In this document: piece after piece, positions 1 to 64,000 of the stretch
How positions within the stretch are numbered: position 1 is the stretch's first letter
How the letters are laid out: each line of letters starts with the position of its first letter
Source of the DNA: Anthoceros angustus
Lineage: Eukaryota > Plantae > Anthocerotophyta
Length of the DNA stretch: 64,000 bases
Reading direction: 5' to 3'
Assembly: GCA_010909165.1 (NCBI GenBank)
Contig: MU008165.1
Coordinates: 372,001 to 436,000 of the forward strand
Notes under the pieces: generated by a model
Told to the model about the DNA's origin: nothing
Database searches by the model: none
Seen by the model: the letters and a program-made list of their open reading frames with translations, nothing else
Program-made: the position numbers and the translations under genes

Positions 1-2331
1 GTGATCTGGGTGATGTAGGTCGCAGGGAAGGTGCCATTCAAGTTGTTGTTACTGACATCCCTGGACCACGGCGGAAGCTCGTTTCAAGATCAACATGCCA
101 AACTCATGATAGCACAAGAAATAAGCGCACGAAGTCCAGGTCGCACTCACAAAGTTTTCAAAGAAAAAAGTTGTGCGACCCAAGTGGGCAAAGGGCCAGA
201 GAATTGGTTGTCAGATAGGTTCCTGTCAGTTGCAACCAGACACCCAACATCAGTTGGGGCAGTACTCAAACGCAAGCAGCACGCCCTCATCATGATCGCT
301 TGCACAACGATTTCTCAAGCTCCGGGACCCAGTTCCCTTCGCCTGCTGTCATGCAAACTGAGTTGCCAGGGTCACAGGGTCATGGACTACAGGTTTTGAA
401 GAGCTGCCAGGCCTGAAGTGGCTGTCGGAATCGGGCCGCTGAGTCCCTTGCCCGAGAGATCCCTGCAAACATTGGCAACACGTACACAGTCAATTGCTGT
501 CTTGTACAAGTACACTGACATGCCTGCAGGCCAACATGTGCTGGGTAGAACTTCACAAGGCTGTCACTGCATTGTCGGTACAGAGGACTTCATCCCAAGG
601 CACAGGATTGCACGGATCCCCCGTCCACCGACTGTGGTTCAAAGCCAGCTTTAACCCAGCCAGTGCAGTGACTGCAATCAAGCACCCACATAGTTAGTAG
701 AAAAAGCCATGGAAACGACCAAACAGGGGACCTTCTCCAGGAACTCACCATCTTCCGCATTTGTAGGTGATCCCAGTGGGATGATCTGATACACCTCGAC
801 TGCGTTCATAATCGGGGGCAGGTCCGTGTCGGCATCAGGAACCAAAGTGAACACCAGTGAGGGGTCAGTCTCAGGAACAGTGTAGTTCGTTATTCCAAAC
901 TGGCACACATAGAGCGGAGGAAGAGCTGTGACATTGAGAACATTGCCCGGTGGAGGCAAGTAGTTGAAATTCGGCACGAAGTCCATTACACGGCTGCAAA
1001 ACCCCAAACCGGGCATGAGCTGCCAGAAATGTTAATGGCCATGAGGTGAAGAAGAAAACAAAGCAGGGAATGGTCCGAGCTGAAGTCACCTGAGTCCCGA
1101 GGTCCCAGTATTGTTGATCTCGGCAAAGAAAGCAAAGGCATAAACTTGAGGAGAGGGGTTGTTGTAGACCTCCAGAGTGACGGAGTAGTTGAGAAGATTG
1201 GGATCCGTGATGGCTGACTGCATGACAATGGGGGGAGGGTGGTCTGCCTGATAGATCGAATCGTAGACAAGCTGGGTAGGAGAGTTAGGATACCCAGGTG
1301 TAAAAATGCTCGTGTAGGTGTCTCCAGCACTCCTGGCCAAGGGCGGCCATATCCGATCAAAGCTATCAAAGGGATACCTACATGACGCAACACAAAGACT
1401 CCATGTCATGCCAGGGCCGACATTGCTGGGACCTTCATAGGCAGAGAGACAGATAGATATCCAACCTGTACGTGGTCACCTCCTCCCCACAGTTGCGCCG
1501 GACGAGGAGGGCCATGATGTTGCTGTCGTCGCCCAATGTGGCGATATAGTCCTCGCGAGTGACGGGCCTGAGCTCCAGGGTGTTGATAAACGGGTCGCTG
1601 CTGTCGGTGCGGATCAAGCAGACGCTGATGCTGGGCTTGGTAGTGATGAGCAGGACCTCGTACGTGGAGAACGTATTGGGAGTAGTGTCAATGGTGACGT
1701 GCGTCCAGAACGTCTCCTCCACAGCAAGCTGCCGCCATAGCACCAAGCATATCACACACACCGGCCTGTCCAGAAACCAGAAATGCACCGGAATCCAAAG
1801 CCGAATTCCGGGAAACGGAGGCAGCGGTGCCAGTACCTCGAACTTGATCCCGGATGCGGGCACCGAAGTGTAGCCCCCGAAGGAGAACCAGGCTCGCACC
1901 AGGTACTGCGTGTTGGGTGTGGCGAGGATGTCGTAGCAGTTTTTGGTGGGCGATGATGCCGCAGGGAAGTACCGGAGCGTGGTGAGGTCCGACACAACGG
2001 CATCTCCGGTGGACAAGGCCACGCCAGTGGAGATGAGGTTTGCGTCGCTCTGGAACGTGAGATTCGTGTCGGGATTGTGGTACGAGAATCCCGCGGGCGC
2101 GCCGCAGTCGATGTTGATGAATACTGCACACGCGCATTCCGGCATCCAGGTACTGGATATCTAATTCGGAGGCAAATTTCCAGGCAGCTGCAGCGCGCAC
2201 TCACCTGTGTAGATCTGTGCATGCGCAATGCGGTGTAGGCTCTCCAGGAGCACCATCCCCACAACCCATAGCAGGCACATCCTCCGAATTCCAGCGCGGG
2301 ATTCCATCGCCTGGGACTGGGAGAAGGCCAT
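1..2331 (-). CDS. Malectin-like domain LRR receptor-like kinase (LRR-I type), 5' part; the gene runs off the window start
   Basis: Signal peptide (MESRAGIRRMCLLWVVGMVLL), then spliced malectin-like motifs: FINIDCG, LRYFP...KNCY, YLVRAWF, PFINTLELRP, RYPFDSFDRIW, LPPIMNAVEVY and WTGDPCNPVPWDEVLC. Short LRR exons follow (LDLSGKGLSGPIP, LNLSDNQFSGPLP, LDVSNNNLNGTFP). GT-AG introns at e.g. 2124-2204, 1729-1836, 1378-1465, 994-1089. The kinase domain is not in the window and is inferred from the family. Confidence 0.88.
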
Positions 2332-2562
2332 CGTCACACTGTACAAGAACACCATCTCCAGCCTCATCTGGCTTCAAGCCTCGTCTTGCCTTTGTCCTGA
2401 AGCCCTCCGGCACATGAGGAGAAGGAGCCCCTCCCCGGGCCCCCCCGGTCCGGAGCAGCCTGCTTCCGCATGTCCGAAACACAGCTGTCACGTATTTCAT
2501 ATTCCTCGGACATCAACTATAAATCGTTAATGTAATAAGAGATCTTCGTACGATTCATCACA

Positions 2563-2643
2563 ACCACGACCAGATCAAATCACATTACGACCACGACCAT
2601 ATTAAATCACATTACGACCACGACCAGTTCAAATCACATTATT
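2563..2643. repeat. 27-bp tandem repeat, 3 copies, upstream of the RLK
   Basis: ACCACGACCAGATCAAATCACATTACG-like unit starts at 2563, 2590 and 2617. Confidence 0.85.
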
Positions 2644-3369
2644 GCGATCACAATCACATGTATGTTTATGATCATAATTATATATATATTTACGATCACG
2701 ATTACACATATAATTGAAGCGATTACGCGTGAATGAGGATGGTCGAACACAAAGTTCACAATCTCCACGATTAAGTGAGGACGGTCTTGTGCTCAAGAAC
2801 TCTCTCTTTATACATATATGCATGTGCAAAGATAGGTGATCCTATCTCCAGCATTATGGCTGCCATGAGTTGGAGAACGTTCTTTGGACTGAAAAAACCT
2901 ACTATGGGTTGGAGAATATTTTCTATAGAAACTAGATTGAAAACCTCCTAGTGTTATCTTATATTGTAACTAAGGATTTGAAAAGACCTACTTTTCTTAC
3001 TATCGGGCTGTTGGAAGCATCTTTCATTCATTATTATTGTTAAGTAGGTAGTCTCACGCACTAGAAGAACTCATTTTGTATAGCATAGAGAGATAGAATG
3101 GTCCCAACATGGCACTATTGAAAACCACCGAGCACTACATTGGGCATTGGGAGTAGAAGAATTGGACCAAAAATCTCCTAATGTTTCTACTATGTCGTAT
3201 CTAGGGGTTTGAGAAGATCTATGTACTGTCAGGTTGCAGTTGATGTATTCTAGCTAGGGTATTAAAAAGATTTGTCCACTACTAGATTGTAGTTGATATG
3301 TTCGACACCTGTCATCGGTGTTTTTCCTTTTCCTTTTCCTTTTCTTTTTTCTTTTCCTTCAAGAGGATC

Positions 3370-3778
3370 ATGTAGGACAATACCCAAGAATTGCAATGCA
3401 GCGCAATAGCCAAGAGTTGCAGTGCAATAGCCAAGAGTTGCAGTGTAATAGCCAAGAGTTGCAGTGCAAGACTGTAGCCAAGAATTGCAAGGTAGCCAAG
3501 AGTTGCAGTGCAAGACTGTAGCCAAGAATTGCAAGGTAGCCAAGAGTTGTAGGACAGTAGCCAAGAGTTGCAATGCAGGACAATAGCTAATCGTTGTAGG
3601 ACAGTAGCCAAGAGTTGCAGGACAGTAGCCAAGAGTTGTAGGACAGTAGCCAAGAGTTGCAGGACAGTAGCCAAGAGTTGCAGGACGTAGCCAAGAGTTG
3701 CAGGACAGTAGCCAAGAGTTGCAGGACAGTAGCCAAGAGTTGCAGGACATTAGCCAAGAGTTGCAGGACAGTAGCCAA
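3370..3778. repeat. Composite 21-bp minisatellite (core GTAGCCAAGAGTTGCAGGACA)
   Basis: About 18 degenerate units. Variants are ATAGCCAAGAGTTGCAGTGCA (3406-3470) and GTAGCCAAGAGTTGCAGGACA (3545-3777), plus a duplicated higher-order block at about 3465-3550. Confidence 0.95.
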
Positions 3779-4198
3779 AGATTTGCAAGATATTCTATGG
3801 ATGTGACTTGCTGTCTTCTTTGAACGTGGAAAGATGGAAATGGAATTGAATATGGCCTAAATCAAGACTTGCACCTTTACGAAAGACTACCACTCGTCTT
3901 CTATCACAAGAGGAGCTTTTCACGACCTTTCGGGTCTTCCTTTTTGACTTCAGGATGACCTTAGGTGCTCCTTTTTTAGGGCCTTGGGTTTCCCTTTGTG
4001 ACATTCGGATGGAGCTTAGTTGCTCCTTTTTGGCCCTTGGCGTTTCTCTCTGTGACTTTTGGGATGGAGCTTAGTTGCACCTTTTTTTTTCCGTGCCCAA
4101 TGAGTCGCCCTTTGATGTCCTCTGCAGGATGAGCTCTCCCATCATCTTCTCGTACTTTGACGGAACTATATAAGTCTCCCAATTCACTAAATGGCAGG

Positions 4199-4477
4199 CT
4201 ACCCTAAGCATGTGCAACTTATTCCGGCAACAGCTTGATCTCCGCGCGTTTCCATGTCACCACATCCTTTGTTCCCATCTGTCAAAAACCCGGCGAGATC
4301 ATTCGGTTCACAATATTTTGCATATCGAGATATCAGGGCATTCCATGTCACCGCATACCTTGTGGCCATGCTGTCCAAAACCTGGAGTGCATTTTTCAGT
4401 TCGCCACAATTTGCAAACATGTGCTGCACCAGGCAGTTGCCAACAAACAAGTTAGTAGACATGCTACTCTGCACCAC
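4199..4477 (-). pseudogene. Degenerate PLS-class PPR fragment
   Basis: LFVGNCLVQHMFANCGELKNALQVLDSMATRYAVTWNALISRYAK matches an S/P motif pair with an extra residue. No surrounding ORF. Confidence 0.75.
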
Positions 4478-5921
4478 ATCATATTGGGGGAGAGTAGCAT
4501 GCCAATCCGGATCTCTATAATGAGCGACCCAAAGAGCAGCTTGAAATGCAGAAGGACAACTCCTTAGATGAGACTGGCCAGTGAGAGATTTGCATTGAAC
4601 TTGCCGGATTTCAGTAGATACTCAATCTGTGCTGAACAGAGCCTGATTCACAAAACCCAGAGTTATGATGCTTGGTGTAGCACTTTGAGAGATGAACACT
4701 AGCTGGCAAGCAGTGCGCTCTCCATCCCTGCCCTTGGACATACGTGGCTGGAAAACTTGATCCTGCTCACGAGTACTTTCGACTAAGTAAAGACAGGGCA
4801 CTGCCACTACTGATGCTGCACTGCACGTTCCTGGCCTGCAACAGAGCACACAAAGGCCGAACGGCAAAAAATGCATACCTGCGGGCCCTCCCATCATCTA
4901 CAGGCACCATGACCCCATCTGCATATCCAAGGAAACGAGTTTCTCGTCAACCCAAGCTGGGGGGAACATGTTCTGTTTAAACATGTTTAGACTGGCTGGA
5001 AGCATCCTGCGTGCACCTCTCAGGCTCGTGTCTGCCACGACCAGATTCCAGAGCAGATTCCTTGGCCCCCATCTGCAAGGATGCAGCAGCTGCACTGGGC
5101 CTTGGGCCTTCCACATTGCGGCCCTTGGCACCCAACTCAACTCCATGTAAGGCCCTCAGGCTCGCCAGGCTCCTCCTGCAGGGCCATCCCTGCGGCTGCA
5201 TCATCAACCCACAGGACAGCAGCAGCCCAGGCCCACGTCTCCTCATCCGGACGCAGGCTCATCAAAATCATCCAGCTCCTGCCAAGCCCAGCCCGTGCTG
5301 CTGCTGCCAGCCCGCAGCATCCGAGCTACCATCACCGCCATGGGCAGTGCTGCTCATGTCACCACCTGGATCTGAAGCTCCAGCTTGCCTGGACGGATGC
5401 CAGACGGGCAAGCCCAGGGCCAGGGTGAAGGTCCTGGTAGCCGTCCTGGTAGCCGTCCTGGTAGACCCCAAGTCCCCTCAGCCTTGTGCACGAATCCTCC
5501 TCGAAGCTGCAGCCTGCCGCATTCTGTTCACACACATTACACCACCTGCCTGCAGGTGGCAAAGGAATCTTATGCCGCATTAGGAGTGGAGCGATCGTTT
5601 GAGCCTATTTGCAGCATGGCACGGCAGACATGAAGGATTTGCTCATCCAAGCCCTGGTTGGCTGGCTGTGAGAGTAGTCCACATAAGCACATCGTTTTTC
5701 AATTCGCTGTACAGTTCGTGCGGATCTGTACCAGGCTGCCCATCACACAGTCCTATCAGGTGCCCATCAGCTGAAGCTTTGGATCGCGAATCTGTGTTTG
5801 AAGCTGCTCCCAAGCTGGGAGTAGTACCTACAATTGCAAATGCCAGCAGTAGGCACACCAATGTCGCAGAAGTAGATGCAGAGATGCCTTGCTCTTGAAG
5901 CGTATTTCCAGAACAACAAGC

Positions 5922-8103
5922 ATGTCGGGGGGATTGTTATCCTGCATCGTCCCTTCTACAGCCGACTGCGGGTGTGTCTGTTTGGCCGTCCGCATCGGTC
6001 CAGTGCTGTGCCGTCCTAGGATTGGCAGAAGCATTTTTGTGGAGAGATTCTCCTCAGAGCAGCAGAGGGGAAGGATACGAACATTGATGCCGGTAAGAGC
6101 GTCTTCCGAGGGAACCACCACCTCCAGTGCCTCCAACGCTCTTCCCCTGGTTCCTGCGTCTGCTGCTGAAGCTGTCAACCTTGGTCTCTCTCTGTTCTCC
6201 AAAGGCAGGGTATAGGTTTGATTAAAGTTGTGCTCTTGGTGGGTTTTCCCTTTCCTCGTTGCATTGCCAGTCGGATTGAAGAGAATGCTGTTGATGGCCA
6301 GGTGGGAGATGCATTGGAGCTGTTCGATGCGGCCTTGTCGATGAATCCTAATTCACAAGAGGCTCAAGCTGCTCTCTACAACAAAGCCTGCTGCCATGCT
6401 TCCAGGCACGTACGTTATGCCATCCCCTGCCGGAGGATCCTAGATTTCTGAATTGTTGCTAACAGGACTGCCAGATGTTGAGTCTTGTTATTCTTCATCA
6501 GAGAGGAGGGTGAGAAGGCCTCGCAGGCCTTGAGGGAGGCTCTAGGGAAGTATGACCTCAAGTTCACCGTGATCCTTAATGATCCGGATATGGCTGCCTT
6601 CAGGGCAATGCCTGAATTTAAAGTTCTACAAGCTGAGGTATGGAGCTATTTCACATTTCATATCATGGCTTTGTCATGTGGAAGGGCTGCAGAAAAAGCA
6701 CTGGCTCAGATGCCAGGTGCAGCAAGGAGTAAGTGAAGTGAGAGGTCGGCTGACGGTCGTCTGCTGACAGGCCAGGAAGGGCGGGGAAGAAGTTGGTGAC
6801 AGCTTGCGAAGGGATCTGAAATTGATCAGTGAAGTGCAGGATCCCTTTCGGGCTGTTCGGAAGTTCTTCTACGTTGCATTTTCCGCAGCAGCAGGGATTT
6901 CCACTCTGTTCACTGCACCCCGTCTTATTCAGGCTATACAGGGTGGAGAAACTGCACCCGACGTGATTGGTCCTCTCCAAAATTTAGCCATCAATCTTGC
7001 GGGTGAGTCGGGCTAGTGTGTGGGGGATGCACATAACAGCTTGAACAGAAAACGGTCACCGTCATGTCAGTCTCTCATGACTTTTGATTCGGCAGGTATA
7101 CTGGTCTTCGGTGGGTTGTTTTACTGGGATGTAAAGAAGGAGGAAGAACAGATGGCAATCATCTCCCGCAATGAAGTTCTTTCTAGGTTACCTTTGCGAT
7201 TGCAATCATCCAAGATAGTAGAATTGGTGCAGCTCCGTGAAAACACAAGACCGGTCAGTTTCCTCAGTGAAAGGATTGCTGTCCAGCAGAACTGTCTTGG
7301 TAAGCTATGTTATGGTGGACTCACCTTCGTTGTTGGTATCAGGTTATTATTGTTGGCACGAAGGAAGTTGTCGACAAGGCTGTGAAACAGGCAGAGAGGT
7401 ATCGGGAAGAGCTTTTGAAAAGGGGAGTCTTGCTGATTCCTTTGATCTGGAACGCTTCCAAAGAGGAAGTAACCAAGAAAAAAGGTTTTGGAGGTCAGCG
7501 CAAGCCTTCAATGAGCCCTGTCTCTGGCCTGGTAGCTACATCCAAATATTTACTGCTCACAGTGTCCAGCAGGGTGGATGTCTAAGATTCCATCTTCTCT
7601 CTGTCATTCAAGAGTGTAAGACGACTGGGCTTGGTGGCATGACCAGGATGATTTTGAAAAAAGGTCACGGGAGATTGCCTCCAAGGCAATCGGTCAGTCT
7701 GAGAAGCGTTTTAAGGCAGATCCTGTGTCGCCTTCCGAATGGGAAAGGTTTGTGGAGTGACCTTGAGCTCCTGCCGTTTGAAGTTCCGACGCAAGGTTGC
7801 TTGCTGATGTTGTCTCTGGCTTCAATTGGTCACGGTTTGCAGTTGGGTCAGGGACCAGCAAGAAGCAGAAGGTGTTAGACCTGGTGAAGATGTGTATATA
7901 GTGCTTCGTCTGGATGGACGCGTTCGCAAATCAGGCAGGGTAAGGAGGAGCAGGATGGTTTTTGTGTTGGTATCGCGTCTCTTCTACCCGTGTACAGGTT
8001 TTCTGACATGTCTTCCTTGCTCCTTCAGGGAATCCCAGACTGGCAAGGGTTGATCGACGAGCTACCTCCTTTGGATGCGCTTTTGAGTAAGCTAGAGAAA
8101 TGA
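5922..8103 (+). CDS. LPA1: LOW PSII ACCUMULATION 1 (TPR + DUF3493), chloroplast
   Basis: Transit-peptide-like exon 1 ending AVNLGLSLFSKGR (5922-6209). Further motifs: TPR ALELFDAAL...ALYNKACCHA, DLKLISEVQDPFRAVRKFFY, LSRLPLRLQS...ELVQLRENTRP, GEDVYIVLRLDGRVRKSGR, and C-terminal ELPPLDALLSKLEK-stop at 8101-8103. About nine exons. Start codon uncertain. Confidence 0.93.
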
Positions 8104-9286
8104 CCGCCACTGATACCAACGGCTTGAATTGTCAGAGGACCGACAAGTATGGTAGTGCCTTCAGTAGCAGGCGTCAATGAGGAGAGGCCTGCACCAGTTT
8201 ACTGTTTTCAGCATTGGTTGCTGCTGCAATATTAGTCTAAATGATCCACCATTCCGGCCCCAATTTCAGGCGTTGTGCCCTATTCTGTCAATGCTGCTGT
8301 GCCACTGCAACGTCTTCACTGCCACAGTCGATGTACTGTCATCAACAGAATCCTTTGACTAATCCAGTTAACGGACTGTTACCATCCAAGAGGCACAAAT
8401 TCCAACAGACGCATCCCTCCATGAATCCAAACCCTTCTACATCGACTACCTCTTGCTGATTCTGTTCTGTCGACTTTCAGAAAGTTGCTGTTGCTCACCA
8501 TGTCGTCGGACGAGGAGACCAAGGGGAAGAGGAAACCACACCCTCCATGCAGCCACCACATAGCCAACTACACCCTATGTCCAGGTGCCCTCTCCTTGGA
8601 TCGTCCTGCCTGGAAGGACAAAGTCCGATTGGAAAAGCTTGCTCTCCTTCACACCAAAAACTTTCTGTTTGGCGCAAAGAAGAAACTCCCCGGCCAGAAG
8701 TAAGTAGCGGAAAGAAGCGCCTTCCTGGGGAGTCAGGGTAAAACGTAAGAGGTAACCCTAGCCCTAGTCTTCTACTGGAGGTAATCGCTCTTCTCTTTCC
8801 TGCTACACATGTATTGGCGCATAACCGTGTGTGCTAACTCCTGCCATGGTGGCTTGAATCACGCCCGGATGACGGCGAGGTGTAATCTAGCTCAAGCGGG
8901 ATGCTGCGCGAGCGGAATTGTACTAGAAAAATTTCTCTTTGAACTCTGAACTCACGTCCTGAAAATCAACAACAAAAATGTGACGGGCCTTGTGCTGCGA
9001 TTGCGATTCTGTTTGAATGGATCTGAGCTCTGAGCTTGTTCAAGTATGCAATTTTGTGTCCAAGGTTTGAAGAATTTCTTCAGGTCCTCATTTCATCCAC
9101 GTTTGTGCACCCCTGCTACGATTCAGCCATCCTTCATGTTGAGACATGATGCCCCAAGGCTGCCTGAGATTTCCTCTCGCATCCTCCCGCATTTTTCTTC
9201 CTACAATCTGGAAGGATGTGCTTGTTCTTTAAACCTGGGCATGATAAGAAGCGGTCTTTGCGTGTCAGAAGGAAGGCTTGGTTGTC

Positions 9287-11848
9287 ATGCTTCTGGCTTG
9301 GGGGTTTGCAACATGTAGCAGCCCCTCCTTGGGGTGGAGGATTGCTTTATCGGGTCCGTGCGTCCAAAACCAAGTCTACAACCACAGAACCCTAGAGTGT
9401 AAGGCGCGTCGATTTGGGCAGTATGATTTGAAGCAGAATTCAGGACTTTCTAGTCCATCTCCGCCGGGCATTGCAGCCAGAACAAGGCTTTGTAAAAATT
9501 GCAGATTACCCACCTCACGCCATTCCTTGACTGGTAGTAAGTCACAGCGCTCGCCAGCAGAATTGGGTCCATGGGAGGACGTTCGGAGCTTATGCCGGGA
9601 AGGACGTCTGCTGGAGGCATTGAATGCTCTGCAGATTGTGGAGCCGCAGGACAGTGTGGCTTCCCTGCAAATCTACGCGTGCCTTATACAAGAGTGCACG
9701 AAAAGGAGGGCCTTGGTTGAGGCCAGACGGGTGCGGGCCTTTCTGGCCAGCAATGGGCTTCTTCTGTCTGAGAGCTATCTGGGGAACTTGGCTGTCGACA
9801 TGCTGGTCAACTGTGGCAGCCTTTCAGATGCTCTGGAGGTCTTATGGCTGTTGCCCGACACCACAGCTCGGTCTTGGACAGCCGTAATCTCAGGGTTTTG
9901 TAAGGGTGGACAAGAACGGGATGCGCTCAGAATGTACAATCTAATGCAGGAGAGGGAGGTGGAGCCCAACAAATTCACCTTTGTCTGTCTACTGAAAGCC
10001 TGTGGATGCCTCGGTGACGTGGAACAAGGCAAAAGGATTCATGCTGATGTTGTGAGATTTGGATGTGAGTCTGATGTGTTTGTGGCCACCGCTTTGCTCG
10101 GGATGTATGCAAAATGTGGTAGCATGGCAGATGCACGCCTTGTGTTTGACACATTGCCTGAGCGTGATGTAGTTTCATGGAACGCTATGATTTCAGGATA
10201 TGCCCAGCAAAATCAGGGTGAGCAGGCTTTGCAGCTGTATGCTCAGATGCAAGTGGCAGGAGAACGGCCAAACGATCGGACGTTTGTCAGCGTGCTGAAA
10301 GCTAGTGCAAGCCTTGCGGCGAAGGAGTTATCCGAGTTGGTGGATGGGCAGCATGTGAAAGTAGGATGTCTGCAAAGGGGGAAGAGGGTTAATTTCGAAG
10401 CTGCTTGTGAGGGCTTTGATTCAAATGTATTTGTTGGTAACACTCTGATTGACATGTATAGTAGATGCGGAAGCTTGGTTGATGCTCAGCAGGTGTTTGA
10501 CACCCTATCTCACCGCACTGTGGTGACATGGAATGCGCTCTTAGCAGGTTATGTCCAGCAAGATCAAACTGACAAGGCACTGCAACTTTTTAGTGAGATG
10601 CAGAGGAAAGGTGTGAAGGCAAACTGTCGATCCTTCGTAAGTGTACTGAAAGCATGTGGAAGCAAGGTAACCACGGATGGCGCCATGGTTGTGAACAAGC
10701 ACTCAGTTAGCATCGGGTGCCTGCAGAAGGGGAAGGCCATCCATTGTGAAATTCTCCAATGTGGCCTTCAGCCCGATGTGTTTCTCGGGGCTACTCTGGT
10801 TGACATGTATGCTAAATGTGGCAGCATGGTGGACGCAGAGCATGTATTTGATCAATTACCTCAGCGTGATATCGTCACTTGGACAGCCATGATTGCAGGT
10901 TACACCGAGCAAGAACAGGGTGAACAGGCACTGAGCCTGTATGCAGACATGCAAAGGCTCGGAGTCCGACCAAACGAAGCGACCTTTCTCAGCATCCTGA
11001 AAGCCACCAGCCAAATCGGAGCACTGAATATATGTTCTCAAATTCACCATGATATCCTTGAAAGTGATGTGAAGTTCACCTCAAGCTTGGCAACCACCCT
11101 TATTCATGCGTACGGCAAGTGTGGAAGCTTGGTGCATGCTCAGGATGTATTTGATGCCTTGCTGCATCATGATGTCTACTGCTGGACTGCATTGATAGCA
11201 GGATACGCACAGCAAGGCGAGGGTTTAAAAAGCTTGCAATGCTTCACGCAGATGCTGCAGTCTGGTGTTGAGCCCGATGGTATCACTTTCTTGTCTGTCT
11301 TGGCAGCATGCAGCCATGCAGGGTTGGTTGAGGAGGGCCTCACCGTGTTTGAGAGTATGAGCAGGGATCATGGCATCACCAAGACGATTGAACATTACGT
11401 GAGTCTGGTCGATCTTCTTGGCCGTGCAGGGCTCTTTGATAAGGTGGGGGAAATACTTTCACAAATGCCTTTCAAGCCCAATATGGCTTTTTGGTTATCT
11501 CTGCTTGGTGCATGTCAAAAACACAACAACGTAGATCTTGGAAGGCGCGCATTTGAGGGCGCCGTACAGTTGGAATCAACACTAGGTGCACCATATGTAA
11601 TGATGACAAGCATTTATGTCCAGGCTCATATGTTGGACGATGCATGCAAGATAGAGCATATGAGACGAACTGCATCTCCGTGGAAGGTTCCTGGGTTGAG
11701 CTGGGTAGAGCACGATGATGCAATTCATGTATTTGTTGCTGGAGATTCAAATCATTCTGGAATTCAACACGTACAGTCAAAACTGGTTGATCTCAGCCGA
11801 TTGCTGGGTATGAAGGCATCGGATTCCAGCATGGGGATGAGGCTGTGA
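9287..11848 (+). CDS. PLS-class PPR protein, E/E+ subclass without DYW domain (organellar RNA-editing factor)
   Basis: Intronless ORF with first ATG at 9287. Repeated P/L/S motifs (DVVSWNAMISGYAQQ, TFVSVLKAC, VFVGNTLIDMYSRCG), E1/E2 (HYVSLVDLLGRAG, WLSLLGAC), PG box KVPGLSWVE and HVFVAGD. Stops before any DYW domain. Confidence 0.95.
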   Translation: MLLAWGFATCSSPSLGWRIALSGPCVQNQVYNHRTLECKARRFGQYDLKQNSGLSSPSPPGIAARTRLCKNCRLPTSRHSLTGSKSQRSPAELGPWEDVRSLCREGRLLEALNALQIVEPQDSVASLQIYACLIQECTKRRALVEARRVRAFLASNGLLLSESYLGNLAVDMLVNCGSLSDALEVLWLLPDTTARSWTAVISGFCKGGQERDALRMYNLMQEREVEPNKFTFVCLLKACGCLGDVEQGKRIHADVVRFGCESDVFVATALLGMYAKCGSMADARLVFDTLPERDVVSWNAMISGYAQQNQGEQALQLYAQMQVAGERPNDRTFVSVLKASASLAAKELSELVDGQHVKVGCLQRGKRVNFEAACEGFDSNVFVGNTLIDMYSRCGSLVDAQQVFDTLSHRTVVTWNALLAGYVQQDQTDKALQLFSEMQRKGVKANCRSFVSVLKACGSKVTTDGAMVVNKHSVSIGCLQKGKAIHCEILQCGLQPDVFLGATLVDMYAKCGSMVDAEHVFDQLPQRDIVTWTAMIAGYTEQEQGEQALSLYADMQRLGVRPNEATFLSILKATSQIGALNICSQIHHDILESDVKFTSSLATTLIHAYGKCGSLVHAQDVFDALLHHDVYCWTALIAGYAQQGEGLKSLQCFTQMLQSGVEPDGITFLSVLAACSHAGLVEEGLTVFESMSRDHGITKTIEHYVSLVDLLGRAGLFDKVGEILSQMPFKPNMAFWLSLLGACQKHNNVDLGRRAFEGAVQLESTLGAPYVMMTSIYVQAHMLDDACKIEHMRRTASPWKVPGLSWVEHDDAIHVFVAGDSNHSGIQHVQSKLVDLSRLLGMKASDSSMGMRL

Positions 11849-12559
11849 TCCGTTCGGAGAAACTTTGCATGCTGCTATCTGGGTATAGCTTGTGCGGAAT
11901 CTTGGAGGTGGGTAGCAGAGCTCTCTAGGAGTAGTAATAGACATACTATTTGCTGGGATGCTGGGATTCTGTTATGATAGAATAGGAAATAGTGTTACTA
12001 AAAATTGAAGAATCTACAAGCCATGGAAACATGACATAACAAGCTAGGAAGCTGCTCCGTGGCAATAATCTACATGTAGCCTTCTATCCATGACAGGGAG
12101 GCAAGGTAACTGTCTGTTTGTGTTTATTACAACCTTCACAAGAGGTTCTTCAACAGAAAGTTACCACAGCTGACGGAAAAGTGAGCAGTTTCCGACAGCC
12201 TGGATTCACTGGAGCACCTTCACTTCTTTGTAGACTACATACAGCAAGGATACTACAAGGTGGGCGAACAACTTGCTTCCAGCTTTGCATTTGCACGACA
12301 CTGAAACTAGTACACTGACCCAACTGTCTGCCTTTTAAGTTCTCTGGTGGTCCGCCTCGTTCTTAAGACCGGCCCATTCTGGACAGGAAGTACTGCACAG
12401 GAATTGTGCACGCCTTCACAAGGCAATACATAAATTCAGCACCTGCTACTGGAAGATGTGACAGGTTCGCTGTACGGGCCCAAAACGCAACTCTGCTCCT
12501 GCACGACTTCGTCATGCCGCTGCTCAGAAAAGTTGGTCGTAGGTAGCAACCTTGATGTG

Positions 12560-14348
12560 TTATGCGGCAGACGTGACTGTCGCCTTTTGCTTCTCCTCCC
12601 CAAACCCGGGTTCAGCTGTGTCTTGCAACCCCCTCAAATCGGACTGCCTGATGGGGCTGCCAGTAACACTCCCTACGGGGCTCCGTTCGTCCAACCACTG
12701 GATGATGTCCCCGAACACGAGCTCGATGTTGTCATCCGGCTCTCCTGTGGTAAGCCCATGCCACATTCCGGGATACTTCTTCATAGACTTATCGCAGCTC
12801 TTGGATTTCTCGTAGAGCTCCTGGCTGACTTCAGGATCTGTCACCACATCGGCCTCCCCGTGCAACACCAGGAAGGGGAAAGTCACCTGCGCAGAAGAAG
12901 CAATATGATGCGCCTAAACACAGATGTAGGTACAAACACACACAAGCAGGGAGGCGTGCGCGTGATGGGAAGAACAGAACAGAGACTGTACATGCAGAGA
13001 GACAGGGACACGCACCTCATCAAGTCGTCCGGCCAGATCCATGCTCGCCTGGTACATTTCCAAGGCACTTTTGAGGCGGGGCCTACCCTGGTACGCTAGA
13101 GGATTTGCCCTTATCTGCGTCATTCATGTGAGTGTCCTTAACCGCATCCACACTCCATGAAAGAGATGTCAAGAAATATCAGCAGCAGGAAGGACCCAAT
13201 TCAAACCAAACCGGCTCACCTCCTTCCTCTTCACTGGATCTTTGAAGGCGCTGTCGATAATGTCTTTAGCTGGGACAGCCTTCCATGTGGGAAACATGGG
13301 AGCAAGTTTCACAAGGATATTGACAACCACCTTAGGTGGTTTTAGCTTCTCGGAAATCTGTACAAACAAATGCCCTGTTCAGAATGATGAGGTACCGACA
13401 GTGTTACCGTGAGTAAATGCAGCAAAGACACCAGGTTGCAGAAACGCACCTTGCACATGGGGGCGAGAAGAACCGCTCCATTCCACTCGGTTGGCTCCTT
13501 CCTGTGGATGAGCAGAGATACGGCACCACCCATAGATTCGCCGAACAGAAACCTCGCCTTGGTCCTGTACTCTTCCTTTTCTGCACAAACAAACACGGAA
13601 AAAGTTCAGATGCAGGGCAATTCAGAGCACTTGAGGCGGAAAGACATATAGACAGCCAGACAGACAGACGGCCAGACAGCCAGACAGACACGCAGACATT
13701 GCACAGACACAGAATGAGAAGTTGACATACCCCGTACGCTCTTGAAGTACGCAACACAGTCGGAAACAACATCATTGAAGCTGCTAATGAGACCTTGCAG
13801 TCCTTTCGAATTGCCATGGCCTTCATAATCGATTCCGAACACGGCGTACCCTGCTTCAGCCAGCCTCTCTCCAGTCCCTGCAATGCACGACGAACGACAT
13901 TGTTGGTAACAGCGTTCGGATGCGCTCATCCTTGAGCTCAGAAAACGCAAGACGCGCTGTCCTAACTGGAGACATGGGTACCAAGCATGCACCTTTCATG
14001 AAGATGCCGCATTCCATAGCGTACCCTGCATGCGACAAGAAAACAGATCGCGCATCGGTCAGCAAACTGTTCCGCCAAGCAAGCCTGTTGTCGGGAAAGA
14101 GAGCAATATGCTGCTGCTCACCATGGCAGAGGAAGACCAACGCCTTAATCTCCTGGTCCACAGGGAGCCACCTGCAGGTGAACTGCTCTACGCCCCGGGA
14201 GTTGACGATGAATTCCTGCTAACCCAGCAGCAGCACCCAACATGAACATGACGCCCCTGTTGCAGCCCGCGAGCTACCAATCTCCACCCACAGAATTTGC
14301 TACGCAACCATGAGCACTTACAGTTTCATACTTGAAGCGCCTGGCCAT
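12560..14348 (-). CDS. Monoacylglycerol lipase / caffeoylshikimate esterase-like alpha/beta hydrolase
   Basis: Spliced motifs MARRFKYE, EFIVNSRG...FTCRWLP, ALVFLCHGY, GYAVFGIDYEGHG, nucleophile FLFGESMGGAV, LVLHGEADVVTDP and YPGMWHGL. GT-AG introns throughout. Confidence 0.93.
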
Positions 14349-15859
14349 GGCGCGCACGACTAAGACTGAGCCGCAAAGATGACTGTTCACAACCATGAAG
14401 AAGAATGTCAGGCAGATGCAGACGCTCGCTAAGCACTGATTACTTGCAAAGGAAGGAATCCTGATATATCTACCGTCCTCCACAACACTCACATATATAG
14501 CCCACCAAGAGCGCAGCAAAGCCCGAGATCCAAGGACCGATGAACCCAGTAACCAGTGGGGGTCCTTGGGCTTCGGACCCGTCAGGAAAGGAATCTTGCA
14601 ACAAAAACAACCTTCAATCCTTGGGCTTCGGTGCCGCCGCTAGCGAAATCCCTTATCCCAATCCCTGCAATTCTCAGCCCAGTACGCCTGCAGATCCAGA
14701 CCCAGAACCTGCTGCCCACGTCTCCTCCTCGAATCTGCCCACAACACCCAGGGTCTGCTCAAGAGAGAGAGAGGAGTTTCACAGAGGCGATCCAGCAAGA
14801 GGGAGAGCAGCAGCTCCTGAAGGTGGGATAAGCATATAAAAAAAGAAGGCCGCTGCAAGCCACAGACCTACTTCAGGAAAGGGCAGCTGGGTAGAAGAAG
14901 AGAAGCTGCTGGGCAGACGGCACTTGGCGTGCGCCGACGACAGCAGCTCACAGATCGGAGGCTACGCAACATTTATCTATCCACGGCTACCTGCTTTAGC
15001 CCGAAAGCCTCGCTCTTTCTCCTAGTTTCCAGCTCTTCTTTATCCTCCAGGTCAAGCCTCAAGTGTGATGAGGTGCGGCTGACGCGCTTTGCTTCACGCG
15101 AAGAACGCTGTTCTAGACATCATCGCACTGGTCTGTTCCAGCCCTTGCTCAGGCTGCATCCCACTGGGCAGTGAGCACTCGGATGCTCTGGGATACTGTG
15201 TGTTTGTGTACGTCACTACCAACCGGTCCCACAGAACAAGGGACCGCATACACTCTAGTGCGTGCGGGACTGGTACTGTACCACCCAGGCCCGAAGGTGG
15301 AAGGTTCCTGCCATGTCAAACACTACAACTGAAAATCCCAGCCTCCCAGGAGGTATGTACCGTGACTGCAGTGATCAAGAGCAAGATGGACCGACCCCTT
15401 CTCTCCTTCTTCCTTCACAGGATGATTTGCACGGTACAGACTGGGAGTCAAGACTGAGTGGGGAATCTTGAGAGGCAGTCTTGAGTGGTGAAGTCTTGAT
15501 ACATCAGCTGCTGGAGCGTCTCGGTCAGGCAGCACCTGGTTCTTTCAGGCGACACCTGGTGGACAAGTACAGGGCTCCGTTTATTCTGACCGAGACAGAG
15601 ACTTCAGGACGTTGGGACGTGACGTTCATGGCAGCTGCGTCTCAAGATTGCTGGTATCACTCCATAGCAAGTCACATCACGAGGTTTGCGTTACCTGGGT
15701 GGCCGTTTTTCTGCTTGTTTGCTGGCTGCTCTTCTTTCACGCCTTCTGAAGAAACTGGCGTCCTGCTGACGAAGGCTGCTGACGCGGCAACTGCCCAGCT
15801 AAGCAGAGCAGCTTCCTCCTGCTGTTGCAGCCGCCCACCGACTCCGCGTGCGCTTTAAC

Positions 15860-16440
15860 TTAGGGCTGACTAGGAGGCCGCTTATTGCAACTCGTGGATC
15901 CGGTTACTGGCAGGACACCGACCGCGGTGATAAAGAACAATTGCTTTCTCGAAGAAGTGGACTGCTGTTCGTAGAGAGGATGGAGTAGATCTCTTTGTGA
16001 AGTGACTTGGAAGAAGTAGTTCCACATCCGACCTTGAGACAATTTCACGACAAGCAAACGGGCGCTGATGTTAGCAATGCAAGCTCCAGGACAGGAGCCC
16101 ACGACTCCATAGGGTTTTACTTCAAACCCCCGCAGGATAGATACAGACCAATTCTCCATACTTTCAGGATGAAGAAATCATACTCCAGAAACTCAGTTCT
16201 CTTCGAGAACATAGGCAGAAGTTTGTGGTTAAAGATCTCACCTCTGCGGAGCTCTGTCTCCTCCATGTATGCACAATACACTGTTAAGAATGCTCCCTCA
16301 ATCAGCTACCCACTTCCCACGCAAGTATGTCTGAACCTTTCCCGCCACACCAATTAGGTCGGCTCTGAAGAACTTGATGAAGAACCCTGCATCAAGCCGT
16401 CCTCCAAGCTTCAGAACCTCATCTGCTTCCACCTAGGGTT
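15860..16440 (-). mobile_element. Probable LINE ORF1 (DUF4283-like) remnant, frameshifted
   Basis: Minus-strand fragments LGGRLDAGFFIKFF...YLRGKW, IEGAFLTVY and SARLLVVKLS resemble plant L1 ORF1 motifs (GFF..F, PW.I.G..L.V, ARVLVEV.L). Multiple stops and frameshifts. Motif recall only. Confidence 0.35.
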
Positions 16441-16724
16441 TCCATCAAGCCAGAGGTCCAGCATGCACTACCTCAATCCCGGCGCTGCTCTTAGTGACAT
16501 AACGTCGGCGACATACGCTGAGGGTAGTCTGCTGGACTTGGCTTCCAGCATAGAGTGCATACACGAACATTTCATCTACACACGTCAGTTCCAGCTTGCT
16601 GTGTCCAGTAAACATCTCAACAATAGAAGGAAATCCCCCGGAGCCTTGAGCAGCAGCAACAGCCACCAATTTCGTCCAGAAGAGCCGGCCACAATCATCA
16701 TGGAAGCAGCCATTCCAAGACAAG

Positions 16725-17167
16725 TGGAAAAAACAGATGGATAATTAACCTCCATGGAATCCAACTGTTTTCAGAGTCTTGACAACAAAATCAAACTCCT
16801 GGCCAAAAATCCTGACTGCTCCAGGGAGGACCACATGTTCCCATCCCGCACCGATTGGCCACTGCCCCAGCAAACGGCCCGTCTGCTGCCTCTGGATGGA
16901 CATGGAAGCAGCCATCTCACGACACGTGGAACAAAAACAGATCAAAAGTCCACCCTCCATGGAATCCAACACTTTCAGAGTCTCGACAACAAAATCACAG
17001 GCTGCTGTTCCAAAAGAGAGACTGCTTTGCCTCCATGTGTCCCCCTGCTACAGTGAAGCCCTGTACGGACGCTCCCATTGCCAGGATGGATGAGTCCATC
17101 CCTCCCCTCCACTGGGCGGACGCTCCCATAGCCAAGATGGATGAGTCCATTCCTTCCCTCCACTCGG
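16725..17167. repeat. Two local duplications: a ~70-bp unit at 205-bp spacing and a 51-bp tandem pair
   Basis: CCTCCATGGAATCCAAC...GACAACAAAATCA at 16749 and 16954. CGGACGCTCCCAT...CCCTCCACT at 17066 and 17117. Confidence 0.85.
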
Positions 17168-17363
17168 CGGTGTCCACTCTGCTGCTAGCATCTTCCCAAG
17201 ACTCTCGTGCAACAATCTTGCGGCCCACATTCTCTTTCTTTCTTGCGTTATTTACTGCCAAGATGCCTGCATCAAACGTTACGAATGCACACTAAACTCT
17301 CAGCTGTGTAACGATTTACATAACGAATCATAAAATATATATTTGAGGCTGCATAAACTACAC

Positions 17364-20300
17364 CTAGTGTGGCCAGTAGTCTTCGAGGATGTCCTTGTTG
17401 AGGCCTTTTTGGCGGCAGGCAGTGCAGACCCAGGCGACCTCGCGGGGCTCGCCGCGGGTGTAGCGGACGTGGTAGAGCTCGAAGAGGCTGGAGATGAGGT
17501 CCATGCGGGGGCGCAGAAAGTCCTGCAGGCAGAGCCAGGCGTCGCTGAAATCGGCGGGCGTGATGCAGGCGGGCTCGTTGGCGCGGATGTCGTGCAGGAG
17601 AGTGTCCATGGCCATGCTGCTGGAGGCCCCCAGCACGGGGAGCGGGAGGGGCACGGCGGGCAGCCCCGCGCGCAGCATGATGTAGAGGAGCTTTGCTGCG
17701 CCCATGGCGATGGGCCGCAGCCGCCTCCACTTGCCGTCCTCCAAGGTCATCTCGCACCCCTCCTGCTGCGCCACGTAGTGCTTCCCGCTGCGCTCCTCGC
17801 ACATGAAGTGCAGGCGGACGGATTTCCCCACCCGCATCACGGCAGAGAAGCGCTGCAGCATGCCGACATCGCTGTCGGTGAAGAAGGGCAGGCGGGGCAT
17901 CTTCCGCTGGTGGAACTGCGCCGAGAAGCCCATGACATCGTCCATCCTGTCCATGAGGGTGCGAAGCATGTGTTCCTGCAGGGACTGGATTCCCTTCACC
18001 TCGGGCAGGATGGCCTTCATCAACACCTTCTGCTCGTCCATGGCGGCCGCGGCTCGGTCCAGCTGCTTCGTAACCCTCAGGAAGTTCTCCACCATGACCT
18101 CCAGATCCCCGAAGGAGTGGCGTTGCATTCCCGCGTCCATGCTCCTGCGAGAATACTGGCTCCTGCTGCCGCTTTCCACCCGGCGCAACAGCCGGAGCTG
18201 CCGCTCGCTCAGGCTGATGCGGTTTTGCAGCTTGGAATCCGGATTGTTCTGCATGCTGCGGAGCATGACCTCATCGGCCGCCTCCTCGATGTGGAGCCGC
18301 TGCTGCGACAGGATCTGGAGCTTCCGGTCGATGGCCTTCATTAAATCCCTGGCTCCGAGCAGATCCACCGCGCGGTGGCTTCCCTCGGGGAGGCCCGCCT
18401 GCGGCTCCTCTGGGAAGGAGTGCTCGTGCTCCAGGGACGCTGCCAGGGAGAAGATCTCCTCGTGGTCCCTGTACAGGATGTCCTCGTCCATGAGCTGGTG
18501 CATGAGCTCCGCCTTGAGGCTCTCCACCAGCACGGCCTGTTGCTCCCTGTGCGCGCAAAGAGTGAGGTTTTTGACGCACTCGGGGCGCAGAATCCCTTCC
18601 ACCAGCTCCACTCCCGGGCACGCCCTCGGGCAGAATGCGTGCAGCTCCCGCACCACGTGCTCCCGCACGAAGTCCATGGTCTGGATCGGGGACTTGCTGG
18701 ATCGCACCAGCACGTCCACATACTCCCCGACATCGCCTTTGCACTCCACCAGGATCTCGATGCCGTCCACCAGCATGGAGATGAGGTTGCGCTCGTTCTT
18801 GTACTGCTCCGGGAAGATTCCAAGCTTCGAGACGAGCCGATTCCGCAAAATCACCTGAATGAATGAAGAGGAACAACGAGGCAAGCAAGAACGGCTTCGG
18901 CAGCTGAGAATATATGCAAGAACCATAACAGGAGGACACTGAGGATTCATGTCAGTCAGCCTGGACTTGCAGCGGACATCGCAAATTTCTGCCTAATGTC
19001 CATCCAACAGTAGGGGATGCTTCAAGGATTGTGGAAGCGGCAATCGAGAAAGCGTCAAAGAAAACCTATGAGGAAGTGCAAATTATGCAGGAAAGCAGAT
19101 CAGGAAGTGCAAACTATGCTGAAAACCAGATGAGGAACTGCAGGAACTGTTATGCAGGAAATCAGATCAGGAACTGCAATTGATCAAGAAGCAAGAAGCA
19201 AGATCAGTACACGAAGGAACGATGTCAGGAACATGCAGCGGACAGGACAACATTCCACCTATCGAACAGAACGGCATCCATCTTCCAGCATACAGCGCAG
19301 CACAGAGACCAGCGAACATTGAAAGCTTTTGCGGTGCACCTGAAATCTTGGAAAGAAACCGGCTGTGAGGACAGTTCGGTGGGTGTCTGCGCATTGCAGA
19401 CGGCGGCCGATGTAGATGCAGGTAATGTTGTCCTTGTGTGCAAGGGGCCATGTGAGCTGCCTCAACCCCGACGAGGCCTTCTCGTTGTGATCCTCCAGGG
19501 CGCTGGGAACGAAGAAGCGGCTGCTGTCCTGATCAGCGTTTGCGGGATCAGGCTCCTCGTAGCACAGCTCCAGCTTGAGCATTAGGGTTATGAGATCCTG
19601 CGTGGTGAACCCGGAGTACTTGCTGCTTCTCAGGAACTCCTCCAGGACCAGCTCCAGGTCCTGCTTGTAGACGAAGCCGTCGAATCTCTTGTCGACGAGG
19701 CCTTGGAACTGGTCTCCCAGCCTGACGAGGCGGCCGAGGAACACATGCGCCAGCCAGTTGGGATTGGCGACCATGAATTTGAGGTCCGGGATATGGATTA
19801 TGCTGCCGACGTCGTGGAGGTAGGCCACAACCGCTTCCCTGCTCTCCCGCACGTCTTCCGAGACGTCTTCCCCCGGGTGGTGGCCGTGCACCAAGGGCTT
19901 CAGGGCTTCCACCTTGCTGGCGCAGAGGGAGTAGAATTCATCCTCCCTCAGGATGGGGTGCGTGCTGTGCGCGGACGCCCATTCCGCGAGAAGCAGGCTC
20001 ATCTGAGTGCACGCCTCGGGCAGGAGCGGGAGCTCGTGCGAGAGCAGGTCTCGGAAGCAGGCGAAGACATGGTCCATGAGCGGACGGACGCTCTTCCCCG
20101 ATAAGGAATTCACCGCGTGTATGGTCGGCGAGAGATCCAGCACTCCCTGGAACTTCTCCCTCATGGTGTCCACCGTCTCGCTGGCCCAGTCCACTATCCT
20201 CTCCTGCGTCCACCCCGACACCCTGTCCAGATGGCTCAGCACCACGCACACCTGCGGGGGAATGTGGCTGGCGCTCCTGCTGGAGGCAATGACGCGCAGC

Positions 20301-22155
20301 CAGTCCTGCAGCTCCCTCTCCAGATCGGTCTCCGCCTCCATCTTCACCGCCCCGCTCTGGTGGTCGAACAGGCTGAAGACGAACACGAACACGCACGGCT
20401 GGTTAATGTCGGGGAAGAGGTAGTCGTGGAGAGTGTGGACCTCCGCCTGCCCCGGCATGTCCCACACCAGAATCTGCATCTCTGCGTCATCCCTCAGCAG
20501 CTCCACCTCGGATGGATATCCCTTGCTCTTGCTCCGGCTCATCCACGGCGGGAAGCAGGTGGACTGCTTGGTCTGCACCAGGGATTTCCCTCTGAACATC
20601 ACTCTGTGCAGCCAGGAAGACGAGCTCAGGCTGCATCTCACCATGGATTTCCGCAGCGTGGTTTTCCCTGCAACAAACGTACCATGCATGGCATGAATTT
20701 GGACAACATGAACACAATGCAACCGTTACGTCATTCAATGTCTCATCTTACCAAGATGGTGATGATGGTGGAAATGGATTGGGTACCTGCCATGCCCGAG
20801 CCGCACATGAAGAGGCGGCCTGCCTTGGGCGCCACGAACCGCAGCTTCTCCCTGAGCACAGCCAGGTATGCGGCCTGGTTAGCATTCCGCCTGAGAGCCT
20901 CCTTCTCCGCAGCCTCCTTTCCGTCTGTCTTGCAACTGGCTGCATCATCGCCGACGACATCGTCCCTGGAGGCCTCCACATGCAGCATGTCCATCAGGGT
21001 ATGCTCTTGCAGGAGCTCGATGATCCACTTGGCCTTGTTGTTCCACGGGGTGCACTCCAAATTGATGGTCTTGAGCGAGGAGTTCACCTCCAGCAGCTCC
21101 ATGAGCTCGGTGAAGAGCGAGTTATCCAGGCCCTTGCAATTGTGCAGATCGAGGTACTCGAGCGTGGTGTTCCTGTGCAGCGATCTGAAGATGTTCCGCC
21201 ACTCCACCCTCGAGAACCTACTATGCCGCAGCGAGAGAGATCGTAGCGAGCTGTTGGTGCGCAGCATCCTGGCTGCCGTCGCACCCAAACCCTTCTCGTC
21301 CGCCAGCACCAGATCCAAGGTGGTGATGGAGGTGTTGTGCATCATGTCGAAGTGGGACGAGAGAATAGCATTATTATTATTCTCATCCCCGGCCCCCCCC
21401 GGGTTCGCCAGCGCCCGGAGGAGCGTGGTGAGCGTTCCGGGAGCCATGCCATTACAAGAGGCCGATCCTTCGTCTCCAACGAAGAGCTCCTTGAGGGAAG
21501 TGTTGTTCACCAATCCCCTTGCCAGCTGCTGCGCGCCGGCCCGCCCCATCCCGATGTCGTACATCATGAGCGTGCGGAGGCCGGTGAACTGCGCGCTCAG
21601 CACCTGCGCGATGCTCTTGGCCCCGCCGTCTCCGAGCTTCCGGTTTCCCGACACATCGAGGTAGTGGAGGCTGGAGTGCTCGTTGGAGAGCATGGCGTCG
21701 GCGATGTGCGCCAGGCCGGGCGCGGTTAACCCTACCCCGTTCAGCAGCAAAACCTGCAGGCTGCAGCTGGAGAGCAGGACGCGCGCGAGATGGCGGCAGG
21801 CGGCCTCGGATCCGAAGCCCGGGTTGTAGCTCAGCCGCAGGTCCACCAGGACGGGGTTGGAGCGCAGGCCTTTGCAGAGCGTCTCCACCTCCGCCTCCCG
21901 CGTGATGTCGCACAGAGACAGGTCGAGCGACATTAGGGTTGAGCAGGCCCCGACCAGCTCCAGCACGCGCAGGCGGAGGTGCAGCCAGGCCGGGCCCTTG
22001 CCGTGCCCCGGGTGGTTGAAGGCGTCCCCGTACTGCTCCTCCGTGAGGTCGGGCAGGATGCGCATCGGCACCGCCGGGGACGCCATCGCCAGCTCCTGCA
22101 TCACCTGCCGCAGCGCCGGCGGGGCGTCGTCTTCCTCCCATCCGCGCTCGGCCAT
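17364..22155 (-). CDS. TRN1: TORNADO1-like ROCO protein (RI-type LRRs, ROC GTPase, COR-like region), about 1395 aa
   Basis: join(complement 20787-22155, 19340-20667, 17364-18854) = 4188 nt, in frame. RI-like LRRs. P-loop GSGMA|GKTT spans intron 1. G3 WDMPGQ. TRN1-like motifs ELQDWLRVIASS, GSIIHIPDL, LKLELCYE, FFPRFQ|VILRNRL, MPRLPFF and LHFMCE. Possibly a paralog rather than the ortholog. Confidence 0.9.
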
Positions 22156-22982
22156 TCTCCACCTCCGGCTCGCTCCCCGCCCTTGTCACATGGCAGCAGC
22201 GACAGCGAGAGCGACAGCGAGAGAAGCAGCGGCACAAGCAGCAGCAGCAGCAGCAGCAGCTCGAGGTTGAGCTCGAGCTCGAGCGGCGGCCATGGCGCGC
22301 GCCGGTTTCATATTTGGACGCTGTGCGCGGGGACCGAGAGGGACTCACACAGATGCTGGCTGGCCTGCCTCCCAGTTCGTGCATCGTGAAGGCCACCTCT
22401 CGCACGACGTTACCGAGCACTATAGCGTCAAACGTTCAGGTGGAACACCCCTTCTATTTCTCCTCCTCCTTCCAGGTATGTAGCTCACTGTTCGCATGTT
22501 TTTATGTCGACGACACGCACCTTGTCCAAATACATGTCACATGCCTGTCTCGGGCTTTGTGCATGTGTGAACAGGGCTCGCTTGCGTTTGCTGTGGGTGC
22601 GACTTTCCTGCTTGCAGCTGGAGCGACGTTCCCCATCTTTCTCGTCTCTTCCGGCAGGGGGCCGGGGGACTGTGTCGGATCACTTCCGAGCAGCGTCCCA
22701 TAATTTTATAAGCTCGCATCTTACTCTTCAGAAAAAGACTAGCTCAAAGACTACTTTACTTTACTTTAAGAAATGTTGGTCCCCCGCAAGAATGACACAC
22801 CATGAGCCTTGAGTGCCCGACCTTTACAGACGGGCGACTAACCACAAACACAAAACAAACATCTCCCGTCCATCTCATACAGCATAGGGTGGTTGCTGGA
22901 AGGTGTGGGAGCGTGCTTTGAGACTCACCTGTGGCTGATCTTTTCAGCCGCAGCTTCTCCAGCAGAAACCTCAGAGGATCCT

Positions 22983-23185
22983 CTTAGGCCATTTGGACAC
23001 ACATTTATAAGAACGCCGTGATTAAGCAACTTGAGCTTGGATCGGTACTTAGATGGGGTGCCTAAAGGGAGTGGATATCCTTGATGCCAGTAGCTTAGGC
23101 ACACCATGGTACAAGTTGTTAAGTACCAAGTCCCATGACGGAAATCCATCCTTAGTAGACTTAAATAAAATTCTTCTTCTTCTTC
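22983..23185 (+). mobile_element. ~200-bp retroposon-like dispersed repeat ending AATAAAA(TTC)n, copy 1
   Basis: Near-identical to 39435-39639. Ends in a polyA-signal-like AATAAA followed by a (TTC)5 tail. Confidence 0.75.
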
Positions 23186-23553
23186 CAACCTGCCCTGTTG
23201 TACAGGAATGAGAACGTCACCAAGCCCCATGACGGAAATCCATCTTTAGTAGACTTAAATAAAATTCTTCTTCTTCTTCCAACCTGCCCTGTTGTACAGG
23301 AATGAGGACGTCACCAAGCCCCAACATGGAGATATGGCGAAGAGGGGCCACCGGGAAAAACTGGCTTGGGAGAGGGGATATACAGAAGCTTCGGAAATAT
23401 AAATCAGAGACAGGTGCGATCCTGGGATCCATGGGTTATGGACCCACCAGGCTTCCCCTGCGTCACAGGATAGGTTATGCGAACAATCGTAGTTAACAAC
23501 CTTGACAGGCCCATCAAAGGTTGATGCGCCTGGCCAACTCCCAGCCACGGCTG

Positions 23554-24650
23554 TCAACAGACCACGGATTCGAACGTTTCCAAACGGGTTGCTGCAGACC
23601 GCCTACAAAAAATTGACCGAAACGATGCCTCTACACCTGTTTTTTTTGCGTCCTTCAGGGACCATCTCGTTCAGATCTTCGTTCGACTCCTCATGCACAA
23701 CAAGCGATTTGGTAGGCACGCTTTGTATATATAGTTCCTCCTCGAGATCCACACCTCCTGTCAACTCTTTCTCTTCATGGAGTTGGAGACCTTCATCTTG
23801 CTTGGGTAACATACTTGCCTCTGACGTCTCTCCATCTGTGTGTGTCTGTAGTCTCCTGCTGGGTGGTTCTGCCTCTTCAGCAATGGTTGGTATGGTATCC
23901 TGCTCAACTGGTGGTATGTATGATTGTAACTGGTGGCACCTCTGATACTGGCACTTCAGAGAACTCCTCAACCTCCATCTGCCAAGCGGACAGTTTTGAG
24001 ATAAGCAATGCATCTTAAGCAGGCGAACGCATCTTTGTTACGGGCAGGGCATGATAACAGCTTCTGGGAAAGTAAGCACGTACTTGAGTTTGAAGCTGTT
24101 CAAACTCTGCCAAAATATCTTCCCCATCTCGGGAACCTCATTGAGAGCCTCAGCCTCAAACATTGTTACCCGTAAAGTTAACTGACAAGGTGACCCTGCC
24201 GGAAACGTGTATTTCGCAAGAGCGTAGGTATACAAACAGGTAGAGGTTAATTAATGTGCTTCAAGAGATCCCCCTCCAGACAACAAGCTGGATAAGTAGG
24301 AACGCATGTGTGATGGCGTCTTGCATCCTGGCAGGCCTTCGCTTCGGCGGTATCATCACATGAGCTTTTGCACGTCCTCAATGCTGATTTCATTCTGAAG
24401 CTCTGTTGTAGGCTTGTGGCCCACTTTGAGACTCTCAAACACCGCTTTTAGCTCCGTGCCTATCTCGATGTCGCTCAGCTGCAGAAAGCAATTCCACCCC
24501 GTGTTACAGCTGGCCGGATCACACAACTTGCACCTTGAGGTAAAGAGAGACAGCTTGCTCTTAAGATCGAAATCCGGGCTTCAGAACCCTTGATCCAACT
24601 TTCTTCAGCAATTCTTCCTTTCTTCGAGCCAAGCAGCACCCTGCCTTTCC
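23554..24650 (-). pseudogene. Small multi-exon orphan gene or pseudogene of unknown family
   Basis: Exon-like blocks with GT/AG borders: ...[19 protein letters not shown]| [18 protein letters not shown]... / TMFEAEALNEVPEMGKIFWQSLNSFKL| KWRLRSSLKC...acidic tract...KKNR| RSAATRLETFESVVC-stop. In-frame TAA at 24561-24563. One junction is unresolved. Confidence 0.35.
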
Positions 24651-24673
24651 TGTTCTCCAACAACCAAGGCGAT

Positions 24674-24771
24674 AAGGGTAGTTGCCCTTGAGCCTTCTTA
24701 CAAGGGTAGTTGCCCTTGAGCCTTCTTACAAGGGTAGTTGCCCTTGAGCCTTCTTACAAGGGTAGTTGCCC
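24674..24771. repeat. Perfect 28-bp tandem repeat, 3.5 copies
   Basis: AAGGGTAGTTGCCCTTGAGCCTTCTTAC at 24674, 24702 and 24730, with a partial copy at 24758. Confidence 0.95.
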
Positions 24772-25080
24772 ATTTCATTAGGGGTTTCCTTACGTATATA
24801 TAATTCCGAGCTTCACTGCGCCGACCGGCTGACAGTGTGTTCTCGTGACGGTAGGTCACACGGCGGGTAGGGCACACGTCTTTCCATCTCAAAGGACTCG
24901 AAAGAGGGTGAGGAGATTGAACGAAATTGCCTGAACCTCACTCCTGTGCACAATTATGTAAAGTCCTGTGTCTCTGCCCACAACTACTGTGGGGACAGTG
25001 AAGCCCGGAGTCCTAAAATTGTTTTGGTACGAATTTCGTCCTAAGCTTGTGCACGAGCAGTGAAGAGCGGTGTTGTCAAA

Positions 25081-28000
25081 ATGGGGAAGCCCGCTAAGAG
25101 CACCAAGAAATTTATCAAGAAGCAGCTGGGATCAGCTCTGGCTATTCGGCGCAAGCTGAAGCCTATGAAGAATGCCCTGCGACGGAAACAGAATGCTGCA
25201 GGTCAGCGTTGTTGCGAGTACTGGTCTGACAAGATAACCTGCTTTTTTGCTCAAGTGCGGGGGTGTTGCATTGTGTGCAGATGGGAAAAGGCTTGAACGG
25301 TTATCCGAATCGCTTGCAGAAGGTGCAGGCGACGTCAAAGCAAAGTATGAACTTACCTTGGCTCTCCGAAAGAAGGCCATGAACAACAATCTCCATTGTC
25401 TGATACGATGTGCTTGCTACCTCTTGTTACAGGAAAGTGGAGGATTTGGACGTCGATGAGCTATTACGGGGAGATTTTCTAGAAAATTTAAGTGATGATG
25501 AGGAAGAACTGGATGGAGAGGATGTTGACGATGTGGACCTTGTTCCAGAAAAGGTATGGTGGGTCGGATGAAGCTCAGTTTTCTGACTGGTGAGGAATCA
25601 ACTGGGGTTACATGTGGTTTTTATTTTAATCGCAGGGCGATAATGATGATTTTATTGATGTCACACCGAATTCTGCCGAAGATGAGAGCTCTGAAGGTTG
25701 GCTCGGTGCTGTTCCCTGTCATATTCGTCTGAAGCCCTTGTGCGTCTCATGGGTTGCATGTGCGCCCGTGCATTGGCCTCTCTTTTCTCCTTACCCAAGC
25801 CATGAACTAGTGATATGTGCATTATCTTCACAGATGAGGAGGAAGAAGGGGGTCTGGGTGCACAGAACAAAAAGCTGAGGTCAGAAGCCAACAAACACAA
25901 GATGGATTTGGAGAAGCTGAAGCAGAAGGTGACATTTCTCAGAAGGTTGTCGTATTATCGCTCTAAATTGTCAAGAGGTTGTAACGTGTTAACCACTGGT
26001 TGCTTTCAGGACCCAGAATTCTACAAATTTCTGCAGGAGCATGACAATGAACTGCTTGAGTTTGAAGATGAAGAAGCAGAGGCAAGTTGTAGCTTTTTAT
26101 GCACCTTTGGAAGAGGCTGTACGAGATCATTCGTCTAGCCCTTCCCAGCCTTGAAATCTTGTGCATTTGGTATCTTGTTCAGGGTATGAGTGGAGAGGAT
26201 GAGGATCAAGTGATCGAGGATGAAGCAGGAGAAGCTGTTCACAAGCAGGATGATGAACAAGTGATGCTGTCCACTGCACTTGTCGATGCCTGGAGCAAGG
26301 CAATAAAGGAGAAGCAGCACGTGGGAGCTGTTCGTAACATGCTTCGCGCCTTCCGCAGTGCTTGTCATTACGGCGATGGAGAGGATGAGGAACTTGCCTC
26401 CAAGTTCAACGTTGCAAGCAGTCATGTTTTCAATAAGATCATGCTATTTGTCCTCTCTGAGATGGATGGTGTCTTCAAAAAGATGCTGGGTTATGAAGAT
26501 GTTGCTGAGAAAAAGAGTGGGAGGCACATGGCAGCACTTGATTATCAGAAGAATTCGAAGTGGAAGAAAGTTGAGCCCTTTGTGAGATCGTATCTTGGAA
26601 ATGCTCACCACATATTGAAGCAAATGTCTGATAATCAGATGATAGGTTTCACTGTAAGGCGAATCAAAGTCTCAGTGCCTTTCTTGGCAGCTTTCCCGAA
26701 GCTTGCACGTCTCTATTTGAAGGTAATTGTTTGTTTGCTCCAAATTCGTGACTTTCTGGTGCAAACGGCAGACCAGGACATGTTTGATCTGCTAGCTGCT
26801 GATATGCTCAAACAAGTACTTCGTAGTCAGGTTAGTCCATGATGATAAATCTCTTACTGGCTTGGGATTTTCAGGCAGCTCTACACTTTTGGGGCACCAG
26901 TGAAGGAGCTTTACCAGTGATCTCACTGCTTTTTATTAGAGAAATGGCTATGCAGCTTGGGACTGATTATCTAGATGCCTGTCTGAAAGGCATTTACAAG
27001 GAGTATGCGGCCAACTCCAGATTTGTTAATCCGACCAGGCTTCCTCAGATTCGCTTCATGGCTAATTGTGTCGTAGAGTTGTATGGACTAGACTTGGCTG
27101 CCTCCTACCAGCATGCTTTCGTGTTCATTAGGCAGTTGGCTATACTTCTGCGGAAAGCCTTTACCATGAAGACCAAGGTACGTTCTGTAAGTTCTGTGAG
27201 TGGTTCTGAAGCAGGTGCATGGCAAGACCCAAGGCTAAGATGTGATACCTTTTTGCAGGATTCTTTTAAGTCTGTTTATCGCTGGCAATACATGAACTGC
27301 CTTGAGGTGTGGGTCAACATTCTATGTACATACTCTGGCAAAGAGGATCTCCGCCCTCTAGTATACCCTGTAGCCCAGATTATAACTGGAGTTGCTCGCC
27401 TAGTACCAACTGTGCGGTACTTCCCATTGAGGCTTCAGTGTGTCAAGCTTCTGAACAGACTTGCAGCTTCTACTGGCTCTTACATTCCAGTCTCTACACT
27501 GCTGATGGACATCTTGCAATTTAAGGAGCTGCATGTCCCACCAACTGGTGGGGCAGGAAAAGCATTTGATTTCTCCATTGCTCTGAAGGTTTGACCTCCT
27601 GTCATGTTGCTTTGATTTCCGTTCCCAAAAAAATTATTTTGCCTGCTGATGATTCTGCTTGCAGTGGGTATTGATTTAAGGAGGGATGTATTGTTAAATG
27701 CTCGTGCACTGACTTTGCTGCAACGTTTTTTGCAGGTACCCAAGCCTATGTTGAAAACTCGTGCTTTCCATGAGGAATGTGTATTCCGTGTCGTCGACCA
27801 GCTTGTGGAGCATCTTGCCCAGTGGAGCTGTGCAATTGCATTCCCTGAACTCGCTGTGGTTCCCTTAATTCACCTGAAAAAATTCTTGAAAGGGACAACT
27901 GTAGATCGGTTCCGTCGTCATATCAAACAGCTGATTGAACAGGTAATCTCTGGCTCAGAGGGTGGACAACTGGGCATGTTGGTGACCTTATGCAAGTCTG

Positions 28001-29064
28001 ACAGTTTGGTTGGCATGTTCCAGATAGACCGCAATGTTGAGTTTGTCACAAGACACAGAGAAAAATTCACATTATCCCCCAAGGATATTCCAGCTGTGAC
28101 TGCATTTCTTCAGGTTTGTGGACCCTATTTCGGCTTGTCACAGGCTACTTTGTACAGATCTCACTGTTGCACTGTCATGAACAGGATGAGAAGAAATTAG
28201 GCGCAAGTCCTCTGTTACAGTATGCAGCCCAGCTCAGGCAACGAGCAGCAGATCGAGAAAAGAACCTCCAGACCTCTAGGTATTTTGTCGGTTGGTTTCT
28301 ACTTGAAATGTGGTTCCTGTTTCAGACGGTACTAATGTGGTCCCTTTTACAGCATGCTTGTTGGAGATCCAGCACCTGGAACTGAGGATGTGGAAGATGG
28401 GGATGACGAAGTGTATGACGTGGGGGAGGAAGTCTTCAGTAAAGACTGGCTTCCACAAAAGAAAACCAGCGAGTAAGCAATCTGCATGCTGTGTTATCGG
28501 TTTATGTGTCCTGTGCATTGTCTCCCTGCCTGTTGCTCGTGTCTGATTGTGCAGTTTTCTTATTATGAGCATGGCGCATGGCATACTTGCAGCGGAGAGG
28601 CAGCCATCTCGAGTAGACCAAGCTCTTCTCCAGCGCAGGACGAGGATGACATCGTTGAGGATCTTCTCCTGTCATCTGAGGATGAGATGGACGGAAGTGA
28701 CTCAGACACACAAGATAACGCCGGCAGTGAAGAAGACGAGATTCAAGAGGACAGGCAACTAACGAAAGTCAAGTCCCAACGAAAGCATCAGAAGAGCTCG
28801 AGGCCTGCTTTTAAGCAGAACGGCTCAGCTAAAAGCTCAAGGCCTGCTTTTAAGCAGAATGGTCGAGCTAAGCATCTCACAGGACCTGCAGAGAACCGGA
28901 GGGACGGGAAGAACGATGGTAAGAGGAAACGGGGTGATCGAAAAACGGGTGAGTCCTTTTCCGGGAAGGGAGTCGCGTCCATCGGAAAAGCAGGGCGAAG
29001 TACGTCTGGCGACAAGCCATCGAAGAAGAAAAGTAAGGTTCACAGAAGTGGACGGCAATCATGA
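25081..29064 (+). CDS. NOC2: Nucleolar complex protein 2 homolog (NOC2/REBELOTE family)
   Basis: MGKPAKSTKKFIKKQL start. Motifs HKMDLEKLKQKDPEFYKFLQEHD, FRSACHYGD, KWKKVEPFVRSYLGNA, YQHAFVFIRQLAILLR, LRPLVYPVAQI, RYFPLRLQC and IAFPELAVVP. Basic C-terminal tail. Multi-exon. Confidence 0.95.
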
Positions 29065-29582
29065 TGAATACCAGTCGAATTTTTCTTGGAAGCGTGCTTG
29101 CAAGTGACTCAATTGAGTAGGATGAGTAGGAGCCTTCTGGTGCAGACAAATATTTGTTCAACTTGCGGGTCCGACTCCTAGCACCAAGTGGTCGGTGGAG
29201 GACCCCGGAGCGGAGAAGTTTGAAAACTTCGATGACAGTTCCTGTTGCAATTTTGATCAGTTACCTTCATTATTGTCTCATGAGCACGTTGTATGGACAA
29301 CAGGTTTCTCGTCTTTGCACCGTAGGGGCCTACACTTATAGGTAGTTTAGTTTTTTATAAGATGAAATTTTAATACTCTTATAATTTTAACAATAACATA
29401 TTATACTTCCCATTATAAGTACATCATTATGCCTATGCATAGCAAAGTACTTGAATCATTAAGGAGGAAGATTGTCTAACAAACCAAACCAAACTGGTCA
29501 GGAGGAAGCTTGTCTAACAAACCAATGGAAGATTGTCTAACAAACCAAACCAGAGTGGTTGGCATAGCGAAAGCGCAGTGGA

Positions 29583-29658
29583 CCTATATCCTACAAGGTG
29601 GGCCTATATCCTACAGGCTGGCCTATATCCTACAGGCTGGCCTATATCCTTCAGGCCA
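29583..29658. repeat. 19-20-bp tandem repeat, 4 copies
   Basis: CCTATATCCTACAGGCTGG-like units at 29583, 29603, 29622 and 29641. Confidence 0.85.
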
Positions 29659-31379
29659 TAGGATCGAAAGTTGGCTCTGCTGTGTATCTAATGTTGGTGG
29701 GTATATTTTGTTTGGTCCTTCCTTCCTTAATGGATATAGATATGGTTGTATCCTTCCACCCTTAAGGGTGTATGTCCGCTTTGGTGTACCACGTTATGTA
29801 TTAAAAAAACAAGTGACCCAAGCGGCACTCGTAACACAATTGGCCATAATTTGAGTGATATTCGAAAGTCAAATTGCTGCTCCACTCAATATTGCTCTGT
29901 TGTGTGGCGATGTGCAGCTCATGAGCTATAGTTCTGTCTGCAGGCGTGCAAATTGTATGCTTCTGATTGCGTTGTGGGAATAAGAGCCATCTCCTTTGCC
30001 TCTTGCAGCAGCTAAAGTGGCTAGTATGTCTGTGTAGCAATGTGCAGTGTCTATGACTGTCTGGTGTGCGGATTACATCCGGTTTGGGGTAGGTCGGCTC
30101 CACATGTGTGGCTGCAGGTGTATGCGAGTGTGCAGGTTGGCAATGTGCGAACGTGAGCTGCTCTTTTGTGTGCATGTGGACGATGCAGATGCATGCAGCT
30201 GCGCTGTGGCAATTAGAGCATGTGCTTGACTGATATGATGGGCGTTTGTGGTTTGGTGACCGATTTTCTAGTTGACTGGCTCCGGGAAGTGATTGGTGTT
30301 GCATCAAGGTTGTGGCTACGAGTTTTGCTACACCTCACAAAACCCGTAGCCATGTGGTGTGGTGTGTTTTGTGGCTTTGTCTGTGTGGTGTTGTGTGTGG
30401 TTTTGCCTGTGTGGCTTTGCCTGTGTGGTGGGTTGTGTGGCTTTGTCTGTGTGGTGTGAAGTGTCTTAGTATATGTGGTGCGTGCTATGTTTTTTGTGGC
30501 TTGTTGTTAATGTTTTGCAGACGCTACGGAAGCACACCCACGACGAAGGAACACGGGCTTTGTGAGGAGACGATTCAGCAGGGATCAAATCTTTGTCCAG
30601 GGTTCACAAGCAACTTGCTGAGCCTGCTTTCTAGCTAAGCCAGTTTCTAACTAATTGCATGCTCTAAGGCTACGTTGCAGGGGGTAGAAAGAAGCCTCCT
30701 CAGTCCACGAATCTAAAGATGAGGAGTCTGGGGAGAGTGCTACTAGCGGCGATGTACAGGAGCAGCACCTCGACCACGCACGGAGGGGGAGATCAGCGAC
30801 TATAGCAAAGCAACGAAGCAAGCGGGGGATGGAACGACGAGCTGCTAAGCAAGATAGCAAGATAACAAGATTGATGCCATCTGGGGATCACTCAAACGTG
30901 GTCTGACAACCTAGACTTGGAAGGATGAAGAGGGGAACATGCAGCAAGATGGGTGCAATGGTTACGTTTGGAAGCAAACTGATACACTAAGTGATGAAGG
31001 TTCCCCGGCTGATGTGCCTTGGGATCCTAATGGAGAAGCTCGAGGGAGTTTGTGTGAATTGGAGCCAGTACAAAATAATAGCCCTGGAGGGCATCGAGGC
31101 TCATGCAAAAAAACCAGTGGAAAAACGTATTCAAAAGGTGAAGAATTCTGGATTGCTTGGAGAAGGGAGGTCCATAGAGGTAGATCTTATGGTGGGTGAC
31201 AAGAAAGCCCCGGCTGAGCAGCAACCACAATCTGGTAAGTCCACATTCAGCATGTGATACAAGTGGCTATGGCAAAGCATTTGGGGTGTGGTTCCTCCGA
31301 GATGGTGAGACAAGAATACCCACTACACTCATCAGATGCGCTAATTGTGAGGTTCGAGACCCCGCCTTTGAGGGAAAGG

Positions 31380-31641
31380 TGATGAGAATTTGTAGCTCTT
31401 AGATTAGAAGAAGAAGAAACAATGTAAGTGTTTAATGAGTAAAGTACAAGCCTTTAAATAGGCTGGGTAGTTGGGTGGTTACAACCATAAGTGGTTGCAA
31501 CCATAAGTAATTGCAACCATAAGTTGTTGTAACCAATATAACTAATATAACTACTAACTACCTAAATAACCCTAGGTAAATAATAATGTTTAAGTTATGA
31601 GGCCCTAATGAATAGTGCCCTAATCTAGACCTATTTCATCA
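31380..31641 (-). repeat. 3' LTR of the copia element
   Basis: 262 bp; about 7 differences (5 substitutions, 2 indels) from the other LTR. Confidence 0.95.
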
Positions 31642-32466
31642 CTCCCACTCACTATGAATATAGGGGTGAAGTCTAGCCTTTAAAATGAGGCCTAAATGTT
31701 AAATAGGCTCCCACTAAACCTAAAGTTATCTGCTTAAGAAAAAGGTCTTAAAAACTTAAGCATCTAACATATAATCAAGTCATAAATAAGGACTTAATAT
31801 AGGCATAAAGAAAATGAAAAACAAAATAGACGGGGCCACAAAAACGGCCTATAAATAAAAGCTAAAAACAGGATAGGCCCATTTCGGGCCTATAAATAAA
31901 AGCCCGAACGGCCCCTCTCGCCGTTGTGAGCTGGGGGCAGTTGCGGCCGCGCTTCCGCCGGTTCGGGAGACAAAACGTCTTCTCCCCCGCATCGGCTCGC
32001 GCACCTCGGGTGCATCAATCCTCGGATCCGCTCGATCGGGGCCGCCATCCACCATTGCGGCCATCCATACCGCCATCGACCTCCCCGCCTCGCATCCGAT
32101 CTGCCAGGAGATCCATCACTCCAACAAAAATTTCTGCTTGATTTAGACAGCGATCCTATCGCGATCCAGCCGCGATCAAGTCTGCCCAGCCGTGCGCTGA
32201 CTGTTGCCAAGATCGGTGAGAAAAATAGCGAAAATTTGGCCAGGAATCCAGCCGTGCCGTCGCGCATAAGAAGGTGCTCGCCCTGAATCAAATTTTCGAA
32301 ATATTTGCTGGATTTATATGCTGGAAATAGCTGAAATAAATTGCTGAAATAAATTGCTGGAAATTGCTAAATAAATTGATAAATTGCTGGAGTTGCTTGA
32401 TAAATATACTGCAGTTGACGCCGATTGGAGGGTCCGTGCCCCCCCCAGCTCCGTGAGGCAGGAAAC

Positions 32467-32930
32467 ATGGGTGCTGATAAAATCAAACAAGCACTTCGGG
32501 TGGCCAGAAGGAGGATACTTGCCAGAAGAAAGAAAGAAGGAAAACGTGCAGCCCGTGCACACCACTTGTGGTACCGGGATGAAGTTGTACCGACATTATC
32601 AGATCTTGGGGAGGAACCGGATGACCCAAACTTCAGTACTGAATTTCTTGCAAGGTGCCGTCAACCTATTGCAAAGAGTGAAGACATACCCGATGAAGAG
32701 GATGATATCCTGGTGGTGCAGACGCTCATGGAAAAATCCAAGGTCGTTGTGAGAGAAGTCAAAGTTACTGGTAAGTCAATAAATTGCAAAATAAATTGCA
32801 TAAAAATTTTGAGTGCATAAAATGCTAATAAATGTGGATGTAGATAATCCGATAAAGCCAGCATCACCAAGTGAGGCCGAATATGATGACTTCAAAATGA
32901 ATGAAGATTCGGAAGAGTCGAGGACTCTAT
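32467..32930 (+). CDS. Spliced ORF antisense to gag-pol inside the copia element, unknown function
   Basis: ATG 32467: MGADKIKQALRVARRRILARRKKEGK...DEEDDILVVQ. Donor G|GTAAGT at 32771 and acceptor TAG| at 32843 keep the frame (DNPIKPASPSEAEYDDF...RTL-stop). Confidence 0.55.
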
Positions 32931-33788
32931 AAAACCGAAGAGACCCCTCGAGCTATTTGTGAGGGTAGCCCAAGTGGAGATCACATCCTTGTGTAAATGG
33001 CCGCATAGAGGATGTAATAGCACAGAAGAGCCAAGGAGTGAGTAGGAAAGATGATACCAAAAACCGTAAACTAAACTAACATTTTCCTAATAATATCTCG
33101 CTATTTTGCGGTGTAGATAAGAGTGTGGGCACAAGCCATGTGAGATTTGCCCTACCTCTCGACCTACTCAAGAGAGAGCAAGTGCAAAAGGAAAATTCCT
33201 AGTTCCTACCGCCACCTTGAAACTTATGCAAGGCAACCTACTTGGTTCTTCCGGAGGAAAGGATGACCATGAAGTTCCCATGGAGTATGTATGTGAAAAG
33301 AGAGGATTAAGATGATGTGGTTAAGTGCTTCCCATGTGAAAATATGAAGGACACACCAAACACTTGTACGATAAGTAACCTAACGACTTAAGTACTATCT
33401 TTTCATCATTTTCACTTTATAACCCATGGTGTGTATTGTAGGATCCTTCCGGGTATTAGAAAGAGAGGATAAGCGATGCGGTGAGGACTACATAGAGTTA
33501 GGAGAGGAAAATTTCTATGCTAGACAAGATGTGTGGACTATAGAAAATACATTGACACATACTAGCTAGTGACTTAAACCTCTTGAATACCTAACATTTT
33601 CATGTGTCTTAAATGCAAATCTCTCCCTAATGACTTAGTTAACAAATCAATGGATTGTTTTGTGTTGGTATATAAGTGATATCTATAGTGTTATCTTCCA
33701 ACTTCTCTACGATATAGTGATACTCAACACTATGTGTTTGGTTGGAATGGAAAAGGGGTTTCTAGCAAGTGCTATGGCTCGACTATCA

Positions 33789-36700
33789 CTAAAAGAGATG
33801 TTGGGTTTCTTGAGGGTGATTAAGTTCACTCAAAATTAGCCTAGACCATACTATATCCTTGGAAATAGATGTTAGTACTCTATATTGATTCAAGACTAGA
33901 CAAGGCAATGGTAGGTGTTTCTTACTCGACCATGATATTGGAGCTCCTCCAAGAAGTAAAACATAACGATACGGATTTTGAGTATCGGGATCACCAGATA
34001 ATCGATCGGCATATGCCGTAAGTGTTAATGTTTTGATTGCTGGTGTATGCTTAAATGTCACCGCTTTGCATAGTCCCTTTAAGGTATCGAAAAATACGCT
34101 TAATCGACATCCGTGTTGATGTCGTGGTTCTCCAAAAGCGTGAGCGAGGCCGACTTCAAAAGAAATATCGGTCTAGTAAAATTGCTTAAATATATGAGAG
34201 TGCCGACATGTCGATATGGGACGGATGCCATCTCCATTTTCTCTTGAGCACTCTTAGGACTCATATCGAGTAAGCGATGCCACTAGCAAAGGTGTGGGTG
34301 CAGCTTTGCATCTTCCATTCCAATTTTGCTAAACTCTCCTTTATATACTTGGTTTGAACTATGCTCACTTTTTATTACTCCTATCGCGGATAATATTTAC
34401 ACCAAGTGCATAATTCATTTCTCCGGTCGGTCATTTCATATAATGTCCAAGCCATGCTTTATCTCATTAGGAGAATAAGAGAGTTTGTTGCCATAAAGAC
34501 GTCATCGACGTATAATAGAAGGTAAATATATCATTTCCTTAAGGTAAATATATAAGCAAGCATCGCCTTTACTTTGCTTAAATCCCTTATTCGAGAGTTG
34601 TATATGGATGGTCAAGTTCCAATTTTTGCCGGATTGCTTGAGTCCATATAGACCCTTGATCAATTTACATACTAAATGCTCCTTGCCTTTTACTTCATAA
34701 CCCTCAGGTTGCTTCATGTATATTTCTTCTTTCAAGCGCCCATACAAATATGCTGTCTTCACATCCATCATATGAAGTTCAAGATCGTACTGGGCACATA
34801 TAGCGAAGATCATGCGAAGAGTGGCAAACTTGGCTACAGGAGCATAAGTGGCCCAAGGTATATAGTCTAGTCCGAGGATTTGGGTAAAACCTCTAGCAAC
34901 TAGGCGTGCTTTATACCTTTCCACGGATCCATCTCCTTTTCTCTTTATCTTAAATACCCATTTGCTGGTTACTATTTTTCTACCCTTAGGAGGTTCAACT
35001 AATTCCCATGTAGAATTACTAATGAGGGAATTATACTCGAATCTACTGACTTCCTTCCATAGATGTTTGGAGGAGAAGAGAAGGCTTGTTTTAGGGTAAG
35101 AGGCTCTTCTAAGTCTCGTGGGCATACTTGATTATAAAGGGACTCGGGAGAATTAGAATCAGGAAAAATAGCAAGGTATCCCAAAGGGGTTCTTTCCAAC
35201 CAGCAGGGCCAGAGATGAGTGGACGTGATCTAAGGTTGTACCTTGGTGCAGGTGTGTCTTCCACAGGAACTGGTTCATCTTCTTGTTCTAAGGGATCCAT
35301 TTCTTCAGTATCATCAGCTTCCAACTGATCATTATCATCTTGAACAGGAGGTATAGCATCTTCTGAAATGGCCTCAAGGGGATCAGATGAAGGTGGAAGA
35401 GGCTCCTCCTCCTCCTGCAGCATGGGGTCAACAGAAGGAACACGAGGAGTAGGGACAAGGAAAGGAAGGGGATTAGGATCATCAAATGTAGAAAAATCAT
35501 TAGCATCATCGGAGTCAACGACTTCAACTCCCACCGTTGGAGAAAAGAGGTAAGACTCATGGAATGTAACACTCGAGCATAAAGAAGTTGTCTTGTTGAA
35601 GGGTTATATAACTTATACCCTTTAATGCCTTGATATCCTATGAAAAGATACTTGGCTGCCTTGGGATCCAACTTCTTACGTAATGCTTTAGGAATGAAGA
35701 CATATGCCGGTGATCCAAAAATACGAAGATGATCAATGGAAGGTTTCTTGCCAATAAACGCTTCATAAGGTGTCATGCCTTGTACTGCTGATGTAGGTAA
35801 GCGATTGATAAGATAGGTTGCTGTAAGAAGGGCCTCAGCCCAATAAACCTTAGGCAACTTGGCCTGTGTTAATAAGCAACCTGTTATCTCTTGTAAACGC
35901 AGATTTTTATTTTCTGCTATCCCATTTTGTTGAGGAGTATAGACAACAGTGAGTTGTTGAGCAATACCTTCTGCTCGACAAAACTCCTGAAAGTGATTAG
36001 ATGTAAATTCACCTCCATTGTCAGAACGTAATGTTTTCAGTTTGCAATCTGTAAGTCTCTCGGCCCATTTCATATAATCTTTGAAAAATTGAAAAGCATC
36101 AGACTTGTTTTGCAAGACATAGGAGGAGACAAAACGGGAAAAATCATCTATAAAAGTCAAAAAATACCTACTTCCACTAAAGGAAGATGTAGATAGAGGT
36201 CCACAGATGTCTGTATGCACTATCTCTAAAGGTTTCTTTGCCCTTTGTGGAGATTTGTTTTTAAAAGGCTCTTGGTGACGCTTGGTGAGGACACAAGTTT
36301 CGCACCAGGATAAATGCCCAACATTTGCAAGACAGGGGTTTCTGTAAAAGTTTCCCTTAGACATCTGGGTGAGTTTTTGACTATTTGGGTGACCAAGGCG
36401 ACAATGCCATAACATTGATGGAGGGGGACTTTGTGGAGAAGAACTGGTGACATAAGCAGATTGTTGACCTCCTACTAGGACAGACAATCTATAAAGGCCA
36501 TCTTCTAAAGTACCACTACAAATAATATGATTGCTATCACCTACATGAGAGAGAAAGCAACTATCTCGTAAAAGGGTCACCGCATGGAATGGGTTTGACA
36601 AATACTTGCAACGATAATAAATTCTTGCACATTAATGGAACATGGAGTACTTGGTGGAGGTGAAGGACTTGTCCGAATCACATGTCAAGACAATGTAACC

Positions 36701-37860
36701 GACCTTCGATAGGCGGTTGTGATCATCTCCCAAGAGGACGACTTGGTGCCACATGGTTGGTGAGTATGATTGAAAATAACTTTTGTTGTAACATATATGT
36801 GATGTTGCTCCTTGTCTAAATACCATGAGGTATTAGCAGGCTTGGATGATGCCAAACATACGGTGAGCAACCTTGGAGTTGATGAAGTTTGCTTTTTAGA
36901 TGCTACATTAACTCCATGTGAAGCCTCCTTGCGAGGTTCACCATTCTTCTTTGTGACAATCCTTTTCCATATGGTTAGGGATCCTACACCAATTGCATAT
37001 AATGCCGCTCTTCTTCTTACCCTTTGAAGGTGTCGATGAAGAGCTTTCTCCAATGTTCGTACTTGGCGAAGAATATGGAGGCGTTGGGAAGAGTAACCTC
37101 GGCCTCGCCTCGTCCTCTTCCTCTACCCCTCTGCAAGTACATTACTTGTTGTTTATTAGGCTGGAGTGAGAATGGCGCCTACTTGCCTCCTCCTCGGAGA
37201 AGTGCTCCGATCGGTTAAACACTTATGTCAAACCCTTTGTGCCATCATCTGCAGTTCTCCGTGAATTGCGAATAAGCTGCGTTTGAGTAGTGATGAATGG
37301 ACGATAGGAGGGAGGCAATGAAGATAGAAGGGTGACATAAGCTTCCATCTCGAGATATAGGTACACCGATTCGATTCAACTTGGGAACGTGCTTGTCTAA
37401 AAGCATTAATATGATGTTCGATAGTATCGGATTCTTTCATAAATAAATTACGAAAGTTACGAGAAGTCGCCACAATGCTCATTACATCTTGTGATGAATA
37501 TAATTGAGTAAGGTGAGACCACATTTCATGAGATGTTTTGCGTGCAACATGCGACCATTTGTTGAGAGAGTCCACTTATTAATAAATCTTGTGCCTTCTC
37601 ATCCTCGGCGTCCCGAAATCAAGTTCTCGTTCATCATCGGACCTCGGTCTCGTTATGGATCCATCAACAATACCCCATAATGCTCTTTGTCTCAATGCTC
37701 CTCGCATACGTAATGCCCAAATATCATAATCTTTCCCGTTGAATCTATCTTTCTCTTTGAAACCATCACCAAAATGATAATGTGTGGGAGGATGGACATT
37801 ATCATTACCCATAGGCGAGTTTTGGGTAGCTTCAAATTCTTCTTCAATCACTCCGGCCAT
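33789..37860 (-). pseudogene. Copia gag-pol, frameshifted
   Basis: gag: FNGKDYDIWALRMRGAL. Protease: WYLDKGATSHIC. GAG-pre-integrase: LWHCRLGHPN. Integrase: LEIVHTDICGP, LRSDNGGEF. RT: WELV..PKGRKIVTSKWVFKIK, YKARLVARGFTQ, LYGLKQS. RNase H: LTAYAD, GAPISWSSKK. Split over several frames. Confidence 0.93.
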
Positions 37861-37872
37861 AGCTAATCGTCC

Positions 37873-38409
37873 TTAAAGGACAAAGCTGTTGCGGTAAGGC
37901 TTATGCTCAATTTTATTGCACATATAGAATTCATCCATCGCGCTGTTTTCAGGAGATGATGACATACTCTCTAATCCTTGATTAGTATTAAACTCAGAAA
38001 GCAAAGAAAATTTTGATTTCAAATCAAATAATTCAGTTTGAAGATTAGAGACCTGAATTTTAAGAGATGAAAATTGATTATAAAAATCATGAAGAGATGG
38101 AGTTTGAATTCTATTTTTATTTGTCAAAACAGGAGTACAGGAAGAACTTAATCCAATTATTAAATTTGGAATATGGTTAAGGGCCAATTCCAAAGCTTTA
38201 ATATGAATAGGGCTGAAGTATTCAAGTAAATGACATCTTGATAACTTGATAAGCTTCCCTTGATCCGGTTTTGGAAATAAAATTGATGCAATGAAATTTG
38301 CTATAGATGAAGAGATTTGTTCTATTTCACTCTCAATAGCTTGTTGCCTAATGAGATTCTCTTTCCTTTTAACCTTCTGTTTTCTCCTTCTAATAGAATT
38401 AAAGTCCAT
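37873..38409 (-). CDS. Extra 178-aa ORF between the PBS and gag in the copia element, unknown function
   Basis: Intact ATG (38409) to TAA (37873), ending 12 nt before the gag ATG (37860). Basic N-terminus (RRRKQKVKRK) and a coiled-coil-like segment (LKIQVSNLQTELFDLKSKFSLL). Confidence 0.6.
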   Translation of the reverse strand: MDFNSIRRRKQKVKRKENLIRQQAIESEIEQISSSIANFIASILFPKPDQGKLIKLSRCHLLEYFSPIHIKALELALNHIPNLIIGLSSSCTPVLTNKNRIQTPSLHDFYNQFSSLKIQVSNLQTELFDLKSKFSLLSEFNTNQGLESMSSSPENSAMDEFYMCNKIEHKPYRNSFVL

Positions 38410-38594
38410 GGAGAAATTATAGAAGATTGAAACATATAAGCATGTTAAAGGAAGAGATGAAGAATTGGTGAAATAGAGAATGTAGAACAATAGCACTCCA
38501 TCTAGACGAATGCTAGATTTAAGAGTGCCTTGTAAATAATCTCCTCATATATAAGAAACATAAGCATGCAAGAGAGCAACGATGCTCGATACCA

Positions 38595-38854
38595 TGATGA
38601 GAATCAGAGCTCTTAGATTAGAAGAAGAAGAAACAATGTAAGTGTTTAATGAGTAAAGTACAAGCCTTTAAATAGGCTGGTAGTTGGGTGGTTACAACCA
38701 TAAATGGTTGCAACCATAAGTAGTTGCAACCGTAAGTTGTTGTAACCAATATAACTAATATAACTACTAACTACCTAAATAACCCTAGGTAAATAATAAT
38801 GTTTAAGTTATGAGGCCCTAATGAATAGTGCCCTAATCTAGACCTATTTCATCA
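38595..38854 (-). repeat. 5' LTR of the copia element
   Basis: 260 bp, directly followed on the minus strand by the PBS. Confidence 0.95.
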
Positions 38855-38859
38855 AAAGG

Positions 38860-39430
38860 TATGGCCCCCTCTGTTACTTGGAAGTGAGGTGTGGTGAGGT
38901 GAAAATTAGAGGTTTATTTCTCAAAGGATCGATCCATAGATATGAAGTACTGCCAGACGCTGAGGAGGAATTGATCCATGAGCTACACCGACAGGCATCC
39001 TCCCAATTCTGGGCAAAAGACTTAAGCTTGTCAGAAAAAGGATGTCTCCCAGGTTCAGGTTGTTCCTTTGAGGTTGAACAAGATTAAAGAGAAGACAGGA
39101 GAAATTCTAGACGATGGGAAACAAGTGACCTTGCCCATAATAAGGCAGCCTGACTACAATGGAAAAACGCAATGATGGTGGCCTTTTGGGTGCAGAGAAT
39201 GCCATGAGGGAGCATGACAACTTCGAATACTCGAAGCAGGCAAGACTGAGAAGTATGGAAGTGGTCTTGAGAAGCGTCTGGCAAAGGCTCACGTAGTCCC
39301 GAAACTGTGTGGAAGAACCGCGTAATTAGGTGATAGTTTCGGTTCTCACGCTCCGCCATGTGGCTTGAGATTGTACAAGGGCTCCAGCATACCGGCGCCT
39401 TCAGACTATATCCATTTTGTGTGTGTTCAA
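38860..39430 (-). mobile_element. Possible L1-like LINE ORF2 C-terminal remnant interrupted by the copia
   Basis: GILCTQKATIIAFFHCSQAALLW resembles the zf-RVT motif (C...ET..HLFF.C..A..LW). A downstream IYGSIL*EI resembles ILWEIW. Motif recall only. Confidence 0.35.
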
Positions 39431-39434
39431 ATGG

Positions 39435-39639
39435 CTTAGGCCAAATGGACACACATTTATAAGAACGTAGTGATTAAGCATCCTGAGCTTAGATCGGTAC
39501 TTAGATGGGGTGCCTAAAGGGAGTGGATGCCCTTGGTGCAAGTAGCTTAGGCACACCATGGTACAAGTTGTTAAGTACCAAGTCCCATGACGGAAATCCG
39601 TCCTTAGTGGACTTGAATAAAATTCTTCTTCTTCTTCTT
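39435..39639 (+). mobile_element. ~200-bp (TTC)n-tailed retroposon-like repeat, copy 2
   Basis: Aligns with 22983-23185 over its whole length. Ends AATAAAATTC(TTC)n. Confidence 0.75.
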
Positions 39640-40882
39640 GTGTGTTTGGGCTTTCAGCCCGCTTTCTGTTTGCAGTGTTTATCGTTGGCATGCGTTCCAC
39701 ACAGGCACCAGCATACCGTTATCCCCGACCGTATTGCATGCCATACACCAACCAACGGCCAAAAACCTCAACATGGAGAGGGTGCGATGGACTTTGTATA
39801 TTCAGCCGCTTCAAATATTATTGTGTTTATTCTACTTGTAACCCTGGGTGTGTAAGGAAGTAGTCCAATGGTTAAGGATTTGGGTTCAATCCAAGTAGGT
39901 GCAACATCGACCCAGAGAGGCGCAGGATGGTTCAAATAACCTGGCAGGCTTGCTTCCATACTTTATTATTTGGTAAATAATTATTAAAACATAAAATTAA
40001 ATTTCGCCAAAATGTGTAGGCCCCTACGGTACTAGAAAGGAACGGCGGCAAAAAACCCTACAGCGTATTTATGCCTCCTGCTGTCTATCAAAATTCATCG
40101 CTGTTTTTTTATAGTTCCGTGAAAAATACCTACTTGTGAAACTTATTATGTTACAATACATCTTAGACTAAGACAGCATCTTGAACTAAGAGTAAATTAA
40201 GACCAATAGCACACATGCAATTCATGAGAGGCTGTTACCTCTAGGAAGGAAGCTTCCTTTAATGGAATTCTTAGAAAAACCTTCCTCCAATGGAACTCTT
40301 TCAAAATTGTGGTGTGTATGGAATTCTAAAATTAGTTTCTTTCACTAGTAAATACTCAAACGGGACCAGCTTAAGATAAAAGAGCAAGAGGACGAATTTT
40401 ATCTTAAGATACCTAAAAAAGCATTTTGTCTTGAGTTTAAGGCGGCGATTATAGAGTTTAGGCAAAAAAAGTAGTGGGAAGGATATTAATAAGCAGGTTA
40501 CAGGGTGTAGGTTGAAGATTGTCAGACTGGAGAACCGACCTGGGAGAAACGGAGAAGATGTGTCAACTAAATGTGTTTTCGTGCGTGTTACGCTTGTGGG
40601 ATCACATTTTGTTGTGTGGGGTACGTTTGTGGGATCACATTTTGTTGTTTGGGGTGCATGTATTCGTGTGTTCATTGCATGTTCAGGGATATCATGATTT
40701 GATGTTGTTCCTCACCAGGGAGAAACGGAGAACATGTGCCAGCTAGATGCGTTGTCGGGGGTGTTACTACGTTTGTGGGATCAAATTTCGTTGTTTGGGG
40801 CGCATGTATCGTATGTGCCTGCATGCTCGGTGAAATCATCGTTTGATGTTTTTCCTTACCGAGCTTGAGTCGTTTTTTCTAC

Positions 40883-42598
40883 ATGCAGTGGTGTGAAATG
40901 GAATCGTCAAGCAATCTAGACGGTGATGAAGTTGGCGGAGAGATGGGTTGTTGCTCATTGGCTTTTGGGTGGAGAAGGAGACGTCAATATGGGCATCCGA
41001 CAAGTGAGAAGGAGACGTCAATATGGGCATCCGACTTGGTCGTCCCTGCAACTGATTCGTCAAGTGCAGTCGGTTTAAAGAGTAAGCAGGAAGACATGCA
41101 GGACGAAGTCGGGGGAATATTAATTGACGAGCAGTGTGAGCAGGAGATGTCAGAGGTCAAGTGCATCTTTTGTGAGCGAATTGTTCGCTCTTCCGGTGCT
41201 GAGAGGCAGAGGCTCAAAGAATTGGAGCCCATGTCGCTCATGGAGCTTAAGCGCAAGCTTTTAATGATCGGCATGGATATTTCCTGGTGTGAGCAAAAGA
41301 GTGACTTTGTGCAGGTTCTAAATCTTGCTTCGGCTGTTTGCTCGGAATCGGAGTGTAGGGAGCTGTTGAAGCTGACATGTTCGCAGACTTTGGGATGTGG
41401 GCATCGCTGTCGAGGAGTTCGAGCAGAACGTACTTGCCTCCCCTGTCTAGAGGTGATATCGATTGTGCTAACCCAAATGACACTTCTTGACCCATTTTTC
41501 CTCAAGCCACGATAGTGAAAATGCAATGGTATGGCGGAGAACTGATCTGACACCCTTTCCTCCTTCTCATAGGATGGCTGTCACTCAAATCCATGTGCTG
41601 CTCAGAAGGTCTTCACGTCTCGGGACGAGCTCTGTGCGATATGTATGCTGGATCCTGTTAGGCAAGCACCTGCCATACTGCTGACCTGCGGGCATATCGT
41701 GCACTTCCATTGTGCAAAGCTGAAGATTAAATCGGGATTTCCAGGCCCCGAAATCAGCTTTGGTTTCCTCGACTGTCCAATCTGTTTGCAGGTCATGAAT
41801 CATCCCACTTTGGAGTCTTTTGTAAGGGGACACGACATGCTGAGAGGGCGGGTAAGACATGAATGGTAACAAAGAGGATGCATGACACGTTCTTGGGGAA
41901 GCAATACTCGTTCATATCATGCAAAGAGATCTCAGTTTGAAACATTCGACTGTTCAGGTTAGGCAAATGGTAAAAGAGCAGCTGAAGACGGAACACATCA
42001 TGCAAGGAAAGCAACAAAAGCAGCTTGAGATGGAAAAGGAAGATGAGGGCCTCGGGGTAGAAATAACCGAGGAAATGGTGATTGCTGCCATGAAGAGGTA
42101 TCAATATCATGTGTGCTTTCAGTGCACGAAGCCATATTTTGGTGGTATTCGAAACTGCAGAGCGGAAAACGAAGGGTAGGTACTTTCAACATCTCTTGTT
42201 CGATTAAGATCTTCTGGAGTCGCTTGCGAGCTTGTACTAATCATGCTTGATTATGCAGGGAAGCCGACCATGATCCGCGCGAGCTTATGTGTGGCCACTG
42301 CGTTGCTGCAGCAGCTGGCCACGGACGATGTGGGGTAAAAGGCCATGGCACTGATTACATAGAATACAAGTGCAGATATTGCTGTTCCGTAGCTACCCGT
42401 TTTTGCCTTGGATCTGTTCATTATTGTGGCGCTTGTCACCTTCTTAGAGAAAGATGTGTGGATCCCAAGAAATTTATGCGGACCTGTCCAGGCCCTGATT
42501 CTTGCCCTCTGGGCTTGGCCCATGCCCCAAATGGCGAAGAGGCATGCCTTGGTTGTTCTCTCTGTCGTATACAACGACAAGAACAGATGTCACCGTAA
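40883..42598 (+). CDS. MYCBP2/PHR C-terminus-like RING-Cys-relay E3 ubiquitin ligase, short paralog (SAP-like, ZnF, RING-H2, tandem-Cys domain)
   Basis: Exons ~40883-41452, 41573-41851, 41958-42175 and 42259-42598, all GT-AG and frame-preserving. Motifs CSQTLGCGHRCRGVRAERTCLPCL, ELCAICMLDPVRQAPAILLTCGHIVHFHC...GPEISFGFLDCPIC, RYQYHVCFQCTKPYFGGIRNC, DPRELMCGHC, HGTDYIEYKCRYCCSVATRFC and CPLGLAHAPNGEEACLGCSLCR. Start codon uncertain. Confidence 0.9.
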
Positions 42599-42659
42599 AC
42601 GGTAGTAGAAATAATTGGAAAGTAAATACGAGCCTTAGGCTCTCCATCTCCATTTCTCC

Positions 42660-42930
42660 ATACAGAACAAGCCCCTTTTGGCCGAGCCCTTTGCTGTGCA
42701 TGCCCCTTTTGGCCGAGTCCTTCTGTGCATGCCCCTTTTGGCCGAGTCCTTGTTGTGCATGCCCAGCAATGCCCACCAGGGCAGGTGTGAGACAAGCAAA
42801 AGTAACAACAGCAGCCAAAATGAGGCCAGCCTCCTCCATTTGTTCCATACACAACAGGGCCCCTCTTGGCCGACTCCTTGCTGTGTGCATGCCCAGCAAT
42901 CAGGGCGGTCCGTGTCAAAAACCTCACTCT
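42660..42930. repeat. Short tandem and dispersed repeats (CCCCTTTTGGCCGAGTCC..TGTGCATG, ~30 bp)
   Basis: Three adjacent units at about 42672-42765 and a fourth at about 42860-42900. Confidence 0.75.
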
Positions 42931-43540
42931 GTTATCCAGCAGTCCTCTTTCAACGATCAGTGTGTGTAGCTGCCTGCCCTTCTGTTTAAGTCTTAAGGGA
43001 GATAGCCAAAATCAGGCCCTCCTGCTCCATTTGTCCGTACACAACAAGTCCGAGCCCTTGCTGGACATACCCCGCAACCAGCACAGTGCATGTCACCCAC
43101 CACATCCTTCGTGGCCAAGCTGTCAAAAACCTGGTGCGCATTGTTCTGTTCACCACATTTTGCATACTACCCACCTTGCAGGAGCCAAGAAACAAGCTAA
43201 AGGAATGCCACCGTCCAACATATCACACTGCACTCTTCTGCCAGATTCCAAGTCGGCAGCCAGTGCACAAGCTTGAAGGGCAGCTACAAACACATGAAAC
43301 TGTATCCGCACCTCATGGTACAGCTGTATGACCTCATTAGGTCTCCCATGCTTCGAGACATTATGGAAAACCACATGAAGGCGCAAGATACGGTTCCTAC
43401 CCAAGCATGACTGTGAGATCATAACTCGTCGCGCCACAAGGAAATCCTCATTCAGTAATGTTCCTGTTATGAGACCCATGAATTTTAGTTGCCTGGTCGA
43501 ATTCACATTGAGACGAACGTGGGTCATAAGGGAAGACGTA
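42780..43540 (-). pseudogene. Degenerate PLS-class PPR gene fragment
   Basis: Frameshifted motifs: FHNVSKHGRPNEVIQLYHEV, FVAALQACALAADLESGRRVQCDML, KVGSMQNVVN...RFLTAWPRRMW and VLVAGYVQQGLG...YGQMEQEGL. Confidence 0.75.
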
Positions 43541-44201
43541 AGATAGCTTGGCGGCTGATTTCCGCTTCTTACAGGAAGTGTCCGGAAACACCCTTCATAT
43601 CTCCAAGAGGATTTTTATAGACCGAGTTGTCTTAGCCACTGTTTCGGTCCTATCCAAGGCCACTAACAATGGCACTTGTAGCCTGCAAGAGCGACAATGT
43701 GAAACAGGCACCGTCGCGATACAGTACCAGTCTCTCTAGCGTGTTGAAGTGGATTCCATTTTCGCTGATTGCATGCAATAGTTTCTGGAGGATTAATCAC
43801 TTGTGTCCTCCCTTGTCCCAACTGCAATCCCTCACTTCAGTGTCCTCCCTTGTCCCAACTGCAGTCCCTCAAGCTCCTCGGGAAGGCCGACAATGTATGA
43901 TAGCGGCATATAGGGCTTCCAAGCTGGAGCCGAATCCGTGGATTGCAGTGGAGGTTAGCTGTGTTTGGTCACCTGTTTGCGAATTCCATCTCAAAGCCGG
44001 GAGGTAACGAGAATTCGAGCAGGCAAACATCAGGAACAGCCCGAAACAGTAGGCGAGCTGGATTGGGAAACTTCCCGTTTATGGACATGTTATCGGGAAA
44101 CCTAGCCTAGGTGGAGTATGGGCCGGTGCATCTTCCTGGACGGGAGAGGTCAAAGGGAACTCGTTCTATATTGAGCATGCTCTTTTGTGTTGTGAAGTCT
44201 C

Positions 44202-46929
44202 ATGGACTGGCTTCACCTTCAAGGTGAAGCTGTGGTTCAACAATTGCAGCATCCGAGTGAGGTTTACAAGAAGAGGGCACGATTGCAGCTAACCTTTGTG
44301 CGGGGTGAGTACGAGGATGAGGATGGAGACACTGCCACCGGGTTCTTGTTAGCTGATGTCCCTCCCAGGGCCGGGGGTACGAGATTTGGCTGTTGTTCCC
44401 CTAACACAGATAGAGTGTTTTCACATGCAGCAGGGCTAGGTGAAGTGGATGCTTCTGCTGGGTGTGAGATGGGATCGTTCTGCAGTCGGGATGTTGGGGA
44501 ATCCACCGCACACAGCTCTCGCTCCGCCTTTCGCATCCCGTCTTCTAGCAGGAAAGATTTACGTTTGCATCCGGACAGAGGGGATTCATCATCTGCAGCT
44601 AATTCGACAGTCGCAGTGGACTTGAATCGTAAGCGGCATCACGGGCAGCACGAAGTGGGGGACATACCTTTACATGATGAAGAGCTTCCGCAGGACGAAG
44701 CGGGGAACATACCTTTGCATGATGGAGAGCTTCCGGAATCATCTCTACATGATGAAGAGCTTCCGGAATTTGTCGCTGTGCAGGATGATGAGCTGCATGC
44801 AGTCCACTATATATCGGATGAGGAGATGACGGATGCGCAGTTTACATGCGATCATTGTTGCCAGAGTTTGTCGATGGCTTTGATTGGCGCCACGCTCAGC
44901 TGTACGTGTCTCTTCTGTGTTCCTTGTTTACGGCAACATATTGATGCTACTCTGGAAAGAGCCTTCGTAAGTTGCTCCAACCAATCATCAGATGTGAAGG
45001 TTACATCCGAACCTAGCACGTCTGCAGCTACATCTTCTGGTGCCAATGGGCAACATGCAGAAGCGTCCTCCAGCTCTGCTGCCTTCGAATGGATAACATG
45101 CCCCACTCCTAGTTGTGGTGGTAGTTTGAACCTGTTAGATGCACAGAGTGTGGCCCCTGAATCTTTCAGGAAATGGGAGGACAAGGCCAGTAGCGAATTT
45201 CTGGACCAGAGTACCTCTTTTGTACACTGTCCAGGGTGTGGAATCCTTATAGAGAAGGTTGCTGGCGAATTGCCTCAAAATGGGGCTCCAGAGAACGGTG
45301 GGATCCGCCTTTCTAAAGCTGCTTTGCGTCACAAGGCTGTAAATCGGTTTCGTTGTCCTATGTGCACAGTTGATTTTTGTGGCAAATGTATAAGAAAGCC
45401 CTATCACGAGGGGAAGACCTGTGAGCAGTATGAGGAGGAGATATCAGCTGTAAAGTGCATCTTTTGTGAGGGAATTGTTCGTTCTTCTAGTTCTGAGAGT
45501 CGGAGACTCAAAAAATTGGAGTCCATGTCTGTTAAACAGCTCAGGGACGAGCTTGAAAGGAGTGACGTGGATATTGCCTGGTGTGTGGAAAAGGGAGAAC
45601 TAGTGAAGGTGCAGAATCTTGCTTCTGCTGTTTGCTTGGGAAAGGACTGTAGGAAGCTGCTGAAGCTTTCATGTTCTCGGATTTTGGAATGTGGGCATCG
45701 CTGTGGAGGAGTTCGAGCAGAACGTACTTGCCTTCCCTGTCTAGAGGTGATTGTGCGGACCCAACTCTCGGGTACAGAAGTTGGGTCCCAATTTCTGTAC
45801 CCGACTTCTGTACACTCTTTTTCTTTGTCGTAGTGAGAATGCTTTGGCATGTCTGACAACTGATAGGACACCCTTTTCCTACTTTCCACAGGATGGCTGT
45901 CACTCAAATCCAGGTGCTGGTCAGAAGATCTTGACATCCGGGGACGAGCTGTGTGCTGTATGTATGGTGGATCCCATTAGACAAGCACCTGCCATACTGC
46001 TGACCTGTGGGCATGTGGTGCACTCGCAGTGTGCAAAGAGGAAGATTGATGAGGGGTTTCCAGGCCCCGAAATCAGCTTCGGTTTTCTTGAGTGTGCACA
46101 ATGTTCACAGGTCATGGAACATCCAACTTTGGGGCCTCACGCGTGGAAGCATGAGAAGCTGAGATTGCTGGTGGGAATTGTTATCCCGGATGTTCACATT
46201 CTCGGTGAAGCAATACCTGTTCACATCATGCAAAGAGATCCTCAGCTTGAGACATTTGGCTGTGCAGGTTAGGCAAAGGGTAGGCGAGAGGCTCAAGATT
46301 GAGCGAATGGAAGAAGAGCGGCGCAAGATGGGGGCTTCATCAAAGCCTTCAAAGTGGAAGGTAGACCAGTTGAGGGCAGACAAGGCAAACGTAGAAGTAA
46401 CCGAGGAGTCGGTCAGTGATGCCATGAAGAAGTACCAGTATTACGTCTGCTGTAAGTGTAAGGAACCATATTTTGGTGGTATGCGCGACTGTAGAGCGAG
46501 AAATGAACGGTACGTGACGGGCAAAACACATCATTCTCTCTTGATAATTTCAAGATTTTCTGGTCTCGTTGGCAAGTCTATACTAATGATGCTTGATTGT
46601 GCAGGGAAGACGGTTATAATCCGGGCGAGCTTATGTGTGGCGGCTGTTCTGCAGCCCTTGTTGGTAAGGGAAAATGTAAGGTAGCAAACCATGGCACTGA
46701 TTACATGGAGTACAAGTGCAAGTATTGCTGCTCCGTGGCCACTTTCTTTTGCTATGGAACCACCCACTTTTGCACCTCTTGTCATCGTACGAGAGAAAGA
46801 GGTATCGATCTGAAGCAGGGCATTGTTAAATGTAAAGGCCCTCAGCACTGCCCTTTACGGATCGAGCATGCCCCAAATGGCGAAGAGTCATGCCTTGGCT
46901 GCTCTCTCTGTCGTATCCAAGGGCAATAA
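44202..46929 (+). CDS. RING1-IBR-SAP-like-ZnF-RING-H2-tandem-Cys protein (RBR/RCR hybrid E3 candidate), about 796 aa
   Basis: Exons 44202-45746, 45892-46170, 46268-46509 and 46605-46929. RING1-like CDHC..SCTCLFCVPC..CPTPSC. IBR CPGC..CPMCTVDFCGKC..PYHEGKTC. MYCBP2-like CGHRCGGVRAERTCLPCL, GPEISFGFLECAQC, YQYYVCCKCKEPYFGGMRDC, ELMCGGC, HGTDYMEYKCKYCCSVATFFCYGTTHFCTSCH and CPLRIEHAPNGEESCLGCSLCR. Start codon uncertain. Confidence 0.92.
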
Positions 46930-47999
46930 GGATGGCACTTGGGAGAAACAATGCTCTGTTGTTGAAGACCCTCAACTATTTCAAGTGCATGGTTATCGTA
47001 ATGCTTGTTGCAGCTGTCATCCTGTTACCATCCAGCCTGGCCACAGAACTTGCCGACAAAGCCACTTTGAAGTGGTTCATTATGGTGCCCGTTATTCACC
47101 AACGAGCAGTATGCCTGCCTCTCACTCGCAATTGAATGTTGCTTTCTGCAGACCGGACAGCAAAGCACCCAGGTCTCCATCCCTCCTAAAGCTGCCCACT
47201 TCCCTATCTGCGCATCAAGATCCTCCCATCCAATGGCCTACCTGGCCTTGACAAGGCGTCTCCGACCGGACAGCAACGCACGGTTTCACACGATCAGGGT
47301 CAGGGGTGGGAGCCCCGAATCCGGTCAGTCGTGCCGTTCATTCATGTATTGTTCAACTTCTACGGCTTATTCATACCCATTTTACGCGGAAGCTGCAAGA
47401 CAACGGAAGACAGATTCTTATAATTTTCTGCAGGCTGAAAAATAATGCACCATACAACATTCAACGGTAGGCTGTCTCCCTTATCATTTTTCACTCTCTA
47501 GTTGGATGCGAGACTTTATAGACTTTATAGGGGAGTCCCATAATTTTTCACTGTCTAGTACTCATCATGTATTTTTCATATCAACTCGGCCATCTTAATA
47601 CCTACTTATTGTATAAATTAGTGGAAGCTTATGGCCATCTTAATACCTACTTATTGTATAAATTAGTCGAAGCTTATCTCGTTCATCCTATTCGTAATAG
47701 GATATAGGGGGTTATAGGGTAGATTAGTGCAGGGGCACGCCCCTGCGCCTGGTGCCCCGTCGTGGGTTGTCCCCTTTTGCCTCGGGGTAGATGGGATTTC
47801 CCATCTGGTTCTTTAATAAAGTCTCCACATTCCCTATTTTGTAATTGGTTTTAAACTTATTAATTTTTACTCATTTTTCCTATAAATAGATCAACTATTT
47901 AATTGAAATCATACAATATATAGCTGAATTAAGCATTTGGTTTGACCACCCTATCGAACACATCCATTACCTCCTCTATCTTACCTCCACATGCATAAT

Positions 48000-50000
48000 A
48001 GCGCATTCAAATTGTACCCTAGTTAGATAGTGAGATCATGAACTCGTTGCTTAAGGAAGTCCTTGTTAAGTAATGTTTCTTTTAAGACGGTCGAGCATTA
48101 CGCCCTACAAGTGCAAGGCAGTTATAGAGCGGGCTCCTCACTATAATAAGTAAGTATTTAAGATGAAAATTATTACAATTATTACCTATATGTAGTTTTG
48201 AAAGAAAATTATTATAATTTTTTACGTGAGCCCGATGAACTTGTGGATTTAAGTTGGAGATCCGAAACGAGGCTACGTGTTTAAGAACGATGATCAATTC
48301 ACTAGGGAGGCCATGTATACACCCATCCACTTCGTAGGGGGCTTGTGTCCCGCTTATTAGAAGGTAAATTAAATACAGCTAATTATTTAAATAGTTTTCA
48401 CCTTACTAGGGCCATCAGTGCAAGATGGTAGGATAAGGCACATTTTGGAGATGCGCACATAGGTAATGTGACATTAGCCGTTAATCATATATGAACGATT
48501 TAGAACTCGAGAATGCCATCAAAGGGTCTTACAATCTATCGAGATATTCTTCCGGAAATATGGTTGACAAGCAATTGGTCTTTTTGCTAGGACATGTCTA
48601 TGGATTATGTGAAAGTAGGCTTGGAAGACTCTTAGTGAGTTTGCAAGGCCAAAGAGTACTAGGAGGGGATGGGTAGCATTGGAAATGCAAACTGTACACA
48701 TGGCCTTCCGCAACCATATCTTTTCAACATAAGGGTGAGTACTTTGGGTTTTAAAGAGGGTAGCAAGTGGATTTTTTCTCGTTGAAGCCCATCACGAAGC
48801 TCATATTATCAAGGATGTGGTTGGGGGCTCATCTTGCTAGGTAAAAATGGGATGGAAATGAGCATAGGGAGCACAATGACTCTAGTGTTAGAATGTTCAT
48901 TAGCCTTTCACTCCTAGAATAGATCTCGCCAAGAGTGCGAGTCAGTCGAATAGGAGGTAGCTTTTTATGTACTATACATGCCCTGCAAGGACTGTCACAT
49001 CATTAGCTTTCACAAGGGGACTGTTACGTGATTTCCATGTCAATGACACTATTAGCCTGTCGTCAAGTTGCAAATATGGAGACATTGGATCAATACTCAA
49101 TAGCAGGGGTCACATGACATGTGACAAGTTCAATCTCCACTACGAACACGAAACCGATTCATACAAAAGTATGCACACCTGCACCAGTAAAAACTTCAGC
49201 TCGGAAACAACCAATTCCTTCGACTTAATTCAAAATAAGAGCAGAGATAAACCTCTTCTGAGCGCCACGTCCAAATGAACACTGATGGTCCCGGTGGGCT
49301 AGAATCCTCCGCTCATCATCATCAGAGATGACCTTCACCTCCTTCCGGCAAGAAACAATTCCAAGGTCCTTGCTGATCTTCATTGAGGCAACCAGGGCAG
49401 CCTATGCCCCATGGAATATACCATGGAACATATTGATAATAGGGACATCACAACCCAAACGGCTCTGATCGAGCACACACTTTCTAATGAGGATTCGATT
49501 AAACCCTCGAAAGAAGGACATCAACCTTAAAATAAAGAAAGGGTTAGATACTAGTATAGCAAAAAACGAAAAACACAAAGGGAAATACCCTTACGTTTCT
49601 AGGGAGAACCTGGAGTTGTCCTTCAAATTGCGCACTTGGTGGAAGAAGGGTATTAGAATCAAGTTAAGATCTCTATGGGGGATATCCTCAACTACTCTAT
49701 CTCAACCCCTCACACCACTAACTTTCATGAACGGCTTATGTCGACTGCGACACCACTTGTTTTGACATTTGGACTTATTCTCACCACCACTGAGGGCATT
49801 ATCAACAGCACCATCAGGAACAGAGGGGTCAAACCCCAAATCTCTAAAATTAGCTTCATCCTCAATCTCTTCCACGCCCATTGCAAAATCATCTTCCGGG
49901 CACATCTCCGCACATCTCAGTCTTTCAAACATATCAAGACACTCTTGATTAGGTACCACTTCTGGATGGGGGGCAACCATAGGCATTAAAACTCACCAAC
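48000..50000 (-). mobile_element. Highly decayed transposon-like sequence, possibly a LINE ORF1 remnant
   Basis: AT-richer intergenic block with broken coding-like fragments. ICSMVYSMGHRLPWLP near 49400-49450 resembles a decayed CCHC knuckle. Weak evidence. Confidence 0.25.
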
Positions 50001-51441
50001 CTGAGATGGCATGGCAGCAGCCTCGTTGGCCTGCTGCAACAAACCTGCCCCACATAGCTCGGTCTGTAACAATGGGTTAGGAAAGCACAGTGCATGTCAC
50101 AATGTAAAGCGAAAACATGGGCAAGTAAATGCCTTCCAGCTCGTCAAAGACAACACACGTTAAAACGGAAAAAGGTGGCTTTCCTAGGAAGGCTGTTGTT
50201 CACAAGCACACATAGCCATGAACTAGCAAAAGAAAGAGCAGAATTGTAGGCAAGAGGGACGGACCCCATTTCGCACTAATATTCTATCACAAAGGCAAAG
50301 GCCCTTCTTATAGCTCTGGTGAGCTCTCTTATCTAGGCGTAATAAATTGTAGGGCAGCCCTACACAAGTCCCTAGGTGGCGACCTTCATGAAGAAACAGC
50401 CCAATAGCCCTTTACACCTAAACAAAGCCTTGTATCTGTATATTACAATTACTCTGCATTATATGTAAAACAAATCCTACTTCTACAAGCCTTTGGTCCA
50501 TTAAGGGTTATGCTCCCAGCGGTCAAGTATGTCATTCGGAAACGTCCCCGCTATTAGAAAAATTTCAAAAATTCTTGTACAACATGGGAACATTTCTTCA
50601 CCACATTGCAGGAAGATCTTGGACTGATTGTGAAAAATGTCGAACATGGATTTCAGATTTTTCCAATGAAGCATCCATACCTAAATTGAGCAAAGTCTAA
50701 ATTTGAGCTCCGCAACCAACCATTGGAGTTAAAATTTAACTCTACAAGCAAAGTTGAAAATGGCAATCTGGTTGTCATGTTCGACTGATGACTGACCGGT
50801 AGACTTACGTGCTGAAGAGCTGGGCAAGATATGGAACCGGAAAAATATCTCCGTTACATCCCAGTTCCCAAAGTTGCAGCTTACAAAGTGCAACGATGAC
50901 ATGTGCAGTGCAGGTTGCAACAGAAGAAGAAGAAGAAGAATTTTATTTGAGGGTTCGATGTCATCCGGGATTGTTAGAGACAGGACAGCTCTGTGGGAAG
51001 GCCCACCAGTCCAGGTCGGTGTTGGTAGATGTCGCGGGCCAAAGCCGACGCGTGAAAACGGCTAGAGAAGAGGAAATGGCCGCGTCGGGGCCACCGGGAG
51101 AAGAGTTCAAACGCATCGGGGGATGCGAGGCGTGCGCACCAAAGGAGGGACATGCCGACAAGGCCTGCCACGCACATGGAATATGGTGATGGCCCGCGGC
51201 GGCCACCTCCCCTTCCGGGGCCGGAGTTGCCAGCGGGAAGCGGTGATGCTTGCGAGGAGGAGCGGGAGGAGGCGGAGCCCCTCCTGCCTCCTCTTCTCGT
51301 CGGATCCTCACTCTCAGGACGGCTCCTCACCCGGCAGATGCCACCGCTGGCTGGGAGAAGCAGAAGCAGAAGCGGAAGCGGAAGCCGAGGCATGGGGGCC
51401 TGAGGAGGAGGCAGGGGAGAGGAAGAGGAAGAGAAAGAGGA

Positions 51442-54400
51442 ATGGGCCAGAGTGCTTCCAGATCTGTGGCCGCCTTGCCGCCGGCTGTGAAAGTTGTACA
51501 TCGAGGCGGGCATGTGGAGCGTTACTACCGCACCGTGACGGTGGATGAGGTGATGAGGCGGAATCCGCGGCATTTTGTGGCCATGCCGGATCTTTTTCAG
51601 TCGAGCAAGCCCGCCGTTCTTGCTCCTGAGGTGGTGTTGATGCCGGGGCGGAAGGTGCTGCTGGTGCCGTATCGGACCGTGGTGAGCTTGCGGCGGAAGT
51701 GCGGGATGGGGATTCCTCCGGCTCCGAGGAGGAGTCGAGTGAAGATTACCGCTGCTGAGTCGGGGTCGGTGTGCCCTAACGCGATGCAGGAGTGCAGGCC
51801 CGGGGGTGTGGCTGGGAAAGATGCGGGATCTGGAGCGGCTGGGAAGGAGGGGGACGGGAGGAGGGAGGCTGCTGTTCCGAGACGGCACAAGGCGAGAGCT
51901 TCTTGTGTTGGAAGTCCGAAGGTTCGGGGAGTCCGAAGGTTCAGCCTCCCTCGGAGGGGCGGGGAGGGAGGACTGAGCCGCAGCAGTCGGATGCAGGGAG
52001 GCAGCGGGGACCGGCGGAGGAGGCGGCTGTGGTGAGAAGGAGACTGTCACCGAGAGTTGGAGGGAAGCCGGGCTGTGGTCTTCTGGATGGTAAAAAGAAA
52101 GAGTTCCCGGGGAAGGGAGGGAGAGAAAGCAGCGCACTTGTGGATCAGAGGAGCGGCGTGCTTCTTCTGGAGGTAAGACTACAGGGATATGTGTTCGAGC
52201 AAGAAGGTGTCAGCTTGAGATGGAGTTGGAGACAGGAGTTGAGGTGTCGAGGGATGGATAGCCTGTTGACGACGAGCTTGGCATGGTATGTCAGTGTGCA
52301 GAGCTCCCGTCACCGGGACTGGCTGGTTCTAAAGGCTCTTGGATGAACAAGGTGTTTCCGGTTGAAGATAGCCAAAGCCAGATGTGTAAAGGGGGCGATC
52401 CTTTGCAGGTGTCGGGAGCGGACTGTGTCGCCCAAGTATCGGTGTATGGGGGGATCGGCAATTCGCAATCTCCGAGACCGGAATGCTGCAATGTGCAAGC
52501 TTCCAAGAACGCACGTGCCGATGATCAGGTTTGGCGGATTTTGTTCTTAATCCTCAGTCTACATGCACTGGTGGTCTAGCTAAGTTAAGGAGAAATCCTG
52601 TGGTCTGCGTATTCGAAGTGGTTTCTTGCCCTCTTCCAAGAGCCTGATTAATGGCAGCTAGTGTCCGTCTGCAGTGATGACTCCAATAATTCTATTGTGT
52701 TCGGTCGGAGGTCTTTCGAGATTGGTGAAGAGAAAGTGTTCCAATTTCTGAGCAGACTAGGAATTGACTGGAGTCACTCATTGTCCGTTTCCCCTCTCCC
52801 TTCTTTGCCACCTCTGCTGGCTGTTCCTTGTCAATGGCAGTAGCATGAGTAATTCCCAGCGTCCGATGAGGATCTTCACTGTGCTAATGCTGAGCTGGTT
52901 ATGATGATCTGCCTAGATGTGTCTGAGGAAAGCTTCACGTATTGGAGAGTGAAGCGGGGAGCAGAAGAAATATGTCCCGCTGGGTCGCCGTGGTGAGCTA
53001 ATGTCTTGGCCTTGTCTTTTGTAGGTGATGAAGGGGGTAACAGTATCTATGAACGAGGTGAAGGATGGCTCACCTGTGTTTGGAGATGAGCAGATGGGGC
53101 AACACCTGCATGAAGAGAAAGGAAGGGAAAGTAGAGTGCAAAACTATCGGGTCCAGGGTGGTGGATTGCAGGGTATCACCAACACGGCAGTTGTAAATGG
53201 CCAAGTCTCAAGCCCGCTTGGGAGTGATGGGTTTGATCAGGATCTCATTCATTATTCATCTTTTGTAAGATCAAAGATCGAGTTGTTTGAGACTCTTTCA
53301 CAACTTTCGCAATATCCGATGTCCGGCAAGCTCGGTGTCCTATCACCAAGTCCACGGGCGATTACCACGATGGTGGATTCCGTGAGAGGGACTTCGTTGA
53401 CCCAGTGTTCAAGGGATAGCTTACTGGATTCTGTTATGGACGATGCATCTCCCAGGTTAACGAATAGCGTGGCCCAAGTGCCAAAGGAGCGGTTTCCTGA
53501 TTATCCTATGTCCTTATCAGTGAATTTGGAAGAGCAACAGGCACCTGGGCAAGGCAGGCACGTGGCAGGCAGAGACAACATGAATGAAGGCGGCGGCTAT
53601 GAACAGGACGCCCAAGCAGTCTGTAGTCTCGAGCATTCTTTGCCAATCTGGCAACCTCACCATGGTTTCTCAGCAAGGCCTATTCGTGAGGGTAAAAGAC
53701 TGCAGGACCTCATTTTCGAGCCTGTTCGTGAGGGTAGAGCACTGCAGGGCCTCATACTCGAATCTGTTCGTGATGGCAAAACACTGCAGGACCTCTTTGT
53801 TGAGCCTGTTCGTGAGAGTAAATCACTACAGGACCTCATTCTCGAGGATAACCAGCAGAATTCGTTGCTGCCATTGGATGTCTTGTCAACTGACAAGCGG
53901 AAACAGGAAATCAAGATAAGGTTTGAGGAATGTATCTCAAGAGTGCCAGTGGAATGCTCACCAGATTTGTTTGAGATCCGTCTTGATCCCTTTCTGCTCC
54001 CGGAAGAAGAAGCTTTTCTGGAGCGGAGAACACTGAAACCAGAGTTGGTGACATGCGTGAGGGATAGCATAGCTCGACCTCAGCGGAGACAGAATATCGG
54101 TCAAGCTCCCATCGCTGGTGGTGAAAGGTCTGGGGGAAAGTCGATGCCAGCAAAAAAAATTGATGGTGAGGCCAGCAACACATCAGTGGTTGAGTTACAG
54201 AGGCCGAGCCAGCGGTCTCCAGGCAAGCCTCCTCGTCTGAAGCTTCGAGATCATTTGAAATTGCGCTCTCCAGCACGGGAAACAGATTCTGGTCGCCCCT
54301 CAATAGAGATTTCTGCTACCAGGACGCCTGAATCATCCGCTGCAGTGGTCGGAAATGCCGATGGACCCTCTCCAATGTCCACAGATGCAGTAGAGTCCTC

Positions 54401-54620
54401 CAGAGGGAATCAAGATGGAAACCCAGGAGCCGCTAGGCACAAAAGGAAAAAACCTCCAGGTGACAGTAAGCAAAACATGGGCTATCAACTACCGAAACTG
54501 CCGACTTTTCGCAGGAGTAGGCTCAGGTCGTGGAAGCCCAGGCTACGAACGGTTACTGAAGGCGAGGTTGCAATCTGGTCTCCCATTCCACATACATGCA
54601 AGGCATACCATGGAGTGTGA
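51442..54620 (+). CDS. DUF4228/PADRE-family gene, apparently two exons with an internal frameshift
   Basis: N-terminal PADRE domain MGQSAS...VKVVHRGGHVERYYRTVTVDEVMRRNPRHFV...LMPGRKVLLVP. The 531-aa ORF at 53025-54620 begins at an AG acceptor and ends with the PADRE-like C-motif WKPRLRTVTE. A phase-0 donor GAG|GTAAGA at 52172/52173 lies in a frame shifted by a 17-bp duplication at 51910-51943. Confidence 0.75.
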
Positions 54621-55192
54621 CTCTTCAAGCCGGCACAATCACATATGTATGTAAGCTGGTCCCTTCGTGCAGAAGCTGTACATACGCCACGGTCACATGA
54701 GCTACTTTGACCAAAGTTCTTTGGCTGATCGCCGGAAGCTTAGGTGGCTGGCCACCTGTGTTCACCATGGTCCGTGATCTCTCGCGTACCTACTTGTATC
54801 TTGCTCAGTTGCTGATCTTACCCAGCTTGTGCTGAAAAAAGTATTACGTTTGCTGCATATTGCACCTGCCGCTTGCAGCTGGCTTGTAATGTCCTTCCTG
54901 CTGCCTGACATTTTGTGGTCTGCCTGACATTTTGTGGTCAGTTCGTGTCGTCAAAAGGTTACTGTCGTCCCGCGCAAAATCTAGCTACCGCCCAGGTACC
55001 CGTTTCCTGTGCCTAGGACAGGAGAAACAGACCGCCGCCGCCACGGAAGTTCCTTGCCTTGGTGGAACCTGAAATGAGCCACAAAAACTCCACAATGGCC
55101 AGAATCCGAAAACTGGACTTCCCTCTCGTTCCAACACGAAGCTGCGAATATATGTATGTCAGTCCGCACTTCCTTCGCGTATTGTGCTGCAC

Positions 55193-57100
55193 ATGGAAGC
55201 TGCAGTGGGCGGGCCGGCAGAAGTTGTAAGGGACGATGAGGACAGCTCCAGCAGCCCGGTCGTGAGCAACGCTTGGGTTGTCGCTTCTTTACAGGATATG
55301 TACACATGGAACAGCTGCCAGGAGCCTCTGATTGACGTCACCGCGCCCTTTCCTCGATCGTACTTTGTGGAGGTGGGTGCATCTTGCAAGGGGGAAACAC
55401 ATTGGAGGTGAAACGTAAATCGTCACGTCTCAAGGTTTAGGGCTTTGGGCAATTCTGACTGTGTTGTGGTGTGATGCAGGTTCCTCACGTAAGGCAGGAT
55501 TTCTCCTGGGACTGTGGGCTAGCATGTGTCCTCATGGTTCTGAACGCCTTGGGAATCGATGGATGTGATCTCAAGTTCCTGGGACGGCTTTGTCGCACTA
55601 CTAGGTGGATGAACTGGAATGTTATCGTGCCAGGAGCAGCCCCACCTGGAATCTGATCGTGGAGAGGGTTTCGGCTGTCTGTGCAGCATCTGGACAGTTG
55701 ATTTGGCACATTTGTTACGGCTGTTTGCCGTCGATGTGGCCTTTCTTACCGTTACCATTGGAGCAAATCCCAGCTATGCCAAGGAGAGCTTCTATAAGGT
55801 TGGGTTCTGCTGTGCTGCTCTTGGTGATGCTTCCTTGTTGAAACGTTTTGTGTATATGGGTTTTGTTGTTTGTAGCAGATGTTCTGTTAGAGGTGCAGAA
55901 ACGTAGGTTTTTTCTGTATCCTGGTTATGGAGTGTACGTGTGTGTCATGGTGGATTGGGCTACCAATTTTGAGAAGAGTGTGGTTGTAGTGGTGTTGTAT
56001 AGTTGCCCCGTTCACAGGATTGAATGGACATCATTTGGTTGAAGGAAAACCTTGACGAGGATATTGAACGTGTCAACAAGTTGTTTGAGAGGGCAGCGCA
56101 AGTCGGTATTCGCATTCAGGTGAGGCTAGCTTGGCTTGCATTTTGTTGCGGAGGTGACTGATTTTTCTTCCAGCTGAAATGAACTATTTCTTTGTTTTTT
56201 TCCAGTGGAGAACAGTGCCTGATGAGGAGCTGTCCATGCTCATTCTATCTGGTCGATATATTGCAATAGCCTTGGTTGACAAACGAAAGCTACGGTAAGG
56301 TGCTTCACAGAACGTTTTCATCATGTCTATTTGTTCGGTTGCTCCTTGACGGTGATTGTGTTGCTTCTCTTTGCTATGAAGGCTTTTCTTTAGTAGGTTA
56401 CTGTACAGCGCATACTTCAGGACTTGTATATAAGTAAAAGAGTTTCCTTGATACTCTATCCCTTCTGCATGATCGGCACAATCCAGCAACTTAGCTTTCT
56501 GCGTGTGTTTTTTTGTAGTCACCCCTGGTTACAGGAGCTTGGCATAGGAGATTGCTGCGGTCTTATGGCTAGCTATGTCGGTGAGTGGGTCTTGGTGTGA
56601 AAAGTGCATCTTGCCTTGACACGGTCTGGGAGATATCAGCTGGATAAAACACCTGCGGATTGTCTGGAGGTCTTGTGTCAACCCCTATTTTGACCTGGGA
56701 GTGATTCAACAATTGGCTCAGTCAACCTTCCTTGCAGGCCATTATGTTGTGATTTGTGGATATGACACGGATGCCCAGGAGTTTGAAATCAGGGATCCAG
56801 CGAGTTTCAGGTACCTTCACCTAGCTTGATACATTCGTGCAGCTGTTTGGTGCGAGATTGAATTGTGCTGTCCTGCATGTATGCAGTAGAAGCTCCAGGA
56901 TATCGCTTGCTGCTATGCACGAGGCACGGACATCATTCGGGACAGATGAAGACCTACTTTTGGTATGTGAGAAGTCCGAGGCGAAGGGGAACACATTCAA
57001 ACCTTGGCTCTTTCCTGCAGTGGAGACTGACGCACGTCGTGCTTGTTGCTTGCTGCAGATTTCACGTACAAGGACCCACGAAGAGGCAGAAGCCACATGA
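55193..57100 (+). CDS. GUCD1: GUCD1 / plant 'guanylyl cyclase 1' family protein
   Basis: Spliced motifs VPHVRQDFSWDCGLACVLMVL, SIWTVDLAHLL, LFERAAQVGIRIQ, IAIALVDKRKL, GHYVVICGYD...FEIRDPAS and ARTSFGTDEDLLLIS. Start uncertain; there may be an upstream exon at about 55074-55153. Confidence 0.9.
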
Positions 57101-57243
57101 TAAACTTTTCACGGATGTTTGATCTCCCAGACACGAGTTAGTTTCTGATGACCTCTTGCTAATCTCAGACAGGTCTCGCTCAGATTATTTAGAATGAAAT
57201 GTTACAATTGGGTGTCAGCAATAAATAAGGCGTTCAGGCGCAT

Positions 57244-60200
57244 CTACAAAGTTGGGCACTTAGCATGCAAAAATTCATAAAGAATCTGAGCCTGACGTTG
57301 ACCACCCATCAGTTCTGCCAGCTTCTCCACTGGAAGGAGGACGAGCTCCGCGAGACTTTTGCAGCCATCCATCAGTGCTCTGTAATTTGCATCAGTCACA
57401 CCTGGCAATCGCCGAAGAAGCTCAATCGCTGTCGTGTTGTAGTTCTCCGCCCTGAAGCAGGAAACAGCAGATGCGTCAAAGAACAGGGCTGAAACAGAGA
57501 CACACAGCAGGATTTGGCGTCCGTGATCTACCTTAGGTCCCCTTCTATAAGGCCATCTTCGGTGGGGACTCCCACCCGCATTGCTTTCTCCAGATCCGGT
57601 TCATCTTGGTTGTGTTTTAAAGAGGTGAAGATGTCTGCTGTCGCGTGTAGGCTTCTGGACCAGACAATCCGCAGTCGAGGAAAATGCAGCACCAATAGGG
57701 ATATCTTGGAGATGATGTTGGCTGGTGTTACTTCCTCGCCGACCTCATTCGCGGACTGCTTAGGAGGGACACAACATATATGATCAAAGACTAAGCAGCC
57801 AGGGATGTGGAGGTGCTCTTGAGCCAGGAAAGGGATGATAACAAGCATACCTGCAGTGAAAAGCTTTTGTCTTGTGAAAATTCTATGAGAAGAACAGGGA
57901 TCTGGTAGTAGCGGATCATTGTTTCAGCTTGATTATAGAGTCGTCCCGATGCAAAGCTTGAATACAGATCTGAGATGCTTTTGCGCTCGATACAGATCTC
58001 TGGCGTCAAAATGTAGTCACCAACCTCCAGTGTAACTGGCAGTATTTTCATACCTTGTTGATGTAACACACAAGGGAGGCTGCTTCCAAATTCTCTCATG
58101 TCCACCACAACCTGCAAACGAAAACTCATCAGACCAGAAGAAATCAGATGCTTTGCCATGCTGATCCCAAAATCTGGCTAACTCACCTGTTTTTGCCTGT
58201 CAATGGACTTTCGCCCTCCAGCCTTGCGCGTAACGGGATTTTGGAACACTCCTGTTGCAGATTGGGTTGGTGGAGTGACATCCAGTGTCCGACCGTCCTG
58301 TCAGATAGTAAAGGGGTCAGGAAACTCGATCTCTAGTGTAAGATGCAGTGACAGTAAAAGAATCTCAGACACGGTACCTGATCCACAGGAATCATCATTG
58401 TCCCCTTTTGCCTGATGAGAGACTCAAAGGCACTGTTCTCCCTTCCTATGCCAGCTTCAAACTTGCGTACTTCAGTCGAATCTTCATAGAACAGGAAGTA
58501 CACTTTCAAGGGCCTTGAAGGGTTCTCAGCTTGGTACACTTCCAACTCTCGCACAAATCCCATGTCTGGATCAAAGACTACCACATACCGTGGCCGCATA
58601 ATCTGCAGCACTCCCTGCTCACTCTCTAATGCATAGAAGTGAGCAGGAGGGATGGGCTTATCATATGGAATCTGACCGTCAGCTTGTGGCAGTAGCTGTT
58701 CTACTGTGCATTCCTCAGCAGGAACGTCCCTTGAGTTTGCCAGCTCTTCCTTCCTTGAAGCAGTTTCCGTGAAGTCATTGTCATTGTCAGAGTCCCCTTT
58801 CTCCATTTCAATCACCTCCACCTCCACCTCCACCTTCCCCTTCTCTGTCTTTCCCCTTCCCCGTCTACTCGCATTGCCTCTCCCTCGACCTCTGCTTCTA
58901 CCTCTGTTTGTACCTCTAGCTCTGCCTTTAGCCCTGCCCCTCCCTCGCACAGCTTCACAGAACTCGTCTTCTCCCAATGCATGTCCTTCATTCTCTACAG
59001 CTGCAACCTCTGCAGCAGCAGCCAGCAAAGCCTCCTGTTCTTCTCGGTGCACACTTCCTGTGGCCTCTAAGCCTGCTCCTCTGTAGCTTGTCCCTCCTTT
59101 CCCCCGCTGTCGCTTCCTGTTGCGGGTTTGCACTCCATGAAGCTCTGCTTTTCCTAGCAAGTACTTATTCCATTGTTCCTTCATTAACTGCAGAAAGAAA
59201 TTCAATGTTAAGGCCTCATCCAGAAGGTACAGACACACAAGGCACAGCAAAAGGCTGCTACAACTGCGTACCCTTTCGCCACCAAGACGGACTAAGTCCT
59301 GTAATTGCAGGCAAGTGCGCTCATCCTTGCAAGCAACAATGACTGCTGAGTCCTCCCCTCCTTCCAGACGCTCTTCCTGAATTTCTTCCAATACTTCCTG
59401 TATCGACAACACACACAAATTGGCGACCTGACCTAAGCACTCATAACAAACAGACCTGTATCAACATTGTGCAGACAAAGAAACCCACCCGTAGAACCTT
59501 CCACTTGGGCATCTCCTCCACAACAAGCTCAAGCACAACTCCTGGTGCCTCCCCTGGGGCCCCAGCAGCATTTACATTCTCCGAGGTGGTGGCTGCTCCT
59601 GCTCCTGCTCCTGGTGCTCGGATGGCACTACCATTATTGCCCTTTCGCCTCTTGGACAACTTTGCAGAGGGAACGACAGTGTTACTGTCTGTTCGTACCA
59701 GCTGATACACACGCCGTTTAGCTAAATCAAAGATCTTGTGGGTGGGATTCGCAAACATCCAAACCGACCTCACGCCTTCAGACACCCTAAGAGTATCCAG
59801 GTACTTGAGGAAAGTGACAGCATCGTAACGAAGGAGAGACTCAGCCAGCTTCCTGAGAGTCTTCAAGTCTCCCACAAGTTGTTTTGTCTTCCTGCCAATG
59901 GTGTGCCATATAGGATCCAGCTGATACCGAATAATCTCGTCAAATGACTTGAACAGTCCATTTTCAACTGTGAGATCCTCAACATCCACCTTGTTGCTTT
60001 TTCTCAATTCCTTCAAGCAAGCATCCATGACTTCCAAGATAGCATGCTGAATGCCAGCCATGGCAGATGACAGCGGTATCCTAATATCAATCACTTCCGG
60101 AGGACTTGCTTCCAACACTGAGCTCACAGAGAGCTGGAATCTTGGCCACAGGTGCAGTTTTTTCACAAACAAGCTTTTCATCACCCGCTCTGTCTTTGAA

Positions 60201-60685
60201 AATCCTGATATCATGGACTGCGGCCTGTCTGAGAAGGCTCTGATGTACCCCTTCTTGTTGGCATGTCTGAAGAGCCTGACTATGAAGGCCTCTGCACATG
60301 TCTCTGTCAGCCGGTGGGCATTTCCCACAATGATTCCTGCAACTCTTTGCAAAGGAACTCGCTCATTCAGCATGTCCACAATCAGAATCCTGGATGTGAT
60401 GAAAAATGCTCCTCCATCGGAATAGCAGTTACATCTGTCTGCTGCTGTGTACTCGTTGTTGATTTCCAGAGGAAGAGCAGCAGCAGGATCATTTTCTTGT
60501 AGTTCCTCTCGCATGAACTGCTTCTGGGAGTCGGAGATGGAGAGCAGGAGCAGGATGCCATCTGCAGCTGAGTGAAGGCGGACAAGCGCTGACAGAATTT
60601 TGGGCAGCCCCAGGCCGACTGCAAGCACCACAACCCCATCGCTCTCCACCAGGTCAGCAACAATGCTTTCATGAAAGGGCAGCAT
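57244..60685 (-). CDS. UVH1: DNA repair endonuclease XPF/RAD1 (ERCC4)
   Basis: [12 protein letters not shown] start. Motifs [54 protein letters not shown], the ERCC4 nuclease [13 protein letters not shown]...VGDYIL...[10 protein letters not shown], and Hh[10 protein letters not shown]. Stop at 57244-57246. Confidence 0.97.
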
Positions 60686-61078
60686 GATTCATCAATCGGG
60701 CCTGGGGCAGCTCTCAAACTGGACAGGAAGGTTAATTTGTCTCCAAATCACTCCTGGCTCGCCCGTGTGTGTGTTCCAGTGGTGCGAAGACCAGATGTGC
60801 ATCGAAGTGTTCACTCTGGCCCTTCCTTGAGCTGGACGCAAGTATACCCATCACCAATTCCAGCAGCGTCAGGACCTCGTCTGACCGTGCCCTCCGAGCT
60901 ACCGAATTCAAGAAGCAGCCAACTGCAGCAGGTCCGGAGCCATTCCTTGGACGCCGCTTGAACCTATCTCTTGCCCACCGCCAATCTTTCATAGTTTGAC
61001 TCGCTAATCATCTGAATTTTTGCTTGATATGTATTCTACAGACAGGATGTGCTGCTGATGTCCTGAGCAGGATTTGAT

Positions 61079-64000
61079 ATGATGGAGAGGTTAAAAGCAA
61101 GCATTCCTCCCGAATTAGCCCGGCTAATCGGGAACAGCACTACTGCAGACTTGCCCTTCACGTGCTCAGCACTTGTTTCCCATCTGACAGACCAGACTTT
61201 CTTTCCTCATGTGCGTCTTGGTCGATGGCAAACCGAAAATCCCTTCGTTTTCACACTAGCAGGTATGTGAGACACAGATTGGCATCTTCTGAGGCCATAC
61301 CTTGGTGGGTGGGTGGATGCAGCTGCTAGACCAGTTGGTGGATTCGGGTATTGCAACCTCGTCCAAGGATGAGAGTGTTGCTGCGGATTGGAAAAGGGAT
61401 GGTAACACTGCTTTTGTGGGTTCAGACTTTCAGAAGGCTTTATCGTGTTACAGCAAGGTTGGAAAATGATCTGCAGTACTTGTTTTACAGTCTTTTACGA
61501 TTTGTACTCATGGCTGGATATTGCTGGTTGCTCAGGCCCTCCGATTCTGTCCTTTGGGTTCGGAAGCCCAGCATGCACACACAGTTGCAACGATTCTAGT
61601 GAATCGAGCTGCCTGCCTGCATGTTAGTATCAGAGCTCACACCGTGTTCATAGCCTTGTTCTCTGATACGATGCTTGAGTGTGATCTGATGCTTTGATTT
61701 GTTTTGTGAAGAAACTAGGTTTCCTGGATGCTGCTGGACGGGACTGCAGTCGTGCTGTTGAGCTCTGGGCCTCATATTCCAAGGTATCGCTCGTTCATTT
61801 CAAAATGTCTAGAAAATAGTGTATTGTCGGCACAGCTGGTGAATACATGGGAGACAATGCTGTTAATGTACTGTTCTAAATGAGTTCCAATGGCTGTGAA
61901 GGCTTGGTACAGGAGAAGCCTGGTCAGGTCAGAGCAAGGAAGGATCCACGAGGCTATCTCTGACATGGAAAAGGCCTTGTCCTTGGAAAGCTCAACTGGT
62001 GGCAGGAAACAAGCTGAGAGACAACTTGAATCATTTCAGACAAGGCACCAGACATGCAGAGAAGCTCTGCTTGGCATAAAGAGTAGTACAGGTTTGTGGG
62101 TAGAGTTTGTACACTACATTTTGTGCAACATCAATGATCTAGGTTGAGGTTGTTTTCACAGCCACTTACTCTTGCTCTAAACAGATGCCAGAGAAATGCG
62201 GCAAGTATGCCCCAGCCTGGCTGAAACAATGTGGACAGTAGACAGAGGTGGTGGTTTGAGGACTACAGAAGACCTTAGTCCTGGAAGCTTGATTGTGACG
62301 GAAGACCCTTATGCTGCTGTAAGTCTCTAGGCTTTCCAGGGAACGAATTGTCGAGCAAGCCAATGCAGGGTTTATCTAATCCACTTAACATCATCTGCAG
62401 GTGCTGCTGAAATTGCATCGGGACACTTATTGTCACTTCTGCTTTCAAAAGTTGCCAGTAGGTGAAGTGGCATGTGACGGCTGCACTGTCAGTGTGTACT
62501 GTTCTGAAACATGCCGTGACAGTGCAGCTGGAAGCTCTTGGACAGCTGAAGATATAGAACGTGCTACCAATAGCAATTGGACTGCCAGGATCCAACGGGA
62601 TTCTTGCCATTCAAGTGGCCCTTGTAGTAATGACGAGCCCTTCTCAGAACAGACTGCTCACAGGGTTGAAGTTGCAATCAAGAAAGCACTTCATGGTCAA
62701 CACAGACATGAATGTGGAGGTGCAAGCTGGTCTGCAGTGCTGCCGATTGAAGCTGTATTGGCTGCCAGAGTTTATATGAGGTCACAGCATTCAGACTTCG
62801 TTCAGTCTAGGGATGGGCAGAGTGTAACAAGTAGGAATGACCTGGAGTACGGCAAAGCAGCATATGCCAGAGGTGTCTCATATTCAGCTAACTCAACGTG
62901 TCCCTGGATATTGGTTTCTTGTTGCAGATAGGTGTATTCCCATTTCAGCCCCCTTCTTGCTGTGCTGCAGCTTTGACATCGATGTGACATAAAAGTGTTG
63001 TGTTGTTGATGTCTGCAGCCAAGAAACTTGTGCCATCACTTCGATAAAGTGCCCTCTTCAGAGAAATTGGAGATGCATGTACTATCTACAGTTCTTGCTC
63101 ATTGTTTGCAGCACTGCCCATTGTCTTGCATGATCACAGGCACCACAGCAGATCTATCCGTTGAAGTAAGTGGTAACAACTAAGCAAAGTGTGGATTTGG
63201 GGATGTTTTGGTCATCTGTGCTCACGCTAAAAATCTTGGTACTTACGTAGAGCTAAAATTGTTTTTAGCTTATCTTGATAATGGCTCAACTGCGAGCCAA
63301 CTCGATAGCTATCAATGAAGTCACATCAGTCACCAGCGATGTGGGTGCAGCCGGGAGTGCTGTATGCACTGTTGACCAGGTAACCGCTCCCACCTCATCT
63401 TCAAGAACTTGTTGTTTACTATCCGAGTGTCTTATATGTCTGTGTTTCATGCAGAATAATATTGCTCAGGCAGTTTATATCAACGGGAGCATGCTGAACC
63501 ATTCCTGTGATCCCAATTGTCATGCCTCCTTCACTTCGTGCCGTCTCTTCATCCACGCTACCAAGAGCATCCCAGCGTTTACTGAGCTGGAGATCTGTTA
63601 TGGGGCACAGGTGTGGAGCAATGCCTGAATCCTTGATATGTCACATACATGTATGGTATGCCAGATAGATGGGATCCTAATGCAGTGGGTGGTTTGGCAG
63701 GTGGGTGAAATGGCTAGATCAAAAAGACAGAAGTGGCTGAAGGAACGCTACTCCTTCACTTGTACTTGCATAGCTTGCTCTACCTCAAGTTTTTCCGACA
63801 CAGTCATCAATGCTCTGCTCTGCCCCAAGCCTGGGTGCTCTGGTGTAGTTATTGGTCCTGATGTTGATGACATGGGTTTGGAATTGAACCATAAGCCATT
63901 TCGATGCCTCAGCTGTACGTTAGTGGTCGACCGAAATAGGATTCACGGTCTGGCAAGGGAACACTTTCAAGTGTTTCTCAGGTTTTCATTCTCCCTTACC
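61079..64000 (+). CDS. SDG41: TPR-SET-MYND protein (SMYD4/SDG41-like lysine methyltransferase); runs off the window end
   Basis: TPR motifs (GNTAFVGSDFQKALSCYSK, LVNRAACLH, AWYRRSL), MYND (CHFCFQKLP..EVACDGCTVSVYCSETC), SET (INGSMLNHSCDPNC, LEICYG) and post-SET (LKERYSFTCTCIAC). Confidence 0.85.

What the first reader, a model, noticed from the sequence alone, without database searches (positions are those of the whole stretch)
45640..46929. A plant RING-Cys-relay (MYCBP2/Highwire-type) E3 ligase module with both catalytic cysteines intact
Seen: the spliced product aligns colinearly with the human MYCBP2 C-terminus across the pre-RING Zn finger, the RING-H2 (GPEISFGFLEC vs GPRITFGFISC) and the tandem-cysteine domain. 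Known: RCR ligases transfer ubiquitin from E2 to Cys4520, then to Cys4572, then onto Thr/Ser hydroxyls, with Glu4534 and His4583 implicated; this class is characterised only in animal PHR proteins. Here GGMRDC (TGT 46490-46492) corresponds to C4520, the Glu 14 residues later to E4534, ATFFC (TGC 46750-46752) to C4572 and CTSCH to H4583. Inference: this plant has a stand-alone non-lysine (ester) ubiquitination system lacking the large RCC1/PHR/DOC N-terminus. I do not know of an equivalent in angiosperms.
Basis: partly seen in the sequence, partly recalled or inferred. Interest (0 to 1): 0.95.

Follow-up and report, generated by a model that had tools for sequence, protein, structure and literature searches.

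The report
Plant MYCBP2-type RING-Cys-relay ligase gene
A transcribed four-exon gene of a seedless land plant encodes a ubiquitin ligase whose C-terminal third is a clear, catalytically intact relative of the animal MYCBP2 "RING-Cys-relay" module, but it belongs to a widespread, already database-labelled and biochemically unstudied eukaryotic family rather than being a one-off.

Summary
Window 44202-46929 (+) holds a four-exon gene of 796 aa. An RNA contig identical to the window, and transcripts about 94% identical from three related species, confirm all three introns.

Residues 476-796 align colinearly with MYCBP2: 40% identity and E 2e-64 against a vertebrate MYCBP2. MYCBP2 (5o6c/6t7f) is the only solved structure that matches strongly. 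A confident model of the last exon matches only the MYCBP2 tandem-cysteine domain in the PDB.

The interpretation needs trimming in three ways:
- **Not stand-alone.** A degenerate RING1, an IBR and a SAP-like segment precede the module.
- **Not unique.** A profile search gives 732 strong hits. Most of the best 150 are 450-1000 aa, and 105 of 163 carry an IBR. They come from mosses, lycophytes, ferns, charophytes, green algae, amoebae and a sponge.
- **Already labelled.** Databases call such proteins "RCR-type E3 ubiquitin transferase" or "highwire-like" (Physcomitrium).

No seed-plant member appeared. Ester chemistry is inferred only, and one position next to the catalytic His differs in land plants. 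Verdict: new member of a known kind, moderately interesting.

The parts
44202..45746 (+). Exon 1 of gene A (aa 1-515): acidic N-terminus, RING1-like, IBR, SAP-like segment and pre-RING zinc finger
   Evidence: ORF from ATG 44202. The N-terminus is homologous to P0001 and P0002. The donor after 45746 is confirmed by RNA contigs.
44814..44975 (+). Degenerate RING1-like zinc finger (aa 205-258; C216, C219, C234, C236, C239, C242; the last ligand pair is missing)
   Evidence: No Pfam RING hit here. A family sub-profile matches aa 205-258 at 5e-20, but the window's own gene was a row of the alignment the profile was built from, so that match is expected by construction. The same sub-profile hits 23 of 163 relatives. 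Platysulcus has a full Pfam C3HC4 RING at the equivalent place; in Protostelium Pfam found the IBR but no RING there.
45087..45437 (+). IBR domain (aa 296-412)
   Evidence: Pfam PF01485, E 1.2e-7, 32.1 bits against a cutoff of 24.3, aa 324-407. An IBR-like domain lies upstream of the RCR in 105 of 163 relatives.
45438..45626 (+). CxxC motif plus SAP-like helical segment (aa 413-475)
   Evidence: Weak, sub-threshold Pfam hits to the RNF34/RFFL SAP domain (E 0.0085). The segment is conserved in gene B and in land-plant homologues.
45627..45746 (+). Pre-RING zinc finger (aa 476-515, CGHRCGG...CLPCLE)
   Evidence: Colinear with python MYCBP2 residues 4366-4406. Its Cys and His are 83-100% conserved in 166 modules.
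45892..46170 (+). Exon 2 (aa 516-608): RING-H2 (C536...C586, nt 45952-46104) and start of the linker helix
   Evidence: phmmer 7.9e-14 to 5o6c residues 8-72. Pfam RING models match below their curated cutoffs (best zf-RING_5, 26.7 bits against 27.9). Both splice sites are confirmed.
46268..46509 (+). Exon 3 (aa 609-689): linker with a lineage-specific insert, first TC zinc site (C669, C672) and the mediator loop with the upstream catalytic Cys C683 (46490-46492)
   Evidence: phmmer 1.3e-4 to 5o6c residues 115-146, where C74 of the query aligns with C143, which is C4520. The Cys is present in 165 of 166 modules.
46605..46929 (+). Exon 4 (aa 689-796 plus stop): rest of the TC domain with E697 (46627-46629), downstream catalytic Cys C738 (46750-46752) and H749 (46783-46785)
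   Evidence: phmmer 3.3e-25 to 6t7f residues 149-256. The AF2 model has pLDDT 88.7. Foldseek finds only 6t7f and 5o6c, E 3.4e-8, TM by query 0.70. Residues are conserved in 163-165 of 166 modules.
40883..42598 (+). Gene B, a tandem paralogue (exons 40883-41452, 41573-41851, 41958-42175, 42259-42598; 468 aa) without RING1-IBR
   Evidence: 60% identity to gene A over 393 aa and 335 bits to the RCR profile. All catalytic residues and zinc ligands are kept. It is sister to gene A in the tree. No RNA contig in run X1.

Best explanation
Gene A (44202-46929, 796 aa) is a functional, expressed member of the RING-Cys-relay (RCR) class of ubiquitin E3 ligases. It belongs to a short 'IBR-RCR' subfamily that is spread over many eukaryotic groups. 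In green plants the subfamily was inherited vertically from streptophyte algae to seedless land plants.

The mechanism is inferred by homology with MYCBP2:
1. The RING-H2 (C536-C586) binds an E2~ubiquitin thioester.
2. Ubiquitin passes to C683 on the flexible GGMRDC mediator loop.
3. Ubiquitin is relayed within the molecule to C738.
4. Ubiquitin is discharged from the C738/H749/E697 site onto a substrate nucleophile. This is most likely a Ser or Thr hydroxyl, as in MYCBP2, but that is not shown.

The N-terminal RING1-like, IBR and SAP-like part probably provides substrate or ubiquitin binding, or regulation, in place of the RCC1/PHR/FBXO45-binding scaffold of animal PHR proteins.

Shown: gene structure, transcription, homology, fold of the esterification half, residue conservation and phylogenetic distribution. 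Inferred: every catalytic step and the acceptor chemistry.
For: - **Splicing and transcription:**
- **PDB sequence matches:** MYCBP2 RCR is the only strong match, at 7.9e-14, 1.3e-4 and 3.3e-25.
- **Identity to vertebrate MYCBP2:** 40%, E 2e-64, colinear.
- **Catalytic residues:** C683, C738 and H749 are conserved in 163-165 of 166 modules, E/D at 697 in 146 of 166, and all zinc ligands are kept. The 14-residue spacing from C683 to E697 equals that from C4520 to E4534.
- **Fold:** the model of the window's own exon 4 (pLDDT 88.7) matches only 6t7f and 5o6c. The moss RCR model matches 5o6c at E 4.9e-17.
- **Family size:** 732 representatives at E<=1e-30. The module sits at the extreme C-terminus in 145 of 163, and an IBR lies upstream in 105 of 163.
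- **Vertical inheritance:** the tree nests land plants inside charophytes in species-tree order.
- **ORF constraint:** indels in orthologue transcripts within the CDS are multiples of three, 3 and 15 nt.
- **Mechanism reference:** PMC9527308 section 13.
Against: - No biochemical data exist for any non-animal RCR protein in the papers searched.
- The position aligned with the vertebrate Phe three residues after the catalytic His is Arg in 10 of 11 land-plant sequences. The residue after C738 is Tyr rather than Phe. The acceptor pocket may therefore differ.
- The Glu position is Asp or Gln in some land-plant homologues.
- I could not fold the window's whole RCR module, because no reference exists for the spliced protein. 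In the moss homologue model the C-terminal half of the TC domain was of low confidence.
Confidence: 0.75

Rival explanations
1. The protein is a working Cys-relay E3 with an acceptor preference different from MYCBP2. It could modify lysine, serine rather than threonine, or a non-protein hydroxyl or amine. 'Ester ubiquitination in plants' would then not follow from the homology.
For: The pocket position aligned with the vertebrate Phe after the catalytic His is Arg in 10 of 11 land-plant sequences and variable in other short RCRs. Y739 replaces Phe, and gene B changes three further residues around the second Cys. MYCBP2's threonine preference is ascribed to a hydrophobic pocket (PMC9527308).
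Against: The Cys-His-Glu triad and its neighbours (FFC.GTTHFC..CH) are almost unchanged from animals to plants. Which residues line the pocket is my recollection of Pao et al. 2018, which is not held here.
Confidence: 0.25
2. The TC domain is only a structural zinc module, and the protein acts as an ordinary RING (or RING1-IBR-dependent) E3 or scaffold without a cysteine relay.
For: No activity data exist. The RING alone could promote E2 discharge.
Against: Two non-zinc-ligand cysteines plus His and Glu are kept in 163-165 of 166 modules across eukaryotic supergroups. That is hard to explain without catalysis.
Confidence: 0.06
3. The locus is a contaminant, a recent horizontal acquisition from an animal or protist, or a decaying pseudogene.
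For: MYCBP2-like genes are best known from animals. The paralogue gene B has no transcript contig in run X1.
Against: - Three short GT-AG introns are spliced in RNA of the same organism and of three relatives.
- The tree follows streptophyte phylogeny, with 95% support for the land-plant clade.
- Neighbours are a PLS-type PPR-E gene and copia elements.
- The ORF is intact and the gene is expressed.
- A complete homologue lies on a genomic contig of another sample.
Confidence: 0.02

Closest known systems
MYCBP2/PAM/Phr1, Highwire, RPM-1 (animal PHR proteins); RCR module solved as PDB 5O6C and 6T7F
   Same: The layout is colinear: pre-RING zinc finger, RING-H2, linker helix and tandem-cysteine domain at the extreme C-terminus. 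Identity is 40%. Both catalytic Cys, the His, the Glu and all zinc ligands are kept, with the same 14-residue spacing from the first Cys to the Glu.
   Different: The protein is 796 aa rather than about 4600 aa. It has no RCC1-like, PHR, DOC/APC10, Myc-binding or FBXO45-binding regions. It has a RING1-like, IBR and SAP-like N-terminus instead, a 25-30 aa insert in the linker, and Arg in place of the Phe three residues after the catalytic His.
Short 'IBR-RCR' proteins of other eukaryotes: Physcomitrium patens XP_024395653.1 ('highwire-like'), Selaginella LOC9631788, Ceratopteris KP509_12G090100, Chara braunii A0A388LR61, and UniProt entries F0ZCM3, Q55BN2 and D2UXL3 named 'RCR-type E3 ubiquitin transferase'
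   Same: Same overall architecture and length class. Identity is 39-44% over about 600 aa to land-plant members. The window protein sits in the same clade.
   Different: No relative found here exceeds about 47% identity, so this is a separate land-plant lineage. It has a lineage-specific linker insert and a tandem paralogue lacking RING1-IBR. None of these relatives has been characterised either.
RBR (RING-between-RING) E3 ligases such as Ariadne/HHARI and parkin
   Same: A RING1-like finger followed by a bona fide IBR, and a transthiolating catalytic module at the C-terminal end.
   Different: There is no RING2/Rcat domain; its place is taken by a complete RCR module with a RING of its own. 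RING1 has lost its last ligand pair in land plants.

Membership tests
RCR (RING-Cys-relay) E3 ligases, EC 2.3.2.33 | RING domain directly upstream of the TC domain, homologous to the MYCBP2 RING | tested here: met
   phmmer 7.9e-14 to 5o6c residues 8-72. Pfam RING models match below their curated cutoffs. Eight ligands are conserved in 164-165 of 166 modules.
RCR (RING-Cys-relay) E3 ligases, EC 2.3.2.33 | Tandem-cysteine (TC) zinc-binding domain fold | tested here: met
   phmmer 3.3e-25 and 1.3e-4. The AF2 model of the window's exon 4 (pLDDT 88.7) matches only 6t7f and 5o6c, TM by query 0.70. The first half was tested only by sequence and in a moss homologue model.
RCR (RING-Cys-relay) E3 ligases, EC 2.3.2.33 | Upstream catalytic Cys (C4520) on a mediator loop | tested here: met
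   C683 in GGMRDC aligns with C4520 and is present in 165 of 166 modules.
RCR (RING-Cys-relay) E3 ligases, EC 2.3.2.33 | Downstream catalytic Cys (C4572) with the His (H4583) and Glu (E4534) triad | tested here: met
   C738, H749 and E697 align with them. They are conserved in 163, 163 and 116 (+30 Asp) of 166 modules.
RCR (RING-Cys-relay) E3 ligases, EC 2.3.2.33 | E2-to-Cys transthiolation, Cys-to-Cys relay, and esterification of Thr/Ser | not testable with these tools
   This needs biochemistry. No published data on non-animal members were found.
[quoted passage not shown] | Giant scaffold with an RCC1-like domain, two PHR domains, a DOC domain and the FBXO45/FSN-1 binding region | tested here: not met
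   The protein is 796 aa. Pfam finds only an IBR, a weak SAP and RING in it. None of the 18 PHR-length relatives carries the IBR.
RBR E3 ligases | RING1, IBR and RING2 (Rcat) triad with the catalytic Cys in RING2 | tested here: not met
   The IBR is met (PF01485, 32.1 bits against 24.3). RING1 is degenerate and has no Pfam hit. No Rcat is present; only a CxxC remnant at aa 419-422.

The most novel reading that the evidence does not exclude
The short IBR-RCR protein is an active ubiquitin ligase that forms esters on non-lysine acceptors. It would be present in seedless streptophytes and many other eukaryotic lineages. It, rather than the giant animal PHR scaffold, would be the common and perhaps ancestral form of the RCR class. 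Seed plants would have lost it. Its RING1-IBR part would work with the RCR module as a hybrid RBR/RCR machine.
Probability: 0.4. Interest if true: 0.65.

Novelty: new member of a known kind. Interest (0 to 1): 0.45.

Why it matters
RCR is the newest mechanistic class of ubiquitin E3. In the reviews read here its mechanism and biology are described only for animal MYCBP2 (PMC9527308, PMC9120709, PMC13061254).

This locus and its relatives show that the complete catalytic module is old and widespread. It usually sits in a 450-1000 aa protein behind an IBR. It occurs in tractable plants such as Physcomitrium, Ceratopteris and Selaginella, but apparently not in seed plants.

This makes hydroxyl-directed ubiquitination in plants directly testable. 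It also offers small, soluble RCR enzymes for mechanistic work.

It is not a new kind of system. Automatic annotation has already flagged the family, so the value lies in pointing to an unexploited family rather than in a discovery unique to this window.

Tried and rejected
1. **Whole-module fold.** No reference exists for a spliced protein, and I did not type it. I folded a moss homologue (pLDDT 71, C-terminal half poor) and the window's exon 4 alone with 76 aligned rows (good).
2. **The window's own protein in the databases.** It was not returned. The best relative is 47% identical.
3. **Primary RCR papers.** Pao 2018 and Mabbitt 2020 are not held. A search on residue number 4573 gave only noise. 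The identity of the threonine-pocket residues therefore rests on memory.
4. **Organism from the neighbouring PPR gene.** Inconclusive. The best named hits are lycophyte, conifer, fern, Ginkgo and liverwort proteins at 35-43% identity.
5. **One wasted literature search** combining MYCBP2 with moss and lycophyte names.
6. **Swiss-Prot AFDB fold search**. No hits. This is uninformative for MYCBP2 itself, which is too long for that library, and only weak evidence against a TC fold in reviewed Arabidopsis or rice proteins.
7. **Contamination or horizontal transfer.** Rejected.
8. **Pseudogene.** Rejected for gene A and left open for gene B.
Full report
**1. What is in the sequence**

The finding's coordinates (45640-46929) are the 3' part of a larger gene. 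An ORF opens at ATG 44202. Comparison with homologues and splice-site inspection give four exons: 44202-45746, 45892-46170, 46268-46509 and 46605-46929. The CDS is 2391 nt and encodes 796 aa. The introns are 145, 97 and 95 nt, all GT..AG.

Public RNA data confirm the model. A 3601-nt transcript contig of run X1 lies on 43900-47400 with no mismatch and skips exactly these three introns. Contigs of three related organisms (B, C, D), about 94% identical, skip the same introns. Within the coding sequence they differ only by in-frame indels of 3 and 15 nt. After the stop codon, indels of 1, 4 and 9 nt appear. The gene is therefore real, transcribed and constrained as an ORF.

**2.

Each C-terminal exon was searched alone against all PDB chain sequences. 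MYCBP2 RCR (5o6c/6t7f) was the only strong match:
- RING exon: 7.9e-14.
- Exon 3: 1.3e-4.
- Exon 4: 3.3e-25.

The remaining hits are isolated RING domains at E of 8e-4 or worse, and chance-level matches.

Counting along the printed alignments, taking 5o6c chain residue 1 as 4378, gives four correspondences:
- C683 (TGT 46490-46492) = C4520.
- E697 (14 residues on) = E4534.
- C738 (TGC 46750-46752) = C4572.
- H749 = H4583.

Against a full-length vertebrate MYCBP2 (P0025, a python protein), the window protein aligns colinearly from the pre-RING zinc finger (aa 476) to the C-terminus. Identity is 40% over 326 aa, E 2e-64.

Pfam has no model for the TC domain. It finds RING models at aa 535-585, all just below their curated cutoffs.

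**3. Fold**

The spliced protein has no reference in these tools, so I could not fold the whole module of the window.

A model of the Physcomitrium-cluster homologue's RCR region (mean pLDDT 71) is confident for the RING and linker but poor for the C-terminal half. Its only PDB hits are 5o6c (E 4.9e-17) and 6t7f.

I then folded the window's own exon 4, which contains E697, C738 and H749, with 76 aligned relatives. Mean pLDDT was 88.7 and pTM 0.80. Foldseek against the PDB returns only 6t7f and 5o6c: E 3.4e-8 and 9.8e-8, TM by query 0.70, 48-49% identity. The next hit has E above 4. The refutation criterion 'no structural match to the TC domain' is not met.

**4. Rest of the protein**

Upstream of the RCR module lie four parts:
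- An acidic, poorly conserved N-terminus.
- A RING1-like finger with six of eight ligands (aa 205-258).
- An IBR domain that passes Pfam's threshold (PF01485, 32.1 bits against 24.3, aa 324-407).
- A CxxC motif followed by a segment weakly similar to the RNF34/RFFL SAP domain.

So the module is not stand-alone. There is no RCC1, PHR or DOC region.

**5. Relatives and distribution**

A word-indexed search with the RCR part of a moss homologue found named relatives in Ceratodon, Diphasiastrum, Ceratopteris, Selaginella, Mesostigma, Closterium and Cymbomonas.

An exhaustive profile search used the zinc finger, RING and TC of 16 homologues against 1.84 billion cluster representatives. It gave 2979 hits at E<=1e-3, 1905 at E<=1e-10 and 732 at E<=1e-30.

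I analysed 163 proteins that carry the module. They comprise the listed best hits, earlier homologues and two cluster members:
- 118 are 450-1000 aa and only 18 exceed 2000 aa (the PHR type).
- The module ends at the C-terminus in 145.
- 105 carry an IBR-like domain upstream, and none of the PHR-length proteins does.

Name look-ups add Chara, Chlorokybus, Platysulcus, Protostelium, a sponge (Sycon), Psilotum, Pteridium, Micromonas and Physcomitrium patens.

Across 166 aligned modules the two catalytic Cys and the His are present in 163-165. Glu or Asp is present in 146, and every zinc ligand in 83-100%.

A tree of the modules recovers land plants as one clade (12 rows, support 95). Chara and Closterium come next, then Mesostigma and Chlorokybus. 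The window's two genes are sisters inside the land-plant clade. This is the pattern of vertical descent, not contamination or transfer.

No seed-plant protein appeared among the named hits, nor in the land-plant clade's tree. The Swiss-Prot fold search gave no significant hit at all. This suggests loss in seed plants but is not proof.

Other first-stage notes on this genome point to a land plant with flagellate sperm, possibly a hornwort. I could not confirm the lineage. The neighbouring PLS-type PPR gene only says 'land plant'.

**6. What is already known**

The papers searched describe the RCR mechanism only for animal MYCBP2. These include PMC9527308, PMC9120709 and PMC13061254. I found no paper on a plant or algal RCR.

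Databases, however, already label the family outside animals:
- UniProt names 'RCR-type E3 ubiquitin transferase' (F0ZCM3, Q55BN2, D2UXL3).
- 'MYC binding protein 2, putative' (L8H7M3).
- 'E3 ubiquitin-protein ligase MYCBP2' and 'highwire' for two further non-PHR-length entries.
- NCBI's 'E3 ubiquitin-protein ligase highwire-like isoform X1' for Physcomitrium patens, and JGI's 'E3 ubiquitin-protein ligase MYCBP2'.
- One paper mentions a Dictyostelium 'mycBP2/Highwire-like protein' in passing (PMC6743453).

The window gene is therefore a new member of a known, automatically recognised but experimentally untouched family.

**7. Mechanism and its limits**

By homology the RING should bind E2~Ub, C683 should take ubiquitin, C738 should receive it, and the C738/H749/E697 site should discharge it. 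Conservation of two cysteines that are not zinc ligands across eukaryotic supergroups argues strongly for catalysis.

The acceptor chemistry is the weak step. MYCBP2's preference for threonine is ascribed to a hydrophobic pocket (PMC9527308). In land-plant sequences the position of the vertebrate Phe three residues after the catalytic His is Arg in 10 of 11. The residue after C738 is Tyr in the window's gene. My assignment of these positions to the pocket rests on memory of a paper I could not read. My estimates:
- Relay-type activity: about 0.75.
- Hydroxyl selectivity: about 0.5.

**8. Paralogue**

Upstream lies gene B (40883-42598, 468 aa). It is 60% identical to gene A and lacks RING1 and IBR, but it keeps all catalytic residues and zinc ligands. 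dN/dS between the two genes is about 0.48. No transcript contig of gene B is present in the one run of the same organism, so its status is open.

**9. Verdict**

The gene is a new member of a known kind. Interest is moderate. Its value is that it shows the short IBR-RCR form to be the common one, and that it offers a route to test non-lysine ubiquitination in plants.

Noticed in passing
window 40883-42598 (+): Tandem paralogue (gene B, 468 aa) of the RCR gene without RING1-IBR. All catalytic residues are kept, but several residues around the second Cys are changed (ATRFCLGSVHYC). There is no RNA contig in run X1.
   Followed up: partly
window 42600-43000: A short repeated element just downstream of gene B. 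Hundreds of short RNA contigs at 90-95% identity give summed depths in the thousands to 100,000 in all four runs. It looks like a dispersed or tandem repeat that is abundantly transcribed.
   Followed up: no
window 9278-11845 (+): Intronless 856-aa PLS-type pentatricopeptide repeat gene with an E motif (Pfam PPR_2 4e-81, E_motif 3.8e-6). The best named relatives are only 35-43% identical (lycophyte, conifer, fern, Ginkgo, liverwort).
   Followed up: partly
window 19259-22152 (-): Adjacent long ORFs with an LRR match above Pfam's cutoff and a sub-threshold COR-A match (C-terminal of Roc). They may be part of a Roco-type gene like those other notes report in this genome.
   Followed up: no
window 35288-36598 (-): Copia-type integrase ORF (gag-pre-integrase, rve and SH3_retrovirus domains).
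   Followed up: no
window 43900-44201 and further upstream: The gene A transcript contig runs unspliced at least 300 nt upstream of the start codon, and by its length about 250 nt beyond 43900. This is an unusually long 5' leader.
   Followed up: no
window 46330-46420 (aa 629-657 of gene A) and the equivalent in gene B: Both paralogues carry a charged insert of 25-30 residues between the linker helix and the TC domain. It is absent from the other land-plant homologues in the family alignment.
   Followed up: no
L001 1793-4407: A 6.4-kb genomic contig from another sample (SRR33208241) carries a complete homologue. Identity is 44% overall and 60% in the last exon, which lies in a different reading frame after a gap of about 95 nt at the equivalent position.
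   Followed up: partly

What the first reader, a model, noticed from the sequence alone, without database searches (positions are those of the whole stretch)
44847..45430. RBR-type RING1-IBR fused upstream of the RCR module: candidate hybrid ligase in which RCR replaces RING2
Seen: CDHC-x14-CTC-x2-C-x2-C...CPTPSC (RING1-like, with the usual His replaced by Cys and a Ser/Ala-rich insert), followed by a canonical IBR (CPGC..CPMC-x4-CGKC-x5-H-x4-C). No RING2/Rcat follows; instead a SAP-like domain and the RCR cassette do. Known: RBR ligases use RING1 to bind E2~Ub, IBR as an allosteric Ub-binding site and the Rcat Cys as catalytic site. Inference: two E2-binding RINGs may feed one Cys relay, or RING1-IBR may regulate it. 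This architecture is not one of the standard named E3 classes.
Basis: partly seen in the sequence, partly recalled or inferred. Interest (0 to 1): 0.88.

Follow-up and report, generated by a model that had tools for sequence, protein, structure and literature searches.

The report
RBR-type RING1-IBR fused to RCR ligase
This transcribed plant gene joins the front half of one ubiquitin-ligase class (RING1-IBR of RBR ligases) to the catalytic module of another (the MYCBP2-type RING-Cys-relay); the combination is real, belongs to a large eukaryotic family, and no held paper found here describes it.

Summary
Window 44847-45430 encodes an eight-ligand RING1 and an IBR, inside exon 1 of a spliced four-exon gene (44202-46929, 796 aa).

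Evidence that this is an RBR-type RING1-IBR:
- Pfam IBR scores above its curated cut-off.
- A family profile matches HOIP/RNF31 and RNF144A best.
- In an AlphaFold model, residues 2-207 superpose on RING1-IBR of RNF216, HOIL-1, ARIH2, parkin and HOIP.

No RING2 follows. Next come a conserved CxxC, a SAP-like insert, a zinc module with no solved relative, and then an intact MYCBP2-like RING plus tandem-cysteine domain.

The gene is not a one-off. An exhaustive search gave 562 cluster representatives at E<=1e-10, and 88 of those examined carry the full architecture. Named members come from mosses, lycophytes, ferns, green algae, Telonema and Dictyostelium. No seed plant was named.

RING1 keeps its zinc ligands, but its E2-contact residue is hydrophobic in 44 of 88 members, against 82 of 84 for the RCR RING. 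I therefore read the RCR RING as the main E2 dock and RING1-IBR as a regulatory or ubiquitin-binding arm (inferred).

The link to flagellate lineages fails on Closterium and Dictyostelium. The scan had already noted the RCR part of this gene on this same window.

The parts
44202..46929 (+). Whole coding region. Exons: 44202-45746, 45892-46170, 46268-46509, 46605-46929 (stop TAA). 796 aa.
   Evidence: Transcript contig of run X1 (3601 nt, no mismatches) with three GT..AG introns removed. Translation. The N-terminus matches homologues that also start MD....
44298..44357 (+). N-terminal acidic motif (aa 33-52, GEYEDEDGDTATGF..AD), conserved in land-plant members.
   Evidence: Alignment A1. Function unknown.
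44847..45116 (+). RBR-type RING1 (aa 216-305). Ligands C216, C219, C234, C236, C239, C242, C300, C305. C4C4 variant.
   Evidence: Profile hits to HOIP and RNF144A RING1. Superposition on 1wim with Z 9.5 and on 7v8f with Z 7.1. Ligand conservation.
44940..45086 (+). Ser/Ala-rich insert inside RING1 (aa 247-295), predicted disordered.
   Evidence: pLDDT below 50 for model residues 51-84. Variable in length and sequence among homologues. dN/dS about 0.5.
45132..45209 (+). RING1-IBR linker helices (aa 311-336).
   Evidence: Helices 102-108 and 110-127 of the model. The motif LAPExFxxWExAA is conserved in streptophytes.
45213..45428 (+). IBR domain (aa 338-409). Ligands C343, C346, C385, C388, C393, C396, H402, C407. 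It has a long family-specific loop that is shortened in this species.
   Evidence: Pfam PF01485 above its cut-off. Superposes on the RNF216 IBR (7m4m, rmsd 1.8 Å, Z 5.5) and the HOIP IBR (2ct7, rmsd 2.2 Å, Z 5.7). dN/dS about 0.07.
45456..45467 (+). Invariant CxxC (C419, C422) directly after the IBR.
   Evidence: 88 of 88 conserved. Also retained in the tandem paralogue that lacks RING1-IBR.
45513..45608 (+). SAP-like helical insert (aa 438-469), seen in the streptophyte members aligned and absent from the protist members aligned.
   Evidence: Pfam SAP_RNF34_RFFL at E=0.0085, 16.2 bits, below the 27-bit cut-off. Helices in the model. Absent from the protist rows of A3 and from the short protist segments.
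45633..45900 (+). Pre-RING zinc module (C478, C483, C491, C497, H499, C501, C510, C513, C518). It is split by intron 1: 45633-45746 and 45892-45900.
   Evidence: Ligands are invariant or C/H only in 88 members. No PDB, Pfam or fold relative. The second half is also present in the RCR-only animal protein P0190.
45952..46104 (+). RCR RING domain (aa 536-586).
   Evidence: Sub-threshold Pfam RING hits (best zf-RING_5 E=5.5e-6, 26.7 vs 27.9 bits). Aligned to the MYCBP2 RING in 5o6c. C-x-[IVL]-C in 82 of 84 members.
46421..46926 (+). Tandem-cysteine (TC) domain, interrupted by intron 3 (46510-46604). Upstream relay Cys C683 at 46490-46492. CC pair C730-C731 at 46726-46731.
   Evidence: Family profile against MYCBP2 5o6c: E=9.2e-86. 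C683 conserved in 87 of 88 and C731 in 81 of 81 non-gap sequences.

Best explanation
The gene encodes a single-chain ubiquitin E3 of a conserved RBR/RCR hybrid family. Its order is an N-terminal acidic motif, an RBR-type RING1, an IBR, a CxxC, a SAP-like insert, a pre-RING zinc module, an RCR RING and a tandem-cysteine domain.

Shown: the domain identities, the absence of a RING2, the intact relay cysteines, transcription with the segment retained, and conservation of the architecture across distant eukaryotes.

[quoted passage not shown] Its own RING docks E2~Ub. Ubiquitin then passes to the mediator-loop Cys (C683), on to the downstream Cys of the CC pair (C730/C731), and finally to substrate, as established for MYCBP2. 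The RING1-IBR is an inherited RBR half that no longer needs to deliver ubiquitin to a RING2. It most likely acts as a regulatory arm, binding ubiquitin, a ubiquitin-like protein or a charged E2 to position or gate the relay. This would resemble the allosteric ubiquitin site at the RING1-IBR junction of HOIP, HOIL-1, RNF216 and parkin. I do not read it as an equal second E2 entry point.
For: RBR identity of RING1-IBR:
- Pfam IBR above its cut-off.
- Profile A3 matches the HOIP RBR at E=1.1e-5, with RING1 and IBR collinear, and RNF144A RING1 at E=2.7e-4.
- The 50 Foldseek PDB matches listed are all RBR ligases, best E=2.1e-5.
- Model residues 2-207 align to RING1-IBR of RNF216, HOIL-1, ARIH2, parkin and HOIP with Z 6-8.5.

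RCR identity: family profile against MYCBP2 5o6c, E=9.2e-86. Both relay Cys are conserved.

No RING2.

Which RING docks E2: the contact position C-x-Phi-C is I/V/L in 82 of 84 RCR RINGs but L/I/V in only 44 of 88 RING1s. The loop-2 Pro is present in 72 of 88 against 24 of 88. The window has His218, and its close relatives have Tyr218 and Ser241.

RING1-IBR is still constrained. Its zinc ligands are 85-100% conserved across the family. Against 90-95% identical relatives, dN/dS is about 0.07 for the IBR and 0.46 for RING1.

The segment is retained in spliced transcripts of four organisms.
Against: There is no biochemical evidence for any member. Half of the family does keep a hydrophobic E2-contact residue in RING1, so E2 binding may be real in some lineages. 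The dN/dS values rest on 40 listed differences. The comparison sequences could be paralogues or homeologues rather than orthologues. No model of the full-length protein was made, so contacts between RING1-IBR and the RCR module were not examined. The IBR loop that is conserved elsewhere is shortened here, which could mean a partial loss of function in this lineage.
Confidence: 0.5

Rival explanations
1. One reading: RING1 is a true second E2~Ub docking site. Two RINGs, perhaps with different E2 preferences, would then feed the same cysteine relay.
For: RING1 has the RBR RING1 fold and all eight ligands. 44 of 88 members keep L/I/V at the E2-contact position, including most of the moss, lycophyte and fern sequences aligned.
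Against: The contact residue is His in the window and Tyr in close relatives, and the loop-2 Pro is Ser in those relatives. Conservation of E2-contact features is far weaker than in the RCR RING. RING1 shows the weaker purifying selection of the two domains.
Confidence: 0.25
2. RING1-IBR is a substrate- or partner-recruiting module, for example for a ubiquitylated or UBL-modified target or for oligomerisation. It would have no allosteric effect on catalysis.
For: The family adds different targeting domains upstream: C2 in the Dictyostelium purpureum member and related sequences, and an acidic motif in land plants. This suggests a modular recruitment region. The IBR carries a long conserved family-specific loop.
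Against: RING1-IBR is constant while the other N-terminal domains vary. That fits a core mechanistic role better than a targeting role.
Confidence: 0.15
3. In this species RING1-IBR is a decaying relic with no function.
For: There are many amino-acid changes in RING1 against close relatives. The IBR loop carries a deletion. A tandem copy exists without RING1-IBR yet with all later Cys intact.
Against: All 16 zinc ligands are intact. IBR dN/dS is about 0.07. The segment is kept in transcripts of four organisms. The RING1-IBR-less copy was not found in the one RNA run of this organism.
Confidence: 0.08

Closest known systems
MYCBP2 / PHR1 / Highwire / RPM-1 (RING-Cys-relay E3; PDB 5o6c, 6t7f)
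   Same: RING, linker helices and TC domain align end to end (E=9.2e-86). Both relay cysteines and the zinc ligands are conserved.
   Different: By my own knowledge MYCBP2 is a protein of about 4,600 residues with RCC1-like, PHR and FBXO45-binding regions and no RING1-IBR; only its RCR fragment was examined here. This protein has 796 residues, with an RBR-type RING1-IBR directly upstream.
RBR ligases, especially HOIP/RNF31 and RNF144A; also RNF216, HOIL-1, ARIH1/2 and parkin
   Same: RING1 fold, RING1-IBR linker helices and IBR. HOIP and RNF144A RING1 also have Cys instead of His at ligand 4.
   Different: There is no RING2/Rcat and so no RBR catalytic cysteine. RING1 has a disordered insert of about 50 residues. 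The IBR has a long extra loop.
Uncharacterised 'RCR-type E3 ubiquitin transferase' / 'MYCBP2-like' proteins of protists and seedless plants, e.g. UniProt Q55BN2, F0ZCM3 and D2UXL3, Dictyostelium discoideum DDB_G0284853, Ceratodon KC19_2G009400 and Selaginella LOC9631788
   Same: Same family and the same domain order.
   Different: Dictyostelium-type members add a C2 domain. The aligned protist members lack the SAP-like insert, and most members outside the streptophytes have His at RING1 ligand 4. I found no functional study. PMC6743453 only names the Dictyostelium protein 'mycBP2/Highwire-like'.
RNF34/RFFL SAP domain
   Same: Weak sequence match to aa 438-469.
   Different: Below the Pfam cut-off (16.2 against 27 bits). 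Here it is an insert within a zinc module, not a free-standing domain.

Membership tests
RBR (RING-between-RING) E3 ligases | RING1 with eight cross-braced zinc ligands | tested here: met
   The ligand pattern is present and conserved. Profile and fold matches go to RBR RING1. Zinc binding itself was not measured.
RBR (RING-between-RING) E3 ligases | IBR domain after RING1 | tested here: met
   Pfam PF01485 at 32.1 bits, above the 24.3-bit cut-off. Superposes on the RNF216 and HOIP IBR domains.
RBR (RING-between-RING) E3 ligases | RING2/Rcat with a catalytic cysteine after the IBR | tested here: not met
   There is no second IBR or RING2 Pfam hit. The profile of the post-IBR segment finds no PDB chain and no Pfam family. 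Its model has no RBR match: Foldseek best E=0.96 and best Z=2.4. It is therefore not an RBR in the strict sense.
RCR (RING-Cys-relay) E3 ligases | RING followed by a tandem-cysteine domain homologous to MYCBP2 | tested here: met
   E=9.2e-86 to 5o6c over the whole module.
RCR (RING-Cys-relay) E3 ligases | Two relay cysteines at the aligned positions | tested here: met
   C683 and the C730/C731 pair are present. They are conserved in 87 of 88 and 81 of 81 members.
RCR (RING-Cys-relay) E3 ligases | Ub relay between the cysteines and esterification of Thr/Ser | not testable with these tools
   This needs biochemistry.
RBR/RCR hybrid family (uncharacterised) | RING1 + IBR + CxxC/pre-RING zinc module + RCR RING + TC in one chain | tested here: met
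   All five HMM-defined parts are present in the window protein and in 88 cluster representatives.
RNF34/RFFL-type SAP domain | Match to PF23632 above its cut-off | tested here: inconclusive
   E=0.0085 and 16.2 bits against a 27-bit cut-off.

The most novel reading that the evidence does not exclude
The RBR/RCR hybrid is the ancestral setting of the RING-Cys-relay. In an early eukaryote the RCR cassette took the place of RING2 behind an RBR RING1-IBR. The animal giant MYCBP2 and other RCR-only proteins would then be derived by loss of RING1-IBR. In the surviving hybrids, RING1-IBR would put a threonine/serine-esterifying ligase under ubiquitin-dependent allosteric control. This would be a regulatory logic not known for any E3.
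Probability: 0.2. Interest if true: 0.8.

Novelty: new variant of a known kind. Interest (0 to 1): 0.6.

Why it matters
The papers I could read present the RING-Cys-relay mechanism through one protein, the very large animal MYCBP2 (e.g. PMC9120709). This gene belongs to a broad family of small (about 600-800 aa) RCR enzymes in seedless plants, green algae, amoebae and other protists. These proteins carry the front half of an RBR ligase.

If they are active, three things follow:
- They would be tractable models for studying the cysteine relay and non-lysine ubiquitylation.
- They would form a structural bridge between the RBR and RCR classes.
- They would offer a plant and protist entry point into ester-linked ubiquitylation, with knock-outs feasible in a moss or in Dictyostelium.

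No seed plant was named among the hits. If that absence is confirmed, it is a notable lineage loss.

Tried and rejected
(1) RING2 vestige. The spacing C-x2-C-x17-C-x4-C in protist members recalls, from memory, the first zinc site of an Rcat. However, the profile of 76 such segments finds no PDB chain and no Pfam family. The separate model (pLDDT 84.8) has no RBR match: Foldseek best E=0.96 and best Z=2.4. AlphaFold DB returns only family members and a weak NFX1-type hit at E=0.17. The idea is not supported.

(2) Flagellate-lineage distribution. Rejected as a rule, because Closterium and Dictyostelium purpureum carry the architecture.

(3) 'Clean in-frame loss' of RING1-IBR in the upstream paralogue. 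blastn shows that homology simply starts at 41129, matching 45423, the base right after the last IBR Cys codon. It is a 5'-truncated duplicate, not an internal deletion.

(4) The ESM Atlas feature search gave only sub-0.9 leads.

(5) The 2018 paper that defined RCR is not held by DOI, so its statements on distribution could not be checked.

(6) The species was not identified. Run and organism names are coded, and the window's own protein is not in the protein collection.

(7) Expression in antheridia or sperm could not be tested, because no run metadata are available.

Full report
**The gene.** The finding lies in a long open reading frame starting at 44202. A transcript contig from run X1 is 3601 nt long and identical to the window. 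It covers 43900-47300 with three GT..AG introns removed. This fixes the exons at 44202-45746, 45892-46170, 46268-46509 and 46605-46929. The product is 796 aa. Spliced contigs from three related organisms (90-95% identical) run without interruption from 44743 through exon 1 into exons 2-4.

**The observation.**
- RING1 ligands: C216, C219, C234, C236, C239, C242, C300 and C305.
- IBR ligands: C343, C346, C385, C388, C393, C396, H402 and C407.

Pfam IBR scores 32.1 bits against a 24.3-bit cut-off.

**Is it an RBR-type RING1-IBR?** Four independent lines say yes.
1. A 14-sequence profile of the N-terminal module hits the HOIP/RNF31 RBR best (E=1.1e-5), with RING1 and IBR matched in order. The next hit is RNF144A RING1. 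Both of these RING1s also have Cys instead of His at ligand 4, so that 'replacement' is a known RBR variant.
2. An AlphaFold model of aa 210-515 has mean pLDDT 78.9. Only the Ser/Ala-rich insert is disordered.
3. The 50 Foldseek PDB matches listed for this model are all RBR ligases, best E=2.1e-5.
4. Structural alignment places model residues 2-207 on RING1-IBR of RNF216, HOIL-1, ARIH2, parkin, HOIP and HHARI with Z 5.8-8.5. RING1 alone aligns to RNF144A with Z 9.5.

**What follows the IBR.** No RING2 is detectable.
- Pfam finds no second IBR or RING2.
- A 76-sequence profile of the post-IBR segment finds no PDB chain and no Pfam family.
- A separate model of this segment (pLDDT 84.8) has no significant fold match: Foldseek best E=0.96 and best Z=2.4.

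Instead there is a zinc module whose ligands are invariant, or Cys/His only, in 88 members: C419, C422, C478, C483, C491, C497, H499, C501, C510 and C513, plus C518 as read from the sequence. In the streptophyte members aligned it is interrupted by a helical SAP-like insert. That insert matches RNF34/RFFL SAP only below the Pfam cut-off.

The second half of the module also occurs in an animal protein with macro and RCR domains and no RING1-IBR (P0190). I therefore treat that half as part of an extended RCR cassette.

The RCR itself aligns to MYCBP2 at E=9.2e-86. C683 and the C730/C731 pair are conserved.

**Family and distribution.** An exhaustive profile search with the N-terminal module found 1249 cluster representatives at E<=1e-3, 562 at E<=1e-10 and 110 at E<=1e-30. 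Among the 161 proteins I examined in detail, 89 including the window protein have RING1, IBR, zinc module, RCR RING and TC domain in one chain. Most of the others are fragments.

Named members:
- Mosses: Ceratodon, Sphagnum.
- Lycophytes: Selaginella, Diphasiastrum.
- Ferns: Pteridium, Psilotum, Ceratopteris, Adiantum.
- Streptophyte algae: Closterium, Mesostigma, Chlorokybus.
- Chlorophytes: Cymbomonas, Myrmecia.
- Other eukaryotes: Telonema, Dictyostelium purpureum.

A search with a fern protein returned lycophyte relatives at 42-44% identity but no seed-plant protein. This suggests loss in seed plants but does not prove it.

AlphaFold DB matches to the N-terminal model are first UniProt entries named 'RCR-type E3 ubiquitin transferase' or 'MYC binding protein 2, putative'. 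Entries named 'RBR-type E3 ubiquitin transferase' come next. That order shows the hybrid nature of the module, and it shows that the family already carries automatic database labels.

Variants exist. Dictyostelium-type proteins have C2 upstream, and one protein has SPRY in place of the RCR.

**Literature.** Seven full-text searches found no paper describing an RBR RING1-IBR joined to an RCR module. One review presents MYCBP2 as conserved from C. elegans to mammals and mentions no non-animal RCR. One Dictyostelium paper merely names DDB_G0284853 'a mycBP2/Highwire-like protein'.

**Mechanism.** The zinc scaffolds of both RING1 and IBR are conserved across the family. The hallmarks of E2 contact are not shared equally between the two RINGs:

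| Feature | RCR RING | RING1 |
|---|---|---|
| C-x-Phi-C position is I/V/L | 82 of 84 | 44 of 88 |
| Loop-2 Pro present | 72 of 88 | 24 of 88 |

In the window the RING1 contact residue is His218. In relatives B-D it is Tyr, and the loop-2 Pro is Ser.

A Nei-Gojobori estimate from the 40 listed differences gives dN/dS of about 0.07 for the IBR, 0.46 for RING1 and 0.53 for the insert. Counts are small, and the list of differences may be incomplete.

I therefore commit to this reading: the RCR RING is the main E2~Ub dock, the two cysteines relay ubiquitin as in MYCBP2, and RING1-IBR is a constrained regulatory or ubiquitin-binding arm. That last step is inference by analogy with the allosteric ubiquitin site of RBR ligases, which I state from established knowledge and did not test here.

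**Context.** A tandem copy at 41129-42593 matches 45423-46938 at 72% nucleotide identity. It begins exactly after the last IBR cysteine codon. It keeps the CxxC, the SAP-like insert, the zinc module and the RCR cysteines. It was not found in the one RNA run of this organism. This shows that the unit from the CxxC onward can persist without RING1-IBR. It also places the CxxC with the RCR side rather than with the IBR.

**Verdict.** This gene is a member of a widespread, database-labelled family for which I found no published study. The family combines halves of two E3 classes.

Noticed in passing
window 41129-42593 (+): A tandem 5'-truncated duplicate of the gene, matching 45423-46938 at 72% nucleotide identity. 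It starts right after the last IBR Cys codon. The CxxC, SAP-like insert, zinc module, RING and TC cysteines are all intact in its ORFs. It was not found in the one RNA run of this organism.
   Followed up: partly
window 44298-44357 (+): An N-terminal acidic motif (GE.EDEDGD.AT.F..AD) is conserved in the moss, lycophyte and fern members aligned and absent from the protist members aligned. It could be a docking motif. Its function is unknown.
   Followed up: no
window about 45270-45300 (+), aa 357-366: The family-specific IBR loop (consensus LPxGVAxSGVPExDRTxPFxELDxxGxPLS) is about 11 residues shorter in this species. The 90-95% identical relatives show no indel here, so they share the deletion.
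   Followed up: partly
window 45456-45900 (+), plus alignment A4: A zinc-binding module of about 11 invariant ligands lies between the IBR and the RCR RING. It has no Pfam family and no solved-structure relative. There is a weak NFX1-type resemblance (E=0.17). Its second half is also present in an animal macro-RCR protein (P0190).
   Followed up: partly
window 35288-36601 (-): A long ORF with the look of a Ty1/copia-type integrase (retrotransposon) lies upstream of the tandem pair. I judged this by eye from the translation and ran no search.
   Followed up: no
proteins P0191, P0173, P0106, P0190 (not in the window): The family has architectural variants: C2-RING1-IBR-RCR (Dictyostelium purpureum and relatives), RING1-IBR-zinc module-SPRY without an RCR, and macro-RCR without RING1-IBR (the mollusc Dreissena).
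   Followed up: partly
protein P0181 (not in the window): A protein with the full hybrid architecture is filed in UniRef under the amphipod Hirondellea gigas as 'RanBP-type and C3HC4-type zinc finger-containing protein 1'. It could be a real animal member or contamination. The name reflects its RBR-like front half.
   Followed up: no
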